The position numbers and the translations under genes are program-made. A DNA stretch of 64,000 nucleotides, taken from sequence record MF459647.1. One strand, 5' to 3'. How positions within the stretch are numbered: the stretch's first letter is position 1; every line of letters starts with the position of its first letter. The notes below the pieces were generated by a model. That model did not search any database. It saw only the letters and a list, made by a program, of their open reading frames with translations, and was not told where the DNA came from. This document shows, in pieces, positions 1 through 64,000 of this stretch.

Positions 1-88
1 CTATTCGTGTGGGCGGTATAAAACGGCTGTCATACGATTGGTTGAAAGCGCTAATTTTTTTGATCAAAAAAATTATTTTGAGGTAATC

Positions 89-2230
89 ATGACAACTTTA
101 AGCCAAGTTGTACCTGGAAAGGTGAATAACCGGGGCGTGAACGATCGTTCAATTCCTGACTATTCTACCGACCCGGCTACAACCCCGCTTCACATGCCGG
201 TCATTCCGGTAGTGACGCCAAAGGGTGAATTTGGGACGCAGTGGATCAACACCGCTGACTTCCAAAATATTTACGGGAACATCTTCGACCACAAATCGCC
301 TTACTACAACCCTACCGCCGCGCTGATTCAGAACATGATCTCCGGTGGCCAGGCCAGTATCGGTGTCCGTCGTCTGTCAGTGAACAAACAGGTTGCGCGT
401 ATCGCGTTGTCCGCGTTTGTCACCAAGAAGAAAGTGACCAACTGGAAACGTAACTATAAAGGCATGTTCGAACTCGACAGCAATGGCGATAAAGTCAAAA
501 TTGGCGAGCTGGACGGTTTGGAAGTTTACGTGGGTGTGGACGCTGAAGCCGCAAGCAAAGAGCCAGGCGAACTGGCGATCCGTACTATTCCGGCTGCCGT
601 GGAAGGCGATAGCGATACCTACGTGTATCCGCTGTTTGAACTTCTGGCCGGCGTAGGCGACGTGTACAACCTGAACGGTGTACATCTGGGCGTGAAAGAT
701 TCTGCGCTGAACTGGAAAGGCATTGCTCAGTTCGTAGAAGCCACGGGTGTGTTCCCGTTCTTCATGCGTCAGTTCATCGACTCCGCTACCGGCGGTGCAC
801 GTAACTACGTGAAAGACAAAACCGGTAAAGACACCAGCCAGTTCACGCTGTTCGAAGTTGAGAACGATTCTGTCAAGTACAGTCTGCGTGAATGCATCGG
901 TGGTTACACCGGCGGTAACGTTAACCGTCCGACCACGCTGCGACCTGCGCCGTTTGGTGACGTGGTAACGTACAACGACAACATCGAAGAGCTGGCTCAG
1001 CTGATGTACGCCGTTGAGAAACCGAACAACACGGGTCTGGTCGACGGCTTCCAGCTGAACTACCGTCAGATGAACCCGTTCACCTGCACTAACCACCAGG
1101 GTGTGCCTTACTTTGCTATTCAGGGTAAAGGTATCTCCATGTGGGACATGTCCTACGCGATCAATGCGCAGTACGGCGTGTCTCCGTTCCTGGATAAAGA
1201 TGGTAAGCTGCCGAGCTATGCAACACCGGTAACTGTACGTGACCCGTTCAACGTACTGGGCAACGTTGAGTTCCCGCTGACCACCAAGCAGGGCTGGGAA
1301 ATCACCAACGGCCTGATGGAAGCTGATATCCAGGAGTTCGTCGACTCTCTCGAGCAGTCCAACTACGTGCGTAACCGTCAGTCCGTGTTCTGGGACGTCG
1401 GCTATACCTACGCGGTGAAAGAGAAGATGATGTCTATCCTGGGTGCACGTAAAGACGTCATGGTCTTTGCTTGTGCGACCATCTGGGAACCAGGCAAGAT
1501 GAACGACGTGGCTTCGGTATACGGTCGTCTGTCTCAGCTGACCGCTGCGCTGCGCATGTATCCGGAATCGGAATACTGGGGTACCCAGACCATGCGTGCG
1601 TCCGTGAACATCATCGAAGGTAAAATCATCGATGAAGCGACCGGTTGGTACTTCTCTGGTAACATCGATCTGGCCTACATGTTCGCCCGCTTTGCAGGTA
1701 ACGCAGCCGGTACTCTGTCTTCTGCCCGTTCTCCGGACCATGCTGACAACCGCCTGTTCACCACCATGCACAGCCCGAACATCGAATTCGAAGACGACGG
1801 TGTGTCTTCCGACAACTTCGACAACGGTGCGATCACCCTGCGTCCGTACGACATCTCTGGCGCGCTGTTCCGTCCGTGTCTCCCGACCGTGTACAAAGCC
1901 AGCATCGACTCTGTGCTCAAAGATGCGGTAACGGCCTTTGTGTGCGTGTGCCTGGAGAAGATTGGTCAGGACGAGTGGAACGTTGTGTGTGGTGACACCA
2001 CCATCACTTCGGAAAACTACGCGGCGCTGGTAAAAGACGGCATCGAGCGTAAATCTCGTGATCGTCTGGGTGGTATCGCGAAGTCTGTTCGCGTTGACGC
2101 TACCTACAACGAAAACCAGCCGGGTGGCCGTGCGGTGCTGAACACCGTGATTCATGCTTACTTCAACAAAGGTAAGTACATGATGAACCTGGATCTGTTC
2201 GCGTATAACGAACAGGACCTGGAAGCTTAA
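89..2230 (+). CDS. Contractile tail sheath protein (phiKZ gp29-like)
   Basis: 713 aa from the ATG at 89 (GAGG RBS upstream); strong high-expression codon bias; directly upstream of a ~300 aa tube-sized gene; size and position match the chimallivirus sheath-tube pair. Confidence 0.85.
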   Translation: MTTLSQVVPGKVNNRGVNDRSIPDYSTDPATTPLHMPVIPVVTPKGEFGTQWINTADFQNIYGNIFDHKSPYYNPTAALIQNMISGGQASIGVRRLSVNKQVARIALSAFVTKKKVTNWKRNYKGMFELDSNGDKVKIGELDGLEVYVGVDAEAASKEPGELAIRTIPAAVEGDSDTYVYPLFELLAGVGDVYNLNGVHLGVKDSALNWKGIAQFVEATGVFPFFMRQFIDSATGGARNYVKDKTGKDTSQFTLFEVENDSVKYSLRECIGGYTGGNVNRPTTLRPAPFGDVVTYNDNIEELAQLMYAVEKPNNTGLVDGFQLNYRQMNPFTCTNHQGVPYFAIQGKGISMWDMSYAINAQYGVSPFLDKDGKLPSYATPVTVRDPFNVLGNVEFPLTTKQGWEITNGLMEADIQEFVDSLEQSNYVRNRQSVFWDVGYTYAVKEKMMSILGARKDVMVFACATIWEPGKMNDVASVYGRLSQLTAALRMYPESEYWGTQTMRASVNIIEGKIIDEATGWYFSGNIDLAYMFARFAGNAAGTLSSARSPDHADNRLFTTMHSPNIEFEDDGVSSDNFDNGAITLRPYDISGALFRPCLPTVYKASIDSVLKDAVTAFVCVCLEKIGQDEWNVVCGDTTITSENYAALVKDGIERKSRDRLGGIAKSVRVDATYNENQPGGRAVLNTVIHAYFNKGKYMMNLDLFAYNEQDLEA

Positions 2231-2252
2231 TCCAACGATAAGGAAGAAGTAA

Positions 2253-3149
2253 ATGAGCACTAACTATCCTCATCGTGACTCGGAAACCACGTTATCCAAT
2301 TCCGATGCGTTTGTACAAGCGCTGGACCTGACCCGTCGTCCTGTGATTAACGCACAGAGCGGCGGGATGTACGGCTGGGCCGGTAACATTTTCGAATACG
2401 TTACCGCTCAACCGCACGTTCAGCAGCAGAGCTGGTGTATCATGCTTTCCACCCCGGCGTTCTTCAGTCGTCTGCCGGGCGGGACTGCACTGCACTCTCT
2501 GTGCAAATCGTTCTTTGAAAACCGTACCCAGAAATTCGAAGGTCTTTCTGACCGTACGGAAATCAACTTCGGTGAGATGAAGTGGACCGGTCACACTCTG
2601 TCCGTCCCGACGGGTGCTACCCGCACACTGGGTCAGATTAGCCACACGGCTTATGATACTGAAGGTGAACCGTTCACCAAGATGTTCAAAATCTGGTCTC
2701 AGTGGGGTCTGATGGATTCCGAGCTGATGAACGCCAAGCTGGTAACTCTCCCGGATCCGGGTGACATGCTGCTGGACGAAATCTCAGCGTCGGCGATTTA
2801 CTTCGAACCGACCAAGAACATGAAAGACATCGCGCACGCACAGCTGGCCGTCGGCATCATGCCACGTACTACTGTTCCGATCGAAATGCGTCGTGATAAA
2901 GATGAAGAAGGTCAGCTCCGTATTATCAATATGGAATTCACCGGCCTCATCGAGTCTGACACTCTGGCGGTTAAGAACATCGCGCGTGAAATGCTGAAAC
3001 TTCTGCCGCTGTACAACCCAGATGGTATCGCCGCGCCTGCAGGCTTCAAAGATCGCACCAGCACTCTGAAGTCCCTGAACAAGTCCGGCAACATCGAGCG
3101 TATGGCTCAGCAGTCGAAAACGGTAACCAATAGCCAGTACATGGGCTAA
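2253..3149 (+). CDS. Tail tube protein (phiKZ gp30-like)
   Basis: 298 aa immediately after the sheath, AGGAAG RBS, high-expression codons, followed by a terminator hairpin. Confidence 0.8.
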   Translation: MSTNYPHRDSETTLSNSDAFVQALDLTRRPVINAQSGGMYGWAGNIFEYVTAQPHVQQQSWCIMLSTPAFFSRLPGGTALHSLCKSFFENRTQKFEGLSDRTEINFGEMKWTGHTLSVPTGATRTLGQISHTAYDTEGEPFTKMFKIWSQWGLMDSELMNAKLVTLPDPGDMLLDEISASAIYFEPTKNMKDIAHAQLAVGIMPRTTVPIEMRRDKDEEGQLRIINMEFTGLIESDTLAVKNIAREMLKLLPLYNPDGIAAPAGFKDRTSTLKSLNKSGNIERMAQQSKTVTNSQYMG

Positions 3150-3167
3150 CGATTCCCGGTCATTCAC

Positions 3168-3198
3168 CCCTACTACTACCCGAGGGGTAGTAGTAGGG
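3168..3198 (+). terminator. Stem-loop terminator after the sheath-tube operon
   Basis: CCCTACTACTACCC-GAG-GGGTAGTAGTAGGG, 14-bp perfect stem. Confidence 0.75.
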
Positions 3199-3242
3199 TG
3201 TTTGATGCTATAGCCTTTTAATTTCACCAAAGGAGCCTCATT

Positions 3243-4088
3243 GTGAACTGCGTCGATTACGCTATTAACATGATTACCGGTTCCGATATCGATGAGTACT
3301 TATTGAAGTTGGCGTTTGAGAATCCCAATGCGAACTTTAATGGCAATTGGTACGGAATGTTGAGTAACACCACCGTCGAACAAGGCATACGCGAAAAGGT
3401 CATTCACCGCACGGTGTTGCCAGCATGTCAAGTGGGCGGGGGTAAAACCGAGTACGTTGATTTAACCGGAGCACGTATTCGTGACCTGGGCAATGGGTAC
3501 GTTGAAGTTAACGTGCCGGACAGTTTAACCGGGGGTCGCAAGATCATCACGGTGGAAGAGATTTATCTGGGGAGCATGTCGTCTGCGGCCGGTATGTTGT
3601 CCATGGGGATAAACGAAAACACCATGTGTGGTCAAGGTAGCCTGAATGACATGATGCAGGGTCTGGTCGATAACTTGTCCAGTAACCGTACCATGCCACC
3701 TACCTACAGCAACGTCCACATGACGGGCAACAACAGCTTCGTGATTGTGGGGATGAACTCTGGAACGTTTTCAATGACAGCGAAGTGCCTGCTGGAGTTT
3801 GATGACGGCATGACCAGCATTCACCCGAAAGCGTACGACACGTTTGCTGACCTCTGCCTGCTGGCAACCAAAGCCTATATCTACCGTACCTGTCGTCGTC
3901 CGACACAAGAAGCGGTGATTCGTGCTGGGGTAGCGCTGGAAAGTATCCGTGACGATATTGACGAATACCGGGATGCCTGGAAAGACTACCGTGAGTTCTT
4001 CGATACCACCTGGAAGAAAACCATGGCATACAGCGATCGTCAAGGCATGTATAACCGCATTGCCATGATGACTCCAACGCGTATGTAA
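3243..4088 (+). CDS. Conserved virion-type protein, possibly a neck/head-tail adaptor
   Basis: GTG start with GGAG RBS, 281 aa; the C-terminal helix pattern (IRAGVALESIRDDIDEY) is loosely reminiscent of T4 gp13-type adaptors; function is inference. Confidence 0.5.
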   Translation: MNCVDYAINMITGSDIDEYLLKLAFENPNANFNGNWYGMLSNTTVEQGIREKVIHRTVLPACQVGGGKTEYVDLTGARIRDLGNGYVEVNVPDSLTGGRKIITVEEIYLGSMSSAAGMLSMGINENTMCGQGSLNDMMQGLVDNLSSNRTMPPTYSNVHMTGNNSFVIVGMNSGTFSMTAKCLLEFDDGMTSIHPKAYDTFADLCLLATKAYIYRTCRRPTQEAVIRAGVALESIRDDIDEYRDAWKDYREFFDTTWKKTMAYSDRQGMYNRIAMMTPTRM

Positions 4089-4098
4089 AGGAGTTGAC

Positions 4099-5433
4099 AT
4101 GAGCCGTATTTTTGACGCTCAAACGTTCATGTTTGAAGAAGCCCAAAGCATGCAAACGTTTTGGGAAGTGGCGGGGTTAGAAGACCTCATCAGCAGCGTG
4201 GACTGGGGACGTAATGATTCCATCCTGCAGGTGTGTGATTACTTCGGCAAATACTTGGACGTGACTCCGAAGTGGGCGTTAGCGCTACAGCGTTACGTCT
4301 ACAACTTCACCACCCGGAAAGTGGGTACCGTGGACTACATGGAGTTCTTTGGGTCGCCGTACCTGGGTCTGCAAAAGATCACCTTTACCAGTGCAGACCG
4401 TAACCAGTGGTTCAGTGAAATCTTCGACGTAGATGAAGAAGAGCTCAAAGAGAACCTGCACGCGGTGCGGTCGATTAAAACCACCTGGGCAGTTGTGGGA
4501 GATGTCTTTAACCTGACTATCCCATATCTGGTGTACCGTGTATTCCATTCGAAGCTGGATGCTCGGACGAAACACCAGGCCATGGTGGATTTGATTAGCA
4601 TGTACCACTACAAGTGCCTGACGAGTATCGTGAACAACGACTACCCGTACATGGCGAAACGGGAAGTGGTGCTGGAAACCTATAACCGCCTGAGCCTGAA
4701 GTACGACATCAAACGCTACGGTAGCTGGCGTGAACTGATTCGTGCCCGTGCTGAATTTATCCTGGACCCCAAAACCGGGATTCACTTTAACACCTTCACC
4801 AAAATGAACGATGACAAAAAGATCATCTACATGGTGGGGGATATTCAGGACCGTCTGCGTGGTGTAGTAAATGACATCAACAAAGTGTTCCATGATGTCA
4901 AGAACAAAATCAACATCGTGTCGTTAGACGGTAACCGTGTAAAGTTGGAAGACGGGGTGGTCTTAAAGAACGTGGCCAAAGAAGTCACGCAATTTAAAAA
5001 CTACATCGAACAGATTCTCACCGGGCAATCTTCTTTCTACAAAGAAGAGCTGTTGCAGTATGCGGTAAAAGATTTGGATAACGCACCGGTGGATAAACTG
5101 GGGTATGTGATTCAAAACTTCCCGGCGCTGTACAACAGCAAGAAAGGCGAACACTGGCGTGATTTCATTAACGAGATCATAGTCCACCTGTTCGAGTACC
5201 TCCATCAGCATGACATCAGTAAAACCAACATGTACGGTGTGCTGGTAAAAATGCGTGGGGCGTACAACAGTCCCCGCAGTCAAAATGACAGCGTGAAGAA
5301 ATTGCGTAAAGTGGGGGATGATTTAATCCGGGAACAGACCGGTATTAAAACGCCTTCAACGATTACGGGTTTGCGGACAGCGTTTTTATTATACGTTGTG
5401 CTGCGTGTATTAAGCAAAGACTATTACCAATAG
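4099..5433 (+). CDS. Conserved hypothetical chimallivirus protein
   Basis: 444 aa ORF, AAGGAG RBS, typical coding composition; no motif recognised. Confidence 0.7.
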   Translation: MSRIFDAQTFMFEEAQSMQTFWEVAGLEDLISSVDWGRNDSILQVCDYFGKYLDVTPKWALALQRYVYNFTTRKVGTVDYMEFFGSPYLGLQKITFTSADRNQWFSEIFDVDEEELKENLHAVRSIKTTWAVVGDVFNLTIPYLVYRVFHSKLDARTKHQAMVDLISMYHYKCLTSIVNNDYPYMAKREVVLETYNRLSLKYDIKRYGSWRELIRARAEFILDPKTGIHFNTFTKMNDDKKIIYMVGDIQDRLRGVVNDINKVFHDVKNKINIVSLDGNRVKLEDGVVLKNVAKEVTQFKNYIEQILTGQSSFYKEELLQYAVKDLDNAPVDKLGYVIQNFPALYNSKKGEHWRDFINEIIVHLFEYLHQHDISKTNMYGVLVKMRGAYNSPRSQNDSVKKLRKVGDDLIREQTGIKTPSTITGLRTAFLLYVVLRVLSKDYYQ

Positions 5434-5443
5434 GGTTAAAAAC

Positions 5444-6508
5444 ATGGAACTGGGTGAAGAAGAGTTGGGTGGTGGGATTCCGGACGTTGAGCACGTCGAT
5501 ACGGTCATGGATGGGATTATCGATACGGTAACGGGGACCGAGGGGTTAACCCATGCTCAACGTTATTTGGCGGGTGCGTTGTATGCCAGTGGTGCGGTGT
5601 CTTATTCACAGTACCACGGCAGTGAAGGGGTAATGGATACCATTAAAGGCGGCCTGAAGAAAGCCTGGGATTACGTTGTCAAAATGTTTAAACAGATCTG
5701 GGGCTTCTTCTTTAAATCTAAAGGTAAGCAGGAAGCAGCCGAAGCCAAAGCAGCGGTTAAGCAGCTGGAAGAGTTTAACAACCTGCGTCCTGTGAAATCC
5801 GAAGATCGCCGTCGCGTCGTTACCGAAATGGTGCGGGCGGGTGCAAAAATGGCACACATGGATTTGGATAAAACCGATCCCCGTGCAAAACGAGCCATGA
5901 TGCAACATCTCGAAGCGATGAAAGAGAAAAGCAAAGAGATGCAGCACTTGACGCCGGCTGAAAGCAGCAAAGAAGCAGCTATCGTGGCGGACGTTAAAAA
6001 GGACTTCCAGGAAATCTGTGCTGAGCACGCCAGCGTGAATCTGGACAACCTGGCGGATAAAGTGGTAACAATGCTTGAAACTGTTTACCACGCCAATGAA
6101 AAGTTAGATCACCTGAAGCAAGACGCCAAAGAAGATTTAGGGATAACTTGGCTGAAAGGGATATCGCGACACACGGATAAGTTCATCAGCGAGATGCGAA
6201 CCTTTTCAACGGTGCTGCGTGATTTTCGTTCAACGGAACACTCTAGCGCATTTGCTGGAAAGCTAAGAGGTTACATAACCTCTATCGAAACCATGATGGA
6301 TAACTGCATTAAAACGGAAACTTCAGTCCGTACAGTAATGCAGAGAGTTGAAAAAGAGTTAGCGGCTAACCCTAACGACGGTACCAACATCAGAAGTTTG
6401 GAACATCTCAAACTTGGGTTAAGCTTGTCGGCGAAAGTTGCGGAAACCATTAGTTGGCTACTGCGCACCACTACCACTCTTTGCAGACATTATTCCGTAA
6501 AAGCATAA
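5444..6508 (+). CDS. Proteolytically processed head/ejection protein, paralog of 7813-8727
   Basis: Acidic propeptide with GTE and GSE motifs followed by GVMDTIKGGLKKAWDYV; the N-terminal ~90 aa clearly align with the 7813-8727 protein. Confidence 0.7.
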   Translation: MELGEEELGGGIPDVEHVDTVMDGIIDTVTGTEGLTHAQRYLAGALYASGAVSYSQYHGSEGVMDTIKGGLKKAWDYVVKMFKQIWGFFFKSKGKQEAAEAKAAVKQLEEFNNLRPVKSEDRRRVVTEMVRAGAKMAHMDLDKTDPRAKRAMMQHLEAMKEKSKEMQHLTPAESSKEAAIVADVKKDFQEICAEHASVNLDNLADKVVTMLETVYHANEKLDHLKQDAKEDLGITWLKGISRHTDKFISEMRTFSTVLRDFRSTEHSSAFAGKLRGYITSIETMMDNCIKTETSVRTVMQRVEKELAANPNDGTNIRSLEHLKLGLSLSAKVAETISWLLRTTTTLCRHYSVKA

Positions 6509-6531
6509 TAAGTCCTCCACTAGTAAATTAC

Positions 6532-6559
6532 CAGGAGCTCTATGCATTGTGAGCTCCTG
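6532..6559 (+). terminator. Intrinsic terminator
   Basis: CAGGAGCTC-10 nt-GAGCTCCTG followed by TTTTACTTTTT. Confidence 0.8.
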
Positions 6560-6587
6560 TTTTACTTTTTCGTCCTAAGGAATAAAA

Positions 6588-7313
6588 ATGCCGTACATCG
6601 TTATTGAGGGGGTGGACTTTAGCGGTAAGTCTACACTGGCCTCAGCTTTAAAAACACAGCTAAAACTCCAATACGGTGTGGAGTCGGTAATCGTTGAAGA
6701 GCCGTCTACCCACAACGATCGTTGTAAAGCCATTCGTCATGAAGTGACCACCAATCCGGAACTGACCAACGAAGAGCGCGCCGTGTTGTTCCTCGAGCAG
6801 CGCCAGCTGGTTATGCAGGATTTGGTACTGCCTGCGCTGAAAGCCGGTAAACTAGTTATCGGTAGCCGTTCATTCATCAGCACCATGGTATACCAGACCC
6901 CAGAAAACGGTTTCGGTATGCACGGTGTACTGAATGCCAATTTAGACGGCCTGGAAGCCTTTGGAGACGACGCAATTCCTGACCTGGGGATTCTGTGCGA
7001 AATTACGCACGACACGTTCCTGAAGCGTTGTACGGGTCGTAATGGGTATATGGATGAACTCGAGATGCCGTTACTGGATCCAGTGAAGTTCGCCACCCGC
7101 TGTGAGAAATATCTCAAGGCCATGGTATATACCAAAACCGCGCTGAAGAAATTCGACAGTGCGATGTATAGCGGTGACCTGGACATGCTGTTGACAGACC
7201 TGGCCCGTAAATTCAAATATGAGAAACTGCCTGAAGAAGGCGAAGTCTCTTCTCTTATTCCACCTCCGGCCGAACCCGAAGTAAAAGGGGTTGCCTCTTA
7301 CCTGGTACCGTAA
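6588..7313 (+). CDS. tmk: Thymidylate (dTMP) kinase
   Basis: IEGVDFSGKST P-loop, EEPS, RSFISTMVYQ and PDLGIL motifs typical of TMK. Confidence 0.9.
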   Translation: MPYIVIEGVDFSGKSTLASALKTQLKLQYGVESVIVEEPSTHNDRCKAIRHEVTTNPELTNEERAVLFLEQRQLVMQDLVLPALKAGKLVIGSRSFISTMVYQTPENGFGMHGVLNANLDGLEAFGDDAIPDLGILCEITHDTFLKRCTGRNGYMDELEMPLLDPVKFATRCEKYLKAMVYTKTALKKFDSAMYSGDLDMLLTDLARKFKYEKLPEEGEVSSLIPPPAEPEVKGVASYLVP

Positions 7314-7315
7314 AC

Positions 7316-7687
7316 ATGGAAAAAGCACAAAACATCGAAAAGGGTCTTTCCTTTGGGCAAGTCATTGAACGCATGAAGCGTTTTAAAGGCGAAGCAGCAC
7401 TGCGCGCTTGGGGCGACAAAAAGGAATGTGTCTTCCTGGTCACTCATCATGATCTCTGCACGAAACTGGGCTACGGCTACGGTGAAGTTCCCGGGACGGC
7501 TTCTTTTGGGGATGCTTTGTGCAAATACCATGAAAGCGGTGAACTGGAAATGGGTTGGCGTCCGAGCTATGCTGAGATGGCGTCTAACGACTGGCAGTTT
7601 GTGAATTGCGGGGAACGCGATGACATCTATCGTAAATCCAACGACGCTGGCGAAGCTGGGAAAAGTCGTGACGGCTTTGCCGCCTGA
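7316..7687 (+). CDS. tad2: DUF2829 / Tad2-like anti-defence (immune signal sponge) protein
   Basis: N-terminal LSFGQVIERMK..ALRAW and C-terminal GWRPSYAEMASNDW match the DUF2829/Tad2 signature (F.eAl..lk....R.gW ... W.Ps..DmlA.DW). Confidence 0.7.
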   Translation: MEKAQNIEKGLSFGQVIERMKRFKGEAALRAWGDKKECVFLVTHHDLCTKLGYGYGEVPGTASFGDALCKYHESGELEMGWRPSYAEMASNDWQFVNCGERDDIYRKSNDAGEAGKSRDGFAA

Positions 7688-7775
7688 AAGACCGGCTCCG
7701 TGCAGTACGGGTGCGAGTCTGATTAAAAAGGCTAATCCACCCAAACAGTTTAATTTCGATATTAAACCCAAATAA
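7620..7775 (+). CDS. Possible 51-aa small protein overlapping the Tad2-like 3' end
   Basis: ATG at 7620 preceded by GGGGA; MTSIVNPTTLAKLGKVVTALPPERP...FDIKPK stops just before the terminator; below the ORF-track length cutoff. Confidence 0.3.
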   Translation: MTSIVNPTTLAKLGKVVTALPPERPAPCSTGASLIKKANPPKQFNFDIKPK

Positions 7776-7779
7776 TAAA

Positions 7780-7807
7780 TACTCTCTCAGCCTAGGCTGA
7801 GAGAGTA
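7780..7807. terminator. Bidirectional terminator / perfect 28-bp palindrome
   Basis: TACTCTCTCAGCCT|AGGCTGAGAGAGTA between convergent genes. Confidence 0.8.
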
Positions 7808-7812
7808 TAACG

Positions 7813-8727
7813 TTATGCGTGGAATTTGTTGTACAGCTGATGGAACAAATTAACCTGCTTATTAAAGATGTTGTATTCAAACGTAGCGTACGCAATCTTT
7901 TTACGGGCCAAATCAGCATATTCCTTCATGCGTTCGCGATAATTCTCCGTCAAGTCAGATTGCTTTAACACGGCCTCTATATCACTAAGGTTGCGTTTCT
8001 GATCGTCAATGACCTTTTGAACGTTTTTCTCATATTCAGAAAGATCTTTCTGTGTGACATGATTAAGTTTGTTTAAGAAGGTTGCGATGCCGGCGTGATG
8101 GAAAATATGCGGCAGGTTCTTTTTAAGCTCTGGAAGAGCATGTTCTAAACGGGTTTGAAGATGAGCAAGCGGTGAAATATACTTGATGTCGTTTTTCTTC
8201 ATGTACTCCGTGTAGGACGTATTCAACTCTTCCAGCTTATTAAGCCAATCTTCAATTTGGTTCTGTTCGCCACGGTAAATTGCAGTACGGCGTTTACTGC
8301 CGTCTTTCTTTACGATTAACACTTCTTTTTCTTGCGCAGCAGCTTCCTGTTCTTTCTTAAGCTCAGGGTCTTTTGCAATGATGTCATCTGATTGCTTAAC
8401 TTCCTCAGTGACCTCCTTAGCTCGCTCTTCCGTCTTCGCACCTTTCTTACCGGTGAAGACTTCTTTCAGCTTAGTCCACAGCGCTTCCATGGCTGTTTTG
8501 ATCGCCTGGTAGACTTTCTGTGCACCTGACTTGATTGTATCAAGCACACCCTCATTACCGTGGTAGTTGGAAATCGTTCCGCCGTAGGACTGCACAACAG
8601 ACTGCAGGTACTGCTGAGCGTACGTTAAGGAGTAACGCTCGGTACCGTCCACCGTATCAATAATGCCGGTGAGTAGGGTCTCAGCGTGGTCGCTGTCCAT
8701 TTCTTCGTAAACACCATCGAGTTGCAT
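7813..8727 (-). CDS. Proteolytically processed head/ejection protein, paralog of 5444-6508
   Basis: GIIDTVDGTE...YHGNEGVLDTIKSG aligns with GIIDTVTGTE...YHGSEGVMDTIKGG; late-type TATG on the minus strand at 8751-8754. Confidence 0.7.
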   Translation of the reverse strand: MQLDGVYEEMDSDHAETLLTGIIDTVDGTERYSLTYAQQYLQSVVQSYGGTISNYHGNEGVLDTIKSGAQKVYQAIKTAMEALWTKLKEVFTGKKGAKTEERAKEVTEEVKQSDDIIAKDPELKKEQEAAAQEKEVLIVKKDGSKRRTAIYRGEQNQIEDWLNKLEELNTSYTEYMKKNDIKYISPLAHLQTRLEHALPELKKNLPHIFHHAGIATFLNKLNHVTQKDLSEYEKNVQKVIDDQKRNLSDIEAVLKQSDLTENYRERMKEYADLARKKIAYATFEYNIFNKQVNLFHQLYNKFHA

Positions 8728-8774
8728 GATTTTATCCTGTTAGTTTAGTTCATAAAATTTCGCGCATATCTCCC

Positions 8775-8805
8775 CCTCCTTGCCCCGTCTTAGGGGGCAA
8801 GGAGG
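8775..8805. terminator. GC-rich stem-loop in a divergent intergenic region
   Basis: CCTCCTTGCCCC-loop-GGGGCAAGGAGG, 12-bp stem; no clear U-tract. Confidence 0.5.
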
Positions 8806-9044
8806 TATTACAGTATGGGAGGGACGAGCGAGGAATTACTAAACTGTAATAGGTATAAAACCCAGTTAGTTATTTTTAGCAACTATAAGGTTATCTACTC
8901 TGTAGGCTCTTAACCATTAACTAAAGGTTTAACGTTAAGGCGGTTCAGTTCTTGCAGATTAAGTAATTTTCTACTACGTGGTAATATACATATACCGGCT
9001 GTAATGATTTACCACTATAGCCATATTATATTTTTATTTTCTAT

Positions 9045-9075
9045 AAGTTTTCAAACCTGTACTATTAGGGTGAAT
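9045..9075 (+). promoter_or_regulatory. Phage early-type (virion RNAP) promoter
   Basis: AAGTTTTCAAACCTGTACTATTAGGGTGAAT; same motif family as at 12261, 14319, 21702, 31303 and 36232. Confidence 0.7.
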
Positions 9076-9125
9076 CTGAATCCCATATTTAGGTTCGTAA
9101 CTTAACTTTGAATAGGACTGAGAAA

Positions 9126-9887
9126 ATGAGTGAAGGTAAAGGCTTGATCGTAGAACACAACCAACTGCACACCATCTTTGACATTCTGGAACGTCACCCT
9201 GATAACACCTTTAACAGCATCATGGCCGTGGGTGGTGGCAGCAAAGGCGGTATCATTCGCAGCAACCTGGAGTGGGACAGCAAGCAACAGCTGTACACGG
9301 GTAAAACCTGGATTGCCTCTCCGCTGTTGAAAGGTGTTAAGAACCTGCACCTGCCGACGCTGTCCATTATTCCGTCGACTCGCAAAATCATGCTGACCTT
9401 CAACCTTCACGGTCGCATCTTTACGCAGCTGACCAACGATGAAGCTTACAGCTATTTCAAGCAGACCCGTGGATTTAGCCGTCATTACCTGGATGTCATT
9501 GGTAAGCGAATTGAGATTGCCATTGAAGACCACAACAAGCAGCAGTTCATTCGCGTCCGGTATGAAAGCATGACGCTGGAACACTTGGATGATTTGCTGA
9601 AGCACGGAGAAGTCATCAAGACCTATCCGGTACGTAAAGAAACCTGGTCAGTGATTCCGGAGGTCCGTAAAGAGGAATTCCCGACCATTGACGAAATCAA
9701 ACATGACGGCTTGTTAGTTCGTCGCGCTATCAATTACTTTAACGGAGGTCGTCTTAAAGAAGAAACTGAATATTACGTAATCGAAGCCACCGGCATCTTC
9801 CACACGTACCGTGGAACCCAGCCTGACTTCCGATTCCATGAACGAGTCGGCTACGTCAACATGACACCATTAGCCTCGATTAAATAA
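9126..9887 (+). CDS. Hypothetical early protein
   Basis: ATG at 9126 downstream of the early promoter motif; 253 aa. Confidence 0.7.
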   Translation: MSEGKGLIVEHNQLHTIFDILERHPDNTFNSIMAVGGGSKGGIIRSNLEWDSKQQLYTGKTWIASPLLKGVKNLHLPTLSIIPSTRKIMLTFNLHGRIFTQLTNDEAYSYFKQTRGFSRHYLDVIGKRIEIAIEDHNKQQFIRVRYESMTLEHLDDLLKHGEVIKTYPVRKETWSVIPEVRKEEFPTIDEIKHDGLLVRRAINYFNGGRLKEETEYYVIEATGIFHTYRGTQPDFRFHERVGYVNMTPLASIK

Positions 9888-9968
9888 GCCCGTCTTATTT
9901 AACGATGATTTAACCAAGGGGAAGAATTCGCTTCCCCGTTTTTAATCTTACTTTGAAAGGATAGAGAA

Positions 9969-10637
9969 ATGAGCAACGCAACTAATCCAGTAATTGCAAT
10001 GGGTATTCAGAGCCGCATGGAGCTGACCCAAACCATCAAAGAAGCTGAACAGCGTTTAGCGATGGCACAGGAAACCATTAAGCAGGCCAATGAAGCCATT
10101 GCCTCACTCGATGACTTCTTTGGTAAAGATGACGCTTACCGCAAGGTACAAGAGATCTTCTCTGGTACTGCAGAAGAGTTCTATGGTCGTGCTCGTACCT
10201 TTACCACCAACCTGTTGTCTGAACTCATCGAACATCATCAAAGCCATGAACGTTCCGCTGTGATGAAGAGCAACTGGCAAGACAACATCCGCCGTCTGGA
10301 AGGGATGGAATACTCTGAAGAGATGTTCGAACAGACCGACGTGTGGCAGAGCCTGGGTGGGTTACTGAATAACCTGATGTCGGTTGTTACACCAGAAGGT
10401 GAGAAAAGTCAAGAGCTGCGCATGTTTATCACACGCTGCATGCAGCTGGCCACAACAGTACCGCAGAGCTTCTACGCTGGTGCTACGGACTTTTCTCGCG
10501 GTAACCTCAATCCGCTGAACAACCGTAACAATCGCATGATGGGCGGTCGTTACAATAACGGGGTATTAGGTAACGGCATGGTTGCACCAGGTAACCCAAT
10601 GCCTGGTGGTCGTCCTACTGACTTTGATCGCTGGTAA
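9969..10637 (+). CDS. Hypothetical protein, N-terminal coiled coil and N/G-rich tail
   Basis: 222 aa, GGA/GAG RBS, followed by a terminator. Confidence 0.7.
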   Translation: MSNATNPVIAMGIQSRMELTQTIKEAEQRLAMAQETIKQANEAIASLDDFFGKDDAYRKVQEIFSGTAEEFYGRARTFTTNLLSELIEHHQSHERSAVMKSNWQDNIRRLEGMEYSEEMFEQTDVWQSLGGLLNNLMSVVTPEGEKSQELRMFITRCMQLATTVPQSFYAGATDFSRGNLNPLNNRNNRMMGGRYNNGVLGNGMVAPGNPMPGGRPTDFDRW

Positions 10638-10646
10638 TCCATAATG

Positions 10647-10674
10647 CTACTCCTACCCAAACGGGTAGGAGTAG
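10647..10674 (+). terminator. Intrinsic terminator
   Basis: CTACTCCTACCC-AAAC-GGGTAGGAGTAG followed by a T-rich tract. Confidence 0.8.
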
Positions 10675-10734
10675 TTTACTTATATATTTTATGTTTTTTG
10701 TAACCGTCTCGTAAGTTTTTACCGACGGATTAAT

Positions 10735-11070
10735 ATCCTATGTATTTTCATGCTTCGCTCTTGTCTGTTTTGTCACTTTTAATCTCTTAAAATTACTGTA
10801 CACCACGGTAATTTTGGGGGGTAGGGGGGCAAACCAGAACAGGGGCAAACCAGAACAGTTTCGAACAGTTTTGAAAGTTTTGGGGCCGCCGCCCCAGGGT
10901 TACATAAGTTAACTAAGAGAATAAGAATAATTATAATAAATACATTAAGAGAATAAGATCAGATCGGATCCGGGAAAACGTTAATTAGCTAACTATCCTT
11001 AGGGGTAGTTAGAGAGCAAGCTTAACTATAGCCAAGGGTAGAGAGACAGAGATCGGGAGAGAAGCATACA
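10735..11070. other. Candidate replication origin / cis-acting locus
   Basis: Within a ~590-bp non-coding gap: hairpin 10789-10815, G6-TA-G6 at 10816-10829, tandem repeats, AT-rich stretch 10905-10960 with TAAGAGAATAAGA twice, and a switch from pyrimidine-rich to purine-rich sequence. Confidence 0.45.
10826..10857 (+). repeat. Tandem direct repeat 2 x GGGGCAAACCAGAACA
   Basis: Exact 16-bp tandem duplication at 10826-10841 and 10842-10857; GAACAGTTT recurs immediately after. Confidence 0.9.
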
Positions 11071-11225
11071 GGGATCCTGTTATAGGGAATACCAGTAATT
11101 CTTCATAGTGAGCTTTATAGTTATAACCAGATAATATGTCTAGGGTAAAGTCCCCTGGATATACATTACTTAATAATCATAATAGTTCATTTAAGATACT
11201 GTTATTGTAAGGATATAGCAAGTCA

Positions 11226-11714
11226 ATGAATACACATAGCAAGAAAGAGCTTCAGAAACAATTAGCTGACGTAGAGAATCAGCTGCTGGAACTGAACAAG
11301 AAGAAAGAGCAATTGCAGAAACAGTTAAGCCGAAAAGAGCTTATCCTCCCGTTCTGCGTAAAACGGAACGACAGCCAGATTCTGATGCAGGGTGGGGATG
11401 AGATGCCTGGCACGCTGTATGCGAATCTGCACTGCGCATTAACCCGGGAAGGGAAACGTATTACCCCGCTGAACTTAACGCGGCTGTGGGGCTTATACGC
11501 TATTACCAAGCAGTTTACAGCAGACAAGAAGGACGGAGCCTTTAGCCTGCAGACCAGCATCGGCAAGAAGTGGTACGTTAGCGTGTTCTGGGAAGGCAAT
11601 ACCCAGGTAGTCCGGTTACTGAAAGAAGGCACCAGCAAACCGATTCACGTTAACCTTAAGTACCGCTTTACGTTGAGCGAGCTGATTCTTTGCTTGGACA
11701 TCATGAGTCGTTGA
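11226..11714 (+). CDS. Hypothetical protein with N-terminal coiled coil
   Basis: 162 aa; heptad pattern ELQKQLADVENQLLELNKKKEQLQKQL. Confidence 0.65.
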   Translation: MNTHSKKELQKQLADVENQLLELNKKKEQLQKQLSRKELILPFCVKRNDSQILMQGGDEMPGTLYANLHCALTREGKRITPLNLTRLWGLYAITKQFTADKKDGAFSLQTSIGKKWYVSVFWEGNTQVVRLLKEGTSKPIHVNLKYRFTLSELILCLDIMSR

Positions 11715-11791
11715 TACCTCTGGGAAACGGACTTCCCCTTTAACGTTCTATTTTACCAGAAGCAGGACACAAATTAGGACAACCCCCCTCC

Positions 11792-12262
11792 ATGAAAACA
11801 ACGGAACTCGATTTAAAACAGTGGATGCGTAAAACGTTGGAGAACCAAATCCAACACAACCAACGCATAGGCACCCAGCTGCAGGACAATACCAGCAAGC
11901 TCGAAGCCCAGATAGCCCAACTCGACACCGACACCGAGTTACTGGTGGCTAACCTGAAAGCCGAACTCAACGACAACGAATACACGGCCTTACGGAAAGC
12001 CATGAAAGAAGCCGGGATTAACGACCAATTCTACCTGGCGGTCTGTACCAGTATCCACAGCTATTGCCGATTAGGGGTAGACTTGGAACACGTGGTGAAA
12101 CTACCGAAGCGCCATTTGATTCTGAATACCAGCCCCAACTATTTCCATTTCTATTTCTTCCCCTACAAGTACCGGCTCGAACGGCACCTGATAGAGAGCG
12201 AAGATTTAACGGCGTGGTTTGCGTGGTTACTGAGCATGCTGATTAACGAATTTAAAATGTAA
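11792..12262 (+). CDS. Hypothetical protein
   Basis: 156 aa ORF, N-terminal helical region; weak RBS. Confidence 0.6.
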   Translation: MKTTELDLKQWMRKTLENQIQHNQRIGTQLQDNTSKLEAQIAQLDTDTELLVANLKAELNDNEYTALRKAMKEAGINDQFYLAVCTSIHSYCRLGVDLEHVVKLPKRHLILNTSPNYFHFYFFPYKYRLERHLIESEDLTAWFAWLLSMLINEFKM

Positions 12263-12293
12263 TTCTTTTTGGTTCTACATTACTAGGGTGAAT
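12261..12293 (+). promoter_or_regulatory. Phage early-type promoter
   Basis: AATTCTTTTTGGTTCTACATTACTAGGGTGAAT; the GTG start called at 12288 lies inside this motif, so the real start is probably 12330. Confidence 0.7.
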
Positions 12294-12329
12294 ACTTCCC
12301 TGTTGTTAATTTATTTAAAGGATAACGTA

Positions 12330-13061
12330 ATGTCTACTTCCAATGCTAAAATGAAACCGTCTGTTCGCAAACTGTACGAAGATCGTCTGGTAAAAGCCCA
12401 GGACCATCTGGCAACATTAATGATTGCCCGGGATAATCTGCAGGCAGCTATTGAGCAGGCCCAGGACGACGTGGTAGGTTTGCAACGTACCCTGGCCGAC
12501 GATGAAGTGCTGGGTCGTCGCTCTTTTTATTTACCAACCGGTGAAGCAGCGACCAAACTTGCTCAGGGCATCGATGCCATACTGGCCGCGATCAATGCAG
12601 AGCAGCCTCAACCCGAGTCATGTGGAATGATTGCGGTGCCGTTCAGCTACATCAACGACATGTTGCAGCGCGCCGATGGTGAATCGGTTGAACAACCTGA
12701 GTTACCTGAGTCTGAGCAATTCATGACCATGACCGCACACGTTCCGTTTTATCGCGAACGTACCCAGAGTCACATGGATCGTTTAATGACGCAGCTTAGC
12801 CCAGCTAAACCCGCATCAGACACAGTATCCCGTACGGAACAAGCTCGAGCCATCGTGCAACAGCTGAATGTCGACGACATGTCCATTGCACATTATGTGA
12901 TTGAGCTGTTGGGCAACATGAAATACGACATTCCTCTTATCACGCCTGACAGAATCTGTGAACTGGCGGTGGAAAGGTTTGAAAATATTCATCGTCGTGA
13001 ACATTGCACGGTGATGCAAAACAACGGGGTCCGTTTCTACGTAATGACCGGTCGTAAATAA
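12330..13061 (+). CDS. Hypothetical early protein with coiled coil
   Basis: ATG at 12330 with AAGGA RBS; 243 aa. Confidence 0.7.
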   Translation: MSTSNAKMKPSVRKLYEDRLVKAQDHLATLMIARDNLQAAIEQAQDDVVGLQRTLADDEVLGRRSFYLPTGEAATKLAQGIDAILAAINAEQPQPESCGMIAVPFSYINDMLQRADGESVEQPELPESEQFMTMTAHVPFYRERTQSHMDRLMTQLSPAKPASDTVSRTEQARAIVQQLNVDDMSIAHYVIELLGNMKYDIPLITPDRICELAVERFENIHRREHCTVMQNNGVRFYVMTGRK

Positions 13062-13214
13062 ATAATTTGGCAGTGATATTATAACCCAGAAGCCACTGTG
13101 CATTATATGCTTAAGTGAGGACTGTGTGTTACTGGTACTTTCACTACCGGTAACGAATTGCCCGCCACTGCCATTTTAAAACCTATTTTGGGTATATGTT
13201 ATTGTTAGAAGATT

Positions 13215-13274
13215 TGAGAGTGCTGTTCACTTTTCCGTGGCACTCTCATTTTTATTTTTTTGTTTATTTTTTTT
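13215..13274 (+). terminator. Intrinsic terminator with long U-tract
   Basis: TGAGAGTGC...GCACTCTCA stem (13215-13248) followed by ~25 nt that are mostly T. Confidence 0.8.
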
Positions 13275-13294
13275 GTATGTGTATCTTATACGGA

Positions 13295-13465
13295 GAATAA
13301 TTACCTGAGTAGTTTGACTGCGAAAAGTTTCGGGTTCGCTCTGCAGCTGAATGTCAACAGCCAACACCTCAAACAAAATTTTCGTTATCATCATTTTAAA
13401 CGGATTTAGTCGCCACCACCGGGGAAGCCTGGGATTATCCGGTTAAACTACTCACATAATTCTTT
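13295..13465 (+). ncRNA. Putative ~170-nt structured non-coding RNA
   Basis: 13-bp closing stem 13306-13318/13442-13454, inner stems 13321-13330/13375-13384 and CGGAT/ATCCG; G-U pairs valid only on the + strand; TATG at 13276 upstream, T-tract downstream; no credible ORF. Confidence 0.6.
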
Positions 13466-13474
13466 TTAGTGTAT

Positions 13475-14254
13475 GTTATACACAACCGAACTGAAGCACC
13501 ATAGCAATCTGGACTCGTCGCCTAGAGCTGCGTTTGACTTTTTCTTTAAACCATGGCCTGGCTTGTTGAGTAACCAACGGCAGACTTTGGGTTGTCTTGT
13601 TCAGTCTATTGTGCTTCACCCCTTTACCGTTTTCAGCGCCTGATGTGATTCCAGAGTCGGGTTCCTGCTTTTGTTGAAAACGGTCCTTCTTGCCGGTGCT
13701 CTCTGCACTCACGGTGAAATCTCCATTTACCACGCCCCCTGATTAGGGTTTCGGAGAGTACTGGCAAACCTTTCCTCGGTATGTCGTTTACATGTCTGCG
13801 CTTAACCTTTGTGAGAGCGCGGGGCGCATGATTCGGCAACCCTGGTTACGAGCACTTTATATCTTTCTGCTCACAATCCCTCCCTCAGGCACATGGCCGG
13901 GAAACGGAGGGTCCATCTGATGTGCAACGGAGACGGGTCTGTTGAACTTGCGCGAAAAGATACGGGCTGCCTTTTAATGTGTAATCCCTCAAAGCGAATG
14001 TGGGAGATAGCATCCAGACCCAAAGGCGGTCAAGTTGTTAAAACAAGTAGCCCGAGAATGAGAGGGCGAACGGAGTATGCAGCCTGTTGGCTAGCTCGGG
14101 AATTGAGTCGACCGATACCCGAATTGGCCAATGGAGTGTTTACTTCAGACGGTGACACTAGTGGAAGCATCAGTCGGTGATGCAACTGCAGCGGAAAACA
14201 GACAAAGCTTATTTTTCTATCCTTTAGTTACTCTTGGCCTAGGCCAAGAGTAAC
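13475..14254 (+). ncRNA. Putative large (~740-780 nt) structured non-coding RNA
   Basis: Consecutive long stems 13492-13504/13606-13618, 13626-13636/13674-13684, 13690-13703/13754-13767 plus many hairpins; GC-rich island between AT-rich flanks; TATG at 13472; ends at the palindromic terminator 14227-14254. Confidence 0.6.
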
Positions 14255-14260
14255 ATTTTT
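14227..14260 (+). terminator. Perfect 28-bp palindrome terminator
   Basis: GTTACTCTTGGCCT|AGGCCAAGAGTAAC followed by ATTTTT. Confidence 0.8.
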
Positions 14261-14318
14261 CTATGTTTGCTATTTTTATTTTTTCACTGATTGGCTAAGT
14301 ATATTAGCGGGACCCTAA

Positions 14319-14349
14319 AGATTTTTACCTCTATATTACCAGGGTGTAT
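14319..14349 (+). promoter_or_regulatory. Phage early-type promoter of phuZ
   Basis: ATTTTTACCTCTATATTACCAGGGTGTAT; contains the TATATTAC core known from phiKZ early promoters. Confidence 0.8.
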
Positions 14350-14388
14350 AGGCAACTGCAATTAATCCATTTAATCAAGGAGAAGTAC

Positions 14389-15354
14389 ATGTCTGAATTA
14401 CAATACTACCTGTGTGGCGGCGCTGGCATCTCTATCGGTGTGGCTCTGAAACAACAGACCAACACGGCGGCTAACCGCACAGCTAAGATGGTCGGCATCG
14501 ACAGCTCTGACCGCAACGACTCTGACGGCCTCTTCCCGGTAGTACGTATGGAAGGCACGCGCGGTTCTGGTAAAGTGAAATCCACCAACGCCGAACCGAT
14601 GAAACCGTTCCTGGCAGAAGTGCTGACCCAACACAAACCGGCCAGCTTCAACATCATCGTCTGTAACGCCGCTGGCGGTACCGGTTCCCTGATGGCAACC
14701 TACCTGCTGCAGAAACTCGTCGCTGCAGGTAAAGTGGTGTTCCTCTGCCTGGCGTCTGACGAGACCAGTCAGAAAGAGTTCGAGAACGTCATCTCCACCA
14801 AACGTTCTTTCGCGGCCCAGACCGAGAAAAACCAACTCGACGTGCCGGTTCCGTATCTGGACATTGTTCAGACTCCGGACATGACCCGTGGTGATGCTAA
14901 CCGCCGTATCGTTAATCAGCTTGATCTGCTGAGCCTGTTCGCAACCGAAACCAATGAAGAAGTGGACTACCAAGACATCCTGTCTATGGTCCGCTACTCC
15001 AAAACCTGTAACGTTGCGCCGGCGCTGAGCAAAATCACTTTCCACGATCAGGAAACGGCCCGCTCCTATACTGGTAAAGTACCGGTAGCAGTGTGCTCGC
15101 TGTTTGATAACCGCGATGCGGTAGCGCCGTTGTTCGAAGGTTGTGTATACCGTGCAACCGGTGTGTTCAACAAATCCAACAACCCGCCGGCTGATCTGAA
15201 AGAGATTCACATGGTCTTTGACCACGGTGAAGCAATTGACGAACTGAAGGAGCGTATGGAATTGCTGAACGACCGCAAAATCGTGACAGCCAACAAGTAC
15301 TCTGAAGTTGACAAAGTCAGCGACGGTGCCGACGATTCCGGCGTGTTCTACTAA
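14389..15354 (+). CDS. phuZ: PhuZ phage tubulin
   Basis: GGAGISIG (T1), GSGK (T3), AAGGTGS (tubulin signature) and acidic C-terminus DDSGVFY; ATG at 14389 with AAGGAG RBS. Confidence 0.92.
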   Translation: MSELQYYLCGGAGISIGVALKQQTNTAANRTAKMVGIDSSDRNDSDGLFPVVRMEGTRGSGKVKSTNAEPMKPFLAEVLTQHKPASFNIIVCNAAGGTGSLMATYLLQKLVAAGKVVFLCLASDETSQKEFENVISTKRSFAAQTEKNQLDVPVPYLDIVQTPDMTRGDANRRIVNQLDLLSLFATETNEEVDYQDILSMVRYSKTCNVAPALSKITFHDQETARSYTGKVPVAVCSLFDNRDAVAPLFEGCVYRATGVFNKSNNPPADLKEIHMVFDHGEAIDELKERMELLNDRKIVTANKYSEVDKVSDGADDSGVFY

Positions 15355-15370
15355 TCATTAAATGTTACTG

Positions 15371-15396
15371 CCCTCTCTCCTATATAGGAGAGAGGG
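15371..15396 (+). terminator. Perfect 26-bp palindrome / terminator after phuZ
   Basis: CCCTCTCTCCTAT|ATAGGAGAGAGGG. Confidence 0.75.
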
Positions 15397-15429
15397 TAAG
15401 TTCACTTAGTTTTAAAAAGGGGTGTTATC

Positions 15430-15720
15430 GTGTCTAAGCGCTTCTCTATTAATTTAAAATCACTTAGCATACCCCAACCTACAGACGGTACGCAAGTCTT
15501 CTCAGAAGACCTCTCAGGCATGAGTATCTTATGTCTTGTTTTGTCACAGTTGGGGTTCCGCATAGTTCCGCTAGCTACCATCGTCGAAGGAGTAGATGAA
15601 AGGTACATCAATGAGCTGTATAATTTGATCGTCCCGAACGTAATTGGAATACCGTCTGGTGCAGCCGCTGAAGTTATCCCCATTAATTTTAACAATTATT
15701 TAATTCAGTTCACCTACTGA
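15430..15720 (+). CDS. Hypothetical protein
   Basis: GTG start with AGGGG RBS; first of a run of small co-oriented genes. Confidence 0.6.
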   Translation: MSKRFSINLKSLSIPQPTDGTQVFSEDLSGMSILCLVLSQLGFRIVPLATIVEGVDERYINELYNLIVPNVIGIPSGAAAEVIPINFNNYLIQFTY

Positions 15721-15729
15721 GGACGACTC

Positions 15730-16215
15730 ATGTATCCCGTAGATATAGTCAATTTAGCCAAGATGTTACGCACAGGCTCTGTAGAGGCTTCCCTGGATGC
15801 CGTTTGCATTTATGCCGAACGTGCCATGGAACACGTTGTAGAACTTGTCAACCTGAACGATCCGCTTCAGGAGAACATCTTAATTGACGATTTGATAATG
15901 ATGTACGAGGTGATTCTCCCCGGCATCGATACTGTCAGCATCATCAAAGATTATGTTACCGATGTCCGCGAAGCGATGAAACGCAATTACTGGGATCCGC
16001 GGTGTAAGGTTAAGCTTATCAAACAACGTTTGAACAAGCGGTACTACCGTGTGCATATCGTTATGGATTTAGAGTTGACGGCAGCCAATCTGTACAACAG
16101 CGTGGTGGACTCATCTGTCCCGGTTCACCTGGAAGACGTCGTCGATGATAATCCGAGTCCGGAGTTATTGGCCCAATATGAACAGAAATATACCGACCAC
16201 AAATCAGACGACTGA
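15730..16215 (+). CDS. Hypothetical protein
   Basis: GAGGA RBS, 161 aa. Confidence 0.7.
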   Translation: MYPVDIVNLAKMLRTGSVEASLDAVCIYAERAMEHVVELVNLNDPLQENILIDDLIMMYEVILPGIDTVSIIKDYVTDVREAMKRNYWDPRCKVKLIKQRLNKRYYRVHIVMDLELTAANLYNSVVDSSVPVHLEDVVDDNPSPELLAQYEQKYTDHKSDD

Positions 16216-16711
16216 AGAACAGCCGGTACTGAATCAGTTCATTTTCCCGTTACGTCCTTTGCAACAATATTTGTTAGAAGAACTACCACGGCGCAATATT
16301 AATAAAGAGAACATCGGTAACCAAATGGTACCGTTAATGGGGGCCGTCATTCAAGAAACAGTGGATGACTTTGGTGTCCGCGGCATTAGCTTAGATGAAG
16401 AACGGTTTACGACCCGTCGGGTATCCAGCATGTATTTAATGTACGATGACCGCATGGACCTTGTTGATGAGTGTCAACGCATGTTGCACGCCGGTGTCTA
16501 CGGCATGTCAGAGTTCACCTACTTTGAATACCCATGGTATTACCGTTTGTTGAACCTCGACTACCTCCTCTTAAAAATAGATAAGCGAGACCTCGTATGC
16601 CCACCCCCATCCGAAACCCTAATCAAGCCAACCGATACACCATCACCGTCCAACATTATCTCCAGCAGTGGGACGCTCAACTTATCTCACATGCTGAAAA
16701 CGTTGGATTAG
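16145..16711 (+). CDS. Hypothetical protein (start uncertain, possibly 16178)
   Basis: Protein-like core 16220-16600; overlaps both neighbours. Confidence 0.55.
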   Translation: MIIRVRSYWPNMNRNIPTTNQTTEEQPVLNQFIFPLRPLQQYLLEELPRRNINKENIGNQMVPLMGAVIQETVDDFGVRGISLDEERFTTRRVSSMYLMYDDRMDLVDECQRMLHAGVYGMSEFTYFEYPWYYRLLNLDYLLLKIDKRDLVCPPPSETLIKPTDTPSPSNIISSSGTLNLSHMLKTLD

Positions 16712-16941
16712 GGAATGCGTTACTGGCGGCGTTAGTAGGGTCTGCTATTAATAAACAGGCGTTTGACCTGGAAAACTGGTTGATTGATATTGGTGTTGAT
16801 GAAGTTGCCCGCACCTATTTTATCCTGACCCATCAATTGACCGTCGAGCAAATCTTCATGGATTTGTCAAACTTTGTTGCTGTTCACGCTGTGGTATCGT
16901 GGAACATAGTTTCCGGTACGCTCATCATGGAGGTCATATGA
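16597..16941 (+). CDS. Hypothetical protein
   Basis: 114 aa; its stop is coupled to the next ATG (ATGA at 16938-16941). Confidence 0.6.
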   Translation: MPTPIRNPNQANRYTITVQHYLQQWDAQLISHAENVGLGNALLAALVGSAINKQAFDLENWLIDIGVDEVARTYFILTHQLTVEQIFMDLSNFVAVHAVVSWNIVSGTLIMEVI

Positions 16942-17282
16942 ACACCGCTCCACGCCGTCTGACGAAAACGCACCATATCAAAATCCCGGCTAGCACCGAC
17001 GTGCAGAACCTGTTGGGATGTTATAACAACCTCTTTATCGCTCGCGGAATCTTGTCGTGCATTCCGTTTACGAGCCAGGGGGAATTTACACATCCTATTC
17101 CAGAAAGTTACCAGCAATTGCTTAACGACTTCATGCAGATGAACACCACACTTAACGGTCTGGCCATGTCATTTGAAGCAATTCAAGTAGACGACGTTAA
17201 GGTTCATCCCCAGGGCATGATGGCAACTTTCTTTTTCTCGATGCAGGAAAAGCAAGACAATGTCATATTTATTAACCAATAG
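16938..17282 (+). CDS. Hypothetical protein
   Basis: ATG at 16938 with GGAGG RBS. Confidence 0.7.
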   Translation: MNTAPRRLTKTHHIKIPASTDVQNLLGCYNNLFIARGILSCIPFTSQGEFTHPIPESYQQLLNDFMQMNTTLNGLAMSFEAIQVDDVKVHPQGMMATFFFSMQEKQDNVIFINQ

Positions 17283-17634
17283 CCGGCCGCAGGATGTAGC
17301 ACTTTACCTGCTGTATCGCGACCACCCCGATACGCCTCCGGAGTTCTTGCCAGAAGGTTGGTTATTTGATGCGTTGGACAATCATTTCCAGCGCTTGTTT
17401 AATCCCTACTACGGCAACGACCCCGACGACGAGCACGAACTCACGGCAGAGAATATCTTTCAAGACCCGGATGAGACGTTGACGAAGATGCTATTAGGAG
17501 AGGTAAACGAAGGCGACGGTAACATTACCTACGCAGAAGTTTCACCGGCTCCTTTTCGTTTCGTTCACATTGAGACACAAGCCTTTGTGTTTCCGTGTAT
17601 CTTTGTTGACATCTATGGAGCTTTTCGACCATGA
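17260..17634 (+). CDS. Hypothetical acidic protein
   Basis: 124 aa; coupled to the next gene by an ATGA overlap. Confidence 0.65.
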   Translation: MSYLLTNSRPQDVALYLLYRDHPDTPPEFLPEGWLFDALDNHFQRLFNPYYGNDPDDEHELTAENIFQDPDETLTKMLLGEVNEGDGNITYAEVSPAPFRFVHIETQAFVFPCIFVDIYGAFRP

Positions 17635-18041
17635 TCAATCCGAACATTGGAGATATTGTTGATTTCCAATTGGTTCAGAGTGGGATTTACGGTGACAAGC
17701 GCGTGGAGGTTAAAATAACCGGCTTGCTGGATTATAACACCGCGCGCTTAATCGACCCGCAACTGAACAACAAACACACTGCCCTGTTCCCTTACTTCCG
17801 TGAAAGTGTGGGCAACGTGAATGACCCTGCTGCGTATCAGTACATGGCGGTCACGAACTCTGCCGGCACCACAGAGATGGTGGGTCTGCCTTGGGTACTG
17901 GAAGCGACCTTTAAAGCCGTTACCTCACGTACTGCCACCTACGTCATCCAGAACTTCCGCGAAGAGTTCCGGGCTCCTATCCAGCGTTTCCTCGCTGACC
18001 TGGGAGCGGTGTACACCATGGTCACCAACGACAAACAATAA
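17631..18041 (+). CDS. Conserved small beta-rich chimallivirus protein
   Basis: 136 aa, GGAG RBS, last gene before the terminator and DNA polymerase. Confidence 0.7.
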   Translation: MINPNIGDIVDFQLVQSGIYGDKRVEVKITGLLDYNTARLIDPQLNNKHTALFPYFRESVGNVNDPAAYQYMAVTNSAGTTEMVGLPWVLEATFKAVTSRTATYVIQNFREEFRAPIQRFLADLGAVYTMVTNDKQ

Positions 18042-18048
18042 AACCTTA

Positions 18049-18078
18049 CTACTCTTCCTATTAATGTAGGAAGAGTAG
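18049..18078 (+). terminator. Stem-loop terminator
   Basis: CTACTCTTCCTA-TTAATG-TAGGAAGAGTAG. Confidence 0.75.
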
Positions 18079-18121
18079 CTAACCTCTATTCGCTTTTTAT
18101 TTTTTCGTAAGGATAACTGAC

Positions 18122-20194
18122 ATGAGTACTGTTTCCCCGTTCAGAGAATCCCAATATACTGCTGACCGTGATTTAGAGAAACATTATCATAATCAGGCTG
18201 CCTTATTGCTCAGTAAAGTTTATAACGTAGACCAAGAGAAACTTAAACCATTGGTACAGGAAGTGTTTGTACCGAACTACAACGGGTTTAAAGAAGCCAA
18301 GATTCAGGTTGTCGAAAAGAACAAATACGGGGACCGTGAACTCACGGTAAAAAGTGCGCGCCAGTTCTTCAAAGAAGTTCAGGACAATAACTACCATTTA
18401 TCTCCTTCTTTGGTGGCGTACAAACACTCGGACGAAGAACAATCTGTTAACTCAATTGGTACTGAAGAGTTTCTGAAAGCACGTAAGCACTTTAAAGGTA
18501 AACGTCAGGAAGCGAAAGCCGCCGGGGACAAAGTTGCGGAACGTGCCTTTAACCAAATTCAGAACGCGTTAAAAATCTTCAACAACGCCCAGTCTGGTGC
18601 AATGTCATCAAACGGGACGCCGCTGAACAATAAATCGGGTCACACGACTTTGACCTCTACCTGTCGTGTATTGACTTCCACAGCCAACATTTGTAATGAA
18701 CGTTTGTTAACCGGTAACCGGTTGTTCTTGAACTACGAACGAACGATGGAAAACTTCTTGTCGCTGTTAACTGCCACCGACTTGAAGCGTGTACAAACAG
18801 TTATGGATACGTTGGACATGGTCCACGCCACCACCGAACAGGTGATGGACATGGTCAGTCGTTGTGCACATTATTACTGGAGCGACCGCAAGCGTATGGC
18901 CATGCTGCGGGAATTCGTTGAGCGGTTAACGCCGGTTGAACGAACCGTTATCCTGTGTGTGATGGACCTCAACGGTCTGATGACCACCAACCAGAAAACC
19001 TTAACGGCGTTCCTGGATGACTGGTGTCAGGTGCCAACCATTCCAGCAGATGCGAAAGCCGAAGACTTTGTAGCGCCGGCTAACACCGACTACTACATTC
19101 TGGCCATTACCAAGCTGGGTGAGAAACCAAGCAAGCTGGCCATTAACCACCTGAACTCGTACCACCTGACGGTTGAAGAGAAATGGAAAGACTTTATTGA
19201 AGTGTTCATGAAGTCGAAGATTCCGCCGTCGGGTATCTACAGCATCAAAGAGATGATTCGTGAATCCGTATTGACTTCGGATACCGACTCCTCTATCTAC
19301 ACTGTGGACAACCTGATCGACAAGTACACGCAAGACCTCAACGTTGCACTGCGACTGAACGGGGTACTGACGTACTTTGTGCGTATGATTGCTGTACATC
19401 AACACGCACAGTTCAGTAAGAACATGAACGTGGCCGAGAAGAACTTGTATCGTCTCAACATGAAGAACGAATACCTGTTCGGCTCTTACGTAACCACGCT
19501 GATGTCTAAGCACTACTTTGCCACGCAGATGATGGTAGAGGGTGTACTGAACAAAGAGATCGAAATGGAAATCAAAGGGGTTCACTTACGGTCGTCGAAA
19601 GTGGCACTGGAAATCAAAGAGTTTGCGCACAAGTTAATGCGTGACATCTTGGATGCGGTGTACGAGAAGCGACAGTTGGATGCACCGGCGATTTTACATC
19701 AGGTGGGGAACCTGGAACGTCAGATTATTCAAGATATCGAAAGCGGCAGCCCGGTGTGGTTAACGCGTGCTACTATTAAGGACAAGGCGGTTTACTCCAA
19801 CCCAGACTCCAGCATCTACTATTACCACGAACTGTGGGAAGCAGTGTTTGCTGAGAAGTACGGGAAGGCTCCTGAGATTCCGTATACGGCGATTAAAATC
19901 AACACCAATACGGATTCCAAAAGTCGTTTCAACGAGTACCTGGAAACGATTAAGGACGCTCAGTTGCGTGAACGCATGAAGACCTTTGTGGAAGGCAAAG
20001 ATAAACTGACGACGTTCTATTTGCCGATGGAAATGGTGAGCAGCATTGGTGGGATACCGAAAGAGATGATTGCGGGTGCGGACATTCGTTCTATCATCAA
20101 CCAGAACCTCAAGTCTGTGTATGCGGTTTTGGAGACAACGGGTATCTATCTGTTAAACGACAAAATCACGAGGCTGGTATCGGATGAGCACTAA
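18122..20194 (+). CDS. Family B DNA polymerase, polymerase-domain subunit of the split enzyme (phiKZ gp50-like)
   Basis: Motif B QNALKIFNNAQSG and motif C TSDTDSSIY; lacks the exonuclease motifs and motif A, which are in 49978-51735. Confidence 0.88.
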   Translation: MSTVSPFRESQYTADRDLEKHYHNQAALLLSKVYNVDQEKLKPLVQEVFVPNYNGFKEAKIQVVEKNKYGDRELTVKSARQFFKEVQDNNYHLSPSLVAYKHSDEEQSVNSIGTEEFLKARKHFKGKRQEAKAAGDKVAERAFNQIQNALKIFNNAQSGAMSSNGTPLNNKSGHTTLTSTCRVLTSTANICNERLLTGNRLFLNYERTMENFLSLLTATDLKRVQTVMDTLDMVHATTEQVMDMVSRCAHYYWSDRKRMAMLREFVERLTPVERTVILCVMDLNGLMTTNQKTLTAFLDDWCQVPTIPADAKAEDFVAPANTDYYILAITKLGEKPSKLAINHLNSYHLTVEEKWKDFIEVFMKSKIPPSGIYSIKEMIRESVLTSDTDSSIYTVDNLIDKYTQDLNVALRLNGVLTYFVRMIAVHQHAQFSKNMNVAEKNLYRLNMKNEYLFGSYVTTLMSKHYFATQMMVEGVLNKEIEMEIKGVHLRSSKVALEIKEFAHKLMRDILDAVYEKRQLDAPAILHQVGNLERQIIQDIESGSPVWLTRATIKDKAVYSNPDSSIYYYHELWEAVFAEKYGKAPEIPYTAIKINTNTDSKSRFNEYLETIKDAQLRERMKTFVEGKDKLTTFYLPMEMVSSIGGIPKEMIAGADIRSIINQNLKSVYAVLETTGIYLLNDKITRLVSDEH

Positions 20195-20414
20195 TCCTAG
20201 CTTTACTGTAGCGGTTCACCCGGCGGAAATCTGGGGACCGCGTTGGCGGGGAGTGGAGGCCATGATCAAGGTCTGGGCAGAAACTTGCCTGCCAGAAAGA
20301 AACACGGTTCAGTGTCCAGAAACCACCCATTGGGACATGAACATCTACCAGCCGCCTTTCGACAGCGTGGTAGAAAAAGTGCGTCGTCACCCTGATCCAA
20401 AGTACCGTAAATAA
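20184..20414 (+). CDS. Small hypothetical protein
   Basis: 76 aa overlapping the polymerase stop; followed by the palindromic hairpin 20431-20457. Confidence 0.55.
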   Translation: MSTNPSFTVAVHPAEIWGPRWRGVEAMIKVWAETCLPERNTVQCPETTHWDMNIYQPPFDSVVEKVRRHPDPKYRK

Positions 20415-20430
20415 GTTATATTCTATGTAA

Positions 20431-20457
20431 AGAGCCCAGGGGAATTCCCCTGGGTCT
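20431..20457. terminator. Bidirectional terminator
   Basis: GAGCCCAGGGGAA|TTCCCCTGGGTCTC between convergent genes. Confidence 0.7.
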
Positions 20458-20474
20458 CTCTTAAGAGGATCACG

Positions 20475-21581
20475 TTAGCTCATGTTGATTTTGTTCAATG
20501 CCTGCACTTTTAAGGCCAGCTCAGTCAGGTGACCTTTAACCGCTTTGTCGGTTATCCGTTGATAGTTGTTAATCATCTTCGGCACCGCAATGGCGATTTG
20601 TGTATTGATGTCCCCGGCCTTATAGGACAGCTCATTGGCAATGGTCAAGTACAAGGCAAACAGTTTCAAGGTTCGTGGTTCGTACACCCAACGGGTTTGA
20701 GCAAACATCTTAATGCGGTCGCTCTCCCGCAGGAAGTCGAAATACGGTACCGCATAGAGGCTGCTAATCTGTGCCAGCAAATGCCCAAGGTTGTCTAAAC
20801 GACGCCCTTTAATGGCGCGCACCAGCCAGCTCATGTAGTCGGTTAACCGTTTACGAACATCCGTGGTAATAAAGGTCACGTCTTCGGGATTCATTAAGTC
20901 CCCGTACGGCCTTTCATTTACTACGTGTTCATATAAGGTATTGACCACGTTCATCTGGTTGTGAATCAGCTGAGCATTGACCAGCGGGTATTTTACCAGA
21001 TAGGCATGAATACCGGTATCGACTTCACGCAGCTGATGCATGTAGTACCACCACCCCACGGCCAGCTCTACCACATCAATCCCAATAAAGGCAATCCCAC
21101 CGGCACCGTGAAAGGTCTTGTGACCAATACGTTCAATGCTGGGTTTGTAACTGTGAAAGTTTACTGTGCTGTACATCGGTATAACGGGACACAGGTGCTC
21201 GATGCGAGTCAGGTCTTCGTCGTAGGTTTTGTTGTTGTCCAGTAAGAACAACACTTCTTTAACGCCGTTGCCGTAGAACACATCGCTCTGTGGTTCACCG
21301 AGGTGTTGGATGTTGGTAATTTTAAACAGCGTACTTAATGTATATGCGCGGAAACGTGCATAGGTCACCACATACTCCAGTGACCAGTCTGGACTGATTG
21401 CTAACTGTTGTAACAACCCAACTAACACATGTTGGTTAGGCAAGTTGTAGTTCACCATCGCAACACGTTGCATCAAAGCGCGTCGGTTGAATTCGGTATC
21501 CCTGATTAAATTGTTAAGCGGTCCATAGTTTAATAAAGGATATTTGAATTGGGTGAATGAAGGTAAAGAGAGAGTGTTCAT
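20475..21581 (-). CDS. Conserved chimallivirus protein divergent from chimallin
   Basis: Probable start ATG at 21581 (MNTLSLP); the upstream extension runs through the chmA promoter region. Confidence 0.7.
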   Translation of the reverse strand: MNTLSLPSFTQFKYPLLNYGPLNNLIRDTEFNRRALMQRVAMVNYNLPNQHVLVGLLQQLAISPDWSLEYVVTYARFRAYTLSTLFKITNIQHLGEPQSDVFYGNGVKEVLFLLDNNKTYDEDLTRIEHLCPVIPMYSTVNFHSYKPSIERIGHKTFHGAGGIAFIGIDVVELAVGWWYYMHQLREVDTGIHAYLVKYPLVNAQLIHNQMNVVNTLYEHVVNERPYGDLMNPEDVTFITTDVRKRLTDYMSWLVRAIKGRRLDNLGHLLAQISSLYAVPYFDFLRESDRIKMFAQTRWVYEPRTLKLFALYLTIANELSYKAGDINTQIAIAVPKMINNYQRITDKAVKGHLTELALKVQALNKINMS

Positions 21582-21701
21582 TAATTTTTTACCTGCATCA
21601 TCTATTATATGTAAATAATCACTCGGGCACAACCCGGGGAATGGGACCAGAACGTTTTTTGGCTTTCTATACGATTGCCGGTCGGCGAAAGTCCATTGCC
21701 T

Positions 21702-21734
21702 AAAAATTTTCAACCCTGTATTATTAACGTGAAT
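21702..21734 (+). promoter_or_regulatory. Phage early-type promoter of chimallin
   Basis: AAAAATTTTCAACCCTGTATTATTAACGTGAAT; nearly identical to the 9045 copy. Confidence 0.75.
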
Positions 21735-21815
21735 GGATATAAAGAAATCATATCTTTTATCCTCGCTTAAGCTAATAAACGTTTATTACCTAACATCCGT
21801 AAATGGAGAATAAGA

Positions 21816-23801
21816 ATGTCTTTAAACAACAGCTCTAACTGGAATGGCGGCAACAAGGAAGAAAACAACCAGTCTGGTCAGAACGCGGGTTCTCAGAACA
21901 CCAATGCTCAGGGCCTGGTTGGTCTGTTCCAGCAGACGTCCATGACGTCTGATAACCGTAACCTCAAAGACGTCACCGACGTCCGTGAACAAATCATCGA
22001 GTTCTACAAAACTCAGAAGTCCTCCACGACCTCTCAGCTGCAGCAGCAAATCATTCCGGAAGTGGAAGCGATGACCGCCACCATTTCTCCGCAGCTGCCG
22101 GGCCTGTGTTTCTACCGCGAAATCCAGGGCCAGATGTACGTGATGGGCGTCCTGTTCTCCAACAACAACCTGGCGATCTCTACTGAGCAAATCAACGTTG
22201 CCGGTTTCGGTGGCAATGGTTCTCAGCGCGTGTCTATTCCGCTGACGCCGGCTGACTATGCAAACGGTCAGGTTATCGAAGGTATCCGTAACCACTACCG
22301 CAGCGTAGCATCAGCACGTCAGATTAACACCGTCAACATCATCAACGTTGTCGTGGCTGATCTGGAAATGTACACCCACGCTGAAATCGTTGACGCGGCT
22401 AACCGCATCGACACCATCGCCAACTGGCTGACCCGTGAGTGGGAAGAAGCGATCCTGGTTAAAGCGGCCGAGCAGGCAACTGCTGCGCAGATTTCTCTGC
22501 CGTCTCCGTTCAAAGAGAACAAACCGTTCGGCAACAACAACGCCGCAGAAGCGCGCGTCAACGTTGTTAGCGGCCGTCTGAACACGGCGCGTCAGCTGTC
22601 TCCGGCGAACATGGAAGTCATCGTGTCTACCATGAACCCGAACAGCAACAGCCAGTCTCAGAACAGCAAAGAAATCGCTCGTATCAAAGCGACGGTTTCC
22701 CTGAAAGGCGTCTCCTTCCAGGAGCACCAGCAGGCGCTGATGGCGAACCAGAACGCACAGCAGAACTTCATGCAAATGATGGGTCTGGGTGGTTCGGTTT
22801 ACCCGAACGGCTACCGTCCGCTGCGTCCGGTTATCACTCTGGACCAGGTCCAGTCTGGTGAGCAGATGAACTACAACGGCGGTCTGGCTCCGTACTTCTT
22901 CGGCCTGTTTGCCCTGATGTGCACCAACAACAACTACGTGTTCGCAGAAGCTCTGCGTCGTGTAAGCGTTGGCGCTCGTGGCAACCTGTCTGATCTGGAA
23001 GTGCGTATCAACCAACTGCTGCAGGGTTCCGGTGTGCCTAACCCGCAGAACCGTATCCAGCTGACTGACAAAACCATCTCTGACACCGACGTGGTGAACC
23101 AGTGGATTCGTCAGAACGTCGCTCCGCACGCAACCTTCCAGACCAACCTGGTACTGCGCGGCGTGAACGGCTCTGTTAACAACTTCCTGCTGCGTCTCGC
23201 AGGTGGTGCTGGTCGCGGTGAAGCGATTAACACGGTTGTTAACTGCCTGGATGCAATCTCCAACGGCGCGGCATCTACCCTGATCGCTCGCAACCACACC
23301 TCCGGCAAAGGCTGGACCAAAGACAAGCCGATTCTGCACCGTACCGCAGAAATCGCTATCAACGGTCTGGCGACTTACGGCGACAAACAGCTGAACACGC
23401 TGGAAATCGACGAAATGCTGCTGGGTCACGTGAAGGGCAAAAATGGTATCAACGCCATTGCTGACTTCCTCCGCGTACAGTACGGCACCGACAACGAAGA
23501 GTTCAAGTCTCGTGCGCAGAAACTGCGTATCCAGCTGAACGAATCGCTGTTCGACGGCGCAGTGCACATCAACAACTTCTCTCAGGTTCACATCTGGGAT
23601 CCGCTGTTCATGCAGCTGCTGGGTGAGTGCATGGCTGATATCGGCGCAATGAACGTCGCTAACAACCTGGGCTCGTTCCGTACTACTAACCTGGTCTACG
23701 CACCGGGCGCTGGTCTGGCAACCTACGCTTCTGCTGGCAGCAACGGTAACGTTGGCGGCATGATGGCGTCTGGTTTCTTTAACGGTGTACCGTTCGCGTA
23801 A
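21816..23801 (+). CDS. chmA: Chimallin, major phage nuclear shell protein (phiKZ gp54-like)
   Basis: 661 aa, extreme high-expression codon bias, own early promoter and terminator, directly upstream of the nvRNAP beta-prime N-terminal gene as in nucleus-forming phages. Confidence 0.82.
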   Translation: MSLNNSSNWNGGNKEENNQSGQNAGSQNTNAQGLVGLFQQTSMTSDNRNLKDVTDVREQIIEFYKTQKSSTTSQLQQQIIPEVEAMTATISPQLPGLCFYREIQGQMYVMGVLFSNNNLAISTEQINVAGFGGNGSQRVSIPLTPADYANGQVIEGIRNHYRSVASARQINTVNIINVVVADLEMYTHAEIVDAANRIDTIANWLTREWEEAILVKAAEQATAAQISLPSPFKENKPFGNNNAAEARVNVVSGRLNTARQLSPANMEVIVSTMNPNSNSQSQNSKEIARIKATVSLKGVSFQEHQQALMANQNAQQNFMQMMGLGGSVYPNGYRPLRPVITLDQVQSGEQMNYNGGLAPYFFGLFALMCTNNNYVFAEALRRVSVGARGNLSDLEVRINQLLQGSGVPNPQNRIQLTDKTISDTDVVNQWIRQNVAPHATFQTNLVLRGVNGSVNNFLLRLAGGAGRGEAINTVVNCLDAISNGAASTLIARNHTSGKGWTKDKPILHRTAEIAINGLATYGDKQLNTLEIDEMLLGHVKGKNGINAIADFLRVQYGTDNEEFKSRAQKLRIQLNESLFDGAVHINNFSQVHIWDPLFMQLLGECMADIGAMNVANNLGSFRTTNLVYAPGAGLATYASAGSNGNVGGMMASGFFNGVPFA

Positions 23802-23825
23802 TCGGTTAGCATAAAACCAAATAAG

Positions 23826-23860
23826 CTAAGGGGGTTTCGACTCCCTTAGCTTTATTTCGC
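23826..23860 (+). terminator. Intrinsic terminator after chmA
   Basis: GCTAAGGGGG-TTTCGA-CTCCCTTAGC followed by TTTATTT. Confidence 0.75.
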
Positions 23861-23884
23861 TTTTTAATTTTTTGAGGTACCGCT

Positions 23885-25516
23885 GTGAACATACCCGACT
23901 TAACGCCGTCTAATGAGTTAGCCATTAAAGCGCTCACTAACCCGCGTTTAAATCACTTCGATCCCATCACCGACTTCATGGGTTTCGCACAACGCTACGG
24001 TGGGGATTTAACGGACGACCCTCAATTTTCGAAACCGCTGTATTTTGATTTTGAAGATTACGATTATCTTCATGATACTTCCCGTTTGACGCCGGTGTAT
24101 CTTAACGACTTCGACTTTAACTTAGAAGAAGACCGTGAACGTCTGGCGACATTAACCCGTATGGATTTCAGCGGTAACACGTTTGAGTCTATTGCGGTAT
24201 GCAGTCCCGATTGTGGACATCTGAAAGGCAACTACCTGATCGGCTCAGACCGAACCTGTTCGAAATGCGGTAACAAAGTTGAGCGTTTCTTGAACCGTGG
24301 CAGCGACACCAAACTGTGGTTGCGTTTGCCCGAAGGCGTGAAGGCATTTGTGAACATTGGCGTTTACAATACCTTCCTTACCAGTATCACCATCAGTAAC
24401 AGTGGCTCACCGAAAATCTGTCTGCCGCGTTACTTCATCGATCCGAACTACCGCAAGCACGAAAACAAGCGTCGCATTACCACACTGAGTGTGCTGCATA
24501 ATGTGCTGTCTGATTTGGACATTAAAGAGGTGAACCTTAACACCTTTGTGGACAACTACGACCGCATCATGCAATACCTGTTAATGGGTCCGGGTAAACG
24601 CTATACCGGCCTGGGTGAACGTGTCACTGATATGCTGGCGCTGTATCACCAAACCCGCAAGATTGTCTTTAACCATTACCTCAAGGTACCGAACCGTTAC
24701 AGTACCGTTATTGAGCGTGGCGACAAAGACGTCTACTGTGCAGAAGGGCAATTAGAAACCACCCAGATTTACTACGCCATTGCCGATACCGCGAAGTCTG
24801 ATGAATACTATCAGCTCAGCGAAAAGGAGATTCTGCGTAACGTAGAAATCGTGGGCAAGAATCTGGTGAAGCTCACTGAACAGTACGGGAAAGTCAATAA
24901 CCCGAAGATGATCTTTCACAAGAAAGGTCTGAGTCGTAAACACGTGTGTTCAGGTTCTATCCCAATGACCGGTCGTTCGGTTATTACCAGTCAGACCGGG
25001 ATTATGGACCCAGGCAACCTGGAGATTCCGTGGAAGATTGCGTTGGCGATTCTGGAGTACCACATTGTGGGGTTCCTGTACCGTCAAGCCAAGACACCGT
25101 GGGAAGCCTATCGCCACATGAACCTGGCGGCACACGAAGTGGATGATCTGATTGACGGATTCTTCCGTCGTATGGAAGACGAGCGTAAGGCGCTGATTCA
25201 AGCGGGTCGTAACCCGTCGATTGAATACCTCAGCCTGCGTACCTTCTTCCTGAGCGTTAACCGTAACCTGCACGATGAGTCGATTAAGTTACCTATCCTG
25301 GCCTGTGCTCCTATGAACGCAGACTTTGATGGCGATAACGAATACCTGCTCTTCCTGCTGGATTTGGAATCCAAAGCCAAAGCGTACGGGGCGTTCGGTC
25401 ATCACCTGATGTTAGACACCAATCAGTTGTTCAAGGTAAACCGGTATGCGGCACAAGCGGCCACAAACTACATGAACCTGAACATCATGATGCAAAACAC
25501 ACCGGTGGTTGAATGA
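23885..25516 (+). CDS. Non-virion RNA polymerase beta-prime-like subunit, catalytic part (phiKZ gp55-like)
   Basis: Zn ribbon CSPDC...CSKC and catalytic NADFDGD motif; uninterrupted. Confidence 0.92.
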   Translation: MNIPDLTPSNELAIKALTNPRLNHFDPITDFMGFAQRYGGDLTDDPQFSKPLYFDFEDYDYLHDTSRLTPVYLNDFDFNLEEDRERLATLTRMDFSGNTFESIAVCSPDCGHLKGNYLIGSDRTCSKCGNKVERFLNRGSDTKLWLRLPEGVKAFVNIGVYNTFLTSITISNSGSPKICLPRYFIDPNYRKHENKRRITTLSVLHNVLSDLDIKEVNLNTFVDNYDRIMQYLLMGPGKRYTGLGERVTDMLALYHQTRKIVFNHYLKVPNRYSTVIERGDKDVYCAEGQLETTQIYYAIADTAKSDEYYQLSEKEILRNVEIVGKNLVKLTEQYGKVNNPKMIFHKKGLSRKHVCSGSIPMTGRSVITSQTGIMDPGNLEIPWKIALAILEYHIVGFLYRQAKTPWEAYRHMNLAAHEVDDLIDGFFRRMEDERKALIQAGRNPSIEYLSLRTFFLSVNRNLHDESIKLPILACAPMNADFDGDNEYLLFLLDLESKAKAYGAFGHHLMLDTNQLFKVNRYAAQAATNYMNLNIMMQNTPVVE

Positions 25517-26157
25517 ATAGTGCAAACGCGTTCAGTTATGCAATCTCGGGGGCAATGGGCGAAAAGCAAATTCAGTCCTATGCCAACTTCGTGAATCTGG
25601 CACACCAAAACCTCGTTGGGGTGGGTAGCTGGCTTCAGGAACAAGCTGAGCGTACCATGAACCAGTTCAACAATTTCGTGAACTCTCGTGCATGGGAACT
25701 CAGTAGCCGTCTGGCGAAAAAGAACGAAGGTGATTATGTAGGGCGTTATGAGATTGGGTATCTGGGGTCATTAACCGGCCTGCAGAATGCACAAGGCTTC
25801 ATGCGTAACTACGTGATGGCCAACCCAAATGTTATGCAGATGTACCTTGATGGCGAGATTTCTGGCTATGACGGGGAACTGCATGCGCGCTGTACTGGGC
25901 TGGCGGAAGAGAACATCTATTACCGTCGGGCCATGAACGGTGTCCTGGACTTCCGGGAAACCGATAACGGAAAACAGCTGCACCACGCTCACTACTTCGA
26001 GCAGGGTAACTCACTGTCCTTCCGTGAACGAGTCGATATCCAACGTACTTGGGCAGCAGCTAATCATCATCTGGCGGCCACCGAGTTTGATATCACGTCA
26101 TCCAACGGCGATAAGCGGAAATCGTTTATCATGGATGATGAAACCCCTTCTGAATAA
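25513..26157 (+). CDS. Conserved hypothetical protein
   Basis: 214 aa, ATGA-coupled to the nvRNAP subunit gene. Confidence 0.7.
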   Translation: MNSANAFSYAISGAMGEKQIQSYANFVNLAHQNLVGVGSWLQEQAERTMNQFNNFVNSRAWELSSRLAKKNEGDYVGRYEIGYLGSLTGLQNAQGFMRNYVMANPNVMQMYLDGEISGYDGELHARCTGLAEENIYYRRAMNGVLDFRETDNGKQLHHAHYFEQGNSLSFRERVDIQRTWAAANHHLAATEFDITSSNGDKRKSFIMDDETPSE

Positions 26158-26212
26158 TTAACCTCTGCGCCAATGCTTCGGTGTTGGCGTAGTTTCTATA
26201 GGAGTCCAGGCC

Positions 26213-26455
26213 ATGGGCGAGAAACAAGAATTTGTAGTACAAGGTGTGCATGAGTACCAGTATAACGGTGAGACGCACTGTGAAGCCGTAAGCGACGATA
26301 AAGCCAAGTTCTGGTCCGTCTATCGGGTTGATCATCAAGGCCTCTCCTCGGCGCTGTGTGATTGCCCTACGCGTGCTGACGCCGAGTTCATCGCAACCCG
26401 TTTGAACTTCGTCAAGGAAATGCGCGAAGAGCTCAACGCGATGTTGGCGAAGTAA
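26213..26455 (+). CDS. Small hypothetical protein
   Basis: AGGAG RBS, 80 aa, followed by the hairpin GAGGTGGG-GTTT-CCCACCTC and a T-tract. Confidence 0.65.
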   Translation: MGEKQEFVVQGVHEYQYNGETHCEAVSDDKAKFWSVYRVDHQGLSSALCDCPTRADAEFIATRLNFVKEMREELNAMLAK

Positions 26456-26603
26456 AGTAGTTGAGGTGGGGTTTCCCACCTCTGTTTCCTTTGTTCTTTT
26501 ATTTTTAGTTTACAGCTGATTTCAGGTCTATATAGTTAAGGTGAATAAAGTAATAGAAACTTTATCATTCTCACATTTAACTATAATGAAAGGAATTGAA
26601 ATC

Positions 26604-26972
26604 ATGGCTAAATTAACAATTAACTTCGACGCTTCCATCCTGAACGAACTGCACACCAAACGTTGGAACTACCTGATTGGTCTGCTGGAAAACGACGCGC
26701 TGTTCGTCGATGACCATCGTCACGGTATGGAACCAACCAAGCTGCCATACAGTGCGCTGATTGTGCACATGCGTGATGAAGTTGTAAACATCTGCCCGTT
26801 CATTGACAACACGCCGTACTTCTGCATTAACCCGCTGACGCCAGTTGAAGGTGTTATTCATCTGGACCGTAACAGCTGTGGTCACACCATTATGCGTGAA
26901 GGCAGCAAGAAATGGCAGTTGGACCAACTGGTAGCAAAAGGCGAAATCGCCGGTTACATCGAAATTAATTAA
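26604..26972 (+). CDS. Hypothetical protein
   Basis: ATG at 26604 with AAGGA RBS; looser early-type motif at 26519-26546. Confidence 0.7.
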   Translation: MAKLTINFDASILNELHTKRWNYLIGLLENDALFVDDHRHGMEPTKLPYSALIVHMRDEVVNICPFIDNTPYFCINPLTPVEGVIHLDRNSCGHTIMREGSKKWQLDQLVAKGEIAGYIEIN

Positions 26973-26995
26973 TTGAATCAATAAAGGAAACAGTC

Positions 26996-27118
26996 ATGCA
27001 AACTCTCGGCATCGCATTCTTTGTAGCAGCGTTCACTCCAGTAGTTATCGGCTTAGCGTATTACTTCATTAAAGACATGCGTGCCGAAAACCAACCCATG
27101 GCTGTACGCAACAAGTAA
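26996..27118 (+). CDS. 40-aa single-pass membrane peptide (missing from the ORF track)
   Basis: AAAGGAAA RBS; MQTLGIAFFVAAFTPVVIGLAYYFIKDMRAENQPMAVRNK; followed by the terminator AGCCCTGCA-TC-TGCAGGGCT. Confidence 0.7.
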   Translation: MQTLGIAFFVAAFTPVVIGLAYYFIKDMRAENQPMAVRNK

Positions 27119-27186
27119 GTCATAGCCCTGCATCTGCAGGGCTTAGCTTTCTCATCATTATTTTTTTTTTTCGTAAAGGAATTCCC

Positions 27187-27597
27187 ATGTCTACTTTTTG
27201 TGTGGCAACCATGTCCACAGAGAACGGATGGGAGACCCAGTCGGTCCCCACGGCTCTGTCGCTCCATTTAATGTATTGGTTCGCTTCCCGTCGTAATCAA
27301 TCTAAAAACTTGGCTAATGTCCCCAGCTTCTATTATCTGTGGCAAAAGTACGGCACCAACAAAGAGCAACTGATTTCTAACTGTCGTCAAGAACTCATTC
27401 AGTATATGTCTGAATTGTTCGATTCCCCGAAGGTGGAAGTGACCGCAGTGGATACTTCAGAAGCCGGCAGTAGCTTCCGTTTGGTGTTCGCAGTACAAGT
27501 ATTTTCTGACGGGACGAACTATGACTTAGCAAGGTCCGTGTTAATTACAAACGAAATGTATAAAGTTCTGGACGAGGAGAGATTAAATAATGCATGA
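27187..27597 (+). CDS. Conserved protein, possibly a T4 gp25-like baseplate wedge/sheath initiator
   Basis: 136 aa; helix followed by a beta pattern (ELIQYMSELFD..VEV..FRLVFAVQV) resembling the gp25 family; inference. Confidence 0.5.
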   Translation: MSTFCVATMSTENGWETQSVPTALSLHLMYWFASRRNQSKNLANVPSFYYLWQKYGTNKEQLISNCRQELIQYMSELFDSPKVEVTAVDTSEAGSSFRLVFAVQVFSDGTNYDLARSVLITNEMYKVLDEERLNNA

Positions 27598-28396
27598 CGA
27601 TCGCCACTATTCTGATATTGAAATGGAACAAAACGCGCAAGAAGAGAACGCCTCCTACTCTCCTGAACTGGAGCCGGAATTAGAGTTCCTGAAAGACCTG
27701 CGCGTTCACACCATCAACGGCAAGCTGGCACTGGGCGATGAAAAGCTGCCGTTTAACGTCGCCAAGATCTATTCTGAAAAGGAGTTCGTGGATGTTTGGT
27801 TGATGCAATTCGCACTGGGTAACCATTACGGCATTAACTACTTTAACCATCGCGAGTGGGGCAAAGAAACCAACCTGGGTACGCTGGCTGCCATGGTGGT
27901 TGACGACGAAGGCAAACCTGTGCTGTTCGTTCCGCCGGTTATCAGCACCAACATGACCGACCGGGATTACGAGCTGCTGCGCATGGCCAGCTGGACCGTC
28001 AACAACAACATGAACGACAACATGAAGAAGAACGATCCGAACGCCAGTTTAGACGTTGCTCGCAAGATTCATCAGCACATCACCCAAAAGGCGATGACGC
28101 TGACGGATTTGATTGTTCCGGAGTTCTATGCCAAGCACAACGTCGTGCCGGAAGTAGAGCAACAGGCTTTCTATCTGCGGGATGTTATTAATAACGGCGC
28201 GGTCGATATTAAAGACATGGTTGAAGTTCGTGAAATCCTGTACAAGGTACATCGTAACGAAGAACTCACCAGCGTAGAAAAAGAAAAGATCAATACGCTG
28301 TCGCGGGGTCAATTTGAGTTCACTGCACCGGAAGAAAAATCCACCGGCGGTGATGACGATACCGGCACAGATTCGTTTAACCCATTGGAGTGCTAA
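27590..28396 (+). CDS. Conserved hypothetical protein
   Basis: 268 aa, GAGGAG RBS, acidic termini. Confidence 0.7.
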   Translation: MHDDRHYSDIEMEQNAQEENASYSPELEPELEFLKDLRVHTINGKLALGDEKLPFNVAKIYSEKEFVDVWLMQFALGNHYGINYFNHREWGKETNLGTLAAMVVDDEGKPVLFVPPVISTNMTDRDYELLRMASWTVNNNMNDNMKKNDPNASLDVARKIHQHITQKAMTLTDLIVPEFYAKHNVVPEVEQQAFYLRDVINNGAVDIKDMVEVREILYKVHRNEELTSVEKEKINTLSRGQFEFTAPEEKSTGGDDDTGTDSFNPLEC

Positions 28397-28422
28397 CGGC
28401 ACTAACAGGGGATTAAAGCAGC

Positions 28423-29607
28423 ATGTTAACAAAAGTAAAGGAAGCGGTCAGCGAAGCACTTCATGGCGACGCACCCGTTTCTAACGGTCCCCTGAAAATT
28501 CTTTGGTGTTCGGACCAGCACTGTTTGCACAACAAAACCCCCACGGAACATATCCTGGCTAACCTGAGTCGTTTCTTCTATGTCGACAACGACCTGGCAA
28601 AAGTGGACATGATTGTGTTTGGTGGGGACTTCCTTGACCGTTTGGTTGAGGCCACTGACAAAAACCTGATGAAGGTGTTGGGTTGGATTAAAGTCTTTCT
28701 AAAGAAGTGCGAGGACCATAACGTAAAGGTCCGGTTCCTGGAAGGCACCAGTTCACACGACTGGGGTCAGCCCAAGCACTTTGAGTTTGCAGTACCGCAT
28801 GAAGCCGATGTGAAGTACGTTGACACCTTATCGGTAGAGACGTTCCCCGAGTTCAACAACCTCACCATGATGTACGTGCCTGACAACATGGGTAACCGTA
28901 CGCCGGATGAGATTTGGGAACTGGCGTTGCAGGTACTGAACCAGGCAGAACTGAAGGAAGTCGATTTGATTGCCTTCCACGGTGGTTTCTATTATCAGCT
29001 CCCGGAAAAAGCCTGGAAGCACGCTCACATGGAATCCCGTTGGGAATCGATTGTGAAGTACGGTATCTTTGCGGGACACATTCACATTCCGTCACACAAA
29101 GGTAAGATTTACTGTTCAGGGTCGTTTGATCGTATTCGCCATGGGGAAGAACATCCTAAGGGTGGGTACATTATCGAATTGGACAACGTTGCCGATACCT
29201 TTAAAGCCACGTTCTATGAGAATAAGAAAGCGTTACCTTATCTCACGATGTGGATTAACAAGGAAATGACTGCGGAAGATTTGGTGGAGAAGATTCACCT
29301 GTTCATTCGTAATCACAAGCTGCCGCCGCATTCGCAAATCAAAATTCGAAATGGGAACGGAGCAGTGGTCAATCCGGTGGTCAACATTCTATCGACGGAG
29401 TACCCGAAGTTGGGCTTCTCGGTGGAAAACGATTCCGAAGACGAAGCCGTTATCGACAAAACGTTGTTTGATCCAAATCTTTATCAGGGAGTGACACTGG
29501 ACGAAAACAATTTGTTTGACGCCTTGTACGCAGAAACCCAAGAAAAATTCAACTCTTTATCATTAAGCCGAGAAGAAGTCGAATCGGTCTTAAAGGAGTT
29601 TATGTAA
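28423..29607 (+). CDS. sbcD: SbcD/Mre11-like metallophosphoesterase nuclease
   Basis: SDQH, GGDFLDR, LEGTSSHD, FHG and GHIH phosphoesterase motifs. Confidence 0.88.
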   Translation: MLTKVKEAVSEALHGDAPVSNGPLKILWCSDQHCLHNKTPTEHILANLSRFFYVDNDLAKVDMIVFGGDFLDRLVEATDKNLMKVLGWIKVFLKKCEDHNVKVRFLEGTSSHDWGQPKHFEFAVPHEADVKYVDTLSVETFPEFNNLTMMYVPDNMGNRTPDEIWELALQVLNQAELKEVDLIAFHGGFYYQLPEKAWKHAHMESRWESIVKYGIFAGHIHIPSHKGKIYCSGSFDRIRHGEEHPKGGYIIELDNVADTFKATFYENKKALPYLTMWINKEMTAEDLVEKIHLFIRNHKLPPHSQIKIRNGNGAVVNPVVNILSTEYPKLGFSVENDSEDEAVIDKTLFDPNLYQGVTLDENNLFDALYAETQEKFNSLSLSREEVESVLKEFM

Positions 29608-30390
29608 ATGGGGCGAGATGTCGGAACACTGGGTATGTCCGCAGGGACATCCTTGGCGTTTGAAGCAGAGGGAGCGAGCGCGATAGTTAGCGCAGACTCC
29701 TTGCTGTTCAATCTCCGTACGCTCATCCGTAATGCTTATGAATCGTTCTCCTCAGTCACCCCAACCGCCAAGCAGGTTATTGCGTCGGTAAAGGATGATA
29801 TTGTGAAGATCGGTAAGTGGGTAGAAGACCATCGAGGGACACGGCCTATCTCGATGACCATCTACTATCCCACGTACAAAAGCCTTGCACGAGTGTACAA
29901 CAAAGCTGATTTGTGGGTTCCAACCAAAGACCATCAACTGGCTTACGCCAAACTGGTCGAAGAGGTGGGCAATGCATTGTGTGACCAATACAAGGGATTG
30001 ATTAAGCAGGTGGATTGTGACTTCCCCAGCTTCTCCGGTCGCGGTATTGTGATGACACACCATGTAGTAGACCTGACGTTCACGACAGGCACTACCCGTC
30101 TCTATCTGCTGGAATCCCACACCGGGAGTCTGAAACCGTACACACAGTGGTACACGAAACTCACCGGTGGGTCAGAGTTGTTTTATATGCCCTTTAATCA
30201 TTTGACCATTCAAATCTTCGGAGATCGTTCCACGAATTTCAAATCATCGAAGATAGGGATTAAGAATGTATTAAAGACAATCGCCAAAGATGCGCGCTGG
30301 ACATCTGCAACCAGCTACGAACGTGTAAAGTTCACTATCCGCAATTTGCCTGCGGGCACGGATAAAGCTGGACTGCTCATGCTATTATAA
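29608..30390 (+). CDS. Conserved chimallivirus protein (phiKZ gp66 position)
   Basis: 260 aa, AAGGAG RBS; DSLLFNLRT weakly recalls PIN/FEN-like folds, but catalytic residues are not evident. Confidence 0.65.
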   Translation: MGRDVGTLGMSAGTSLAFEAEGASAIVSADSLLFNLRTLIRNAYESFSSVTPTAKQVIASVKDDIVKIGKWVEDHRGTRPISMTIYYPTYKSLARVYNKADLWVPTKDHQLAYAKLVEEVGNALCDQYKGLIKQVDCDFPSFSGRGIVMTHHVVDLTFTTGTTRLYLLESHTGSLKPYTQWYTKLTGGSELFYMPFNHLTIQIFGDRSTNFKSSKIGIKNVLKTIAKDARWTSATSYERVKFTIRNLPAGTDKAGLLMLL

Positions 30391-30456
30391 ATAAATACTG
30401 GCGTCCTATCTCTATAGAGTGAATGCCGGCATTTTCAGAATTTAAGAGGAAATATC

Positions 30457-31218
30457 ATGTCAACAGGACAACGTCAGTTTGCGGGTAAGCCGCGTAAAAA
30501 GAACATGCTTAACGACTACCGTCAGCCGCTGCCGTGCAGTGATGAGCCGATGCCTGGTTCTAAGTATCCCGCTCAGCTGATGTGGGAACAGAAGGCCAAC
30601 GGTAACATCGTTCTGAAAATCGCCGATGGCGTGTTCCAGGAAAACGCGAAGGGTAACCATAAAGAAGCAGAGATGGTTGCCGCAGACCGCAACATTCTGT
30701 TCCAGGCGCTGCTCGATGCCGCGGATAACCCGAACTTCGGCTCCAAGCAGATTGCCGTACGTAAAAAGCAATTCGTATTCCAGGGTGGTCAGCGCCGCAT
30801 GTCCGACCAGCCGGTGGTGCAGTGCTACCTGACCATCAGCCGTAACGAGCGCGGTGTGACCCTGGGTTACTCCAAAGGTGACTACAAAGTCCTGATCCGT
30901 TTCCGTGGTCCGAACGACTCTACCGTGTTCGTGAAGAACGAAGCTGGTGAGCGTATGGAAGACCACGGTCTGATGTCACGCTGGGCGGTGAAAGGCTACG
31001 TAGGTTTCCATCAGCCAATTCTGGACCAGATGGAACTCACCGGTTGGGAACCACCGAAACCTCGCGGTGAGCAAGGCGGCGGTGACAGTGGTGGTGGTTA
31101 CGGCGGTGGTAATGGCGGCAATGGCGGTTACTCCGGCGGTGGTTATTCAGGTGGCGGTAACGGCGGACAGTCTGCTCCGGCACCACAGGGTGGCTTCGAT
31201 GATGACATCCCGTTCTAA
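30457..31218 (+). CDS. Abundant protein with Gly-rich linker and bacterial SSB-type C-terminal tip (phiKZ gp67 position); putative ssDNA-binding protein
   Basis: Ends GGFDDDIPF after a ~45 aa Gly-rich linker; high-expression codons; own terminator at 31259-31278. Confidence 0.7.
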   Translation: MSTGQRQFAGKPRKKNMLNDYRQPLPCSDEPMPGSKYPAQLMWEQKANGNIVLKIADGVFQENAKGNHKEAEMVAADRNILFQALLDAADNPNFGSKQIAVRKKQFVFQGGQRRMSDQPVVQCYLTISRNERGVTLGYSKGDYKVLIRFRGPNDSTVFVKNEAGERMEDHGLMSRWAVKGYVGFHQPILDQMELTGWEPPKPRGEQGGGDSGGGYGGGNGGNGGYSGGGYSGGGNGGQSAPAPQGGFDDDIPF

Positions 31219-31302
31219 CAGGAAGTAGTCTATAACTCTTATATACCAACAACCTTTGGGGGAGACCGCAAGGTCTCCCTCCCTTTTTTACCCTTTCGCA
31301 AT

Positions 31303-31333
31303 AATTTTTCAGCACTACATTATTAGTGTGTAT
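31303..31333 (+). promoter_or_regulatory. Phage early-type promoter
   Basis: AATTTTTCAGCACTACATTATTAGTGTGTAT. Confidence 0.75.
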
Positions 31334-31365
31334 AAGAACATGTAATATTCCTCAGGAGAAGAATT

Positions 31366-32928
31366 TTGCTTATTATCGAATCCACCCGCAGTTCGAAGAA
31401 GACCCTTGACGGTGTCGTGGTCTCCTATAACGGACAAACATTACGGTTTAACGGGAAAGCCACCATTAAGCTAGAGCGTTCGTTTAAGAGTGCAGGTGAT
31501 GACGCTGAAGAAGCGAATCTGTTTGACTGCCAAAACGAATACATCGAAAACACGTTCACCAAAGAACAAAAGATTGCGCTGTTCAACTGTTATCAGCGTG
31601 GTTACGATGTGGTTGAAAACGGTAAGTTCTCCGACTACCAATCGGAAATCAGCAAGCTGGTACCGATTATTAACGACATCTTTGAAATCATCAATCCCGA
31701 CAAGTTCTTCTACTTTATCCAGGTAAGCCGACACCTGGTGGTACCGAAAGAACTCAGCGTCGCGGCCAGCAAAGGGGATTACCCGGAAGAAACCACCCTG
31801 CTGGAAAAAGATTACATCGAACTGGCGAAGATGACCTTCCTGGTCCGTACGGTGTATCCGGTACTGTTCTCCTTACTGGCACGCTTTGAAGATCTGATGG
31901 GCGGCGGGTACAATGAACTGGTTGCCGGTAAGCTGCTGAAAGATTCACCGCATGTGAAACACACCGCGGGGTGGAATCGCCTGGTACAGTACGTACAGTT
32001 CACCTTCACCAAACACGGCGTACCGCAACAGTCTGTGAACGTGGCCAGCATGGAACACTTCATGGAACGTGTGGTGTACCGCACTATCTTTAACCGTCTG
32101 TGCTGTGCGGTGATTCCGGAAACGGAAGAAGGCAAGAACATTGCTACCGCTATCTCAGCCGAAGTGCGTCAGTGCGAAGCGTCCACCGGAGTCTATAAAC
32201 GTAAAGAAGCCAGTTACGATGCAGACGACGATAAGCGCTCTCACTACGAGAAGTACCAAATCAGTGAAACCGTGAACTCGGCCAAAGAAGCTGCACAAGC
32301 AGAATGGTTCAGTTTCGGTCTCTACGATGAAGAAGATCGCCCACGCTTTAATAACCGCTTTATGCATCAGTGTAAAGCATTGGGGATTAAGCAGGAGCAG
32401 TTAGTTGACCAGGTGTTTGATAATCTACCGACTATCTGGGATTTCGAGTTAGGCCAACACATCGTCAAGATTTTGCAGTTGACGTACATGGGCAAGCTCT
32501 CTCCCAATATTTATTACGCCTGTTCCTACGAGCAGCTCATGGCAGCGATTGCCATTGCGCAGGTCTGGTTAGCAGAACGCGGGTACTATTACCTGCCGTC
32601 TGTGTTGGGTGCAATTCCTACCGAAGACGGAGTCCGTACTCTGGCTGACGTAATGAAGCTCAACACCGAAGACCGCGAAGCCCTGGATGCCATTTGTGAC
32701 GTACAGGCGAAAAACAACGAAGGCCGCTCAAACAATGAAGCGGTGCTCGCAGCTGCTGAGTTCCTCGATAACTTTGGCAACGGTATCTGGAAGACCAACC
32801 TCGAGTTGGGTGTACTTCAAGAACCGGAAGTCTACGGTCGTGTGAAGAAAGGTTCACTCTTCCCGCTGGAAATCACCAAAGAGATCAAAGAAGAATTCAT
32901 GCGTTTAATCATTGAGTCCAATACTTAA
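31366..32928 (+). CDS. nvRNAP promoter-specificity (sigma-like) subunit, phiKZ gp68-like
   Basis: 520 aa helical protein, TTG start with AGGAG RBS; position between the gp67-like and PicA-like genes; assignment mainly by synteny. Confidence 0.72.
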   Translation: MLIIESTRSSKKTLDGVVVSYNGQTLRFNGKATIKLERSFKSAGDDAEEANLFDCQNEYIENTFTKEQKIALFNCYQRGYDVVENGKFSDYQSEISKLVPIINDIFEIINPDKFFYFIQVSRHLVVPKELSVAASKGDYPEETTLLEKDYIELAKMTFLVRTVYPVLFSLLARFEDLMGGGYNELVAGKLLKDSPHVKHTAGWNRLVQYVQFTFTKHGVPQQSVNVASMEHFMERVVYRTIFNRLCCAVIPETEEGKNIATAISAEVRQCEASTGVYKRKEASYDADDDKRSHYEKYQISETVNSAKEAAQAEWFSFGLYDEEDRPRFNNRFMHQCKALGIKQEQLVDQVFDNLPTIWDFELGQHIVKILQLTYMGKLSPNIYYACSYEQLMAAIAIAQVWLAERGYYYLPSVLGAIPTEDGVRTLADVMKLNTEDREALDAICDVQAKNNEGRSNNEAVLAAAEFLDNFGNGIWKTNLELGVLQEPEVYGRVKKGSLFPLEITKEIKEEFMRLIIESNT

Positions 32929-32958
32929 TTTAATTGTAATTAGGAGCATAGAAAAATC

Positions 32959-34398
32959 ATGGCAGAGATCCGCTTAGAAGAAGCTATTTTCGGTATGTCG
33001 AACAATAACCACGTTCACGTTCACCGTCATAACCAACTGTTGCTTGACCCTCAACAGGTCGACCAACTCAAAATGGAATCCATGGGGGGTGGTGTACGTT
33101 CTTCCACCCTTAACGATATTGCATTGAAAGCCGGTAGTCTGAGTACCGTTGCTCAAGGTGCGGTTGATTTAGAAGAAGGCTGGAACCTGCGCCGTGGGTT
33201 AGGCATGCTGCGTTTCATGGTTACTCAGAACGGTCTGGTAGAAGAAGAGCTCTGCATCCTGGGCTATCTCAAAGGCGGTTCCGCATCCGTAATGGGTATC
33301 GAAGGCCACACCATGTTTGTGCCGGTGCGTTCCTGGAGCAAGGTAACCGAAAACAAACAGAACCCGCTGGACGGTATGGACTATTCCCAGACCACCATCA
33401 ATGACTCCTCACAGTTCCTGATGGGTGACCCGGGTCAGACCAAACGTCTGCAATCACTGCGTCCGATTGACATTGCGGATTCCGTGGTAGGCTACGCCGC
33501 AGTACAGGCAGAAGACAGTGGTCCGAAAACCTTCGATGGCAACATCGGCAGCGACCTGCAGGTAAACGGCATCACCGTCTCCAAAACCCACAACCTTAAT
33601 CCGGTGTTCCACAGCCGTGAACTGATTAAGATGGCGTCCAATGTGCTGGGTGATACGGCAGCACAATACGGCACGCAGTATGCGTTGACCGATGCCACTG
33701 CTGCACCAGGGTTAGGTGAAATGCACCCGACTGAAAACCCGTTCCTGCGAACCATGCAACACCAAACCGGTATGCATACGTTCCGTGGGTTCGACGGGTT
33801 TACCATGGACGAGATTGCCGCGGTGTTCGCTAACCTGGCAGACGTGTTGAATGTTAACCTGCTGGATGAAACATCTTATCCGGGCGTCGATAACACAGCC
33901 ACCTCCAACGAGTACGGTACTTCTTCACCGTACGAAATCCTGGGGTCCGAACTGGCGTACATTACTGTACACTCATTGATCCAATGCGGTCTGATGTCAG
34001 TAAGCTTCTCGGCGACCAACGACTTCAGCGAAACAGGCGGTCTGGCTAACAACAACGGCACGGTATTCATCCCAGGTGAATCCATGTCCTTGCTGAACCA
34101 CGATGATGCACTGGCGGCGCGTGTGGAACGTTTCATGAACCTGGTGGACCAGAACTTCTTCACCAAGCTCAATGGCCCGTATCACCACAACCGTACCATC
34201 GTCGGGGTAAAAGTGGAATCGTATCTGTTCGGTGAAACCGTTGTGGAAATCTCCCTGAACGGTAACTTCAACGACCAGCGCCGTTACGTAAACGCAACCT
34301 TCGCTATTAACCGTCACAGCACCAACATCGGTGCCAACCAGGTTTCGGTCGACCAAGCCACTAACTTCTTCGAAAGCATTCGCAACTATTTACAATAA
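32959..34398 (+). CDS. picA: PicA/Imp1 phage-nucleus protein import factor (phiKZ gp69-like)
   Basis: 479 aa, AGGAG RBS, between the gp68-like gene and the gene before nvRNAP beta; assignment by synteny and size. Confidence 0.62.
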   Translation: MAEIRLEEAIFGMSNNNHVHVHRHNQLLLDPQQVDQLKMESMGGGVRSSTLNDIALKAGSLSTVAQGAVDLEEGWNLRRGLGMLRFMVTQNGLVEEELCILGYLKGGSASVMGIEGHTMFVPVRSWSKVTENKQNPLDGMDYSQTTINDSSQFLMGDPGQTKRLQSLRPIDIADSVVGYAAVQAEDSGPKTFDGNIGSDLQVNGITVSKTHNLNPVFHSRELIKMASNVLGDTAAQYGTQYALTDATAAPGLGEMHPTENPFLRTMQHQTGMHTFRGFDGFTMDEIAAVFANLADVLNVNLLDETSYPGVDNTATSNEYGTSSPYEILGSELAYITVHSLIQCGLMSVSFSATNDFSETGGLANNNGTVFIPGESMSLLNHDDALAARVERFMNLVDQNFFTKLNGPYHHNRTIVGVKVESYLFGETVVEISLNGNFNDQRRYVNATFAINRHSTNIGANQVSVDQATNFFESIRNYLQ

Positions 34399-34411
34399 GG
34401 TATCTGAACCA

Positions 34412-35821
34412 ATGAATGAATTAAACAAACTGTATTCCGCCATGTGGAAGTCCTGGGGTGGTGTCATCAAGGAAGATGGCCGCATGGTGCTGGAAGTGGA
34501 AGGTAGTGAATACCCGGTGCGTATCGACGAGATGGACATGTTCCTGCCGTTGAGCGAAGTGCTGGAAGGTCAGACCATGGGTAAAGTGTTCTTCCACCCG
34601 GCCTGTGAAAACATCACCTCCAAAGAAACCGAAGTCTTTAAGGTGATCCGCAAAATCGCACCGATGCGTCTGCTGACCATGTTCCGCGAGTACCCGCTGG
34701 TGCTGCTGGATGTGGCTACCCGTAAGACCAAGAAAACCTGGCGTCAGGATATTCTGGACTTGCTGGACCCACTGAGCAACGTTAAGAAGAACGTGCGTGA
34801 CGAACTCAAGATGCTGTTCTCTCGCATGCACATTGAAGTGGAAAACGAAGGCGTCGACAACCGCTTCATTCACTTCAAGGTCAGCAAAGGTGGCGGCCGT
34901 TCTAAAGTCACCGGCGAGAAGGTGTACTACAAAACCAAACCAAGCTTCCCGTTCTATAATGAAATGGTGAAGAAGCTGGCACGCAGTGAAGGGATGGCGG
35001 ATAACCAAACGGTTGAAGTCAATAACTTTAGCGTGTCCCGTGGCGCACTGAAAGTGGCGGTTGATCTGTTCCAGGGTATCCTGCCGGCGGTAATGGCTCC
35101 GGATGACTACGAGTTTGAATCCACCCAACCGGTGGCAGCACGCTTGACGTCGTTCCTGATGTGTTATGCAGAAATGGCTGAACAGCTGAACCGTCTGCAG
35201 AACAACTTCCGCGCTGACTTCGATAAGAAGGGTATTTACCCAATCGACGTAAGCTGGGTAGAGCACCTGGAAAACCTGCCGGACATCTATCGTCAGGTAC
35301 CGCAGATGGATTACAACTCGCACAACACGCAGGAAGAATCCACCAATGGTGTCAACCAGGGCAACCTGGGTAACATGCTGAGCTTTAACAGCAACAGCAA
35401 CAATACCCAACAGCAACAGCAGAACCCGCAGCAGCAAGTGACCAATCAGATGGCACAGGCGCAGGGCTTTGATACCACCGCTCCGATGATGCAGCCGGGC
35501 GATGACTATCAGAACTTTGACATCGATTACAACACCAACTCCGTCATGCACTATGCACGTAACCGTTCTACCGGCATGACTGTATTGTACCGTTGTTCTC
35601 GTCGTGGTAACCTGATTGAGCGTCGCGAGCTGTATCCGCAGCAGCAAGGCGGTATGATGGGTGGTATGGGCATGGGTATGCAGAACATGATGCCCAATGG
35701 CATGATGATGATGATGCCTAACGGGATGATGACCATGATGCCGATGTCAGCACCGACAGCGGGTTCTACCATGAACAGCATCCAACCGGGCAGCTACGAT
35801 AACACCCCAGCGGTGTTCTAA
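34412..35821 (+). CDS. Conserved protein (phiKZ gp70 position) with Q/N/M-rich low-complexity C-terminus
   Basis: ATG at 34412 with AAGG RBS; tail QQQQQNPQQQ ... MMGGMGMGMQNMMPNGMMMMM. Confidence 0.72.
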   Translation: MNELNKLYSAMWKSWGGVIKEDGRMVLEVEGSEYPVRIDEMDMFLPLSEVLEGQTMGKVFFHPACENITSKETEVFKVIRKIAPMRLLTMFREYPLVLLDVATRKTKKTWRQDILDLLDPLSNVKKNVRDELKMLFSRMHIEVENEGVDNRFIHFKVSKGGGRSKVTGEKVYYKTKPSFPFYNEMVKKLARSEGMADNQTVEVNNFSVSRGALKVAVDLFQGILPAVMAPDDYEFESTQPVAARLTSFLMCYAEMAEQLNRLQNNFRADFDKKGIYPIDVSWVEHLENLPDIYRQVPQMDYNSHNTQEESTNGVNQGNLGNMLSFNSNSNNTQQQQQNPQQQVTNQMAQAQGFDTTAPMMQPGDDYQNFDIDYNTNSVMHYARNRSTGMTVLYRCSRRGNLIERRELYPQQQGGMMGGMGMGMQNMMPNGMMMMMPNGMMTMMPMSAPTAGSTMNSIQPGSYDNTPAVF

Positions 35822-35837
35822 CTCGCAACATAACCCC

Positions 35838-35867
35838 TACCCCAGTACCCGTCAAGGTACTGGGGTA
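35838..35867. terminator. Bidirectional terminator
   Basis: TACCCCAGTACC-CGTCAA-GGTACTGGGGTA between convergent genes. Confidence 0.78.
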
Positions 35868-35887
35868 AAAGGAGATTGTATTCTTTT

Positions 35888-36214
35888 TTAACTGCGGACA
35901 GTATTCTTACGGGCTATGACGCTTTCCAGCTCAGATTCATTAAGGGTACGGATCTCTTTCAGTCCGCTGATATCCATAAAGGGATCTTCAATACCGTTAA
36001 TAAAGGCAGTGGCCCAATACAAATGTGGCGGTATGCCTTCGCTGCGAAGTAAACGGTAGAAATCAAACCGATACATCTGCACCGAATAACGATTAATGAT
36101 CGATTTGGTTCCCGCAGACTTCAGTAGCAGTTCTTTCTCTGACCGCACCAGGGTTTTAAACTCTTCGGTGTAGTAGAAGGCATACAGTTCGTTGTAGCCG
36201 GTTTCAATAGGCAC
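35888..36214 (-). CDS. Small LysM-like protein, possibly a T4 gp53-like baseplate wedge protein
   Basis: DFYRLLRSEGIPPHLYWATAFINGIEDP matches the gp53/LysM-type Y..lW.i...N.i.dP pattern; AGGAG RBS on the minus strand. Confidence 0.55.
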   Translation of the reverse strand: MPIETGYNELYAFYYTEEFKTLVRSEKELLLKSAGTKSIINRYSVQMYRFDFYRLLRSEGIPPHLYWATAFINGIEDPFMDISGLKEIRTLNESELESVIARKNTVRS

Positions 36215-36231
36215 GTCTTAATCTCCTATGC

Positions 36232-36262
36232 AATTTTAGCACTATATTATTAAATTGTAAAT
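36232..36262 (+). promoter_or_regulatory. Phage early-type promoter of the nvRNAP beta operon
   Basis: AATTTTAGCACTATATTATTAAATTGTAAAT; shares TTAGCACTA/TCAGCACTA with the 31303 copy. Confidence 0.7.
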
Positions 36263-36294
36263 GGACAAGTAGTTTCACTAAAGAGGTATAATTA

Positions 36295-38406
36295 ATGGGC
36301 CTTAAAATCAACCAACTTCATCCTGATGTCATGGGTGTCTGCATTAACCTTAACGTGTTTCCGTGGAATAACTCCGCCGCACGTTTGTACATGTGCGGTA
36401 ACATGATTCCAAAGTCAGTGGTGACCGTTGGTCGGACTACCCGTAAGATTATCTCCGGGTTCGAAAAACAGTATGGAGAAACTGCGCGCAAAATCACGGC
36501 CCCGGCTAACATGACCGTTGAGCAGGTTTTCTTTATTGAAAGTCTGCAAGGCAATGGATTAGCAACCGACGAATGGAACAGCATTTGGGTGGTGTTCAAG
36601 AATGATGAAAAGAACGCCTACGATGTGCTGGAACTTCCTCGGTACAATACCCAGAACACCTACATCGGCTTCGAATACGTTTATGACAAAGAAATGATTA
36701 AGCGTCTGTTCGAAGAGAAGAACCCCACCTTCCGTAAAGGTGATGTGTTCGGGTGGTCTCCACGCATCAGTGAAAGTGGTGAGTGGCAGTTCGGGATGGA
36801 AACCAAGGTCGCAGCCATGTCTTCTCACCGTACGGAAGAGGACGGCATTGTTATCACCGAGAGCTATGCGCGTAACCGTATGCGCTGTATGTTCAAACAT
36901 GAACGTGAGTTCAACTGGGATGAAGAAGAGTACGTACCGGTGTTCCTGTACGGTACTGATGAGAATCCGCGTCCATTCCCGGAAAGCGGTGAACCGATTC
37001 GTCCTGATGGCCTGGTTATGGCTTTCCGCAAGCGTGTCACGGAAAACGCGTTAGTCAGCCTTACCAAGAAAGCATTGCGCACGCCGGACTACCTGTATGA
37101 CATTCTGTTCTATGCACCAGCCGGTGCACGGGTCATGTCAATCGACGTCAGCAGCGACCGTATGAAGAACCAGTCGAATAACCGCAGCACGGAATACATC
37201 GACCAGGAACATAACCGGATGCTGACTCAAATGGAGCGTGCAGCAAACGAACACTTCATGCGCATCATCTCCTGGTACGAGAACAAGAACTACCACAACG
37301 GTAAAGTGGAAATCCCAGTGACCTTTGAGCTGGATACCTTTATCCGTAATGCCTACTACAACTACACCGTGGACTTCCGCGGTCAGACCAAGCAGATTAA
37401 CCCGCTGTACCGTGCTTTCAAACGTACCCGTAAGAAAGACTGGAACGTGAAGATTCTGCTGAAAGAAGAAGTGGTGGGCCGCAGTAAGTTCAAGCTCTCG
37501 GGCATGAACGGTGACAAAGGCGTAGCAGTAACCGTTATTCCTGATGACCATGCACCGATGTACGAAGACGGTACCCGTGCTGAAATCATCATCAACAACA
37601 CGCCGGCGTTCCGTCGTCAAATCTTCGGGATGTTAATGGAGATGAGCATTAACTTCATCAACATGAACGTTCACCGGGAAATGTGTGCACTGCGTGACCA
37701 GGGTAACTATAAGGAGGCGTGGGCGAAGCTGATTGAGTTCTACCATACCGCTAACCCTGAGTTCGGTGAGATGGTGGATTCGGTGTACGTAACGGATGAA
37801 GAGCGTTTCGAGCACGTGGATTACGTTGCCCGTGACCAAATCTCCATTCAGTACCGCAGCGACTCAAAAGTAGTTGGGGCCGATATCATTAATGCGTTAC
37901 GGAAGAAGTATTCTTATAAGCCGCAGAAAGCGTACTTCGTGAATGCCCTGGGTGAACGTATTCTTAGTGAGAACCCGATTCTGATTACGTCCATGTACTA
38001 CATGCTGTTGGACAAATTCGGAACGGACATGTCATCTCAGGCCATGCCGAAGTCGAACCTGTTTGGTATGCCGGCGAAGCTCAACGAGCAGGATAAACAC
38101 GGGAACTGGTATCGTGATATCTGGAACCGTAACTCCGGGGAAACAGAATCACGTCTGCGCGTTAGCCAGAGTGGTTCACAGGAAATCGTCAAGAACTTGG
38201 CGTTGGCCTACTCTCCTGACCTGCGTCGTGCTGTAGCGTCCCGCATTATCCGTGCTGACGATCCGTTTGAAATCAAGCAGATTGTGAAGCCGGCAGAATA
38301 CGCCACGAATGCTGCAGTTATCATGGGTGGGTCTATGCTGTCCGATTCGGGGTACACCATCCGTCACGAACGCCCAACCGATCGCTCTTCAAATACCGGG
38401 GAATAA
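36295..38406 (+). CDS. Non-virion RNA polymerase beta-like subunit (phiKZ gp71-73-like)
   Basis: TEEDGIVITES and KFKLSGMNGDKGV correspond to the RpoB YNxED and GDKxxGRHGNKG motifs; uninterrupted. Confidence 0.88.
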   Translation: MGLKINQLHPDVMGVCINLNVFPWNNSAARLYMCGNMIPKSVVTVGRTTRKIISGFEKQYGETARKITAPANMTVEQVFFIESLQGNGLATDEWNSIWVVFKNDEKNAYDVLELPRYNTQNTYIGFEYVYDKEMIKRLFEEKNPTFRKGDVFGWSPRISESGEWQFGMETKVAAMSSHRTEEDGIVITESYARNRMRCMFKHEREFNWDEEEYVPVFLYGTDENPRPFPESGEPIRPDGLVMAFRKRVTENALVSLTKKALRTPDYLYDILFYAPAGARVMSIDVSSDRMKNQSNNRSTEYIDQEHNRMLTQMERAANEHFMRIISWYENKNYHNGKVEIPVTFELDTFIRNAYYNYTVDFRGQTKQINPLYRAFKRTRKKDWNVKILLKEEVVGRSKFKLSGMNGDKGVAVTVIPDDHAPMYEDGTRAEIIINNTPAFRRQIFGMLMEMSINFINMNVHREMCALRDQGNYKEAWAKLIEFYHTANPEFGEMVDSVYVTDEERFEHVDYVARDQISIQYRSDSKVVGADIINALRKKYSYKPQKAYFVNALGERILSENPILITSMYYMLLDKFGTDMSSQAMPKSNLFGMPAKLNEQDKHGNWYRDIWNRNSGETESRLRVSQSGSQEIVKNLALAYSPDLRRAVASRIIRADDPFEIKQIVKPAEYATNAAVIMGGSMLSDSGYTIRHERPTDRSSNTGE

Positions 38407-38413
38407 TAGCGAC

Positions 38414-40399
38414 ATGATGAAAATTAATCTTCGAGAGTTTGCTAACCTACCAGAAGAAACTATTCTGCGTTGGCGAGGATTTCGTTTTGCCGCAGAGGTC
38501 ACGGATGACTTCGGGGAAACCAAAAAGTCAGACACCTATAACCTGATGCTCAGTTGGTATGGACTGATTGTGCATCGACAGTTTAATGAGGAGAAGTATC
38601 ACCTGGATGAAATCGTGGACTGTAAAGTCTATAACGAAGATTCCTTGGCGGAACCGATTAACTGTTTCCTGAACCGTATCATGGTCACGATGTACGACCC
38701 GGTTCAGTCTGACCTGATTAAACGTCTCATTTATATCTGGCAATGCAAGCTCAATAACTTCCTGGTTGCCACCACCGAAGGTCACGCTATCTCTGCGGAC
38801 GCCGAGTGCGTATCGGAAGTGCAGCAAGACCCAGGCATCATTGAGCTGCGTAACCGGGTACTGACCGGTAAGATTTCCATTGACGATGGTGAGCAGGAGT
38901 TCATCACCTACATGGAAACGTCACCGTCGCTGGACTTCAACACCTTTGCGCTGCTGGCGCGTACTGGTGGTGTGCAGTACAACCAAGCGTATCAGACTAT
39001 CATCTGTCGTGGTGCGGTGTTTGATTTGAACAACCAAATCTTCCCGAACCCGATTTATGATTCGTATGCGACGGGCATCACCAACCTGGCAGACTCCCTG
39101 GCAGAAATTAAGGGTGCGGGTAAATCACTGATTACCAACGGCAAGGCGCTGAAGGACTCAGAATGGTTCCACCGTAAAACGCACCTTTATATGTCTGTGC
39201 TGGAATCGATTGACCACTTCCACGACTGCGGGTCACCGTACACGGTTCCACTGAAAGTCACCGGCAAAGACTTTGCTAAATCCCTGCAGGGGAAATACAT
39301 GGTCACCGAAGACAGTCAGTTGGTATTGATTACGCGTGACGTGTCGAAGAAGCTGGTGATTGGCGACACTGTGAACATCCGTTCACAGGCGTTCTGCCTG
39401 TCTCACAATCCAGCAGCGCCGTGTCGTGTCTGTTACGGTATGATGAAAACCGTTGTGCCGTACAACACCATCATGAAGCGGGATGCCAACATCGGGATGT
39501 TCTCAGGGACCACGGTCTGTAACCCAATGGGTCAGAAAATGCTGTCCACCAAACACTTCCTGCGTAACACCACCACGCAACCCTTTACCGTAATGCGTGC
39601 AGATGCTGACATCATCAATACCAACGGTGATGACATCTTCCTGAACAAAGACCTGTGTCGTGCAGGAACGGAACTGGTACTGCCGGTGGCTGTGGTGCGT
39701 GAACTGTCGGACCTGCGTTCTCTGGATACCCTGGAAAACGTAAGCCAGGATAAACTGTCCTTCTTTAACGATGTGACGTTTAAGTACACCATGGAAGATC
39801 CAATGATTGGCGGGACCACCACCCATCAGCGTTCTGTAGTGACATCAGTGTCCTCTCGTTCTGCGAAGATGACCACTGACTTCCTGGAGTACGTACTGAC
39901 CCGTGGTTGGAAAGTGCAGGACAAGAAGTTCATCTCGGTAGAGTTAGGCGGCTGGAACCATAAAGCTCCGCTGTTCGAACTGCCGTACATGCACGAAGAC
40001 CTGGACGTTCACCGTCGGCGTATCGAATCGTTCTTGACGTTCTCAAACCGCAACATCACCTGGAAGAAGCAGGAGGTGACCCCGCGTCTGTTTGGTGACG
40101 TGCTGAGCGAATTCTGGCAACTCATGGCGCAGAAGTTTAAAGGTAACAACATTATCCATTTAGAGACAATGCTGTATACCACAACGGCTGCGGACCCGTT
40201 CAATGGATGTTATGCACTGGTCAACGGCCGGGGTACTAAGTACTTCACGTCGTTTGTCAATTGCATCAACAACCGTGGTGCAGGAACCATGTTAATATTC
40301 GAACGCCAGCAAACGTACTTGAACGACCCTAAATCGTTCTTGATCAAAGACCGCCAGGGTACCCCCCTGGAGTGTTTCTGGAACCTGGCTTGTAGTTAA
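38414..40399 (+). CDS. Non-virion RNA polymerase beta-prime-like C-terminal subunit (phiKZ gp74-like)
   Basis: Bridge-helix region GAGKSLITNGKALKDSEWFHRK, Zn site DCGS...CLS..CRVCYG, trigger-loop-like MGQKMLSTKH; start ATG at 38414. Confidence 0.85.
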   Translation: MMKINLREFANLPEETILRWRGFRFAAEVTDDFGETKKSDTYNLMLSWYGLIVHRQFNEEKYHLDEIVDCKVYNEDSLAEPINCFLNRIMVTMYDPVQSDLIKRLIYIWQCKLNNFLVATTEGHAISADAECVSEVQQDPGIIELRNRVLTGKISIDDGEQEFITYMETSPSLDFNTFALLARTGGVQYNQAYQTIICRGAVFDLNNQIFPNPIYDSYATGITNLADSLAEIKGAGKSLITNGKALKDSEWFHRKTHLYMSVLESIDHFHDCGSPYTVPLKVTGKDFAKSLQGKYMVTEDSQLVLITRDVSKKLVIGDTVNIRSQAFCLSHNPAAPCRVCYGMMKTVVPYNTIMKRDANIGMFSGTTVCNPMGQKMLSTKHFLRNTTTQPFTVMRADADIINTNGDDIFLNKDLCRAGTELVLPVAVVRELSDLRSLDTLENVSQDKLSFFNDVTFKYTMEDPMIGGTTTHQRSVVTSVSSRSAKMTTDFLEYVLTRGWKVQDKKFISVELGGWNHKAPLFELPYMHEDLDVHRRRIESFLTFSNRNITWKKQEVTPRLFGDVLSEFWQLMAQKFKGNNIIHLETMLYTTTAADPFNGCYALVNGRGTKYFTSFVNCINNRGAGTMLIFERQQTYLNDPKSFLIKDRQGTPLECFWNLACS

Positions 40400-40414
40400 G
40401 GACAGGAGTAGGGT

Positions 40415-41947
40415 ATGCGCCATACGGCCGTTATTAGCACGGCGAATAACTATATCCGTGTTCATGGTTATCACCAGGAGTTCGTCGAGCGTGTGATAAT
40501 GCCGTTTTGTCGTATGAACCTGTATAAGACGGGGAGGGTCCCAATACCTGGGACCCGTGAAACCAAATACGTGACCACTCATGTGTTTGCCCGGTTTAAC
40601 TTCGACAAAACAGAATTTCGCATTTGCCGCGAACTGTTTGATAGCTTTATCGATTATGCTGATACTCATGGCTACCACAAGAAACGCATCAAGGTTATCT
40701 CCGAAGCCGAACTGAGTGGCGTTAACGTCTCGTTTCAGTTTCAGGACGGCTGGGGGTCACCGCGACCGCATCAGGTGGATTGGTTAGAGTATCAGATGGG
40801 TGAAGGTGCGCTCAAGATAAACAACATGACGCCTGGGGGCGGGAAAACGTTTTGTGCGTTATACCAAATGGTGAAGATGGGTGTTCGCACCCTGATTACC
40901 ATTCAGCCACGGTATATTCCGGTGTGGATTAAAGCACTGGGGGATATTGTGCAGTTGGGTCCCCGTGACGTTATCTTGTGTGAGGGTGACCTCTCGCAAA
41001 TCGTCGAGAACATTGAGAACGGTACGATTAACCCCAAAGTGGTTATTCTGCCGATGACCCGTATTGAACAGCATCTGAAGAAAGAGAAAGAAGACGAGTC
41101 CTATCCCGATTTGGACAACATCTTCCGGCGCATGGGTTGTGGGTTCCGTATCCAGGACGAAGCACACGAAGCCATCCACCAAATCTACCTTTCCATGATG
41201 TACGGTAACTTTCCTAAAACCCTGGTGCTCTCGGGTACATTGCAAGCCGATGACCCGTTCACCAACAAGATTTACCGCTGGCTGTTCCCGAAGAAGCATT
41301 ACCTGAAGGCAACAGAACATAAGCAATACCTGGACATCGTTGCTTACCAGTATCAGATTGACATGCGCAAGTATCGCATTAATACCATGTCATTTGGGTC
41401 GTACAGTGATGTGACCTTTGAGAAGTCGATTATCCGTAATGGCAAGTTGATGAAGTTTTACTTTGAGCTCGTGAAGAAAGCGTTTGACGAGTTCTATCTT
41501 CCTCGAAGGCGTGAGGGTGGCAAGTGTCTGCTCTTCTTTTCGAAGGTGGATATGTGCGAACGCATTTGTTCAATGCTTAAGCACTGCTACCCCGACATGG
41601 ATATCATCACGTACACCGGTGAGAACAGTAAGAAGGAACGCAAAGACGAGTACCGTAAGCATGAGGTGGTAATCTCTACCCCTGGTAGCTGCGGAACCGG
41701 TAAGGACATACCGGGACTCATCAACGTGTTCTGTTGGCACACTGTGTCCTCTATGCAACGTAACGACCAGATACTGATGCGCCTTCGCGATATCAGCAAC
41801 CTCTGGACGGACATCGACCCGTTGTTCCTCTACGGCGTCTGTATGGACATACCGAAGCATAAAGAGTATCACCGCAAACGTTACTCCCTGTTTGAGCCAA
41901 AAGCCAAGCGTCAACGGCTGATTAACTCGGACATGATTTTGACGTAA
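40415..41947 (+). CDS. Superfamily 2 helicase (phiKZ gp75/UvsW-like)
   Basis: Walker A TPGGGKT, DEAH box, LSGT motif III, GTGKDIPGL motif V. Confidence 0.88.
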   Translation: MRHTAVISTANNYIRVHGYHQEFVERVIMPFCRMNLYKTGRVPIPGTRETKYVTTHVFARFNFDKTEFRICRELFDSFIDYADTHGYHKKRIKVISEAELSGVNVSFQFQDGWGSPRPHQVDWLEYQMGEGALKINNMTPGGGKTFCALYQMVKMGVRTLITIQPRYIPVWIKALGDIVQLGPRDVILCEGDLSQIVENIENGTINPKVVILPMTRIEQHLKKEKEDESYPDLDNIFRRMGCGFRIQDEAHEAIHQIYLSMMYGNFPKTLVLSGTLQADDPFTNKIYRWLFPKKHYLKATEHKQYLDIVAYQYQIDMRKYRINTMSFGSYSDVTFEKSIIRNGKLMKFYFELVKKAFDEFYLPRRREGGKCLLFFSKVDMCERICSMLKHCYPDMDIITYTGENSKKERKDEYRKHEVVISTPGSCGTGKDIPGLINVFCWHTVSSMQRNDQILMRLRDISNLWTDIDPLFLYGVCMDIPKHKEYHRKRYSLFEPKAKRQRLINSDMILT

Positions 41948-41958
41948 TACGAGACTAT

Positions 41959-41990
41959 CCTCTCTCCCTTCCCGGGGAGAGAGGGTATTT
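41959..41990 (+). terminator. Intrinsic terminator
   Basis: CCTCTCTCCC-TTCCCG-GGGAGAGAGG followed by GTATTTT. Confidence 0.75.
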
Positions 41991-42041
41991 TCTTAGTGTC
42001 GTTCCCATATTACATGGTGTTAACGCGTCGAGAAGGTTGAA

Positions 42042-42476
42042 ATGAGCGACGAGAAAGATTTTGATAAAGAGAATGCGGACCAACAATTCAGTATCGTGTT
42101 TCGCAACCAGCACGGCTATACCGAGGACATCTACGAACTGTTAAAGGGGAGCTTGACTGATGCTTTACTTGCTTATGAAACTGCTGAGACGTGTTCTTAT
42201 GACAACCTCCAGTGGGACATCACCCAACAGATATACGACCAACGAGGACGATTAAACGTCAGTCCGTTAAACGACAGCTACATGCGCATCCTAAAAGATG
42301 ACCGCGAGTGGCGAGACGAAATGTACACCGGTACCCAGTTCCTGATTAACCATGTGTTGCAGGAAAACGAGGCCCGACTGTTAAGCATTTATCAATCGTA
42401 CAACATTCGAGATGTGCAAGTCCCGGTAGTCACACAGAATCGCATCTTGGTGTTGTTGTCAGGGTTAAAGAAATGA
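42042..42476 (+). CDS. Hypothetical protein
   Basis: AAGG RBS; CCATATTACATGGTGT promoter-like motif at ~42004. Confidence 0.7.
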   Translation: MSDEKDFDKENADQQFSIVFRNQHGYTEDIYELLKGSLTDALLAYETAETCSYDNLQWDITQQIYDQRGRLNVSPLNDSYMRILKDDREWRDEMYTGTQFLINHVLQENEARLLSIYQSYNIRDVQVPVVTQNRILVLLSGLKK

Positions 42477-42841
42477 CAACACAACGCTGGGGATCTCTGT
42501 TAGTACCGCTAGAAGGTTTAGTGGACTATGGCTACTATGAAATCATCTGCCACGCAGTATCAGACAGAATCGTCAGTGTGTTAACCGGGGTGGACTTTGT
42601 GGACCACATCGGGGTTTACGCCATGAACTTCATCCAGGTGCCGGACCACTATGTGGAACACGGCAATGAAATGGAATTCTACGCTGAGGTAACGTCTGAA
42701 CTCCGTACGCAGTTTAACTATAACGAATCCCTGCCAGGCTACCTGAACGCCATGAACATTCTCTCGTTTTACCTGGGACACGATTTCCATGTAGCGGATA
42801 TGAATGAACGTGGCATCATGGTATTGGTGGAGGCACCTTAA
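42473..42841 (+). CDS. Hypothetical protein
   Basis: ATGA-coupled, 122 aa. Confidence 0.65.
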   Translation: MTTQRWGSLLVPLEGLVDYGYYEIICHAVSDRIVSVLTGVDFVDHIGVYAMNFIQVPDHYVEHGNEMEFYAEVTSELRTQFNYNESLPGYLNAMNILSFYLGHDFHVADMNERGIMVLVEAP

Positions 42842-42842
42842 C

Positions 42843-43349
42843 ATGAAAAGCGGAACCATAACCTTAACCGACACCATCTTCGGGATGGATGAAATCAAAG
42901 CAGATGTGCAGCAGGACTTACTGGTGTTGATTATTGTGGAGGCTATCCGCAATATCCTCTGGCAACGTAAAGACCAGATGATGGTGGGTTACCACGAGGC
43001 GTTAACGTTACGCCCGCTTGAACAACAGGACAACACCGTTACCGCTGACGATGTTTACGTGATGTCGTTGAATCACCTCATGGACGTGATTGAGTTAAAC
43101 GACCCGTTGTTTGACAACGAAGATGCTGACAGTGTGGCAGAAGTCAGTGCGGCATTGAGTGATAAGTTGTCAATGCTCATGGGGTCAATTGACCGATTCA
43201 ATCATCACGAAGTCTTGCTTCCTTATCAGGAACTGTTGTTTAACTTCTATGAAGAGAACGAGTTCCCGAGTGTCTCCGGTACCTTTGTGGGAAACAAAGT
43301 TGTGCTCTGTTTCACTACACCGACTACGTTTGGTATGGCTACTATTTAA
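42843..43349 (+). CDS. Hypothetical acidic protein
   Basis: ATG at 42843 with GGAGG RBS; hairpin 43360-43381 downstream. Confidence 0.7.
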   Translation: MKSGTITLTDTIFGMDEIKADVQQDLLVLIIVEAIRNILWQRKDQMMVGYHEALTLRPLEQQDNTVTADDVYVMSLNHLMDVIELNDPLFDNEDADSVAEVSAALSDKLSMLMGSIDRFNHHEVLLPYQELLFNFYEENEFPSVSGTFVGNKVVLCFTTPTTFGMATI

Positions 43350-43408
43350 CCTTTATGGTCTCTGCTCCGTAAGGGGCAGAGGTCAGATACCTATATTGAG
43401 GATAGAAA

Positions 43409-43870
43409 ATGACAACGCAGAAAACTACCCCTAAGGCAAAGGCTCCGGGGAAACTGGTATTGGCAACGATTGTGGCAGAATGTGCTTATAAAGGACAACA
43501 GGCCGTTATGCAGGGTAAACACGAACTCGAAGAAAACGGGTTTGAATCCGCTAAGGTATCCCGCTGCTGTAACGGGCGGCGTCGTGAACACAAGGGCTGT
43601 GTGTTTGAATACGTCTCAGAGAAAGAAGCGCAGAACCATGAGCGTGGTTTTTCACCTGAGACTCGAGTATTCCTTACCAACATCATTCATTTCATGACGC
43701 CCGTCATTACCGGTGTGAATGAAGAGACCGGTGAAGAGATTGTGATGAACACCGCCTCCGATATGAAGGCCCGTGGTTTTGTCCCGGCTAAAGTCCGTGC
43801 TATCATTAATAAGGATAAAACCTACAACGGCTGGAAGTTTACCCGCAAAGACCCTGGTACCTTGAAATAA
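43409..43870 (+). CDS. Protein with two NUMOD1-like DNA-binding repeats and no nuclease domain
   Basis: GFESAKVSRCCNGRRREHKGCVFEY and GFVPAKVRAIINKDKTYNGWKFTR; no HNH or GIY-YIG motif. Confidence 0.65.
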   Translation: MTTQKTTPKAKAPGKLVLATIVAECAYKGQQAVMQGKHELEENGFESAKVSRCCNGRRREHKGCVFEYVSEKEAQNHERGFSPETRVFLTNIIHFMTPVITGVNEETGEEIVMNTASDMKARGFVPAKVRAIINKDKTYNGWKFTRKDPGTLK

Positions 43871-43874
43871 GGTA

Positions 43875-43902
43875 TACCCTACTCCCGTTGGGGAGTAGGG
43901 TA
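43875..43902. terminator. Bidirectional terminator hairpin (near-identical to 49933-49964)
   Basis: TACCCTACTCCC-GTTG-GGGAGTAGGGTA. Confidence 0.8.
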
Positions 43903-43920
43903 GTAACCTGGTTTTATTTT

Positions 43921-45225
43921 TTATTGTTGCAGTGCTGCTTTCAAATCCAGCGTGGTGTTACTCAGACCCGCAACGTGTACCGCTTTCATACGGGACAGCA
44001 TCATGTTGGTTGGGACACGCACAACGTCTGCAGACACACGGGTGGTATACATCCCCAGCCCGGTACCTAAACAGGTCTTACAGTAGTTGCCGTCTTTCTC
44101 AATACAGAACTGAGGCACGCGTATCTTCAACGGTCTACCCAGCAGGCTGTCGACGTTCTCTTTGGTAATGAGTTCGGCTTGACCTTTACTGTTGATGTAG
44201 TACGACCCTGTCCACCATTTCTTATTGGACTTGGTCAACACCACTTCTTCCCCTACGGGAGATTGACAGTCAGGATTATCCGCACGCACACGCCCTACCA
44301 GACGCAGGGTTTCTTTTACCCTGGCTCCGCCTTCACCCGTTGCTTTACCACGGTTATAAGAACCTTCAATCGCGGTGTTGATGTAGTTCGCCATTTCACT
44401 GACGTCCCACCCTTCATCCAGCGAGTTGGTCAAGGACACAAAGCGACCGGTCTCGGCGTTGTACTCTGCACCAAAGGCAATGAACATACGCTTACGGCTG
44501 TTGTCGATAAACTTCTTCTCGATGTAGAAGGTGTTGCTTGCCCCCTTCATCTGAATCTCGTAATCGAGTTTCACCACCTGGTCGATAATGCCCGTGAAGA
44601 CAACCGGGTCATCGAGCTTGTCTTTGTTTTCAGCAAAGAGCTTATCACGCAGCGCCAGTACTTCTTTCGGCACGGTTAATGCATCGATGCTGCTACAACG
44701 CACAAAGAACAGACTGAGCCCTTCCAGGAAGTTACAGTGGGCAGAGAACTTGGTGACACAGATGTCAACCGGTGCTTTGCCTTCAGGAACCTCTTGTCCT
44801 TCTTCCGGGTTATCTACCATTAACTCGCGTAGAGTATCGCACACGAAGTCTTTGGTGAATTCCCCGTTGTGATACGGTACCAGTTCCCCAAACACTTCCC
44901 ACAGCAGTACCACGTTAAACAGGAAGATACCAAACGTGGTTTCCGTGGCCTTTCCGCGTAAGCAAGGGTGGAAGTCACCCGGCAGGCTAATCGGTTCATC
45001 GATAAAGAACAGCGGCGCATCTTCGGTGTGCTCTATCTCAACCGGATGGGTACCTTCAAGATACCAATACTTCCCGCCTTCTAAATACAACGCATAGGGA
45101 ATCTTCTTAAACTCCCCGGCACTCTCGATGTCTTCTAACTGAATAGAAATGATAGACTGCAAGAACGCCTTTTCGTTGTACGCCTTTTGTTCAAAGGTGT
45201 GCTTTAAGTAGTCAATCTTTTTCAT
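43921..45225 (-). CDS. Virion RNA polymerase beta-prime-like subunit (phiKZ gp80-like)
   Basis: Bridge-helix-like GSYNRGKATGEGGARVK, Zn ligands DCQSP...CIEKDGNYCKTCLG, trigger-loop-like MMLSRMKAVH. Confidence 0.85.
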   Translation of the reverse strand: MKKIDYLKHTFEQKAYNEKAFLQSIISIQLEDIESAGEFKKIPYALYLEGGKYWYLEGTHPVEIEHTEDAPLFFIDEPISLPGDFHPCLRGKATETTFGIFLFNVVLLWEVFGELVPYHNGEFTKDFVCDTLRELMVDNPEEGQEVPEGKAPVDICVTKFSAHCNFLEGLSLFFVRCSSIDALTVPKEVLALRDKLFAENKDKLDDPVVFTGIIDQVVKLDYEIQMKGASNTFYIEKKFIDNSRKRMFIAFGAEYNAETGRFVSLTNSLDEGWDVSEMANYINTAIEGSYNRGKATGEGGARVKETLRLVGRVRADNPDCQSPVGEEVVLTKSNKKWWTGSYYINSKGQAELITKENVDSLLGRPLKIRVPQFCIEKDGNYCKTCLGTGLGMYTTRVSADVVRVPTNMMLSRMKAVHVAGLSNTTLDLKAALQQ

Positions 45226-46130
45226 GACCCTTCACCGCCTCCCAGTTGCAGTTCGCTGAGGATTTTATCCAGCTTCATCCTCACAGTGATATCATCAATC
45301 ACTTCGTCCAGGTACTTCGACGCGGCATCTTTGATTTGACTGTCATTGAGCTCACTGATTAAGAAGAGGCAGATGATATTAATGCCATACGCCAGCGGGT
45401 CACCGTTATCTTCTTCCAGGTAACGCTGTAGGTCACGCTTAAAGAAGTTCAGCAGGCTCTCTACGGCTCCGCCGAGTTGTCCCTGGTTGACGATGTGGTC
45501 CCACGTCAACGTGCCTTTAAACAGCGGCTTATTGGCGATAACACGGTCGATGATGTTTTGCGGTGGGTTCACTTCTTCATCGTTGGCCTTTAAACCATCC
45601 GACAGGGCCTTCAGCAAAACTTCACTAACGTCCTCTATGATATAAGTAAAGGGTTCTATGTCGAAACCTTCACCGTTCAGCTTTTCCATTACCATCAGGA
45701 AACGCTCTTTGGAATCGATGTCTCTCGAATCCAGAATGTTGCTCAACCCCAGGGTATCTTCATAACCCGGTAGCGTGTACACCATGTCAACCAGACGGAT
45801 GTACAACGGCAGGTGTTTGTTGTCGATGTATTCTGAAGAAATGGTAAAACCCATCTTCACCAGAATCTCCATTATATTGTCGACTATGAGCGACCAGATA
45901 ACTTGCTTTTTGGCTTGTGTCTCCAGTTGTTCATCAACAAACACCTCAGTGATTTGTGTGGGGAGTAAACTGTCCGGATACGTCAGCAAAATGTAGTTCA
46001 ACCCACGGGTAAGAATTTCATAATGCAGCTCCGGAATATACTCTTTGAATTCCGACCACATATCACCGACGTAGTGAATGGGCAAAAAGTCATCACTGTC
46101 GTCATATACTTCTTCTATTTCATTAATCAT
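45222..46130 (-). CDS. Conserved acidic protein co-transcribed with the vRNAP subunit
   Basis: 302 aa; 4-nt overlap with the start of the gp80-like gene. Confidence 0.7.
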   Translation of the reverse strand: MINEIEEVYDDSDDFLPIHYVGDMWSEFKEYIPELHYEILTRGLNYILLTYPDSLLPTQITEVFVDEQLETQAKKQVIWSLIVDNIMEILVKMGFTISSEYIDNKHLPLYIRLVDMVYTLPGYEDTLGLSNILDSRDIDSKERFLMVMEKLNGEGFDIEPFTYIIEDVSEVLLKALSDGLKANDEEVNPPQNIIDRVIANKPLFKGTLTWDHIVNQGQLGGAVESLLNFFKRDLQRYLEEDNGDPLAYGINIICLFLISELNDSQIKDAASKYLDEVIDDITVRMKLDKILSELQLGGGEGS

Positions 46131-46169
46131 ACGAATACCTATACCTTTCGTAAAAAGGAGCTACATAGC

Positions 46170-46928
46170 ATGACCACTAAAAACAACTTCAAAAAGCAGC
46201 GTAAAGCCGTACAAAAGCGCAAAGCGCGTGAACAGGCAAATGCTCAGGCGAACCACCGTGCACGCTCTCAGCCCAAGGGCAAGAAGAAGCACCCGAAGTA
46301 CTCTGAAGAGTTCATCCACCGTTATATTCAGCAGCATGGGTTTGCTCGTGCCGTGGTTGACCTCAAGCTGGAGCCGGAGAACACCGAGTTCACCAACAAA
46401 GACATCGCGCAGATGATTGCGGAAAGCATCCCGCCGATCACCCGTACGCACGCTGGCGTTGAAGTGCTTGCTCGTCTTGCGAAAGAAGGCGTGATTGAAC
46501 TGACCGAAGAAAACCACGCGCTGATCGTTGACTACGACAAAGTGGTCGTGAAGTTCAACGAAGACGTCGACGCCGTCATCATGCTGATGGAAGCGAAGAA
46601 AGAGCCGGAAGAGTTCATGGAGCTGGTCGCGCACCTGACCGACATGCTGATGGACCTCATGACCACGTACCGTGAGCCGGTTATCCAGCTGATTGAATCG
46701 CACAGCGAGAAGGTCGAAGAGTACGTTAAAGAGCACCGTGCTGAAGACCAGAGCATGGATGCCTACATGAGCCTGCTCCACACTCAGCGCGCCGCAGAGA
46801 TCTATCCTCTTTACCGTACCGGCCTGACTGTGACTGAACACGTCGACGCTGAGTTCGCTAAGTTTGACGAACAGCTTAATGAAGCCGCTGCATCCGAACA
46901 GCCGTCTGAAACTCAACCCACTGAATAA
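46170..46928 (+). CDS. Abundant protein with Lys/Arg-rich N-terminal arm
   Basis: ATG at 46170 with AAAAGGAG RBS; KKQRKAVQKRKAREQ...KGKKKHPK followed by an acidic helical body. Confidence 0.75.
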   Translation: MTTKNNFKKQRKAVQKRKAREQANAQANHRARSQPKGKKKHPKYSEEFIHRYIQQHGFARAVVDLKLEPENTEFTNKDIAQMIAESIPPITRTHAGVEVLARLAKEGVIELTEENHALIVDYDKVVVKFNEDVDAVIMLMEAKKEPEEFMELVAHLTDMLMDLMTTYREPVIQLIESHSEKVEEYVKEHRAEDQSMDAYMSLLHTQRAAEIYPLYRTGLTVTEHVDAEFAKFDEQLNEAAASEQPSETQPTE

Positions 46929-46943
46929 CGGAACTTATTGACC

Positions 46944-48758
46944 ATGGAACAACAACCTGGATTTGATCCTGATCTGACCAAAGATCTCCTGACTGAAGAA
47001 GTTGCTCATGCCCCGCGTCCTAATATCGGGCAAGCAGCTTCTGTACAACCAACTCAGTCTCAGCCGGTTATCCCGCAACCTCAGCCTGTGGTTCAAGAAG
47101 CCGCTGCCGCTGTTCCGGTTAAAGAACCCGTCGCGCCAGCGCGTGCTGACCAGATTCACACGGCTGAAAACACGCCGTTCAAAAACTTCATCCCGCTGTC
47201 CAGCATCTTTATTAAGAAGCTGACCGAGAAAGAGAAGGAGCAGGGTTATCTGACCGTGTTCCTGGGTAACCACAAAGACGTTATCGAAGCGAAGAACGAG
47301 CTGATTCAGAAATGGCTGGTCTTCCGTGCGTCTATCGGTATGCTGGCTGACGGTGAAATCACCGAGCAGGAAGCGGAAAGCGCCCGTGCTAACTGGACAG
47401 AATATCTGCAGGCGAACCACCCGAGCGAAGACCAGGAAGAGATGGAGAAGTATTGCCTTGAGCTGTACCAGTTCATGGACACCATCCAGGACGGGATTAA
47501 AATCCGCAGCCGTCTGATGCAGGAAGACCGCGTTACTAACCTCAGTGACCGTGGCAGCAACTTCATCACTGGCGACATCACCGGTAAACAGCCGAAGGCC
47601 GTACTGAAGAACACCGCGCTGTCTGAACAGATGCGTCGTTCTGCACTGAACGCCAATCAGGACCTGTATGAGTTCGACATTTTGCTACGTAACTCGTTTG
47701 CTGGTCTGTCTATTCGTCGTCCTAACCTGCTTTCCCTGGGTAGCCTGGTACAGGCCATCAGTAATCAGGTAAAAGGCTACGTGCGTCAAATCAACAACCC
47801 GTCCGTTACCCTGGCGTACATTGCCGGCATTCGTTGCATGTGGGACTACGTGTCTAAGCTGATCCTTACCTGTTCAGTAAAAGACACCCGTGACTTCCGC
47901 GAGCTAGCTGACTCTATCCTGTTAACGGATGTGGACCAGTTGGCTGTGGGTCTGTTGAACTCCATCTACACTCGTGGCGTGCATCTCGAACTGCGTTGCA
48001 TGAACCCGGGCTGTAACTGGTCTGATTTTGGCCTGGCTGATCCATCGAAGCTGTTGGACATTCGTAAGAAGTTCGAAACGCCAGAAGAAGCTGCGGTATT
48101 CGCCAACATCATCAACCGTCGCCAGAAGTATTCTCGCGAAGAGATGGAGAAGCTGCAGAAGGCCACCAACTACGGTATTGAAGAGACTCGTGTGTTCGGT
48201 ACTGACGGCCGTCATTACTTCCGTATCTCTCCGCCGACGCTGACCCAGGCATTCGAAACCCTGGAGTTCTTCACGGAAACCATCAACCCGCGTATTCAGG
48301 AACTGCGTGCCAACACGCTGGACCCGAAAGAGTTCGAAAACGAACTCACTGCGCTGTTGACCTCTATCTCCTCTGCGGAATACCTGCACTGGATTTCAGA
48401 GTACGTGGTACTGCCGGAGCCGGGTAGCGATACTGAACCAACCGTGTACGCACGTCCTAAGCACGACACGGCTGAGTTTAACCGTGGTCTGATGGCTATC
48501 CTGGAAGATGACCCTGAGCTGGGTAATGCCCTGGTGAAATTTGTGTACAACAAATCACCGTTCCTGTCTCGAGTCTTTACCGGGGTTGACCACCACGAGT
48601 GCCCGGCCTGTAAAGCACGTTCTGATGAGCACGACGGTCGTCAGTTAGGCTTCACGCCGATCAACGCCTTCATGAGTTTTTTTACCCTTACCCAGTTGAA
48701 GCTCATGGTGAGAACGGTCCAGGCCGACATAACAAACCGCGAAGCCCTCTCGGATTAA
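46944..48758 (+). CDS. Zn-finger protein, putative tail/baseplate assembly chaperone (0-frame product)
   Basis: CMNPGC and CPAC Cys pairs; Pro/Gln-rich N-terminus; contains the slippery T7 run 25 codons before its stop. Confidence 0.7.
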   Translation: MEQQPGFDPDLTKDLLTEEVAHAPRPNIGQAASVQPTQSQPVIPQPQPVVQEAAAAVPVKEPVAPARADQIHTAENTPFKNFIPLSSIFIKKLTEKEKEQGYLTVFLGNHKDVIEAKNELIQKWLVFRASIGMLADGEITEQEAESARANWTEYLQANHPSEDQEEMEKYCLELYQFMDTIQDGIKIRSRLMQEDRVTNLSDRGSNFITGDITGKQPKAVLKNTALSEQMRRSALNANQDLYEFDILLRNSFAGLSIRRPNLLSLGSLVQAISNQVKGYVRQINNPSVTLAYIAGIRCMWDYVSKLILTCSVKDTRDFRELADSILLTDVDQLAVGLLNSIYTRGVHLELRCMNPGCNWSDFGLADPSKLLDIRKKFETPEEAAVFANIINRRQKYSREEMEKLQKATNYGIEETRVFGTDGRHYFRISPPTLTQAFETLEFFTETINPRIQELRANTLDPKEFENELTALLTSISSAEYLHWISEYVVLPEPGSDTEPTVYARPKHDTAEFNRGLMAILEDDPELGNALVKFVYNKSPFLSRVFTGVDHHECPACKARSDEHDGRQLGFTPINAFMSFFTLTQLKLMVRTVQADITNREALSD

Positions 48759-49207
48759 TCACCGAGCCTTACTTCTCGGCTGAGTACCTTCGGGTCTCTG
48801 GTAACCTGCTTGGGAAAGATATCTCGAACATCTCTCCTGAGCAGCTCCAACGTTATGAAGAGATGCTGTACGACTTCAACATGGGGTATTACCGAACGGA
48901 GACCATGACTCCGTTTTCGTCGGTGGCGTACATCAAAGAGGAAAACGAATTCTATCATCCTTTATCGTTTGAGGAGACTGGCAAGCGCTATGGGTTTAAC
49001 AAACTGCACGACGTTATTCCCATGGAGACGTACCTGAAGCTTCCGGCCTTTATGATAGACGATTTCCTTAACGGCATCACGAAAGGCAAAGAGCAACGGT
49101 TCAAGTTAGATAAGGATAAAGCACCGGCTGACGGTGACGCACCTAATGCTGAAATGCGAAACGTTGCTCTCCAACTCGAAAGTATCCTGAAGACTATGAA
49201 CAAGTAA
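48677..49207 (+). CDS. -1 frame extension of 46944-48758 (putative frameshift product, lambda G/GT-like)
   Basis: Frame is open from the T-TTT-TTT heptamer for 62 codons with no ATG/GTG/TTG before the ATG at 48863, which has no proper RBS; the upstream part reads as protein (LITEPYFSAEYLRVSGNLLGKDISNISPEQLQRYEE). Confidence 0.65.
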   Translation, partial: FFYPYPVEAHGENGPGRHNKPRSPLGLITEPYFSAEYLRVSGNLLGKDISNISPEQLQRYEEMLYDFNMGYYRTETMTPFSSVAYIKEENEFYHPLSFEETGKRYGFNKLHDVIPMETYLKLPAFMIDDFLNGITKGKEQRFKLDKDKAPADGDAPNAEMRNVALQLESILKTMNK

Positions 49208-49294
49208 TCTTCCTGTATCTCCTCCTCTGGCTACGGCTGGGGGAGGGATATTTTATGCATGCCTCCTTATTCTTTATTTATGAAAGGTGAAATT

Positions 49295-49915
49295 ATGGGT
49301 CAGCCTACCAAATCCGCTCCACAGATTGAAGAAGTGAAAGATCTTGCTTCTGAGAAAGAACCAGTCCTGGTACTGGATGAAGCACCTCCGGCTGCGCCGG
49401 TAAAAAGCACGGGTGCTGCCAACATCAAACTGAAAGATGTTGAGACCGTGAAGATTGGCGACCAGATTAGCGCCAAAGGGGATTTCGTCAGTGAACTGAT
49501 GATTACCCGTATCAACCAGCACATGGAATACCTGCGCGGCGAGAAAGGCTTCGCTACTGACGATGTGCGTTTCCGTGAAATGATCACCTTCATGGAAACC
49601 ATCGGCAACTCCACCACGCTGGGTATTGACCAGTACTGCGTGGTAACTGACTTCTTGATGAAGACCATCCGCGATAACCTGGATGACTTCAAAGAAGGTC
49701 GTGCCTTCCGCTTTATGCGTGGTCTGAGCCGTCACTATTCTGACTCTGCGATTGCAGCCTATCAGAACTACATGACCATGCTGATCCGTCTGGCTGGTGC
49801 GTACGCTGACCGCAAGCGCGTCTTTAAGAAGATGGACCTGGACTACATCACCGTAGGGATGCCGGTTGCTGCACGCAACAACATCAACACCTACATCCGT
49901 CGTCTGTGCGAATAA
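49295..49915 (+). CDS. Conserved hypothetical protein
   Basis: ATG at 49295 with AAAGGTG RBS; 206 aa. Confidence 0.72.
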   Translation: MGQPTKSAPQIEEVKDLASEKEPVLVLDEAPPAAPVKSTGAANIKLKDVETVKIGDQISAKGDFVSELMITRINQHMEYLRGEKGFATDDVRFREMITFMETIGNSTTLGIDQYCVVTDFLMKTIRDNLDDFKEGRAFRFMRGLSRHYSDSAIAAYQNYMTMLIRLAGAYADRKRVFKKMDLDYITVGMPVAARNNINTYIRRLCE

Positions 49916-49932
49916 AAGAAACAGCATAAACC

Positions 49933-49964
49933 CTACCCCTACTCCCGTTAAGGAGTAGGGGTAG
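49933..49964. terminator. Bidirectional terminator hairpin (near-identical to 43875-43902)
   Basis: CTACCCCTACTCC-CGTTAA-GGAGTAGGGGTAG. Confidence 0.8.
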
Positions 49965-49977
49965 TTATGTGGCTTAT

Positions 49978-51735
49978 TTAAAACTCTGCAGCTTTCAGTT
50001 TATTCAGTATGTCTTCTTTACCCAGCTTAATCAAATGAGACTCAAACACTTCCTGAATCTCACCGGCTTTCGGGAAGCGGAACAATTCATAGCACAAACT
50101 GATGGCGTTCGCTTGAGGACTGGAACCGTAGTTCACCCCAATCTCTCGGAACTTCATCATGTCAGCACCTTGAATGCGTGTGGCTTCCATCCGGGTAGTT
50201 TTGTTCCCTACGTTCAACGCAACGGTCTCGGTAGGATACGCCCCTTCAACGTCAACGTCATCGGTTAACCCACGTGCCATACTGACCACGTCACTTAACC
50301 CTTCGAACAGCACTTTACCCATGGCTGCGTTCTTCTCAGTTTCAAGAAGAGCAATCCAATCACCCAGCGTAGGCAGAATGTCGGTAAACGGCTTCTCACG
50401 ACGCGCACCGGTACAACCCCATACGTAACCATACTTCTTGGCAACGAACGACAGGGTGTCACTGATGATGCTTGGTTGAGACGGATAGTTGAAGTACTCG
50501 GAATACTTTAACAACATCGGCAGAGACAGTGACAGGTCATCCGTCTTATCGTTAATGTCTTCAATAACGATGTTATCTTTGATGTTGTACATGCAGTATT
50601 CGTACTTCGCGTTCTTCTGCATCCAGATGTGCCACGGCAGCGTACCCGGTAACAGATGCTCACCTTTATCGGTATAGAGCTTTCCGTCTACCTTCTCACG
50701 TTCAGCCGTTGCGTTCAAACCGTAGCTTTCCAGTTTGCCCTGCGGTGCACGTTTAATGGCATACTTACACGCGGCATCTACCCACTGCCATGAAGCCAAG
50801 GTACGAACCGTTGGGAATTTCTCCTGCCACTCTAACGGAGTGCGGTCGCCGTTCTCTTTTACCTTGTGAGTACGACCAGGATGAAACTCATAGTTACAAT
50901 AGTGGTTCGGTACACCTGGGTCACAATAGATACGAGCAACATCAAACCCATGACGTTTTAATGCGGTTTCGTTTTTCTCCATATCAAACGCGGCGTTCCA
51001 ACTGGCAATCCAATCTGGACTCCACTGGTGCCACTTTTCAATGTTGGCTTTAACGATTAACGCTTCGTTATCAAAGAGTTCGTATTCAACGTGAGAGATA
51101 CCACGACGGTTTAACGTCTCACGCAAATAGAGTTCTTCGTATTTACGCAGGTTCGCAATAATCTCTTCGTCGTTCTTTTCATCAAACCAGTTACGGTCTG
51201 CAGCAAAGTACGCTACCTTTTCAAAGGTAGTAGACGCCATGATGATTTCTTCATCCGGCGAATGCATGTTGGTTTCAACGTCGTATGCTGCTGTGCGGTA
51301 CGGTTCGGTTTCCTGATGTTCCGGATACTTCTCATGGAACTTCTGTTTGAACACAACCGGAATCGTCTGTTCACACCCAAACACATACTGGCTGCCTTTC
51401 ATCTGACGAAGCTGTGCAGTGACATCCGGACGGCCATACAAAATCTTACTGATGTTGTACGCTAACCGAGCACGACTACTGGTGTACTTCTTACACATGC
51501 GTTCGTCAATGTAATCTTTGTTCTGTTCGAACTTGCGGTACTTCTCTTTAACAATGTAGAAGTCCTGCTTGTAATCTTCAATACACGTGTATTGATTGCT
51601 TCGAGTGCCGTCTTCATGAATGTTTGTTATCTTGGCACCCAAAAGATCTTTCATTGGATCGTATCGGTGAACGCCGTAATTCGCGTGCTTACAAACACGA
51701 GCAACAATGGGTGAGGAATTAGGAGTCATTTTCAT
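49978..51735 (-). CDS. Family B DNA polymerase, 3'-5' exonuclease/motif A subunit (phiKZ gp82-like)
   Basis: ExoI AYDVETN, ExoII SWNAAFDM, ExoIII YNIKDN, motif A DVDVEGAYPT. Confidence 0.88.
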   Translation of the reverse strand: MKMTPNSSPIVARVCKHANYGVHRYDPMKDLLGAKITNIHEDGTRSNQYTCIEDYKQDFYIVKEKYRKFEQNKDYIDERMCKKYTSSRARLAYNISKILYGRPDVTAQLRQMKGSQYVFGCEQTIPVVFKQKFHEKYPEHQETEPYRTAAYDVETNMHSPDEEIIMASTTFEKVAYFAADRNWFDEKNDEEIIANLRKYEELYLRETLNRRGISHVEYELFDNEALIVKANIEKWHQWSPDWIASWNAAFDMEKNETALKRHGFDVARIYCDPGVPNHYCNYEFHPGRTHKVKENGDRTPLEWQEKFPTVRTLASWQWVDAACKYAIKRAPQGKLESYGLNATAEREKVDGKLYTDKGEHLLPGTLPWHIWMQKNAKYEYCMYNIKDNIVIEDINDKTDDLSLSLPMLLKYSEYFNYPSQPSIISDTLSFVAKKYGYVWGCTGARREKPFTDILPTLGDWIALLETEKNAAMGKVLFEGLSDVVSMARGLTDDVDVEGAYPTETVALNVGNKTTRMEATRIQGADMMKFREIGVNYGSSPQANAISLCYELFRFPKAGEIQEVFESHLIKLGKEDILNKLKAAEF

Positions 51736-51818
51736 GTCCTTGGCATTTTATGAAACTCTTAAAAAACTTTCGCTATAGTTATGCCTGCGCAGTGTTAAAT
51801 AACGAAGGACGTGCCGCC

Positions 51819-53195
51819 ATGATCGATATTAATTTCCTTGCACCATGGAAGGTGGAAGGTTTGGAATTTATGGACTTTCAAAACCGATTGTTTTATCATG
51901 AACTCAGAGACCTGTTTGAGTCGTATATTCGTCGGGATGATGGAAAGGTTCTTCTCAAGGGTTCAATTGAAGAAGACCTGTATACAATCATCGAACGCTT
52001 CACTGGATATAAGAACATCAAGCTGAAGCTGGTAGACTGGGGTAACTTTGCAGTAGACACGGCGTACTTCAACCCGAAAAACATTTTGAACAGCTCGGCG
52101 GCGGAAGATTACTTCTCACCTACTGACTCAACGTTAGGTAAGTGGTTTGCTAAAAACCGCAACAAGGCGTTCAAAGGCGGTGTTGATCGTAGCACGGGTA
52201 AAGTCACCGGTGCGTTCTGTGATCTTCCTGTGGAGCTGTACATCAACCGTCACCTGGACGACACCTTCCCGGAAGAGATGGTCAGGAAGTATAACACTGA
52301 TTATGCTTCGCTGTGTGCCGGCGTGGTTGTGCACGAGTTCGGTCATATCTGGGGCGGCTGCCTTATGATTACCCAGGCGGCAGAAGATAACTTTGTTATC
52401 AAAGCAGCCATCGAGGGAATGCGTAAGGTTACCCGAAAAGAAGAAGCAGTGGTTATCTTAAAAGATGCGGCTAAACTGCTTGAACTTGACGCAGTGGCCG
52501 ATAAAGAAATCATTGACCTGATTGACGGTAAAAACAAAGAAGAAGTCACCGTCATGTACTTCACCAAGATGATGACACAGCGTAACACTCGCCGTGCATT
52601 GTCACTGGGTGTCCCGCAAATGACCTCGGAAGTGTTGGCTGATGCCTACGCTATTCGTATGGGCTGTGACCGCGGGTTAATGCCAGCGCTGGCTATCCTT
52701 TATAGCACCGGGCGTTCAGGTATTCTCAAAACCGGTTTCTACGCCACCCTTATCTGTACTGTGATAATGCAGCTGTTGAGTGGTATTCCGGTATTGCTGC
52801 TGGTTATGGGTGGATGGTCTGCTTTCCTGCTGTACTTCTTCGGCATGACCTTCATCTATTCCATCATTACCTATCTCGGCATGAGTTATTCCGGTGATTA
52901 TAACTCGGACTACCGGCGCTATGATGACGCTATCCGTCAGCTGATTGCCCGGTTCAAAGAAGACAAGAACATGTCTTCCCACGACAAGTCCATGGCCATC
53001 AAAGAACTGGATAACTACCTGCAAATCGGTAAAACCATGAAGCCGCTGATTGATAACACTGTGGTGCACCGCACTATGGGTTGGTTGTTCAACGGCAGTG
53101 ATTTCAAACGTAACGAATTCGAACACTATTCCCAGGTCCTCGTTAACCACGAGATTAACCTGCTGGGTGACAAACTGGGTAAACTCATTGCCTAA
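51819..53195 (+). CDS. Virion head protein with Zn-metallopeptidase-like HEXXH and transmembrane segments
   Basis: HEFGH (52332-52346), downstream EVLADAYA, and a long hydrophobic stretch (LICTVIMQLLSGIPVLLLVMGGWSAFLLYFFGMTFIYSIITYL); first gene of the head-protein cluster. Confidence 0.68.
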   Translation: MIDINFLAPWKVEGLEFMDFQNRLFYHELRDLFESYIRRDDGKVLLKGSIEEDLYTIIERFTGYKNIKLKLVDWGNFAVDTAYFNPKNILNSSAAEDYFSPTDSTLGKWFAKNRNKAFKGGVDRSTGKVTGAFCDLPVELYINRHLDDTFPEEMVRKYNTDYASLCAGVVVHEFGHIWGGCLMITQAAEDNFVIKAAIEGMRKVTRKEEAVVILKDAAKLLELDAVADKEIIDLIDGKNKEEVTVMYFTKMMTQRNTRRALSLGVPQMTSEVLADAYAIRMGCDRGLMPALAILYSTGRSGILKTGFYATLICTVIMQLLSGIPVLLLVMGGWSAFLLYFFGMTFIYSIITYLGMSYSGDYNSDYRRYDDAIRQLIARFKEDKNMSSHDKSMAIKELDNYLQIGKTMKPLIDNTVVHRTMGWLFNGSDFKRNEFEHYSQVLVNHEINLLGDKLGKLIA

Positions 53196-53206
53196 AGGAA
53201 CTTATC

Positions 53207-53617
53207 ATGTCTCATCTGAAACACATCTCTGAACTGAAGCAGGCACTGGATACACTGGGTATCACCTGTCCGTTCAAACAGCAGGAACTGACCATGGAAG
53301 CGTACTTCCGTGCTATCCTGGTGTCGCACTTCCGTTACAACACGTCGCTGTCTATGACAGAAGACCAATCCCAGCGCTGCTGGAAACAGCTGGACAAGTG
53401 GAACTGCGTCTCCCCGATCAAAGCCCAGCTTATCATGACCAAGGTCGCCACCTTCCTGAACAGCCTGCGTAACTCCCTGGGTAACCGCGGCGTGAGCCTG
53501 GAAGAAGAGCCATCCCTGGAACTGCCGGACGGCACCAAACAGTGCCTGTGCAGTCTGGAAACCTTCAACGACCTGGTTCAGTACCTGGCCAAAGAAATGA
53601 GGGAAGGCAATGAGTGA
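53207..53617 (+). CDS. Small virion-cluster protein
   Basis: AAGGA RBS, 136 aa. Confidence 0.7.
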   Translation: MSHLKHISELKQALDTLGITCPFKQQELTMEAYFRAILVSHFRYNTSLSMTEDQSQRCWKQLDKWNCVSPIKAQLIMTKVATFLNSLRNSLGNRGVSLEEEPSLELPDGTKQCLCSLETFNDLVQYLAKEMREGNE

Positions 53618-55148
53618 TACGCCGGTTTCTTCAATGACCCAAATCAACAAAGGGAACACCACCGCTTACCTTCCGGGTGACGATGATGATACCCAGCGTG
53701 TTGATCTGGATGAGTACTACGAAGAATGCGAGCAGACTCACGTCACAAAGATGGTTACCGGTGCTGAAGCGTTTTTCAGTAAAGGTGTGCTGTCGAAATC
53801 CCTGGCGCGTCTCAGCGGTCTTTCCGGGTGCGAAAATTACGACCCTATTCCGTCCCGTATGAATGCACGACTGGGCGGGGAAGGGTTTGTTAGCGTTATC
53901 GTGGATAGCTTTAAGAAGTTCATTGAGAACATCATTAAGTACGTCAAGATGGCGGTGAACTGGATTGTGGATTTGGTGAAAACCCTGCTCGGTTATAAAA
54001 AGACCAAGCGTCAGGTTGAACAAGCCACGGCGGAAATGGAAAACATCAAGAAGGAGTTCAAGGAACTGCTGAAAGGACTGGGCTTCCCGTCTGACAAGTG
54101 GGACCTGGACAAATTCATTGCGGACCCTGAAGTGTCGTTTGACCGTATGGGTGCTTTCCATATCCTGCGCAACAAGTTCATGGATGATGCAGAAGCCATC
54201 AAACGCCTGGGTGAATCTCTGCCTACGTTTGTAACGGCCGTTGAGTTTATGAACCAGTCCAGCAAAAACGTCAAGCGGGCCAGCGATAACTTCCACAAAG
54301 TGATTCACAATGTGGCGGGTGAAGTCCGTAAGGGTAAAACCGATGGACGTGCTGAGCTCGAGCTGATTAAGCAGGCCGGTCATGAAATCAAGTTAGCCAC
54401 TAACTTCGAAGGCATTACCACCAAGCTGAGCGAACTGTACAACGCTCTGTACACCAACACTGACGGCAAGGTTATCAAAGAGAACAAGTTCTCGAACGAA
54501 GCATTGCAGGAAGGGTACATGGAAATCCGTGCGCAGCTGCAACAGCTGATTACCACGTCTTCTGTATCCATCCAGTCAGTGCCGGACCGTCAGACGTTAC
54601 TCAGCAGCATCGCCGATGCATCAGCCCGTTACGTTGCGCTGAAAGACACGGACATCGATCTGTCGCACATCGACTTCAAACAGTACGGTGACCTCATTAA
54701 CAAACAGGATGCGGAAATCATTCGTGAGATTGATAAGCTGACCGGTGTTAATGGTGCGTTGATTTCTGCCTACAGTAATACGGCGAAGATGGTGCGTGAC
54801 TATACCCAGTTCTGTCACAGCATCATCAATGTCCTGAACCAGACCAACAAACAGTTGGAAAACCTCTGGCTCTGGCATAGCCGTGCGCAGCAGATGATCT
54901 TCTTCTACGTGCTGAAAGACTTCGAAGGCATTGTTGAGCTGAACAAGCAATATATCGCCATGGGTATGAACCCGTACGCTAACGGTGAAGGCATTCCTCG
55001 CGTGGATGGGTTCATTAAGTATGATGACCGGGTAACGATGTTTGAAAAGATTGCGGGTACTGCCAACGATCTGCTCGAAGAGAACATCAACGGCATCAAA
55101 GACAGCATCCGTAACTTAAGCCGTTCTTTGGGGTGGACACCACGATGA
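53610..55148 (+). CDS. Processed inner-head protein
   Basis: Acidic propeptide with GAE, GCE and GGE motifs followed by GFVSVIVDSFKKFIENIIKYVK, typical of phiKZ-type head paralog families. Confidence 0.72.
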   Translation: MSDTPVSSMTQINKGNTTAYLPGDDDDTQRVDLDEYYEECEQTHVTKMVTGAEAFFSKGVLSKSLARLSGLSGCENYDPIPSRMNARLGGEGFVSVIVDSFKKFIENIIKYVKMAVNWIVDLVKTLLGYKKTKRQVEQATAEMENIKKEFKELLKGLGFPSDKWDLDKFIADPEVSFDRMGAFHILRNKFMDDAEAIKRLGESLPTFVTAVEFMNQSSKNVKRASDNFHKVIHNVAGEVRKGKTDGRAELELIKQAGHEIKLATNFEGITTKLSELYNALYTNTDGKVIKENKFSNEALQEGYMEIRAQLQQLITTSSVSIQSVPDRQTLLSSIADASARYVALKDTDIDLSHIDFKQYGDLINKQDAEIIREIDKLTGVNGALISAYSNTAKMVRDYTQFCHSIINVLNQTNKQLENLWLWHSRAQQMIFFYVLKDFEGIVELNKQYIAMGMNPYANGEGIPRVDGFIKYDDRVTMFEKIAGTANDLLEENINGIKDSIRNLSRSLGWTPR

Positions 55149-55816
55149 CCGAGAAAACTGAACTGATGGATTTCGCTGAACTCGAAAACCGTCGTGATGT
55201 GGCTGTAGCCGCAGCAGAAGCCATGGCGGAAGAGTTCGCTCGTCTTGAAGAGCTGGCTGACAGTCCTATCAGCGGACAAACGGTTATTGCAATCGTTTCC
55301 AAGCTGGCTCCGAACGATCTGATTCGAGTGCAGGAACGTGTGATGTCAGCAGAGTGTCGTGAAAACGGCTACGTACTGAAAGACGCACGCTTCAACGGCC
55401 CGGACTCCTACTACCACGGCGTGATTGAAAGCATTAACTCTGTCATGAAGGGTTATCGCGATCATATCGTTGATGTCTTTGCGAAAGCATTGGCGAACCT
55501 GTCTTCTGATTCGTCTAAAGCTGGCGACATCTATGCAGACATTGGTCGTGTGGAACAGTTGTCCGTGTGGTTCGGTACAGAAGCCGGTGTGGTCGTCACT
55601 GACTGGACTGATATCGTGCCGTTCAAACAGGAAGAAGGTAACTACCTGTTAGAGTCTGCTCCGGTTGAACGGTTTACCGAACACCTGGATGCATTCATTG
55701 GCTACTCTGCACTGAACTGCGGTAGCGTGTGGGCACTGAATAACGATCTGCCGAGAATCAAAGAGCGTATCAGACTCCTGCAGTTGTTACACAAACGCGT
55801 TCACAGCTATCTGTAA
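55145..55816 (+). CDS. Hypothetical protein
   Basis: ATGA-coupled to the previous gene; followed by the hairpin 55830-55853. Confidence 0.68.
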   Translation: MTEKTELMDFAELENRRDVAVAAAEAMAEEFARLEELADSPISGQTVIAIVSKLAPNDLIRVQERVMSAECRENGYVLKDARFNGPDSYYHGVIESINSVMKGYRDHIVDVFAKALANLSSDSSKAGDIYADIGRVEQLSVWFGTEAGVVVTDWTDIVPFKQEEGNYLLESAPVERFTEHLDAFIGYSALNCGSVWALNNDLPRIKERIRLLQLLHKRVHSYL

Positions 55817-55869
55817 TACACATAAGTCCCCTCTGCCCTTTGCGGGGCAGAGGAGGGCTTTATTATGTT

Positions 55870-58794
55870 TTAGTTTCGAATACTGACATCATGCTGCAAG
55901 AAGCTTACCTCAACGGCTTCCTTCACGCTTAACAATCCGTTGCTGCCTGTTTCCAGAAGCTTACGAACCGAGAAGCCTGACGAACTGTCCAGGTTACTCA
56001 CTACATCCAACGTGGTATCGCCAGCAAAGGCACCAATCTTCACATCCACCACATCACCCCCTGCATCCTTCTTCAACGCCTCAGTGATATCGGACATCCC
56101 TAAGGTATTGCTGGACAGAAGTAAGTTGTTGATGATTTGCGGTGTGGTTGTGCGCAACGACTCTTTCAAGTTAGTGTTGTTGAACCCTGACTTGTTAAGG
56201 TAGTACACCACCTGGAATGCGAGGTCTTGACGAATCACCGTTTCATAGTTGTTGTTCACCATGACGTTGCGATAACCAATCTTGCTCTTCGGTTGGTAGT
56301 ACAATGACGTGCGGTCACGTGCATCGGCGTTAAAGGCTTCCATGTCTTTCGTAATGACCTTGATGAAGTAATCCTTTGTTTCCTGCGCAAAAGCCTGGTC
56401 ATACGAATCGTTACTGAAGAAGTAAGCACCGTCAAACGCGATGAAGTCCCAGTGGTACAGCAAGTCGGCCGGAGCTTTCAAGACCGGTTGTCCGTCTGCC
56501 CCAATCACATAGTCCACGTTAGCCCGGTATTTGTAGATAGGCGAACCACCGGACGTGTACTTAGGCTCACCGATGTTGTGCTCGATGATAGGACGTTTGT
56601 TGACATCCAATACCAGTTTACCTTTATCGTCACGCTGATACACAATCTGCTCGTAGGTATCGGGCACATCGTGGTCATAACGCTGATATTGGTCATCACC
56701 TTTCAATGGACGAATACGGCTGTAGATGTTGGTCAGTTCAGCACCCAGTTGCACTTTGTAACGGGTTTCAATGATGGCCATCATCTGACGCGTAAACAAC
56801 GTCTGGTCCAAACGTTCATCCATAGAGGTTGACGGAACCGTGGTATCCGCTGACACGGTGAAGATAAAGGACAGTTCATCGGTCAGTTGAATGGTAACAT
56901 CACGCACCACACCAAACTGATGCATGTTCTTAATCACCAGCAGGTTGTTGACGTCCACGTCGAAACTGGATTCCAGCTTAAAGCGCCACACGCGTTCTTG
57001 CTGGTCATCGGTACCCATCAGTTCACCGGCGATACAAGCAGGACGTGTGCTGTCTTCCGTAGCGAAAGAGAGCTGGACTCCAACGTTGGCATTCTCCAGC
57101 TGTTTATACCCTTTACCGGATTTGGTCTTCAACAGAATCTCATAGCCGGTATCAGTGTGGTTAATGGTGATTTCACCCACGCCCACTTCCAGTCCCAAGT
57201 TCGGGTTCTCGCCGATATAGGTCGGAAGCATAAACTTCGGTTCGTCCAGGTGATAGGTCCGCAGTACGGTTTGGTTATTGGTTAAGTCAAACACGTAATA
57301 GAACGGAATGTACACCAGGGTATTGTTCGACACCAGTTCAACCTTGGCATCTGAACTCAGACCCATGTAGGCGTTCTTGGTGAGCTGGTTAATCAACACC
57401 GTCGTCGGAGTAGACACATCAAACAGCACACCCGGTGGAATGGTGACGCGTTTACTGTTGTCATACACCACACCGCTGTCAATGAGCGTATTCACCGACG
57501 TCAAGTGACTGCCCACGAAACAGTTCATGGTAGAGTGGAAGTCTTTGTTAGACTGTATCGGCAACTCTTTGGTCACAGAATAACGACGGGCGGTTAACAA
57601 GTCCACTGACCGCACTGAACCATAACCGTAGTTGGCTAACTCCCCGCTCAGGTTAGAATCCGTAATTGGAATCCCACGCTGTCGACGCCCTGCAATGATG
57701 CTCTCCTTTAATACCGTAAACGGAATCGGGTTAGACCCACCGCTAACGATATCCGCAAACTGCCACGCAATCCCACCGCTTGAGGGAAGTTCCATGGAGT
57801 ACGGTCCCAACGCTTTACCGGGATAACGGAAGTCCAGGTAGTTCGGCTGGTATTTGGAAATCTCGATGGAGGTCAGGTCTTTAACCAGTTCGCCTTTGGT
57901 GGTGTAGGTATACAACGTCACCGTCCCGATACCCATACCGTTAGAGATATAGACATCCGGAATCTCATAACGAATGGTGTTGTTCACCGTATCCAGTTTT
58001 AACGCCAGGGTGGGAGTTAACGGATCAAAGGTATCTTGGTCGTAGCTTACCCGCAGTTCAGTGGTTTGGTTGTTCTGGTTGGTTAAGAACGCCCGCACAC
58101 CGTACAGGTAATCAGTGTAGGAATACGCACCTGAACACCCGCTGCTTTCGGTGGAGTTGATTTTGTCAGATACAGCACAGCTAAGCTGACGTACCGGAAT
58201 CTTCACCATCAGGAATTTACGGCCTTCAATCTCACGGAACTCACGTTCCAGCAGGTTGGTAGACAGCACGTTAAACGGGTTGTTGGTCGAGGCATCGTAA
58301 ACTACCTGATAACCGGTACGTTCGTTGTAACGAATTTCAATCCCGTTCTCAATCAGGAAGTCATACCCCGTCACGGTAATCATGGTGTCTTTCGGAATCA
58401 ACACCTTCTTGTACCGTGTGGTCACCATGTTGTCCTGAATTTCCGCATCCTTGGCAATGGCCTTGAGGTTCTCGACGTTAATCGCAAACCACATAGAGCT
58501 GGTGCTGGGGTTAGCGAACAAACCGTACCGTTCTTCATCAGCAATGTTGCGGCTGAGGTCTTCAACGTTACGGGCATGCAGCAGGAAGGTTTTACTGCAC
58601 GCATCGCTGAGGCGGTTCAGGAAGCCGTGCGTGGTCCCGATAATCAAATCCACGCAGAGGATAGCCGGGTGGGCTTTGCTGTTCAGTTGAATGGTGCCGT
58701 TGTTCCAGCTCTGTTCAACTTCATTAATAATCAGGTTCACCCCACGGGTAGGGTTGTTACCTAAGTTAAGGAGGTCATCCTGTGATAAGGCCAT
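55870..58794 (-). CDS. Baseplate wedge protein (T4 gp6/baseplate J-like; phiKZ gp87 position)
   Basis: 974 aa, beta-rich; motifs ARNVEDL..GLFANPSTSSMWF and VSGGSNPIPFTVLKESI resemble gp6/J. Confidence 0.62.
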   Translation of the reverse strand: MALSQDDLLNLGNNPTRGVNLIINEVEQSWNNGTIQLNSKAHPAILCVDLIIGTTHGFLNRLSDACSKTFLLHARNVEDLSRNIADEERYGLFANPSTSSMWFAINVENLKAIAKDAEIQDNMVTTRYKKVLIPKDTMITVTGYDFLIENGIEIRYNERTGYQVVYDASTNNPFNVLSTNLLEREFREIEGRKFLMVKIPVRQLSCAVSDKINSTESSGCSGAYSYTDYLYGVRAFLTNQNNQTTELRVSYDQDTFDPLTPTLALKLDTVNNTIRYEIPDVYISNGMGIGTVTLYTYTTKGELVKDLTSIEISKYQPNYLDFRYPGKALGPYSMELPSSGGIAWQFADIVSGGSNPIPFTVLKESIIAGRRQRGIPITDSNLSGELANYGYGSVRSVDLLTARRYSVTKELPIQSNKDFHSTMNCFVGSHLTSVNTLIDSGVVYDNSKRVTIPPGVLFDVSTPTTVLINQLTKNAYMGLSSDAKVELVSNNTLVYIPFYYVFDLTNNQTVLRTYHLDEPKFMLPTYIGENPNLGLEVGVGEITINHTDTGYEILLKTKSGKGYKQLENANVGVQLSFATEDSTRPACIAGELMGTDDQQERVWRFKLESSFDVDVNNLLVIKNMHQFGVVRDVTIQLTDELSFIFTVSADTTVPSTSMDERLDQTLFTRQMMAIIETRYKVQLGAELTNIYSRIRPLKGDDQYQRYDHDVPDTYEQIVYQRDDKGKLVLDVNKRPIIEHNIGEPKYTSGGSPIYKYRANVDYVIGADGQPVLKAPADLLYHWDFIAFDGAYFFSNDSYDQAFAQETKDYFIKVITKDMEAFNADARDRTSLYYQPKSKIGYRNVMVNNNYETVIRQDLAFQVVYYLNKSGFNNTNLKESLRTTTPQIINNLLLSSNTLGMSDITEALKKDAGGDVVDVKIGAFAGDTTLDVVSNLDSSSGFSVRKLLETGSNGLLSVKEAVEVSFLQHDVSIRN

Positions 58795-59879
58795 TAGCGC
58801 GGTCCCCAGTATTCCAACTCCATGTTGTTAATGTTGATCCATGGATACACACGACCGTACTGTTGCCCGTAGTAGCTCTTGAAATCTAGCTTACGGTAAT
58901 AACTGGCACGACGTTGTGGATGCATGTTCTCATTAAAAAACAGAGTGCAACGGTTAAACATATCAGCAACGCGAATGTTCCCGAAGCGGAAACCTTCACT
59001 GCTAAAGTTAATTTCGAATTCGTCTTGACCCTGACCACGAAGTGTATCCTGGGTACGGTCAATGGTAGAGAAAGCCCCTGAAGGGAACGTGGTGGGCACA
59101 CAACCAGCGTTACAGTAGATACCTTCAATGCTACGCATGTTCTTGTTCAGAATCATGTGGTAGATACGGCAATCGTAATCCGTGTAGTTGGCGTCCAGTG
59201 CTTCTGGGTACGGTTCCATACCTTCGTCGCCTAAACTCACCCCGTCAATATAGTGCAACCAGGCTTCAAACAAATACGGTAAGAAGTTAGGTTTCGGGTT
59301 GTAGTAAGTTTGGCGCATGTCGAAGTCGTGGTTGTACTTCAGGATGCCGTCAACGAACTGCCTGACCTCCTTGCGGAAGCCCGGCTGTGATTTACCCATA
59401 TTGAGACTGAGATCAGGAAAACCAGAGCTGACTTTTACAAGGTTAGTGATTGGCGTAATCCACGGCGTATAGGGGTCCAACATGTCGTTTGGGTTGCCGC
59501 GCCCCCAAACCGGATCGAGCAGTCCTTTAATGTACGCCATCAAACTGTTGGGGCGAGGTTGATATAAAGGAAGCAGTTGTGGGTGCAACCGAACGTTCTC
59601 ATCCGAGAGATTGCAGAGCGGGCGGCTAACAAACACCAATCCTATGGTGTCATCTGGAACAGGTGCAAGCTGATTGCCCGGACCTATAATTCGAATCCCT
59701 TTGAGCATGTTTACCAATGCGGATTGGTATCCAGGACCGCCGTTTTCACTAAAGGCGTAGTCCAAAAAGCTCGGCAAGGTCGTGTTGTCAATGTTGGTGG
59801 ATTTGGGGGCGTTTAACCCCGGGGTACGCTCTAAATCCCCTATCCCAGGGACAGTAGACATTTCACTCATAATCGTCAA
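58794..59879 (-). CDS. Tail-tube-like baseplate protein (tube initiator, T4 gp48/gp54-like)
   Basis: Segments align by eye with the tube protein (IYHMILNKNMRSI vs IYFEPTKNMKDI; YLFEAWLHY vs KMFKIWSQW). Confidence 0.55.
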   Translation of the reverse strand: MTIMSEMSTVPGIGDLERTPGLNAPKSTNIDNTTLPSFLDYAFSENGGPGYQSALVNMLKGIRIIGPGNQLAPVPDDTIGLVFVSRPLCNLSDENVRLHPQLLPLYQPRPNSLMAYIKGLLDPVWGRGNPNDMLDPYTPWITPITNLVKVSSGFPDLSLNMGKSQPGFRKEVRQFVDGILKYNHDFDMRQTYYNPKPNFLPYLFEAWLHYIDGVSLGDEGMEPYPEALDANYTDYDCRIYHMILNKNMRSIEGIYCNAGCVPTTFPSGAFSTIDRTQDTLRGQGQDEFEINFSSEGFRFGNIRVADMFNRCTLFFNENMHPQRRASYYRKLDFKSYYGQQYGRVYPWININNMELEYWGPR

Positions 59880-59902
59880 GTTTCCATGATAAAGAGGAAT
59901 TT

Positions 59903-61006
59903 ATGATCGGTACAGCGCTTAATTTAGGAGCGATGCTCTTAAATCTGGCTAAATTCGCAATGCCAGAAAACAAAGATGTGGATTCTGCGGGTCGTATCAT
60001 AGACACCGCGAGACACTCATACAATGTCCTCAATACCACCAGTATTTCGCAGAGCGCTAACCGTGCCGTGATTGCCCCGATGGTAGGTGTGGACAGCACG
60101 ATTCTTCACCAGGAGTACATGAGCGACGTCATGCAGGTAGTTCAGCTGCGCGACATTATCTCTGTGTTGACGCACCTTAATCTGCAGGGTTCTGTGGGTA
60201 TGGGTGTGAAAATCGAAAACCTGCTGGGCAGTATCCAGCCTAACCGCGGCGGGATGATGGCTTACCTGGGCTGTGAAGCATACACCGACGGCCCGAAAGC
60301 GACCTCCAACAAAAACCCTGACGGTACTTTCAAAAACCCAACCCAGTCTTCTGATGGTGCATCGAAAGATCTGATGGAATACGGTCCGCTGGCCGTCGGT
60401 AAAGTGGTGCAGGCAGAAGTGTACAACGAACACGGTAACAAAGTTACGTTCCCGTTAACCTTCCGTCAGTCTCCGGTCCCAATCAACCTGAAAGACCTGG
60501 AACTCATCTTCTCTGCGGCCAAGCCGGAAGACGGTTTCTTTGCTCGCCTCATGATGGTGAAAACCGGCGAAATCACGTTCCCGGAATTCCTAACCGGTCG
60601 TGACCTGATCAAAGATCGTTTCAAAATCAAAAACCAGGACATGTCTGGCTATTATAAAGAAGCCGACAAACGTGAACGTGCAAACCGCGCGGCAGCGCTG
60701 CGTACTGGTGTGATCTCCATGAACACTATGGCGAACACCTTTATCATGTCTAATGATACCGCTAACCAGGTTGAGCTTCAGATTGGTAAACGTTTTGCCG
60801 ATCCGCGTAGCCGCGAAAAAATCTTTAAATCGGTGAAAGCCAACACCATCGTTGTGTGTAATGAAGACCGTGGCGTATTCACGTTCTACACCAATGGCGT
60901 CGACATGCCGGAAATCTATACTCGTAAAGACATCGCTGTCAAATCGAAGAAAGATTCAGGCAACACGCTGAACGATCTGGTGAAACTGTTGAACGGAGGG
61001 ATGTAA
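59903..61006 (+). CDS. Inner head/inner body protein (phiKZ gp89 position)
   Basis: GAGGA RBS; internal YLGCE motif followed by a flexible linker. Confidence 0.65.
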   Translation: MIGTALNLGAMLLNLAKFAMPENKDVDSAGRIIDTARHSYNVLNTTSISQSANRAVIAPMVGVDSTILHQEYMSDVMQVVQLRDIISVLTHLNLQGSVGMGVKIENLLGSIQPNRGGMMAYLGCEAYTDGPKATSNKNPDGTFKNPTQSSDGASKDLMEYGPLAVGKVVQAEVYNEHGNKVTFPLTFRQSPVPINLKDLELIFSAAKPEDGFFARLMMVKTGEITFPEFLTGRDLIKDRFKIKNQDMSGYYKEADKRERANRAAALRTGVISMNTMANTFIMSNDTANQVELQIGKRFADPRSREKIFKSVKANTIVVCNEDRGVFTFYTNGVDMPEIYTRKDIAVKSKKDSGNTLNDLVKLLNGGM

Positions 61007-61893
61007 TGAATATCCTGGATTACGCAAAGCGCGTCAAGTCAGTAAAAGACGTGGAGTTGCTGGGTACACTCAGTACCGTCACGGTAGGTTTGCAGGACCT
61101 GAAAGAAAACCTGAAAAAGATGGACCTGGCTAACATCGACATCTCTGCCCTGGGCGAGCGTTGGATTGTGGCCAGTAGCATCATGAAAGGCGTTAAGCAG
61201 GATGGCAGCATTCCGGGCAACATGATTCTGACTGAGATGTTGGACATGGGTGCGGATTCAGCTATCTCTACCGCCGCTGAACTGCAGGTGCTGATTAAGA
61301 AGTACAATCAGAAGGTCTGGTCTGGTCACACACTGACGATTCCACAAACCAACATCCTGAACATGATCGAACACCTCGAGTTCTGGACGAACTATTCGTC
61401 TATGCTCGTTGACGTGCTACTGACTCAGTACAACCAGGCTACCGCGCCGGACCGTTACATGACCAAAGCCGACGTGCGTTGGATTAACGGGACCAAAGAC
61501 TTCTACGTCGACTTCAGCAAACAGTTGATGAAAGGGTCTCGCCACATTATCAGCATCCTGAAAGCCATGGATGAGCTGGAAGTGGAAGAAGACGTGGTTG
61601 ACGTGCTGGAGTCCAGCAAAGGCATTAAGTCGGTGTCGGTCGCTACACGCGGTTTCGGTATCCACAACGTAAACCCTCTCTACTGGTACGACAGTATCAA
61701 AGAGAAGGTGGATCTGTGGCGTATCGACAACATGCGTCGCAACAACGAAATGTTTGCGATGAAAATCAATCAGGCCATCAACAAAAAGAACGGCCAGAAC
61801 GATCCGCAGCTGGACCGTCAGATTGAAGTCTACCAGGACGAGATCATCAAGAACCGTGCCAAAATCGAAAGCATCATTGAAAGCTACAATTAA
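61006..61893 (+). CDS. Inner head/inner body protein (phiKZ gp90 position)
   Basis: 295 aa, helical, coupled to the previous gene, GGAGG RBS. Confidence 0.65.
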   Translation: MNILDYAKRVKSVKDVELLGTLSTVTVGLQDLKENLKKMDLANIDISALGERWIVASSIMKGVKQDGSIPGNMILTEMLDMGADSAISTAAELQVLIKKYNQKVWSGHTLTIPQTNILNMIEHLEFWTNYSSMLVDVLLTQYNQATAPDRYMTKADVRWINGTKDFYVDFSKQLMKGSRHIISILKAMDELEVEEDVVDVLESSKGIKSVSVATRGFGIHNVNPLYWYDSIKEKVDLWRIDNMRRNNEMFAMKINQAINKKNGQNDPQLDRQIEVYQDEIIKNRAKIESIIESYN

Positions 61894-61904
61894 GGGGTTT
61901 TCAA

Positions 61905-62426
61905 ATGGCTAATTTTCGACAAGTGAAAAACGGCTTCGTTAACTACGACGTCGGCGACGGCGACCTGATGACCATCATGCGTAACCTGAAACAGTTTATC
62001 TGGTCGGGTTACAGTGATTACAACATCCGTTTGAATCCGCTTATCATCACCGATATTCTGAAACAAACGCGTCTGTTGGTCGGTCAGGACTTCCGAGCAT
62101 TCTTGATGGCAAACTACAACCGCGGTATCGGTTCCCAAGCGGGCCTGGTGCGTGAAGTAGTGAACTATCTGTCAGGTCAGGTGGGTTATCGTTCGGTGAA
62201 CACCGCGATTGTGATTGAAGAGAACAAAATCAAGTCCTACGACAAGTTCGAAAACTGGGGCGCGAAAACCATCTCGGCTAATCACATGGATACCGTAGGG
62301 TTGAGTCAGTTGGATAAAGTCAACGACTACGACTTCTACCGTCTCTGTGCAGGTCTGTCACCGGAACTGCTGGCCCGTATGTTTTTAGTTATCGGCGGGG
62401 AGAACATCGATGTCGGACGTAAATGA
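61905..62426 (+). CDS. Virion-cluster protein
   Basis: 173 aa, AAGGGG RBS. Confidence 0.65.
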   Translation: MANFRQVKNGFVNYDVGDGDLMTIMRNLKQFIWSGYSDYNIRLNPLIITDILKQTRLLVGQDFRAFLMANYNRGIGSQAGLVREVVNYLSGQVGYRSVNTAIVIEENKIKSYDKFENWGAKTISANHMDTVGLSQLDKVNDYDFYRLCAGLSPELLARMFLVIGGENIDVGRK

Positions 62427-63705
62427 TTTATCCGCGCAGATGGCCGCTATTAACGTTGTGGCCTCTACCGAGCTGGTAGAAAAGGTAAGCGACACGCACG
62501 ACCTGGCCCGTCTTCAGAACAAACTGAACGAAAGCCGTAACCGTGCTGAAACCGTTCGTTCGCTGTTGGTGAATACCCAACCGCATGAGCTGACCGTTGA
62601 AGCCGCGAACTACATCGACAACCAGCTCAGTTCTATTGGGGCGCTACAGGTGGACGGTACTACCGTTCAGGGCGTGGAGTCACTGGGTTACACCCTGATG
62701 CCACGTCAGTTCCTGGAAACGCGCCTGGCGGGCTGTGAGGGCTTCCTGTCGAGCTGGGGTGCTAAGACCACCTTTATTGCTAAGCAAATCGCTGCGGCAT
62801 TTAAAGATGCCTGGGTTCTGCTGCGTGAAAGCAACGACAGCCTACTAAGCCGTTTGGATGCGCTGGACAAAGACATACAGCAAGCCGGGACTTTCCCGGA
62901 AGGCACCTCTGAGATTCTCATCGGGTTCCGTCTGTATAACCTGTTCCAGATTAATCACGAAGTAAAGGAAGACTGGATTAACCAGTTGAACAAAGTTAGC
63001 AAGACCATCAACGGCCTGTCGTCTAACTACTACGTGATGTCCAAAAACAACCTCAACAGCACGCTGAGCTATTTTGGTGGTTTCCCTAAGTTAGACGAAG
63101 CGAAAGCCACTGAACGCTACCTGATGCTACCTGCGTCGATTCCGAGCGTACGCTTTAAAGAGTGTACTATCGCCGACCGCACGTGGCCGCAGAAAGGCAT
63201 TGCTGCGTTCCGCAGTGTGGAAATGATGGGCGGGCGTTTCTTTATGGATACCCGTACCCTGGACCGTAACCTGTCGCCGAAGATTCCGGAAGACGTTAAC
63301 CAGTACCTGGTTGGGTATTTGGAAAACGACCGGACGTTCTTTAACAACAAGCCTGAGAAAGAGTATAACGATCTCAAAGAAACCGTGAAGACCTTGGGGT
63401 CTGAACAAATCAAACAGATCGTGAAGCTGGCCCGTACCCTGTTAAAAGACTGGGAAAAGGTGTACATCGACGGCGAGAAGCACAAGCTGGTTGATAAAGA
63501 CTACGAAGGCATCATGAAAGAGTTGCTGGACGCAGAGTGGAATGACGACCTGCGTTACTACGTGTTCAACGCCTTTAACGGCCTGGTCACGAAGAACCAG
63601 CAGGAATTGATTGAGCTGCGGGCGAAGGTGAATACCTACCTGGTGTTCTTAATCAACGGCATCATTGAGATTTGCTACACGTCGATTGAACTCAATCAGG
63701 AGTAA
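62410..63705 (+). CDS. Processed inner-head/ejection protein (phiKZ gp93 / SPN3US gp53-like family)
   Basis: Propeptide ending QGVE...RLAGCE-GFLSSW; 431 aa; GGGGAG RBS. Confidence 0.72.
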   Translation: MSDVNDLSAQMAAINVVASTELVEKVSDTHDLARLQNKLNESRNRAETVRSLLVNTQPHELTVEAANYIDNQLSSIGALQVDGTTVQGVESLGYTLMPRQFLETRLAGCEGFLSSWGAKTTFIAKQIAAAFKDAWVLLRESNDSLLSRLDALDKDIQQAGTFPEGTSEILIGFRLYNLFQINHEVKEDWINQLNKVSKTINGLSSNYYVMSKNNLNSTLSYFGGFPKLDEAKATERYLMLPASIPSVRFKECTIADRTWPQKGIAAFRSVEMMGGRFFMDTRTLDRNLSPKIPEDVNQYLVGYLENDRTFFNNKPEKEYNDLKETVKTLGSEQIKQIVKLARTLLKDWEKVYIDGEKHKLVDKDYEGIMKELLDAEWNDDLRYYVFNAFNGLVTKNQQELIELRAKVNTYLVFLINGIIEICYTSIELNQE

Positions 63706-63708
63706 GTT

Positions 63709-64000
63709 ATGACGCCGTCTGTGTTGATGTCCTATCGGGCAGGATTAGAAGAACATATCTCGTTACGAGAAAGCCATCAACAACTGATTGAGCTGGGTAA
63801 AATCCTGGACATGGACTTAAGCGCTGTGTCCGGGAATGAGGAGTTTGCAGACGACGCCAAAGAAGCGTTAAAAAGCGGTTTCATCTCGTTAGGTCAAGGT
63901 GTGCTATCCGCTAGTAAGTGGGTTGGGGGTCAAGCACTCGACCTGTTTACGAAAAGCATCTCCTCTGCCGGTTCTCAGTTGATGAAGGTCTTTGAAAGCA
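63709..64000 (+). CDS. Processed inner-head protein paralog, truncated by the window end
   Basis: ATG at 63709 with AGGAG RBS; MTPSVLMSYRAGLEEH...AVSGNE-EFADDAKEALKSG; open to the window end. Confidence 0.7.
   Translation, partial: MTPSVLMSYRAGLEEHISLRESHQQLIELGKILDMDLSAVSGNEEFADDAKEALKSGFISLGQGVLSASKWVGGQALDLFTKSISSAGSQLMKVFES

Follow-up and report, generated by a model that had tools for sequence, protein, structure and literature searches.

The window analysed here comprises bases 1-64000 (64,000 nucleotides) of the genome of Erwinia phage vB_EamM_Joad (MF459647, 235,374 bp), a jumbo phage of the genus Risingsunvirus and a distant relative of phiKZ. The locus studied is the 588-bp gap between gp11 and gp12 (10638-11225), two genes of unassigned function that are both encoded on the + strand, with the gp12 ATG at 11226. 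Masking of open reading frames (ORFs) of at least 70 aa leaves about 10 kb of the Joad genome, and the gap is the longest such ORF-free piece in the 235 kb. A sequence-only reading had described a series of elements in this region, all of which were found again: a T-rich leader with TATG (10739-10742), a small hairpin (arms 10789-10799 and 10805-10815), GGGGGG-TA-GGGGGG (10816-10829), a perfect pair of 16-mers (10826-10841 and 10842-10857), repeated GAACAGTTT (10853 and 10863) and an AT-rich stretch (10900-10956) with TAAGAGAATAAGA twice (10914 and 10946). The described switch from pyrimidine-rich to purine-rich sequence was equally evident, with a purine fraction of 0.30-0.38 before 10800 and 0.60-0.75 after it. 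Scanning the gap for tRNAs and tmRNAs returned none, and an Rfam search at a permissive threshold gave two chance-level hits only (E 5-8, bit scores far under the gathering scores).

The neighbouring genes gp10-gp14 had no informative family or fold matches, and neither a DNA-binding protein nor a recognisable initiator was identified among them. A structure model of gp12 (pLDDT 76) gave no informative match in a PDB fold search, and gp11 had no match in the protein atlas. Further upstream, gp7 (7316-7687, + strand) is annotated as a putative thymidylate kinase, but its match is to PF11195, the Tad2-like anti-Thoeris domain (E 4e-9); it is gp6 that contains the genuine thymidylate kinase domain. 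Elsewhere in the genome, the thymidylate synthase gene is in two pieces, gp188 and gp190, split by the GIY-YIG homing endonuclease gene gp189 (162758-165001), an arrangement suggestive of an intron that carries a homing endonuclease. Downstream of the locus, a second large and mostly non-coding region lies upstream of phuZ (13062-14388); it spans 1.2 kb without called genes in three related contigs (L010, L011 and L013) and has a T-rich TATG near 13272-13284.

Among cultured phages, a DNA search in distant mode and protein searches with gp11 and gp12 recovered Joad and RisingSun only. A degenerate pattern of the conserved sequence gave 108 hits in IMG/VR and JGI metagenomes, all of them attributable to chance and none accompanied by the flanking motifs. 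Joad-like DNA, either near-identical or related, was present in public runs from groundwater, food, fermentation and root samples, and additional genomes were obtained by seeking gp12 and gp11 homologues in Logan and ENA assemblies. These included a 235-kb food-metagenome contig (L010) with a gp12 57% identical to that of Joad, three contigs (L011, L128 and L130) with a gp12 67% identical and three RisingSun-like contigs (L013, L014 and L125). Two Logan contigs from Salmonella enterica isolate assemblies, L126 (~233 kb) and L127 (~149 kb), are close Joad relatives (gp12 at least 90% identical, gp11 ~52%) whose proteins were deposited as Salmonella proteins, which suggests that a Risingsun-like jumbo phage was carried by, or contaminated, Salmonella cultures. 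About five independent lineages stand behind the comparisons reported here.

The gap was retained in every relative found, at 565-640 nt and with unchanged site and element order. Between Joad, L011 and L010, nucleotide identity across the parts of the gap was 63-85%, compared with 59-72% for the coding DNA of gp11, gp12 and gp13; as the gap is at least as conserved as its flanking genes, the whole of it is under constraint. Recurrence of the architecture in all relatives found also indicates that the features of the locus exceed chance. The sequence-only reading had proposed conservation as a check, and here the outcome was favourable: the sequences change, yet the double G-run and the two identical 16-mers were kept in every lineage. 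Overall, the comparisons support the view that this is a control locus which is non-coding, conserved and unique. In the vicinity of the gap, Joad and RisingSun share 97-100% identity; inside the gap, they diverge in two patches (10743-10850 and 11010-11060). Two genes flanking the locus, gp8 (7900-8400) and gp14 (12470-12950), also contain patches with an identity of only 58-80% against this 97-100% background, the result of mosaic replacement.

Transcription of gp11 is predicted to end at an intrinsic terminator on the + strand (10646-10675; a 13-bp stem followed by TTTAC), the arms of which carry compensating changes in L011, L010, L126 and L130. Two promoter-like sites follow on the same strand. 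The upstream site, P1 (10675-10693), is T-rich with TATG at 10690-10693 and is conserved in all relatives. The second site, P2 (10716-10742), combines TTTTTACC (10716-10723; -26 to -19, centred around -22 from G10742) with ATATCCTATG. Its TATG motif was invariant in all lineages, as was TTTAC, the block TTTAC-N-ATATCCTATGT was invariant in alignment A3, and the spacing was kept in L130. In phiKZ, the late promoter consists of TATG with the G as +1, and middle promoters add AAanTTACc near -24 (PMC4666361). P2 contains such an AAanTTACc-like element and shares with the phiKZ middle and late promoters both TATG and an upstream TTTAC(C) at matching spacing, elements that are invariant in the Joad relatives, although phiKZ is a distant relative and the Joad start is a prediction from phiKZ grammar. 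A nearly identical arrangement precedes gp116 (122183-122207), and TATGT is 3.3-fold enriched in gaps. From the match to phiKZ grammar, this twin site and the enrichment, we infer a transcription start at G10742. The sequence-only reading had proposed a transcription-primed replication origin, and one part of that proposal is supported: a conserved phage promoter very probably drives rightward transcription of the locus into the G-tract.

RNA-library contigs from public runs span the gap at gene-like depth, which may be DNA carry-over. No consensus terminator was found between G10742 and gp12; CAG followed by short U runs after the long hairpin described below might serve as a weak one. No antisense promoter proved to be conserved either, the candidate CATA at 10903 being missing in L010. 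A sigma-70-like site (10909-10937) was rejected as it is not conserved and host polymerase is unused by these phages, and the small ORFs in the gap (an ATG within TATG and a 60-aa call in L011) were rejected for lack of conservation. Two other promoter-like words were noted in the genome. The first, approximately TTTTCA-N-yCTAyATTAyTAAGGTGAAT, recurs in about 20 gaps, at window positions 8728-9101 (right end), 14320-14343 and 26480-26540 and at genome positions 125043, 143041, 151773 and 225404, with a weak copy before gp12 (11163-11187); it probably marks early promoters used by the virion polymerase. The second, AAA[AT]TTAC (complement GTAATTTT), has 7 of its 14 genome occurrences in gaps against 0.6 expected, equals the published phiKZ middle-promoter word and is carried by both arms of the hairpin tip in Joad (10789 on the + strand and 10808 on the - strand).

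Immediately after the predicted start, the + strand can form a long 5'-proximal RNA hairpin (10747-10855) of 47 pairs, 11 of them U·G, with a 5' arm at 10747-10799, a loop at 10800-10804 and a 3' arm at 10805-10855. This hairpin coincides with a variable cassette. In four public runs, contigs are interrupted precisely at its edges (10743/10747 and 10852/10854), indicating that several alleles exist in natural populations, and six alleles were recovered, of which the four that were compared are 63-73% alike. Despite this divergence, the + strand of all six alleles folds into a single, nearly continuous hairpin of 42-47 pairs, with z-scores relative to dinucleotide shuffles of -4.2 to -7.7 for the + strand and -0.7 to -3.1 for the - strand. 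When arms were swapped between alleles, the fold was weakened in every case, by 4-29 kcal/mol (four alleles tested). Summed over the six alleles, the stems contain 212 Watson-Crick pairs, 53 U·G pairs, 6 A·C and 12 other mismatches, and the U lies in the 5' arm in all 53 U·G pairs. This polarity (53 U·G versus 6 A·C) is compatible only with pairing of the + strand; neither an inverted repeat bound by a protein nor a cruciform in the DNA would yield mismatches polarised in this manner. The pairing is thus strand-specific and kept through compensating changes, as expected of a structured RNA. By fold strength, the hairpin window ranks only 18th among the GC-corrected 120-nt windows of the genome; windows that fold more strongly with GC considered include those at genome positions 201091 (+), 192265 (-), 76921 (+) and 8731 (+).

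The hairpin accounts for much of what had been described as separate elements. Its 5' arm corresponds to the T-rich leader and its tip to the small hairpin, and G6-TA-G6, the first 16-mer and part of the second make up its 3' arm, so the switch from pyrimidines to purines is simply the passage from one arm to the other. The G-tract taken alone is misleading, as it is half of a duplex. On this point the transcription-primed proposal is not supported as it was put, since the G-tract is not free and is paired with the U/C-rich 5' arm in all six alleles. G6-TA-G6 (10816-10829, + strand) is mostly U·G-paired and unique in the 235-kb genome, whose two strands contain just 12 G6 runs between them. 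A double run of at least four Gs, 1-7 nt apart, occupied the same place in 6/6 alleles, and 41% of the paired U's in the 5' arm face G instead of A. In RisingSun, L011 and L010, a third G run lies 12-13 nt away from the others, and these three have only three runs (at least 3 G) in the arm; an intramolecular four-run G-quadruplex is therefore not conserved.

The two identical 16-nt units (10826-10857, + strand) overlap the G-tract, and the leader pairs with copy 1 and with the first part of copy 2. Four different unit sequences occurred among the lineages, and both copies were identical within each genome, an identity that pairing with the leader does not require. The 16-mer was not found elsewhere in the genome even at 2 mismatches, nor did the repeats, the leader or the G-tract have a further copy or an antisense target in the phage genome when up to 2 mismatches were allowed; a 14-nt complementarity to gp49 was at chance level and was discarded. 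The best-conserved block of the gap follows (10851-10897, + strand; ~85% identity). It contains AGAACAG, GAACAG and GAAAG, with a T run behind each of them at a period of ~10 nt, and then a GC hairpin (10882-10895).

Beyond the cassette, a consensus fold of nine sequences formed a chain of local hairpins in which 96% of cells were paired. Nine pairs were changed on both sides, versus 1-2 in slid controls, and the covariation score lay above all 500 shuffles, which gives moderate support to the downstream hairpins covarying as structured RNA. All are on the + strand. The consensus fold includes the GC hairpin at 10882-10895, which shows compensatory changes, an invariant ACAGG-GAT-CCTGT hairpin (11068-11080), an 11-bp hairpin (11135-11163; helix 11) with two pairs changed on both sides, and a final hairpin (11198-11223; helix 12) that holds the gp12 ribosome-binding site AAGGA in its loop and has one compensatory pair seen in 3 sequences. 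Outside the consensus fold, an inverted repeat forms a 10-bp hairpin with a TTAG loop (10989-11012) in the Joad and RisingSun folds; its counterpart in alignment A3 is a different stem with the same loop in L010 and a 5-bp stem with a GAAA loop in L011. Only the local hairpins can be considered solid, as the long-range helices obtained with five aligned sequences were not those obtained with nine.

A second variable patch overlaps the end of the TTAG-loop hairpin (11010-11062, + strand) and comprises a 25-nt insertion/deletion followed by GA-rich sequence. Two public runs (X2 and X3) carried the Joad-type cassette together with the RisingSun-type insertion, demonstrating that the patch assorts independently of the 5' cassette. 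Pairing between the leader and the GA-rich patch at 11034-11092, which is present in the minimum-free-energy fold of Joad, was rejected on account of this independent assortment in natural variants.

The gap also has unusual properties at the DNA level. The AT-rich block (10900-10956, + strand) is 84-88% A+T, holds five WTAAGW words and belongs to the 5-6 windows of 40-56 nt with the highest A+T content in the genome; the TAAGAGAATAAGA pair within it is found nowhere else in the genome, and the blocks of L011 and L010 have five TAAG words each in alignment A3. Next to it lies a cluster of five GATC sites (10957-11076), two of which are GGATCC. No other 130-nt window of the genome contains 5 sites. 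Genome-wide, GATC is two-fold depleted (458 sites, half of the expectation from base composition), and gp165 (150978-151772, - strand) is a D12 Dam-type methylase. Clusters of 6, 5, 3 and 4 sites are kept in relatives.

Given + strand hairpins kept across alleles together with downstream covariation, the gap is best read as a structured leader or non-coding RNA, and the evidence assembled here points first to a function at the RNA level. Specifically, we consider it somewhat better than an even bet (probability about 0.55) that the gap encodes a highly structured non-coding RNA of ~480 nt that leads the gp12-gp14 operon and possibly also yields a short 5'-derived RNA. Under this leader-RNA reading, the RNA polymerase of the phage would transcribe the leader from the phiKZ-type promoter, starting at G10742. 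The first ~110 nt would fold by pairing the U/C-rich 5' arm with the G-tract and the 16-mer repeats, and local hairpins would follow, the last exposing the ribosome-binding site of gp12 in its loop. The start site and the subsequent action of the RNA are both predictions; after transcription, the leader may protect the 5' end, direct processing or partial termination after the hairpin, or control translation of gp12-14. Such an RNA reading leaves unexplained the within-genome identity of the two 16-mers, the use of G over A opposite U in a double G-run and the clustering of GATC. The lack of an Rfam match, the 18th rank of the hairpin window, the shifting long-range helices and the small number of independent lineages also count against it.

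The proposed structured leader or non-coding RNA is previously undescribed, and its closest parallels are in other jumbo phages. Small RNAs derived from 5'UTRs, with conserved folds, were reported in phiKZ and 201phi2-1 (PMC11512511). These and the intergenic small RNAs detected by ONT-cappable-seq (PMC11512511, PMC10914365) resemble the Joad locus in having a promoter that leads into a conserved hairpin-forming leader and a secondary structure conserved across related phages. In contrast, the Joad leader has no sequence relation to them, lies in a different gene context and is known from sequence alone; it is also much longer (~480 nt), with a 45-bp U·G-polarised hairpin and no recognisable premature terminator. 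Other candidates, namely a CRISPR-repeat mimic, type III antitoxin repeats, a CsrA sponge, a 6S-like RNA and a retron, were judged unlikely, as unit length, motif conservation or partner genes do not fit.

An alternative that we regard as unlikely, yet worth weighing in detail, is a transcription-primed replication origin, in which the P2 RNA would be retained at the double G-run as a lasting hybrid or in an RNA-DNA G-quadruplex, after which the AT-rich block would open and the RNA would prime DNA synthesis, with the 5' arm able to sequester or release the G-runs. The locus shares the layout of an R-loop-type origin (promoter, G-rich RNA segment, AT-rich region) in composition and order only, and as in ColE1 RNA II, mitochondrial CSB II and T4 oriF, the promoter is followed by two G runs ~75 nt on and then by AT-rich DNA. 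ColE1 RNA II provides a further parallel, since there, too, the part that varies is the first ~110 nt of a folded RNA of ~500 nt. The Joad G runs differ from those of all three systems in being paired within the RNA itself, and a conserved antisense promoter is absent. As this pairing would arise in a stable hairpin as soon as the RNA is transcribed, it competes with a persistent R-loop or quadruplex; moreover, the canonical four-run G-quadruplex is not conserved and the sequence 3' of the G-runs is not G-rich. Placement of the double G-run in the same position in 6/6 alleles, although the partner strand is mostly U, nevertheless favours an origin, as do the promoter aimed into the locus and the standing of the gap as a unique and the largest non-coding locus. 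In the literature searched, no origin has been described for nucleus-forming phages.

Several of the DNA-level properties can be counted for an origin as well, including 16-mers that are always identical within a genome, in the manner of iterons, T runs at a ~10-nt period after the repeats, one of the 5-6 most AT-rich windows of the genome and the densest GATC cluster in a GATC-depleted genome with its own gene for a Dam-type methylase. The iteron origins of lambda and P1 likewise combine direct repeats evolving in concert with phased T runs, neighbouring AT-rich DNA and clustered GATC sites. Joad differs from these in having just two identical repeats at 16-bp spacing, in the strand-specific RNA pairing of its repeat region and in the lack of an identified initiator gene, and no recognisable initiator adjoins the locus, gp10-gp14 being without informative matches. 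RNA-type covariation is also seen further downstream and in part of the AT-rich block, which speaks against an origin. Cumulative GC and AT skew over the whole genome, a check suggested in the sequence-only reading, had no inflection at the locus; this missing signal counts formally against an origin but is uninformative, because the skew merely tracks the almost uniformly + strand coding. We consider it more doubtful still that the locus is the replication start of this nucleus-forming phage group and acts as a hairpin/R-loop switch. In such a switch, the G-run would either fold back on the U-rich 5' arm, allowing read-through into gp12-14, or stay on the template or in a hybrid quadruplex like that of mitochondrial CSB II, producing a primer beside AT-rich, GATC-dense DNA, and the identical 16-mers would be sites for an initiator protein.

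We think it improbable that the gap is a DNA site for a sequence-specific protein, such as a promoter operator, a P1-like pac site in which GATC elements respond to methylation, or a site for partition or anchoring close to phuZ, which lies 3.2 kb downstream. The two identical direct 16-mers with an imperfect inverted copy in the leader, five AACAG/CTGTT words and the GATC cluster, with TGATCA/G-like elements in relatives, would be in keeping with protein binding, and headful packaging was reported for these phages (PMC6034870). However, the mismatches between inverted and direct copies are nearly all U·G (53 versus 6 A·C), as expected of RNA pairing and not of a site bound as DNA, the terminase gene is 30 kb away and the neighbouring genes yielded no DNA-binding protein. 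A scar of recombination, or a spacer without function, between mosaic modules, suggested by the two Joad/RisingSun difference patches in the gap, which are like those of gp8 and gp14, and by the reassortment of alleles among lineages, is already disfavoured and scarcely credible, given that the length, order and blocks of the gap are kept though the flanking proteins are just 52-67% identical, that the gap is at least as conserved as coding DNA and that pairing is maintained by compensating changes.

Chimalliviruses transcribe and replicate their genomes inside a protein shell using their own enzymes. Within the Risingsunvirus group, no non-coding element is more conspicuous than the gp11-gp12 locus, which offers a predicted promoter, a well-supported RNA hairpin, natural allelic variants and oddities at the DNA level. 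With these in hand, it becomes directly testable whether the locus acts as a regulatory RNA, as an origin or as both.

Follow-up and report, generated by a model that had tools for sequence, protein, structure and literature searches.

A predicted rod-closed RNA conserved beside the tubulin gene of RisingSun-like jumbo phages

Introduction

Phages related to phiKZ form a nucleus-like compartment and possess their own RNA polymerases, and to our knowledge almost nothing is known about their non-coding RNAs. Among bacterial RNAs, 6S RNA, a regulator of RNA polymerase of approximately 184 nt, resembles the element of Erwinia phage vB_EamM_Joad described here in its length, in the double-stranded rod formed by its 5′ and 3′ ends and in its conserved unpaired interior nucleotides. 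However, the unpaired part of 6S RNA is a central bubble accompanied by a terminal stem, whereas that of the Joad element is an apical hairpin domain of ~85 nt. Membership in the 6S family was rejected, as the Rfam 6S models gave no match at E values up to 10 and the fold combines a rod with a branched apical domain and has no central bubble. Stems cleaved by RNase III, such as those flanking 16S and 23S rRNA and the R sites of phage T7, share with the Joad element a coaxial helix of ~27 bp with a small internal loop, which is formed by the flanks of a structured RNA within a tandem array of RNA units; in contrast to them, the Joad rod is longer and is itself under strong within-lineage constraint. 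The RNA I/RNA II pair of ColE1 likewise places a small RNA beside a large structured one, and a candidate loop-loop contact of 6 bp covaries in Joad, although the Joad RNAs lie on the same strand and are not antisense to each other.

On this subject, a 2026 review goes no further than stating that some non-coding RNAs are expressed by phiKZ (PMC13282480). ONT-cappable-seq has identified sRNAs in phiKZ and 201phi2-1, for example sRNA005 upstream of a tail gene; 8 of the 11 are short products of premature termination derived from 5′UTRs, and three are intergenic (PMC11512511). Like the proposed Joad RNA, these are short non-coding transcripts whose position is conserved among related genera, whereas the Joad element is closed by a rod, belongs to an intergenic array with a private motif and occupies a different locus, directly before phuZ. 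The late promoters of phiKZ have the consensus TATG, with the G as position +1 (PMC4666361). The paper describing Joad and its sister RisingSun says nothing of promoters or intergenic regions; RNA comes up in it four times, always in connection with enzymes. No description of the small rod RNA was found in the literature covered.

As judged from the comparative evidence presented below, the stretch 13292-13467 is a real, new and conserved structured RNA of RisingSun-like jumbo phages. On balance, we lean towards the view that it is a non-coding RNA of ~175 nt from the + strand, probably the first of two tandem RNA genes with decamer starts, and that its tip binds a partner.

Genomic context and relatives

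The window, that is, the whole stretch of 64,000 nt that was analysed, corresponds to bases 1-64000 of Joad (100% identity), a 235-kb jumbo phage that is related to phiKZ and carries the tubulin gene phuZ. RisingSun, whose genome is also 235 kb in size, is 98.4% identical to Joad over the locus. The element lies in a 1327-nt gap (13062-14388) between gp14 and phuZ (gp17), for which the annotation lists only gp15 and gp16, two tiny 'hypothetical proteins' on the minus strand; the genes flanking the gap and the terminator called at 14227-14254 are all on the + strand. No informative Pfam or PHROG family was found for gp12-14, gp18 or gp19.

Since Joad and RisingSun are identical throughout the element, more distant relatives were required. 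A word-index protein search revealed homologues of PhuZ at 81, 77, 75, 72 and 57% identity and lower. All four lineages with PhuZ 72-81% identical have kept a gene-free gap of 1.2-1.3 kb before phuZ, and this gap aligns end to end with that of Joad. A five-lineage alignment was made of Joad, L013, L011, L010 and L008, with the relatives taken from public assemblies, and the lineage with 57% PhuZ identity, L015, served as a sixth in the comparisons of motifs and strand energies. Protein and pattern scans of IMG/VR and the JGI metagenomes returned solely RisingSun itself. L013 and L014 (PhuZ identity 72%) carry the NCBI label Salmonella enterica, so RisingSun-like jumbo phages are probably present in Salmonella assemblies too; the source of further RisingSun-like relatives is food metagenomes.

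The gene directly upstream of the gap, gp14 (12288-13061), is hypervariable. Joad and RisingSun differ in it at 24.7% of nucleotides (69% amino-acid identity), compared with 1-4% only in its neighbours, and L013 and L014 differ by 11%; in length the product spans 220 to 574 aa across relatives, and it has no Pfam match. At the other end of the gap, an AT-rich block before phuZ (14310-14345) consists of AAAGATTTT, about six variable bases and CTAYATYAY, and is kept out to lineages with PhuZ identities of 48-50%. TATATTAC is also found at 8988, on the minus strand, within the gap that precedes a minus-strand gene. The block before phuZ looks like an early promoter of the clade.

Predicted fold and its conservation

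The + strand of 13290-13470 is predicted to fold at −48.1 kcal/mol (z = −3.13), with none of 200 shuffles as good, whereas the − strand reaches z = −1.80. In the model, the 5′ and 3′ ends of the proposed RNA (13292-13467, + strand, ~175 nt, with ends placed from the structure) zip into a rod of approximately 38 bp that carries an apical domain. The 5′ strand of the outer helix (13293-13303, GAGAA followed by AAUUA) pairs with 13457-13467, at MEA probabilities of 0.73 and 0.87 for the two segments (13293-13297 with 13463-13467, and 13299-13303 with 13457-13461). A predicted 2x2 internal loop separates it from a closing helix of 15 bp (13306-13320 with 13440-13454; probability 0.98), and the 3′ strands of both helices (13440-13467) end in UUCUUUUU. 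The rod is extended by a segment rich in G.U pairs (13326-13336 with 13426-13436), in which 11 of 11 pairs form in Joad (P 0.82). Beyond it, the apical domain of ~85 nt (13337-13425) contains invariant blocks and two small predicted hairpins, its fold being partly resolved. One hairpin (13346-13361) displays the loop motif GUCAAC, which is the same in Joad, L013 and L011 and reads UCAAC in L008 and CGACAAC in L010; the other (13381-13404), with the loop AUCAUCAUUUUA, is 92% paired and shows one double change. In the five-lineage alignment, the blocks CCUCAAAC (13367-13374), GGAUUU (13402-13407) and GUCGCCA (13409-13415) were located on the + strand, and CCUCAAAC, the AUCAUC-UUUUAAA loop, GGAUUU and GYYGCC are invariant or nearly so across the five lineages.

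The original prediction had described a compact multibranch RNA. Its closing helix (13306-13318 with 13442-13454) is present, extends to 15 bp and shows compensatory changes in the five lineages; its expectation that the stems would be conserved in relatives thus holds for this helix, which covaries, and fails for the inner arms, which are not kept. The multibranch model as a whole reaches only −34.5 kcal/mol, compared with −48.1 for the rod. The proposed 10-bp inner stem can form 9 of 10 pairs in Joad, where its ensemble probability is 0.06, and L008, L011 and L010 do not preserve it at the aligned columns; the arms CGGAT/ATCCG and CCGGG/CCTGG have probabilities of 0.09-0.12 in Joad and approximately 0 elsewhere. 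The GCTG/CAGC hairpin fares better, being predicted in Joad and L013 (P 0.81 and 0.72), and in L008 a hairpin with a different sequence is predicted there. An outward extension of the closing helix by AGAAT/ATTCT gives way to AAUUA/UAAUU (P 0.24 versus 0.82), for which double changes are found. One double change, from A-U to C-G, that distinguishes Joad and L013 fits the 10-bp inner stem in a bulged form, and such a local alternative fold might still form in the Joad/L013 subgroup.

Folded separately, every lineage, L015 included, was predicted to close its 5′ and 3′ ends into a rod of 32-43 bp. RNAalifold, applied to the five-lineage alignment, recovered both the outer and the closing helix, together with 11 pairs in which both sides had changed. 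When these two helices and one apical hairpin were counted, standard pairs occupied 93.6% of cells, compared with 83.1±1.8% in shuffled alignments, and 10 pairs had changed on both sides, compared with 4.2±1.4; 0 of 500 shuffles were as high on either measure, and the five lineages provide few independent events. Sliding the 3′ partner by 1-3 columns reduced the paired cells from 93.6% to 27-42%. The 13 inner pairs of the closing helix (alignment columns 28-40) are formed in 63 of 65 cells, the outer and closing helices together contain 9 double-changed pairs, and every one of the five lineages has the AAUUA/UAAUU pairs, which carry double changes in L011 and L010. Equivalents of the rod extension were predicted in each of the other lineages around a conserved GGG; as read from the predicted helices, L010 has GGAG/CUUC where Joad has CGGG/CCUG. 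These long imperfect helices, of a kind frequent in AT-rich spacers, can scarcely be credited to chance folding of a functionless spacer, given the z value of −3.13, covariation above all 500 shuffles, the collapse of the slid controls and the lack of substitutions in four strain pairs.

The small RNA is invariant within strain pairs. Joad and RisingSun show 0 differences in 187 positions, while phuZ differs by 2.5% (with the PhuZ protein identical) and gp12 by 4.1%; L013 and L014 likewise show 0 of 187, compared with 0.8% in phuZ, and L011 and L012 show 0 of 186, compared with 1.3-1.8% in the flanks. The fourth pair, L008 and L009 (0 of 185), is uninformative, with flanks that differ by 0% except for gp14 (0.8%). 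At the rates of the neighbouring genes, an estimated nine or so changes would be expected in the small RNA across the strain pairs. Between lineages, by contrast, the small RNA is 44-87% identical, compared with 71-79% for phuZ DNA, and the rod is nonetheless present. Such a combination of strain identity and between-lineage drift is the pattern that a structural RNA with compensating helices would leave.

A covariance model, R1, built from the five lineages, scores 143-200 bits in those five. A pattern scan of GTDB genomes returned chance matches in unrelated bacteria, with R1 at no more than 22 bits at 80 loci; since R1 scores 17 bits in L015, the L015 element, which has the same motif and a rod at the same place, is regarded as a positional analogue only. 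Rfam 15 gave 0 matches in the window at gathering scores and 0 in 13050-14400 at E values up to 10, and ARAGORN found 0 tRNA or tmRNA genes in the window.

Strand and coding potential

The counted helices contain 19 G.U cells compared with 5 A.C cells, and the minimum free energy is lower on the + strand in five of six lineages, the exception being L010, in which the − strand folds better. In L015, the two strands reach −43.8 kcal/mol (+) and −22.4 kcal/mol (−). The RNA is therefore very likely encoded on the + strand, as the original prediction had concluded from its wobble pairs. The same figures bear on a reading at the level of DNA, according to which the element is a replication origin or a protein-binding hairpin whose conservation is unrelated to RNA. 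Replication genes lie nearby, a long inverted repeat could extrude as a cruciform, and L010 departs from the strand preference; against this stand the excess of G.U over A.C cells, the strand energies in L015, the strong over-representation of the neighbouring locus in RNA libraries and a GC skew without a turning point or other origin signal at the locus. Overall, a DNA-level element is very improbable.

No conserved ORF in the element is shared, on either strand, between Joad and five relatives. The ORF of gp15 (13227-13394, minus strand) has a counterpart in 0 of 5 relatives, and no minus-strand ORF of at least 25 aa crosses the gp15 stretch in L013, L008, L011 or L015. An interpretation of the element as a protein-coding gene (gp15) was ruled out, the ORF not being kept in relatives. 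Both gp15 and gp16 (13476-13733, minus strand) lie inside conserved RNA regions. Because the gp15 ORF is not conserved, the gp15 and gp16 annotations are probably spurious, and gp15, and probably gp16, should leave the annotation.

Start and stop signals

A promoter-like decamer, TATCTTATAC (13282-13291, + strand), ends 1-2 nt 5′ of the rod, and 9 of its 10 positions are invariant in six lineages, whereas the sequence upstream of it varies. A second copy, TATGTTATAC (13472-13481, + strand), lies at the start of the neighbouring large RNA of 780 nt, only 4 nt after the end of the rod, and the two define the consensus TAT(C/G)TTATAC. Five of six lineages retain this second decamer where the large RNA begins, in degenerate form in L013, L011, L010 and L008; L015 lacks it. 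TATNTTATAC has 2 matches in the window and 2 in the whole 235-kb RisingSun genome, all of them at RNA starts, and the relaxed motif TATNTTATR shows no enrichment genome-wide (7 matches compared with 5 in the control). Since chance alone is estimated to give about two strict copies in 235 kb, and the relaxed motif is unenriched, the weight falls on the placement and conservation of the decamer. The decamer carries TATA (TATG in L016-L018) where phiKZ-type late promoters have TATG, so it is at best a variant of such promoters. A scan for sigma-70 promoters and terminators called neither a sigma-70-like site nor a terminator at the element.

The original prediction had taken other sequences as start and stop. 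The TATG at 13276 occurs only in Joad and RisingSun and in no other lineage. The T-tract forms the 3′ side of the outermost helix by pairing with the 5′ GAGAA; it was not called by the scan and is not conserved. After the rod, Joad, RisingSun and L013 have a U-rich run; other U-rich strands occupy its position in L008, L011 and L010, L015 has nothing there, and L015 and L008 are without a clear stop. As the rod of L015 runs straight up to the large RNA with no second motif between them, the small and large RNAs may form one transcript in this lineage. The earlier proposal of an independent sRNA in an array of RNA genes thus retains a decamer before both RNAs and a structured RNA on the + strand, and loses the start and stop signals that were named; an array of RNA genes, as opposed to a single UTR, is plausible from the arrangement of these motifs. 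Downstream, the strong + strand terminator at 14227-14254 separates the large RNA from phuZ.

Directly upstream of the element (13196-13262, + strand, five-lineage alignment), a variant motif, TATATGTTATTG, precedes a conserved terminator hairpin and a long T-run by no more than ~10 nt. The sequence of this hairpin differs in L008 and, as read from the alignment, still looks complementary. The unit may be either the terminator of gp14 or a third, tiny member of the array.

EL-like phages offer a comparison for the motif. In phage EL, the relaxed motif has 4 matches, 2 of which fall in the gap upstream of phuZ; one gap motif, TATCTTATA, is followed by a terminator ~130 nt further on, and a terminator-like site lies 130-180 nt after each of the two. 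The EL-like contig L018 has the motif twice before phuZ, with a scan-called terminator after the first unit. The motif-headed units (two in EL, L005 3549-3900, and two in L018, 4495-4880, all before phuZ) measure 130-200 nt, and terminators were called by the scan in three of the four and read from the sequence in the fourth. This succession of motif, short unit and terminator makes the arrangement look like a promoter. The units share with the Joad RNA their position beside phuZ, whereas their sequence and fold differ, as they are predicted to form multi-hairpin RNAs with canonical terminators and not rods. A search of EL, FishSpeaker and L016-L018 with R1 gave no match, and homology of the Joad rod with the EL-like units was rejected both by R1 and by fold.

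Transcription in metatranscriptomes

RNA-labelled runs of a food-fermentation study contain a relative of Joad at 96-98% identity. These data consist of assembled contigs, from which neither RNA ends nor a single transcript can be read and which may include DNA. In run X1 a contig spanning the locus has a depth of 789, and in run X2 a contig covering 13772-14429 has a depth of 3817, compared with 9-68 for contigs of flanking genes; at least the large-RNA region is heavily transcribed. Over the small RNA, the depth in X2 is 41-53 and does not exceed that of the flanking genes.

Two further observations were made in X2. The 3′ 480 nt of the large RNA have a depth of 3817, whereas its 5′ 300 nt (contig 13387-13770) have a depth of 41, and the abundant species of the large RNA may be much shorter than 780 nt. 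In addition, a piece of 99 nt (13318-13416) bears Illumina adapters at both ends and lies about ten-fold above its neighbours, as estimated from bin means. By the orientation of the adapters, its first mate is on the − strand, which in usual stranded libraries corresponds to RNA of the + strand, and its ends match no helix boundary. The piece may be a fragment that is stable, may mark a place where reverse transcription halted at the closing helix or may be a PCR jackpot; because a single over-amplified molecule is possible and the contigs carry no RNA ends, it is a hint only.

Interpretation and alternative explanations

Conservation, covariation of the rod, lack of coding potential and placement of the motif are established for this element. 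Probably it is a gene of its own within an array of RNA genes, and it would then be transcribed independently. In the mechanism that we favour, the phage RNA polymerase would start each of the two tandem RNA genes at its private decamer, TAT(C/G)TTATAC; by analogy with phiKZ late promoters, transcription of the first would begin at the inner TATA, near 13290. The 3′ end would follow the rod, as suggested by the structure, and leave a product independent of the large RNA. The rod itself would define and protect both ends of the RNA, and could serve as an RNase III-type processing stem if transcription reads through, and the conserved tip may act as a docking surface for a partner, either a protein or the 780-nt RNA.

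A blind screen for contacts between the two RNAs singled out the loop UUUUAA (13394-13399), which is the complement of UUAAAA (14038-14043) of the large RNA. These 6 bp change jointly to UUUGAA and UUCAAA in L011 and L010; 8 of 200 column shuffles did equally well, and the change counts as one evolutionary event. The contact between 13394-13399 and 14038-14043 is thus a lead for further work. A separate candidate, pairing of 13396-13406 with the 5′UTR of phuZ, is, as read from the aligned sequences, complementary at 10-11 of 11 positions in Joad, L008 and L013 and missing in L011 and L010, and pairing with the translation start of phuZ was rejected, the duplex energies being no better than those of shuffles (z from −1.1 to +1.7).

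The main rival of an independent gene is a single precursor processed at the rod, in which the element would be the 5′ domain of one RNA of ~970 nt, from the first decamer to the terminator at 14227-14254, and the rod would be a processing stem, cut by RNase III or a similar enzyme, or a folding domain. We consider this possible, though less likely than a separate gene. It would account for the lack of a conserved terminator after the rod, for the distance of just 4 nt from the rod end to the next decamer, for the joining of rod and large RNA without a second motif in L015 and for the missing T-run in L008; the coaxial helix of ~27 bp with its 2x2 loop also resembles known RNase III substrates, and contigs of both X1 and X2 cross the junction. 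However, such contigs cannot prove a single transcript and may derive from DNA, five of the six lineages carry a second decamer exactly where the large RNA starts, and the motif-headed units of EL-like phages have terminators of their own.

A bolder extension of the tandem-gene reading regards the rod RNA and the 780-nt RNA as two subunits of one RNA machine or ribonucleoprotein, expressed from a private promoter class and joined through the loop-loop contact, with the RNAs on the phuZ side of other jumbo phages as analogues and with a role in the nucleus cycle; this is speculative and, at present, improbable.

It is still less likely that the element is a cis-acting leader or attenuator, in which the rod and a U-rich tail would form a conditional terminator gating read-through into the large RNA or phuZ. 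In favour of this reading, both the large RNA and phuZ lie downstream of the element on its own strand, and the rod of Joad, RisingSun and L013 is followed by a U-rich run. Nevertheless, a rod of 32-43 bp offers no evident alternative pairing, the U-run lies 8-13 nt away from the strong helix and is itself paired, the terminator scan is silent, phuZ has its own conserved AT-rich promoter-like block beyond the strong terminator at 14227, and the riboswitch and leader models of Rfam gave no match.

Significance

Strong selection acts on this RNA, which has a defined architecture and is preceded by a candidate private promoter, in a place where the annotation shows two hypothetical proteins. Should the start motif and a partner be confirmed, the finding would provide a handle on a new promoter class of the phage polymerases and would help explain why structured RNA genes cluster beside phuZ.

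Follow-up and report, generated by a model that had tools for sequence, protein, structure and literature searches.

The DNA stretch analysed here (64,000 nt of record MF459647.1, hereafter the window) originates from vB_EamM_Joad, an EL-related jumbo phage of Erwinia that forms a nucleus. Within the early, replication-side gene block, gp14 and phuZ are separated by a gap of 1.3 kb (13062-14388), which is bounded by two intrinsic terminators and contains no conserved ORF. The segment 13475-14254 lies inside this gap. A preliminary description, made from the letters alone, had proposed that it encodes a large stand-alone RNA with extensive structure on the + strand, possibly of a new class. All features given below are located on the + strand.

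The upstream limit of the locus is the intrinsic terminator of gp14 at 13216-13262. As read from the sequence, its stem is formed by GAGAGTGC (13216-13223) and GCACTCTC (13240-13247) and is followed by a T-rich run. Stem and T run are kept, with changes in the stem, in the relatives L006, L008, L009 and L011. The second terminator, at 14227-14262, was detected by a terminator scan and consists of a 12-bp stem with a 4-nt loop (14227-14254) and the subsequent T run ATTTTTCT. It coincides with the palindromic terminator previously suggested as the 3' end of the RNA. Its stem covaries in the relatives (CTCTTGGCC, CTCACC, CTCTGTCC and CTCCACCC, each with a matching 3' arm), with TTTAGTTAC and GTAAC.TTTTT retained on its two sides. 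Between this terminator and the start of phuZ (14389), promoter-like elements (GTATATTAG and CTATATTACCAGGGTGTATAGG) are found at 14296-14350. A motif resembling CTAyATTAyyAGGGTGwAT also precedes gp10, gp14, gp28 and gp39 and is conserved in relatives. The elements may function as a promoter and argue for an independent transcription of phuZ. The initial characterisation of the segment as GC-rich holds in comparison with its AT-rich flanks (~0.50 vs 0.34-0.41) but not in comparison with the average of the Joad genome, which was reported with a GC content of 48.3% (Table 1) and without tRNAs (PMC6034870).

GenBank annotates two genes, gp15 and gp16, in this region, and neither of them is conserved. 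Outside of phage RisingSun, no full-length counterpart was found for gp15, gp16 or the ORF at 13893-14180. The latter is frameshifted by a 1-nt indel even in RisingSun and is truncated, split or absent elsewhere, so that conservation at the amino-acid level, which had been named as an observation that would speak against an RNA, was not found. Indels in the locus are not multiples of three, and gene callers predicted no gene in the gap of any relative. The region is therefore gene-free as initially assumed, and the annotation of gp15 and gp16 as genes in Joad and RisingSun is very probably wrong and has to be corrected.

The same gap was found directly upstream of phuZ in seven further phage lineages whose PhuZ proteins are 49-81% identical. 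It is 1.0-1.3 kb long and gene-free in these relatives. This location immediately before phuZ is common to three lineages of nucleus-forming jumbo phages related to EL. The gap sequences drift faster than phuZ while base pairs are retained: in L006, L008 and L009, the 5' arm of the RNA shares 42-56% nucleotide identity with Joad, compared to 75-79% for phuZ. The gene on the other side of the RNA differs between lineages and carries no Pfam domain; it does not belong to one family, and no protein partner was apparent in the neighbourhood.

The 5' end of the RNA was initially placed at a late-type TATG (13472). This TATG is part of a decamer, TATGTTATAC (13472-13481), which is the second and less conserved copy of a motif. 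The first copy, TATCTTATAC, is located at 13282-13291, and in each of the eight lineages the non-coding gap opens with a motif similar to GTATCTTAT. The first copy may act as a promoter or as an element of the 5' end; the second may be another promoter or else a linker. Across the 64 kb window, the pattern TATNTTATAM is confined to these two sites (13282 and 13472), both of them in the RNA locus, and no promoter class can therefore be assigned to it. Since conserved structure continues upstream to ~13283, still downstream of the gp14 terminator, the 5' end is not fixed at 13472. The upstream module, termed D0 (13293-13465), is closed by the long stems 13293-13303/~13458-13465 and 13307-13318/13441-13453 and has, in its interior, the conserved unpaired segments CCTCAAAC and ATCATCATTTTAAACGGATTT. 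RNAalifold predicted 44 pairs for D0 in five sequences, 13 of them compensatory, with a column-shuffle z of -10.6 and a weak strand preference (-65.8 vs -59.6). D0 might constitute the first domain of the RNA, or else a small RNA of its own.

The 5' arm domain (13485-13780) is closed by ACCGA (13485-13489) and TCGGT (13776-13780) and evolves fast. It is composed of the three long stems P1 (13492-13504/13606-13618), P2 (13626-13636/13674-13684) and P3 (13690-13703/13754-13767), all of which had been recognised beforehand and are kept in the relatives through compensatory changes. It is followed by a variable linker (13781-13846) with the hairpin GCGCT/AGCGC (13798-13802/13816-13820); L006 and L008 lack part of this linker.

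Downstream of the linker, the conserved 3' core (13847-14150) is locked by two covarying pseudoknots, PK1 and PK2, which were scored with our own scripts. Hairpin Ha (13850-13872) has the stem GAGC/GCTC, with the variants AAGC/GCTT, GAAC/GTTC, GGAC/GTCC and AGGC/GCCT, and exposes the conserved pyrimidine-rich loop CTTTATATCTTTC. In PK1, TATCTTT of this loop (13860-13866) pairs with AAAGATA (13956-13962). The seven stacked pairs are kept in 8/8 sequences with three positions changed on both sides (TATCCTT/AAGGATA in L013, GACCTTT/AAAGGTC in L014 and TACCTTT/AAAGGTA in L016). Hairpin Hb (13922-13953), preceded by an invariant TGATG (13918-13922), has the stem GTGCAA (13922-13927)/TTGCGC (13948-13953) and shows double changes in 6/8 of its pairs. 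PK2 is formed by its apical GGGTCTG (13935-13941) and CAGACCC (14015-14021) and covaries as well, with GGGCTTG/CAAGCCC in L008, TGGGC/GCCCA in L013 and TGGTC/GACCA in L016. It was the top-ranking complement in all sequences except L014, where the best duplex was CUGGUCG/CGGUCAG and TGGTC/GACCA was assigned by eye. Helix Hc (13965-14031, with the strands 13965-13973/14023-14031) has variable hairpins and the 3' strand of PK2 in its interior; seven of its nine pairs show double changes and 98.6% of the cells are paired.

Hc leads into the junction CAAGTTGT (14031-14038), which is invariant in 8/8 lineages and for which no covarying partner was found. Two mutually crossing pairings had been proposed for this part of the locus. 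While GGGTCTG/CAGACCC proved to be a covarying pseudoknot, AACTTG/CAAGTT had to be discarded as the proposed partner of the invariant junction is not conserved. The adjoining 3' subdomain (14050-14139) comprises 30 pairs, 21 of them with double changes. It contains He (14050-14053/14064-14067), the invariant GCAGCCT (14079-14085), the long helix Hf closed by CTGTT (14084-14088) and AATGG (14130-14134), and Hd (14089-14094/14124-14129, 14096-14100/14118-14122 and 14102-14105/14113-14116). Invariant junction bases surround the pseudoknots (TGATG, CAAGTTGT, GCAGCCT and AATGG). The tail hairpin GCATCA/TGATGC (14167-14183), listed in the preliminary description, covaries (GTGTCA/TGGCAC-like, TGTCA/TGACA and AGCAT/ATGCT) and keeps its loop GTCGG (14173-14177) constant. 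The hairpin CCCTCC/GGAGGG from the same list covaries as well, as read by eye from the alignment. A further hairpin of the list, CCCGAG/CTCGGG, was abandoned, given that covariation prefers the local hairpins GCCC/GGGC and UCGGG/CCCGA.

Compensatory double changes were observed in 41/61 pairs of the conserved 3' core and, by RNAalifold with five sequences, in 37/82 pairs of the 5' arm. The column-shuffle z was -21 for the core and -18.9 for the 5' arm, compared to -0.3 to -2.7 for three phuZ coding windows of the same genomes. In the pair-slide and shuffle tests, which were run on model-made alignments, 93.6% of the cells of the 3' subdomain were paired vs 35-45% when the partners were slid by 1-3 columns. 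In a second test set, 94.3% were paired vs again 35-45%, and 16/20 pairs changed on both sides. The slid controls yielded 3-7 double-changed pairs vs the observed 21/30 and 16/20, and 0/500 shuffles reached the observed value. The comparison was also strand-specific: the alifold energies were lower for the + than for the - strand (-100 vs -69 for the core, -152 vs -125 for the 5' arm), and G-U pairs were more frequent on the + strand (98 vs 53 and 70 vs 29, respectively), in agreement with the G-U bias noticed earlier. Compensatory pairs beyond the controls and strand specificity, the two marks of a structured ncRNA in general, were both found.

The folding energy was a less distinctive property. 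For 13475-14254, the + strand has an MFE of -275.6 kcal/mol with z = -4.27 against 20 dinucleotide shuffles, which the preliminary description had suggested as a control, and the - strand has -229.3 kcal/mol with z = +0.27. When the Joad genome was divided into 164 windows of 780 nt, the region ranked 5th in GC-corrected + strand stability (-2.1 SD) and also 5th in strand asymmetry. A sliding z-score scan with 200 nt did not single it out, as z averages about -1 over the genome as a whole. At ~2 SD from the genome background, the thermodynamic signal is a point against the RNA. Thermodynamics alone is only moderately unusual, and it is the comparison with relatives that decides in favour of the RNA.

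The apical loop of Hd, AGTCGAC (14106-14112), contains the 6-nt palindrome GTCGAC (14107-14112) and is a candidate for a symmetric kissing loop. It is the sole position in the locus with a conserved palindromic hexamer. GTCGAC is present in 5/5 sequences of the Joad clade, whereas L014 and L016 carry ACTCGAGT at the same loop. Between the clades, the loop has thus switched from GUCGAC to (A)CUCGAG(U), which gives two independent palindromic states; the third lineage, L013, keeps just CCGG. Loops that switch between palindromes were the basis for inferring symmetric kissing loops in OLE and GOLLD (PMC12286853). The tail loop GUCGG is an alternative, intramolecular partner of the Hd loop with an about equally good fit in the Joad clade and L013. 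The loop-loop complementarity is AUCCGGUA x UGUCGGGU in L013 and GUCGAC x GUCGGU in the Joad clade, where the scan lists L011 only and the others were assigned by eye. By analogy, a dimer is the simplest reading of a single palindromic loop.

No similarity to known RNAs was detected. A cmscan with all 4227 families of Rfam 15 gave no match at the gathering score in the window and none at E <= 10 in 13000-14500, which is consistent with a possible new class. The loci of the seven relatives did not match any family either, apart from tRNAs in an unrelated clade. ARAGORN found no tRNA in 12900-14500 or in L013, L014 and L016. By blastn against 50,697 phage records, the locus was recovered from Joad and RisingSun alone. 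Public collections were searched with the motif pattern CAAGTTGT..GCAGCCTRYT..ARTGGR, which retrieved only RisingSun from IMG/VR. Further 38 JGI metagenome and 14 GTDB genome matches to the pattern were dismissed as chance since they scored <=20 bits with covariance model R1 and gave nothing with the independent model R2. Both models found no match in EL, an EL-like contig, FishSpeaker, L058-L061 and phiKT1019, and neither did R1 in D3, AH04 and five IMG/VR contigs. In Miami, searched with both models, a single weak R1 match was obtained. The RNA family is therefore rare, with a distribution known so far of ~10 genomes, and absent from the JGI metagenome and GTDB genome contigs. Literature searches did not turn up any report of an RNA located before phuZ.

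Taken together, the locus very probably holds a true gene for a structured ncRNA, which founds a new family. As an explanation of the whole, a large structured RNA that stands alone, belongs to a new class and is possibly self-associating seems probable, and the central proposal of the preliminary description is supported to this extent. Points that count against this explanation are the modest thermodynamic signal, the small number of palindromic states, the intramolecular partner of the Hd loop, the lack of tRNA neighbours, the rarity of the family and the strict adjacency to phuZ. The candidate stand-alone status is based on the flanking terminators and the conserved promoter-like element ahead of phuZ. 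The gene would be read from the + strand up to the covarying terminator at 14254 and would start at ~13475, or at ~13285 if D0 is included, resulting in a length of ~780 to 970 nt. The RNA appears to be modular, with a fast-evolving 5' arm (P1-P3) in which only pairing is conserved and a conserved 3' core. Tentatively, and by analogy to other large RNAs, it may act in trans as a folded particle rather than by coding or simple antisense pairing, and the palindromic loop of Hd may join two or more copies by a symmetric kissing loop. The result would be an assembly comparable to those of OLE, ROOL and GOLLD, made of RNA alone or of RNA and protein. Slightly more speculative still is the idea that the Joad RNA founds a new class of ornate RNAs with self-assembly, which is specific to nucleus-forming jumbo phages with chimallin and PhuZ, is kept directly upstream of phuZ, may persist in strongly diverged and expanded form in other clades such as the Miami-like phages of Klebsiella, and has a role tied to compartmentalised infection and not to regulation by base-pairing.

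The pseudoknotted core might alternatively have ribozyme activity or serve as the RNA component of a guide complex or an enzyme made of RNA and protein, with the variable 5' arms as peripheral scaffolding. The conservation of TGATG, CAAGTTGT, GCAGCCT and AATGG around two covarying pseudoknots is not accounted for by Watson-Crick pairing and is typical of active sites or of ligand and protein pockets. Nevertheless, this seems unlikely as no ribozyme, intron, RNase P or guide RNA of Rfam matched even at E <= 10 and no nuclease, reverse transcriptase or other obvious partner gene adjoins the locus; the upstream gene, as stated, varies by lineage and lacks Pfam domains. A little less probable is a sponge or decoy whose loops titrate an RNA-binding protein of host or phage, such as a CsrA/RsmA-type protein, a ribonuclease or a defence sensor. 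A large RNA with a strong terminator would suit accumulation, several ACGGAG/ATGGAG motifs are present in the Joad RNA, and two of its loops (14106-14112 and 14173-14177) share a GAGTCG-type motif, which the possible relative in Miami has as well. However, judged by eye in the alignment including L013, L014 and L016, the GGA motifs are not kept in these three lineages and the many conserved GGA loops of a CsrB/RsmB-type RNA were not seen. The loop motifs vary by clade while the pseudoknotted architecture is conserved, and two pseudoknots would be superfluous in a sponge.

Wherever the RNA occurs, phuZ is the next gene downstream, while the other flank varies, and this strict adjacency could instead mean a role in cis. 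Transcripts would then stop at 14254 or read through, and the fold would tune phuZ as a leader. This is improbable in view of the strong covarying terminator and the subsequent promoter-like elements, which resemble those before other early genes. Moreover, the relatives without the RNA (EL, L017, L058-L061 and FishSpeaker) express phuZ after short gaps or behind another gene, and ~800 nt with two pseudoknots are far beyond known attenuators. It is very improbable that there is no RNA gene at all and that the region is protein-coding (gp15, gp16 or the ORF 13893-14180) or acts at the DNA level, for instance as an origin or as the remains of a mobile element. The GenBank annotation would fit coding, and the purine/pyrimidine skew changes its sign near 13850 as it would with two diverging genes. 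This is countered by the unconserved ORFs, the indels and the gene-free gaps of the relatives as well as by covariation, which keeps G-U pairs that are A-C mismatches on the other strand. No remnant of the HslV-like peptidase gene that precedes phuZ in EL and FishSpeaker was found in the Joad gap by tblastn.

Large, elaborately folded RNAs of bacteria and phages are rare, and each class has so far opened new biology: OLE is part of a membrane RNA-protein complex, HEARO is a guide RNA, and ROOL and GOLLD form RNA cages. To our knowledge, no large ornate RNA has been described in nucleus-forming jumbo phages, in which the separation of transcription and translation raises questions about RNA traffic. 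Phage and host of this RNA, Joad or RisingSun and Erwinia amylovora, form a pair that is in culture and has been sequenced. With its fold supported by covariation, two pseudoknots and a candidate dimerisation loop, deletion, localisation, the identification of partners and cryo-EM are directly feasible.

Group I self-splicing introns are known in jumbo phages (PMC13282480), and they share the similar size, the pseudoknotted conserved core and the variable peripheral arms with the Joad RNA. In contrast to them, it is located between the gp14 terminator and its own terminator with no split gene around it, has no homing endonuclease ORF and did not match Intron_gpI of Rfam at E <= 10. ROOL (rumen-originating, ornate, large) is an RNA of phages and prophages that assembles protein-free via kissing loops (PMC12286853). 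The Joad RNA is likewise a large ornate phage RNA but lacks a match to the Rfam model, occurs with other hosts (Enterobacteria-type jumbo phages) and has a far narrower known distribution. GOLLD is phage-encoded and ~800 nt long, with a universally conserved 3' region, a less conserved 5' region and contacts by a pseudoknot and kissing loops (PMC12286853). The Joad RNA resembles it in origin, size, the conserved 3' and less conserved 5' region and the palindrome-switching loop, but differs in its secondary structure and the missing Rfam match. GOLLD and ROOL are typically found beside tRNA genes, whereas the Joad RNA has no tRNA neighbours. OLE is a chromosomal RNA of extremophilic Firmicutes which works with dedicated membrane protein partners; the Joad RNA is phage-encoded, without such partners and without a match to the Rfam model. 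GOLLD, ROOL and OLE all oligomerise, and for the Joad RNA the palindromic loop is an indirect hint in this direction. OLE, a large ornate RNA, forms a symmetric homodimer that is partly held by a palindromic kissing loop covarying between palindromes (PMC12286853), and it is this switching between palindromes in a loop of a large ornate RNA that the Joad RNA has in common with it.

The window corresponds to the first 64 kb of Erwinia phage vB_EamM_Joad (MF459647, genus Risingsunvirus), with 100% identity over the query. The gap of approx. 1.3 kb that holds the RNA region lies between gp14 (12288-13061) on one side and the tubulin gene phuZ (gp17, 14389-15354) on the other, and two tiny 'hypothetical proteins' on the minus strand, gp15 and gp16, are annotated within it in GenBank. 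RisingSun is 99.4% identical to the Joad window (blastn), and a blastn search of 50,697 phage records with the locus returned Joad and RisingSun only. Between these two phages, the gp14 protein shares 69% identity, whereas a single indel and a single substitution separate them across the RNA locus (13260-14400); the transition from a variable gene to a frozen RNA is sharp. Intermediate relatives were obtained from public assemblies by a PhuZ protein search (81, 77, 75, 72, 57, 50 and 49% identity). Every contig of these relatives (L006/L007, L008, L009/L010, L011/L012, L013, L014/L015 and L016) has a gap of approx. 1.0-1.3 kb without a called gene directly upstream of phuZ. The gene on its far side varies by lineage and has no recognisable domain.

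The gaps could be aligned and showed the pattern of a structured RNA, namely short invariant blocks between helices whose sequence changes while pairing is kept. Compensatory changes were abundant in these homologues, as the preliminary description had proposed to check. RNAalifold predicted 61 pairs with 41 compensatory double changes for the 3' core (13834-14150, eight lineages; column-shuffle z -21), 82 pairs with 37 for the 5' arm (13485-13780, five lineages; z -19) and 44 pairs with 13 for the upstream module D0 (13293-13465; z -10.6). The three long stems described earlier from the Joad sequence were recovered in the 5' arm. As a coding control, three 345-column phuZ windows from the same eight genomes gave z-values between -0.3 and -2.7 with compensatory counts not above shuffles. 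In two covariance-model alignments, standard pairs occupied 93.6% and 94.3% of cells, compared to 35-45% when partners were slid by 1-3 columns; both sides had changed in 21/30 and 16/20 pairs (3-7 when slid), and 0/500 shuffles reached the observed pairing values. Alifold energies were lower on the + strand than on the - strand (-100 vs -69 for the core, -152 vs -125 for the 5' arm) with about twice as many G-U pairs, which bears out the proposed + strand bias. Identity to Joad was 42-56% in the 5' arm, with 75-79% for phuZ in the same comparison, and 38-42% in the core of distant lineages, with 56-62% for phuZ. The locus thus drifts below the identity of phuZ while its pairing is kept, and selection therefore acts on the fold. 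With high confidence, the locus can be considered as a genuine new structured-RNA gene.

One rival explanation, a coding or DNA-level element, could draw on the annotated genes and on an ORF at 13893-14180, the conservation of which had been named as evidence against an RNA. This ORF is not conserved among the relatives: in RisingSun a 1-nt indel shortens it, 53 codons are left in L011, only a C-terminal piece is found in L006 and it is absent elsewhere. In Joad and RisingSun, gp15 and gp16 (13227-13394 and 13476-13733 in GenBank and RefSeq) are annotated on the strand opposite to the RNA and overlap its locus. No counterpart of gp16 was found in relatives beyond RisingSun. Both are very probably mis-annotations, as judged from the missing conserved counterparts.

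Folding of the single sequence pointed in the same direction. The + strand of 13475-14254 reached -275.6 kcal/mol (z = -4.27, 20 dinucleotide shuffles) and was thus more stable than shuffled controls, while the - strand reached -229.3 kcal/mol (z = +0.27). The genome-wide mean z is already approx. -1 in 200-nt windows, among which the locus is inconspicuous, and among 164 genome windows of 780 nt it ranked 5th both for GC-corrected + strand stability (-2.1 SD) and for strand asymmetry; the thermodynamic signal is therefore support, short of decisive. In Rfam 15, neither the whole window (gathering score) nor 13000-14500 (E ≤ 10) found a match, in keeping with a possible new class, and ARAGORN detected no tRNA or tmRNA at the locus.

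Two other regions of the window were conspicuous. The divergent gp8/gp9 intergenic region (8701-8900) has the most extreme folding z on both strands (-8.0 and -5.8), pointing to a long inverted repeat. Between gp11 and gp12 (10638-11225) lies another conserved gap without genes, which L006, L008, L009 and L011 share. Its direct repeat is arranged in tandem (GGGGCAAACCAGAACAG twice, followed by TTTCGAACAG), and both copies change in concert between phages; a GGGGCCGCCGCCCC hairpin and an AT-rich segment containing GATC sites are also present. Its Alifold z is -15 (+) and -9 (-), with the greatest folding-energy strand asymmetry of the window. The gap has the look of iterons (at an origin or a regulator site) or of another non-coding RNA.

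Pseudoknots were sought as stacked column pairs kept across all lineages, a scan that also recovered the nested helices. The conserved loop TATCTTT (13860-13866) of the core hairpin Ha pairs with AAAGATA (13956-13962) over 7 bp, three positions of which change on both sides. The previously noticed pairing GGGTCTG/CAGACCC (13935-13941/14015-14021) covaries and links the apical loop of hairpin Hb with the interior of helix Hc; it was the best complement in 7/8 sequences, while another duplex scored higher in L014. The crossing AACTTG/CAAGTT was rejected, as conservation of the invariant CAAGTTGT does not extend to its partner, and CCCGAG/CTCGGG gave way to two local covarying hairpins.

The 3' end of the RNA is well defined by the palindromic terminator noticed earlier, which was detected by a terminator scan at 14227-14254 and covaries; the 5' end is not. 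The gap opens with a GTATCTTAT-like motif in all lineages. Downstream of the gp14 terminator (13216-13247 plus T run), Joad has the decamer TATCTTATAC at 13282, then the closed and conserved D0, which may share a transcript with the 5' arm, and then a second decamer copy, TATGTTATAC, at 13472. Apart from these two copies, the 64 kb contain no match to TATNTTATAM. The 5' arm is closed by ACCGA/TCGGT (13485-13489/13776-13780), and a structural unit therefore begins at the start proposed beforehand. The position directly upstream of phuZ would suit a cis leader of this gene. Conserved CTAyATTAyyAGGGTGwAT-type elements are located between the RNA terminator and phuZ, and this promoter-like motif stands before gp10, gp12, gp14, phuZ, gp28 and gp39 alike (upstream of 9126, 11226, 12288, 14389, 21816 and 31366), which argues that phuZ has its own candidate promoter. 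The motif probably represents the class of early promoters used by this phage group.

The RNA family is rare within the collections searched. Among the more distant relatives, such an element is missing near phuZ from EL, an EL-like contig, FishSpeaker and L058-L061. Its place is taken by a gene for an HslV-like peptidase or by short gaps in the first three of these. A PhuZ tree groups the genomes that lack the RNA in one supported clade, outside of which the three RNA-bearing lineages form an unresolved polytomy. A three-motif pattern matched RisingSun only in IMG/VR, and its matches in JGI metagenomes and GTDB genomes were chance according to both covariance models. The literature searched describes neither an RNA upstream of phuZ nor a large structured RNA for nucleus-forming phages, although journals beyond that coverage could hold either. 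In Pseudomonas phage vB_PQ1 (PQ516283.1), the match to phuZ is split in two around an annotated 'hypothetical protein', and the gene may be interrupted by an intron or insertion.

Klebsiella phage Miami (L062) carries approx. 3.4 kb upstream of phuZ (600-4000) in which only tiny ORFs are annotated, on both strands, and 770 nt of it (2700-3470) fold at z = -4.7 (+) and -4.1 (-). R1, one of the covariance models, matched weakly at 3409-3468 (16.4 bits) with the Hf/Hd architecture of the Joad 3' subdomain, and a second, weaker module lies at 3097-3226; the other model, R2, gave no match in this region. This region may be related to the Joad RNA, in a diverged and expanded form. A further PhuZ clade (L081-L085, IMG/VR contigs, 1100-3000; 36-39% identical) lacks conserved long ORFs over approx. 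1.9 kb upstream of phuZ and has a more negative Alifold z on the + strand; L081 and L083 contain tRNA-Asn and tRNA-Ser followed by approx. 1.5 kb of gene-poor sequence.

Tentatively, the RNA might act in trans as a folded particle, probably a self-associating one; a ribozyme or RNP core and a protein sponge are the rivals to this role. The lead for self-association is the apical loop of Hd (14106-14112), the only place in the locus where a palindromic hexamer is conserved. It reads GUCGAC in 5/5 sequences of the Joad clade (Joad, L006, L008, L009 and L011) and ACUCGAGU in L014 and L016, where the outer pair is swapped and self-complementarity kept; L013 has CCGG only. In the Joad clade and L013, the Hd loop could also pair within the molecule, with the tail-hairpin loop GUCGG. 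In architecture, the Joad RNA parallels large ornate RNAs, especially GOLLD: it has variable paired arms, invariant junction bases in a conserved core with two pseudoknots and a terminator of its own, and it lacks coding capacity. For OLE and GOLLD, palindrome switching supported the symmetric intermolecular kissing loops seen by cryo-EM (PMC12286853). The Hd loop shows the same kind of switch, here with only two independent states.

Follow-up and report, generated by a model that had tools for sequence, protein, structure and literature searches.

Tailed phages share a conserved frameshift in the genes of their tail-assembly chaperones. In phage lambda, a −1 frameshift gives rise to the tail-assembly chaperones gpG and gpGT, which are formed in a molar ratio of 30:1 and neither of which is found in the virion (PMC5009743). 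Likewise, a −1 shift in dnaX generates two isoforms, tau and gamma, from a single gene, and the ratio between them matters (PMC7412058). In E. coli, H_HH.U_UU.Y heptamers rank among the most efficient −1 motifs, U_UU.U_UU.C/U shifts above background without stimulators, and U_UU.U_UU.C is found among the frameshift sites of IS elements (PMC4066793). Here, we describe a heptamer of this kind, its phase, the two open frames that meet at it and their conservation, starting from Erwinia phage vB_EamM_Joad (MF459647.1). In our assessment it is probable that in gp53 of this phage, and in the homologous gene of each related jumbo phage that was compared, ribosomes are programmed to shift by −1 at a site of U_UUU_UUY type. 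The window, i.e. the whole 64,000-nucleotide stretch that was analysed, matches the Joad record with 100% identity over 46900-49300 and identical coordinates, and contains the following features around the site:

46944..48758, + strand: gene 1 (JOAD_53, gp53), with a 0-frame product of 604 aa, from the annotation and translation
48677..48683, + strand: slippery heptamer T_TTT_TTT in the X_XXY_YYZ phase, its first T being a third codon position
48683..49207, + strand: −1 frame coding segment of 174 codons and a stop, which starts at the last base of the heptamer and contains gp54
48684..48758, + strand: dual-coded overlap, where the 0 frame finishes gene 1 (its last 24 codons and stop) and the −1 frame begins the extension
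48863-49207, + strand: annotated gp54 (JOAD_54), inside the −1 frame segment
49220..49247, + strand: 12-bp hairpin resembling a terminator, followed by a T-rich tail, immediately 3' of the −1 ORF, from a consensus scan only

At the site, the 0 frame of Joad gp53 reads ATG AGT TTT TTT ACC, which confirms the phase assigned to the heptamer in a preliminary description of this DNA, and translation bears out the accompanying claim that the −1 frame is open from there to 49207. This open stretch begins 54 nt upstream of the last T and ends with the stop codon at 49205-49207. Past the site it lacks ATG, GTG and TTG for 60 codons (62 had been claimed, which is essentially right), and the first such codon is the gp54 ATG at 48863. 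A purine-rich GAAGAG, read from the sequence, abuts this ATG with zero spacing, in agreement with the earlier remark that the start is without a spaced ribosome-binding site. The proposed product lengths of about 604 and 754 aa hold as well, the former by translation and the latter from 580 residues up to the site followed by 174 beyond it. Within the 64-kb window, only five T-runs are seven nucleotides or longer, and of the 57 heptamers that lie in the X_XXY_YYZ phase inside long stop-to-stop ORFs, only two have a −1 ORF of 100 codons or more behind them. The second of these, at 55127, was rejected, the overlap there being an ordinary one between genes with a GTG start at 55133. Given the terminator-like hairpin after the −1 ORF, gene 1 and its extension would end a transcription unit. 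An equivalent hairpin can be read from the phiKZ sequence behind PHIKZ076.4.

In the proposed mechanism, most ribosomes would stay in the 0 frame at the heptamer and stop 24 codons further on, yielding the 604-aa protein. A fraction would slip back by one base, with both Phe tRNAs re-pairing, and read 174 more codons in the −1 frame, yielding an isoform of about 754 aa. The short form is predicted to end in a C-terminal helix (residues 575-603 in the AF2 model), a piece of which is encoded by the 0-frame part of the overlap; in the long isoform, a Pro-x-Pro linker and a ~110-residue conserved extension domain, annotated as gp54, would take the place of this last helix. Both isoforms would have in common a zinc-type four-Cys protein of novel fold. 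We infer slippage by ribosomes, not by RNA polymerase, as we do the efficiency of the frameshift and the function of its products.

Sixty distinct homologous loci were compared, including those of EL, FishSpeaker, Miami, Vibrio and Aeromonas phages, phiKZ, PhiPA3, 201phi2-1, RAY, PCH45 and SPN3US, as well as one Bacillus phage and metagenomes. In 60/60 loci, T fills heptamer positions 2-6. At position 1, T is found in 57/60, with G or C in L018, L040 and PhiPA3, and position 7 is T in 40 loci, C in 19 and A in one; the last is the Bacillus phage, where the second residue is now Leu and the nucleotide pattern is still kept. Loci L022-L058 were found by a peptide pattern including the Phe-Phe pair, and consequently their residues at the site are ascertained while the codons are not. 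TTT serves as the first Phe codon in 48/48, in a gene where Phe is otherwise encoded by 70% TTC and 30% TTT, and the codon before the site ends in T in 57/60 loci, over eight amino acids and against a third-position T background of 27%. From these two biases, the constraint on the heptamer is synonymous. The 0-frame stop lies 8-44 codons past the site in all loci. The −1 frame opens 12-144 nt ahead of the site and stays open for 149-185 codons beyond it in all loci except L036, where the locus is cut by a contig end after 98 codons. The alignment of orthologous loci that the preliminary description had proposed thus finds the heptamer kept synonymously, with the −1 frame open across it, in 60/60.

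The same pattern bears on the possibility that it is a phage or host RNA polymerase that stutters on the T6-T7 run, with mRNAs of altered length giving the long isoform. Compatible with such stuttering would be the homopolymer of at least six T in 60/60 loci, the tendency of UUUUUUU to slip and its under-representation in genes (PMC4066793), the unusual multisubunit polymerases that these phages have of their own, and the negative search for an RNA stimulator of ribosomal shifting. However, the conserved unit is the phased N_TTT_TTY and not the length of the run, which comprises six T in 23 loci and seven in 37 and has been lengthened further in no lineage. Moreover, T6 is followed by C in 19 loci and by A in one, and preceded by G or C in three, and in every locus the run occupies the one phase that permits tandem tRNA re-pairing. 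Where slippage has been documented in bacteria, the run is usually 8-9 nucleotides or longer. Transcriptional slippage is counted as the weaker reading and appears unlikely.

As for programmed ribosomal frameshifting, the search for a stimulator gave no candidate. The mean MFE z-score of the 75 nt after the site was about 0 (48 loci), RNAalifold returned 0 conserved pairs over 23 loci, Rfam gave no match, and no Shine-Dalgarno-like element was seen upstream on reading the sequences. The weak stem noted earlier is present in the Joad MFE fold; it is neither significant (z = −0.34) nor conserved. Consequently, the efficiency may be low, or the stimulator may be of an unrecognised kind. A more far-reaching scenario, speculative and in our view improbable, is that the shift is an ancient regulated switch driven by a conserved upstream nascent peptide or by phage factors binding host ribosomes, not by RNA structure, and that the isoform ratio would change in the course of infection and thereby govern an assembly step peculiar to phiKZ-like jumbo phages.

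Directly after the site, the pattern xxC Cxx is kept in both codon pairs in 48/48 loci, which entails an invariant −1 frame Pro at +2 and +4. These residues are found in 44/44 loci of alignment A5, over 0-frame residues that vary (T/D/I/V and L/H/Q/R). The same-codon fraction climbs from 0.50 over the whole gene to 0.80 and 0.71 in the first windows past the site. The Joad −1 frame piece aligns by tblastn from its residue 1-2 to EL, FishSpeaker, Miami and others with 23-39% identity, in alignments that overlap the end of gene 1 of these phages in the −1 frame. The extension domain is also homologous between two deep clades (hhalign against the phiKZ-type clade, 94.9%, E = 4.8e-8); its AF2 model in Joad is poor (pLDDT 51). 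Purifying selection is acting on both frames. The first potential −1 frame start codon falls at variable, non-homologous places 4-61 codons downstream, and no conserved one was found among the loci compared. The −1 frame is thus conserved as protein right after the site without a conserved start codon, and the relatives support the original proposal that a frameshift makes a short and an extended product, which annotation has split into two genes.

A reading without recoding would make the downstream gene (gene 2) only a free protein, whose translation starts close to the gene-1 stop, either independently or by coupling, with the conservation upstream of it a by-product of constraint on gene 1. 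An ATG or GTG does overlap the gene-1 stop in the four closest metagenomic relatives, and in 201phi2-1, RSF1, Asesino, YongXC32 and PCH45 the annotated start lies no more than about 20 nt from that stop. Conversely, Joad and RisingSun carry ATC where relatives have the start, and in Joad, EL, N1M2, pEt-SU and others ATG, GTG and TTG are missing for 49-61 codons, so that conserved residues would be lost; in many loci the −1 frame opens just 12-18 nt before the heptamer, without a start codon. This reading also leaves unexplained why TTT alone is used in a gene that prefers TTC, why the preceding codon ends in T and why the −1 frame Pro-x-Pro is invariant over varying 0-frame residues, and we deem it very improbable. 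In view of the start codons that overlap the gene-1 stop in the four metagenomic relatives, a free gene-2 product may be made in addition in some lineages.

Homopolymers are classic sites of sequencing error, but a wrong run length in the assembly of what is really one ORF, or a recently broken pseudogene, is effectively refuted by the distribution over 60 distinct, separately deposited loci (including phiKZ, EL and many metagenome contigs) that repeat the two-frame arrangement, 23 of them with only six T, by the lack of an in-frame version among the best 150 of 633 cluster representatives and by the purifying selection on both frames. None of these best 150 representatives extended more than ~45 residues beyond the profile end, and among 14 matches, all of 538-621 aa, there was no in-frame fused homologue. 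The arrangement is best explained by an old, family-wide programmed −1 ribosomal frameshift whose products would be one short isoform and one with a C-terminal extension. No lineage, from phages of Gram-negative hosts to the one Bacillus phage, has fused or separated the frames, which speaks for a need of both isoforms and of their ratio; a fixed isoform ratio is presumably what selection maintains.

Joad gp53 falls in the phiKZ gp77 / EL gp47 family (phrog_4585, E = 3e-166, covering 17-600 of 604), and hhalign against phiKZ gp77 gives a probability of 97.4% (E = 1.2e-11, 351 columns); PhiPA3 gp074 and 201phi2-1 gp136 are part of the same family (phrog_4585, phrog_8054). GenBank notes already connect phiKZ gp77, EL gp47, PhiPA3 gp074 and 201phi2-1 gp136. 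Homologues of gene 1 turn up in no fewer than 226 phage records and 633 protein clusters, and the model phages phiKZ, PhiPA3, 201phi2-1, EL, RAY, PCH45 and SPN3US are among their carriers. The phiKZ gp77 family is labelled hypothetical, its small downstream ORFs are annotated apart with non-homologous starts, and a frameshift flag is found in no record of the phiKZ gp77 / EL gp47 / PhiPA3 gp074 / 201phi2-1 gp136 family. Three further features concern the protein and its setting:

46074..46928, + strand: upstream neighbour gp52 (JOAD_52), in the position of phiKZ gp78, its synteny with gene 1 being conserved
47997..48014, + strand: first cysteine pair, C352 and C357, of the putative four-Cys metal site, from conservation in 49 sequences
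48600..48611, + strand: second cysteine pair, C553 and C556 (CxxC), both invariant in 49 sequences

GenBank notes tie PhiPA3 075 to phiKZ gp078. Gene 1 itself lies between a virion RNA-polymerase (beta-like) subunit gene and a DNA polymerase gene, with hypothetical genes also adjoining. Among the 49 sequences, C357, C553 and C556 never vary and C352 is kept in 90% or more, and the C553/C556 pair aligns in phiKZ gp77 as well (hhalign). The four cysteines quoted in the preliminary description as a zinc finger are thus conserved; they would make up a putative metal site of zinc type. Residues 1-60 of gp53 are predicted to be disordered and the remainder has a confidently predicted fold (AF2 pLDDT 82, pTM 0.80; the AF2 predictions were built from alignments A6 and A7, which are shallower than A4 and A5). 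A PDB fold search with this model gave no significant match (top E = 0.34), and the predicted fold appears to be novel. Searches of Pfam and of PDB sequences returned nothing for gp53 or the −1 frame piece, and those of PHROGs returned only families of unknown function. A ZipA-like cell division protein, as in one GenBank product name, was rejected, with no Pfam family at E ≤ 0.1 and no PDB sequence match below E = 0.25. The import factor PicA/Imp1 (phiKZ gp69), suspected from the synteny with the RNA polymerase gene, was rejected at an hhalign probability of 0.4%, and phiKZ gp68 and gp70 were likewise negative by hhalign.

No published description of the site was found in the literature on phiKZ, 201phi2-1, jumbo or nucleus-forming phages, Chimalliviridae or gp77, nor is it described in a 2016 recoding review; literature matches to 'gp77' proved to be genes of other phages. 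For jumbo phages of the nucleus-forming and allied groups, the site would be the first recoding event of which a description could be found. It would alter the annotation of all these genomes, in that the small downstream ORF (gp54, PHIKZ076.4 etc.) would mostly be the tail of a longer isoform, and it would offer a tangible way in to the role of a core protein with a predicted novel fold. It would also be a clean natural U_UUU_UUY example, which appears to work without a recognisable stimulator.

With respect to known proteins, the gp53 model bears a weak fold resemblance to T4-like gp51-type baseplate hub assembly proteins in BFVD (E = 5e-3 to 2e-2, probability 0.97-1.0, TM 0.42-0.49 on targets of 250-285 aa). 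These targets are half the size of gp53, there is no sequence-profile link in PHROGs or Pfam and no matching solved structure, and we know of no frameshift in gp51-type genes. Product names with 'baseplate' are attached to the Bacillus phage homologue and two others. As a weak guess, gp53 might be a non-virion assembly factor, possibly related to the baseplate-hub assembly proteins.

With respect to known recoding events, the lambda gpG/gpGT pair shares with this locus a −1 shift close to the gene's 3' end, two products with a common N-terminus (here at the level of sequence only) and the lack of an evident strong RNA stimulator. The lambda products are absent from the virion and here, likewise, neither product was detected in a lysate proteome, gp53 and gp54 both having been missed in RisingSun (PMC6034870). 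As evidence on the proposed fusion itself, this negative result counts against it. The earlier designation as G/GT-style therefore stands for the topology and fails for homology, gene size and genomic position: gene 1 encodes 604 aa against roughly 100-150 in lambda-type chaperones, and the lambda-type pair is located between the tail tube and tape measure genes, whereas gene 1 is located between the genes of an RNA-polymerase subunit and DNA polymerase. A lambda G/GT homologue was rejected, as no chaperone family was matched in Pfam or PHROGs and the sole BFVD chaperone match had E = 2.1. As in dnaX, a −1 shift would give two isoforms of one gene; however, the dnaX shift truncates the protein while the one proposed here extends it. 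The dnaX shift relies on strong flanking stimulators, and none was seen at the gp53 site. The H_HH.U_UU.Y sites of E. coli, including the orfA-orfB fusions of IS elements, belong to the same motif class and also yield a fusion protein. Unlike the IS sites, the Joad site is not in a mobile element and has no pseudoknot or hairpin that could be found, and its signal spans phages from Pseudomonas to Bacillus.

Between positions 46900 and 49300 the window is 100% identical to Erwinia phage vB_EamM_Joad MF459647.1, with identical coordinates. The elements of the locus are as follows:

46944-48758, plus strand: JOAD_53 (gene 1), GenBank product 'putative ZipA-like cell division protein'
48677-48683, plus strand: slippery heptamer T_TTT_TTT, in the gene 1 frame ATG AGT TTT TTT ACC
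48863-49207, plus strand: JOAD_54 (gene 2), hypothetical in GenBank and annotated apart from JOAD_53

It follows from the gene 1 codons that the first of the seven T's is a third codon base. In gene 1 the stop comes 24 codons past the heptamer. No stop interrupts the -1 frame between a point 54 nt 5' of the last T and the stop at 49207, and past the site this frame runs for 60 codons without ATG, GTG or TTG, the first of these being the annotated gp54 start. Reading of the sequence thus confirmed the phased T-run and the open -1 frame noticed in the preliminary description, and GenBank shows the split into two genes expected there. RisingSun carries the same site; its identity to Joad is 97.4% across the 2.4 kb compared and 99% near the site. 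We regard the Joad run as a signal within an undamaged gene, not as a lesion.

Only five T-runs of at least seven occur in the 64-kb window, longer ones being found at 27161 (T11) and 13267 (T8). A single other in-phase heptamer with a long -1 ORF is present, T_TTG_GGG at 55127-55133, followed by a stop 4 codons on and a 227-codon -1 ORF; as this ORF has its own GTG at 55133, it was rejected as a frameshift site and reads as an ordinary gene overlap. Directly 3' of the stop at 49207 lies a GC-rich 12-bp hairpin with a T-rich tail (49220-49247, plus strand), and a similar hairpin is found 3' of PHIKZ076.4 in phiKZ. Gene 1 and its extension seem to close a transcription unit.

The gene 1 product and the -1 piece were always searched separately. 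A tblastn query consisting of the -1 piece alone (174 aa, beginning at the heptamer's final base) gave alignments to distant phages, among them FishSpeaker, EL, Miami, N1M2 and CF8, that start at residue 1 or 2 and show 23-39% identity, and each distant match overlaps the 3' end of a gene-1 homologue in the -1 frame. Altogether 60 distinct loci were compared, drawn from GenBank phages, metagenome contigs encoding protein-search hits, IMG/VR and the phiKZ-type clade. The latter was reached via phiKZ itself, whose gp77 is a distant gp53 homologue (hhalign 97.4%, E = 1.2e-11, 351 columns). Loci L022-L058 were retrieved by a peptide pattern containing Phe-Phe; consequently, the residues at the site are ascertained for these loci, codon choice and flanks being unaffected.

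Heptamer positions 2-6 are T in 60/60 loci, and position 1 is T in 57, the exceptions being G in L018 and PhiPA3 (L061) and C in L040. These three have six T's only, starting at codon position 1, and may represent less efficient variants or sequencing differences. Position 7 is T in 40 loci, C in 19 and A only in Bacillus phage AgentSmith (L067, 2574-2580), which has a Gram-positive host; here T_TTT_TTA replaces Phe-Phe by Phe-Leu and retains the slippery nucleotide pattern. From the site, the 0 frame continues for 8-44 codons and the -1 frame for 149-185 (98 in L036, where the contig ends), and the downstream gene, wherever annotated or called, is in the -1 frame. The upper 0-frame value belongs to Serratia phage PCH45 (L066, 2239-2380), where 44 codons past the heptamer, versus 8-27 elsewhere, give the short isoform a much longer private tail. 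In phiKZ (L059, NC_004629, 71442-71940, minus strand) the same seven T's stand in the same phase, and the -1 frame is open from the heptamer through the unannotated 218-nt gap that separates PHIKZ077 from PHIKZ076.4 and into the latter; PHIKZ076.4 appears to be the end of the extension, not a gene in its own right. In Erwinia phage RAY (L065, 2232-2780) the annotated start of gp266 lies 5' of the heptamer and the gene, in the -1 frame, shares 136 nt with gp267, which shows the annotators' way around a missing start codon. The retention of heptamer and open -1 frame across the 60 loci supports the -1 frameshift originally proposed.

Conservation at the site exceeds what Phe-Phe requires. Over 48 loci 70% of the Phe codons in gene 1 are TTC, versus TTT in 48/48 for the first Phe codon of the heptamer. 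The preceding codon specifies eight amino acids over the 60 loci (AGT, AAT, GCT, GGT, ACT, GTT, CTT, TAT), with T as its last base in 57, against a background third-position T of 27%. The next two codon pairs read xxC Cxx in 48/48 loci, with variable 0-frame residues (Thr/Asp/Ile/Val, then Leu/His/Gln/Arg); this pattern keeps Pro invariant at +2 and +4 of the -1 frame (44/44 in the protein alignment). Codon identity among pairs sharing an amino acid is 0.50 gene-wide versus 0.80 and 0.71 in windows from the site, drops mid-overlap, where the -1 frame encodes a variable, low-complexity linker, and climbs again near the 0-frame stop. A block of ~10 nt at about 48740-48752, ~60 nt 3' of the heptamer and just 5' of the 0-frame stop, is nearly invariant in the T7 clade (23 loci, alignment A9); dual coding accounts for this at least in part. 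The -1 frame is alignable across the clade in the stretch from the 0-frame stop to the ATG annotated in Joad, and the Joad-type extension domain of ~110 residues, which follows, is homologous to its phiKZ-type counterpart (hhalign 94.9%, E = 4.8e-8).

Recoding of some kind is thus very probable at the Joad site, and it is likely to be ribosomal. Judged from the aligned loci, what is conserved is the phased N_UUU_UUY, a pattern on which both Phe tRNAs can re-pair after a shift to the -1 frame. In E. coli the most efficient heptamers include H_HH.U_UU.Y, the motifs that shift >0.1% in the absence of stimulators include U_UU.U_UU.C and U_UU.U_UU.U, the tetramers U_UU.C and U_UU.U rank next after A_AA.G, and U_UU.U_UU.C is present in IS-element sites (Sharma et al., PMC4066793). 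The main rival, transcriptional slippage on the T-run, is disfavoured because the phase is conserved rather than the run length, only six T's being present in 23/60 loci. In some lineages, which have a start codon overlapping or soon after the gene-1 stop, gene 2 may also be initiated freely, giving a third product; in the four closest metagenomic relatives an ATG (L012, L013, L015) or GTG (L014) overlaps this stop. Joad and RisingSun have ATC where these start codons lie (48756-48760) and L016 has ATT, so that such a product is probably not made in Joad, and free initiation gives no account of the conservation 5' of these starts.

No in-frame fusion near 750 aa was found among the 14 homologues from a word-indexed search (538-621 aa), and a full scan with HMMER over 1.84 billion cluster representatives gave 633 relatives at E ≤ 1e-3, the best 150 of which include none extending more than about 45 residues past the profile end. 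Likewise, no clean separation of the frames with a conserved start was seen in the loci and relatives examined. Both results match the expectation if both isoforms are needed.

With regard to stimulatory elements, MFE z-scores of the 75 nt past the site average about 0 (48 loci), RNAalifold predicts no conserved base pairs after it (23 loci), and Rfam gives no match. The weak stem reported earlier is seen in Joad (z = -0.34) and lacks conservation. As no stimulator was found, the efficiency of the shift would be expected to be modest and constitutive, like that of lambda G/GT, for which a 2016 recoding review (PMC5009743) gives a ratio of 30:1.

Pfam gives no match to gp53, leaving the 'ZipA-like' name unsupported; its source is probably residues 1-60 (46944-47123), which are rich in Pro, Gln, Ala and Val and predicted to be disordered (pLDDT < 50). 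All family members belong to phrog_4585 or phrog_8054, both annotated as of unknown function. The AF2 model of gp53 is of high confidence (pLDDT 82, pTM 0.80) and ends in a helix, 575-603, which a shift at residue 580 would swap for a Pro-x-Pro linker and the extension. Four cysteines conserved as two distant pairs suggest a structural metal site. The model has no match in the PDB (best hit E = 0.34); in BFVD it gives strong matches to jumbo-phage homologues and weak ones to proteins whose annotation is T4-like baseplate hub assembly protein (E = 5e-3 to 2e-2, TM 0.42-0.49 on target), and three GenBank records give homologues 'baseplate' product names. Both gp53 and gp54 went undetected in the lysate proteome of RisingSun, and the phiKZ and 201phi2-1 records flag the neighbours as virion proteins and leave the gp53 homologues unflagged. 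That gp53 acts as a non-virion assembly factor is a fair but weak guess, rather unlikely to be correct. Identity with PicA/Imp1 was rejected by hhalign.

GenBank notes already link PhiPA3 gp074, 201phi2-1 gp136, phiKZ gp077 and EL gp47, and none of the family records examined marks a frameshift. No prior description of the site was found among the full texts searched on frameshifting in phiKZ, jumbo or nucleus-forming phages, which include few subscription papers, and phiKZ and jumbo phages go unmentioned in the first 300,000 of the 449,034 characters of the recoding review. The evidence supports a frameshift signal of canonical -1 type, here in a new gene family, of unusually wide breadth and with consequences for annotation. 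Of the proposed G/GT-style pair the topology stands; because gene size, genomic position and family all differ, the likeness to lambda G/GT is one of topology only.
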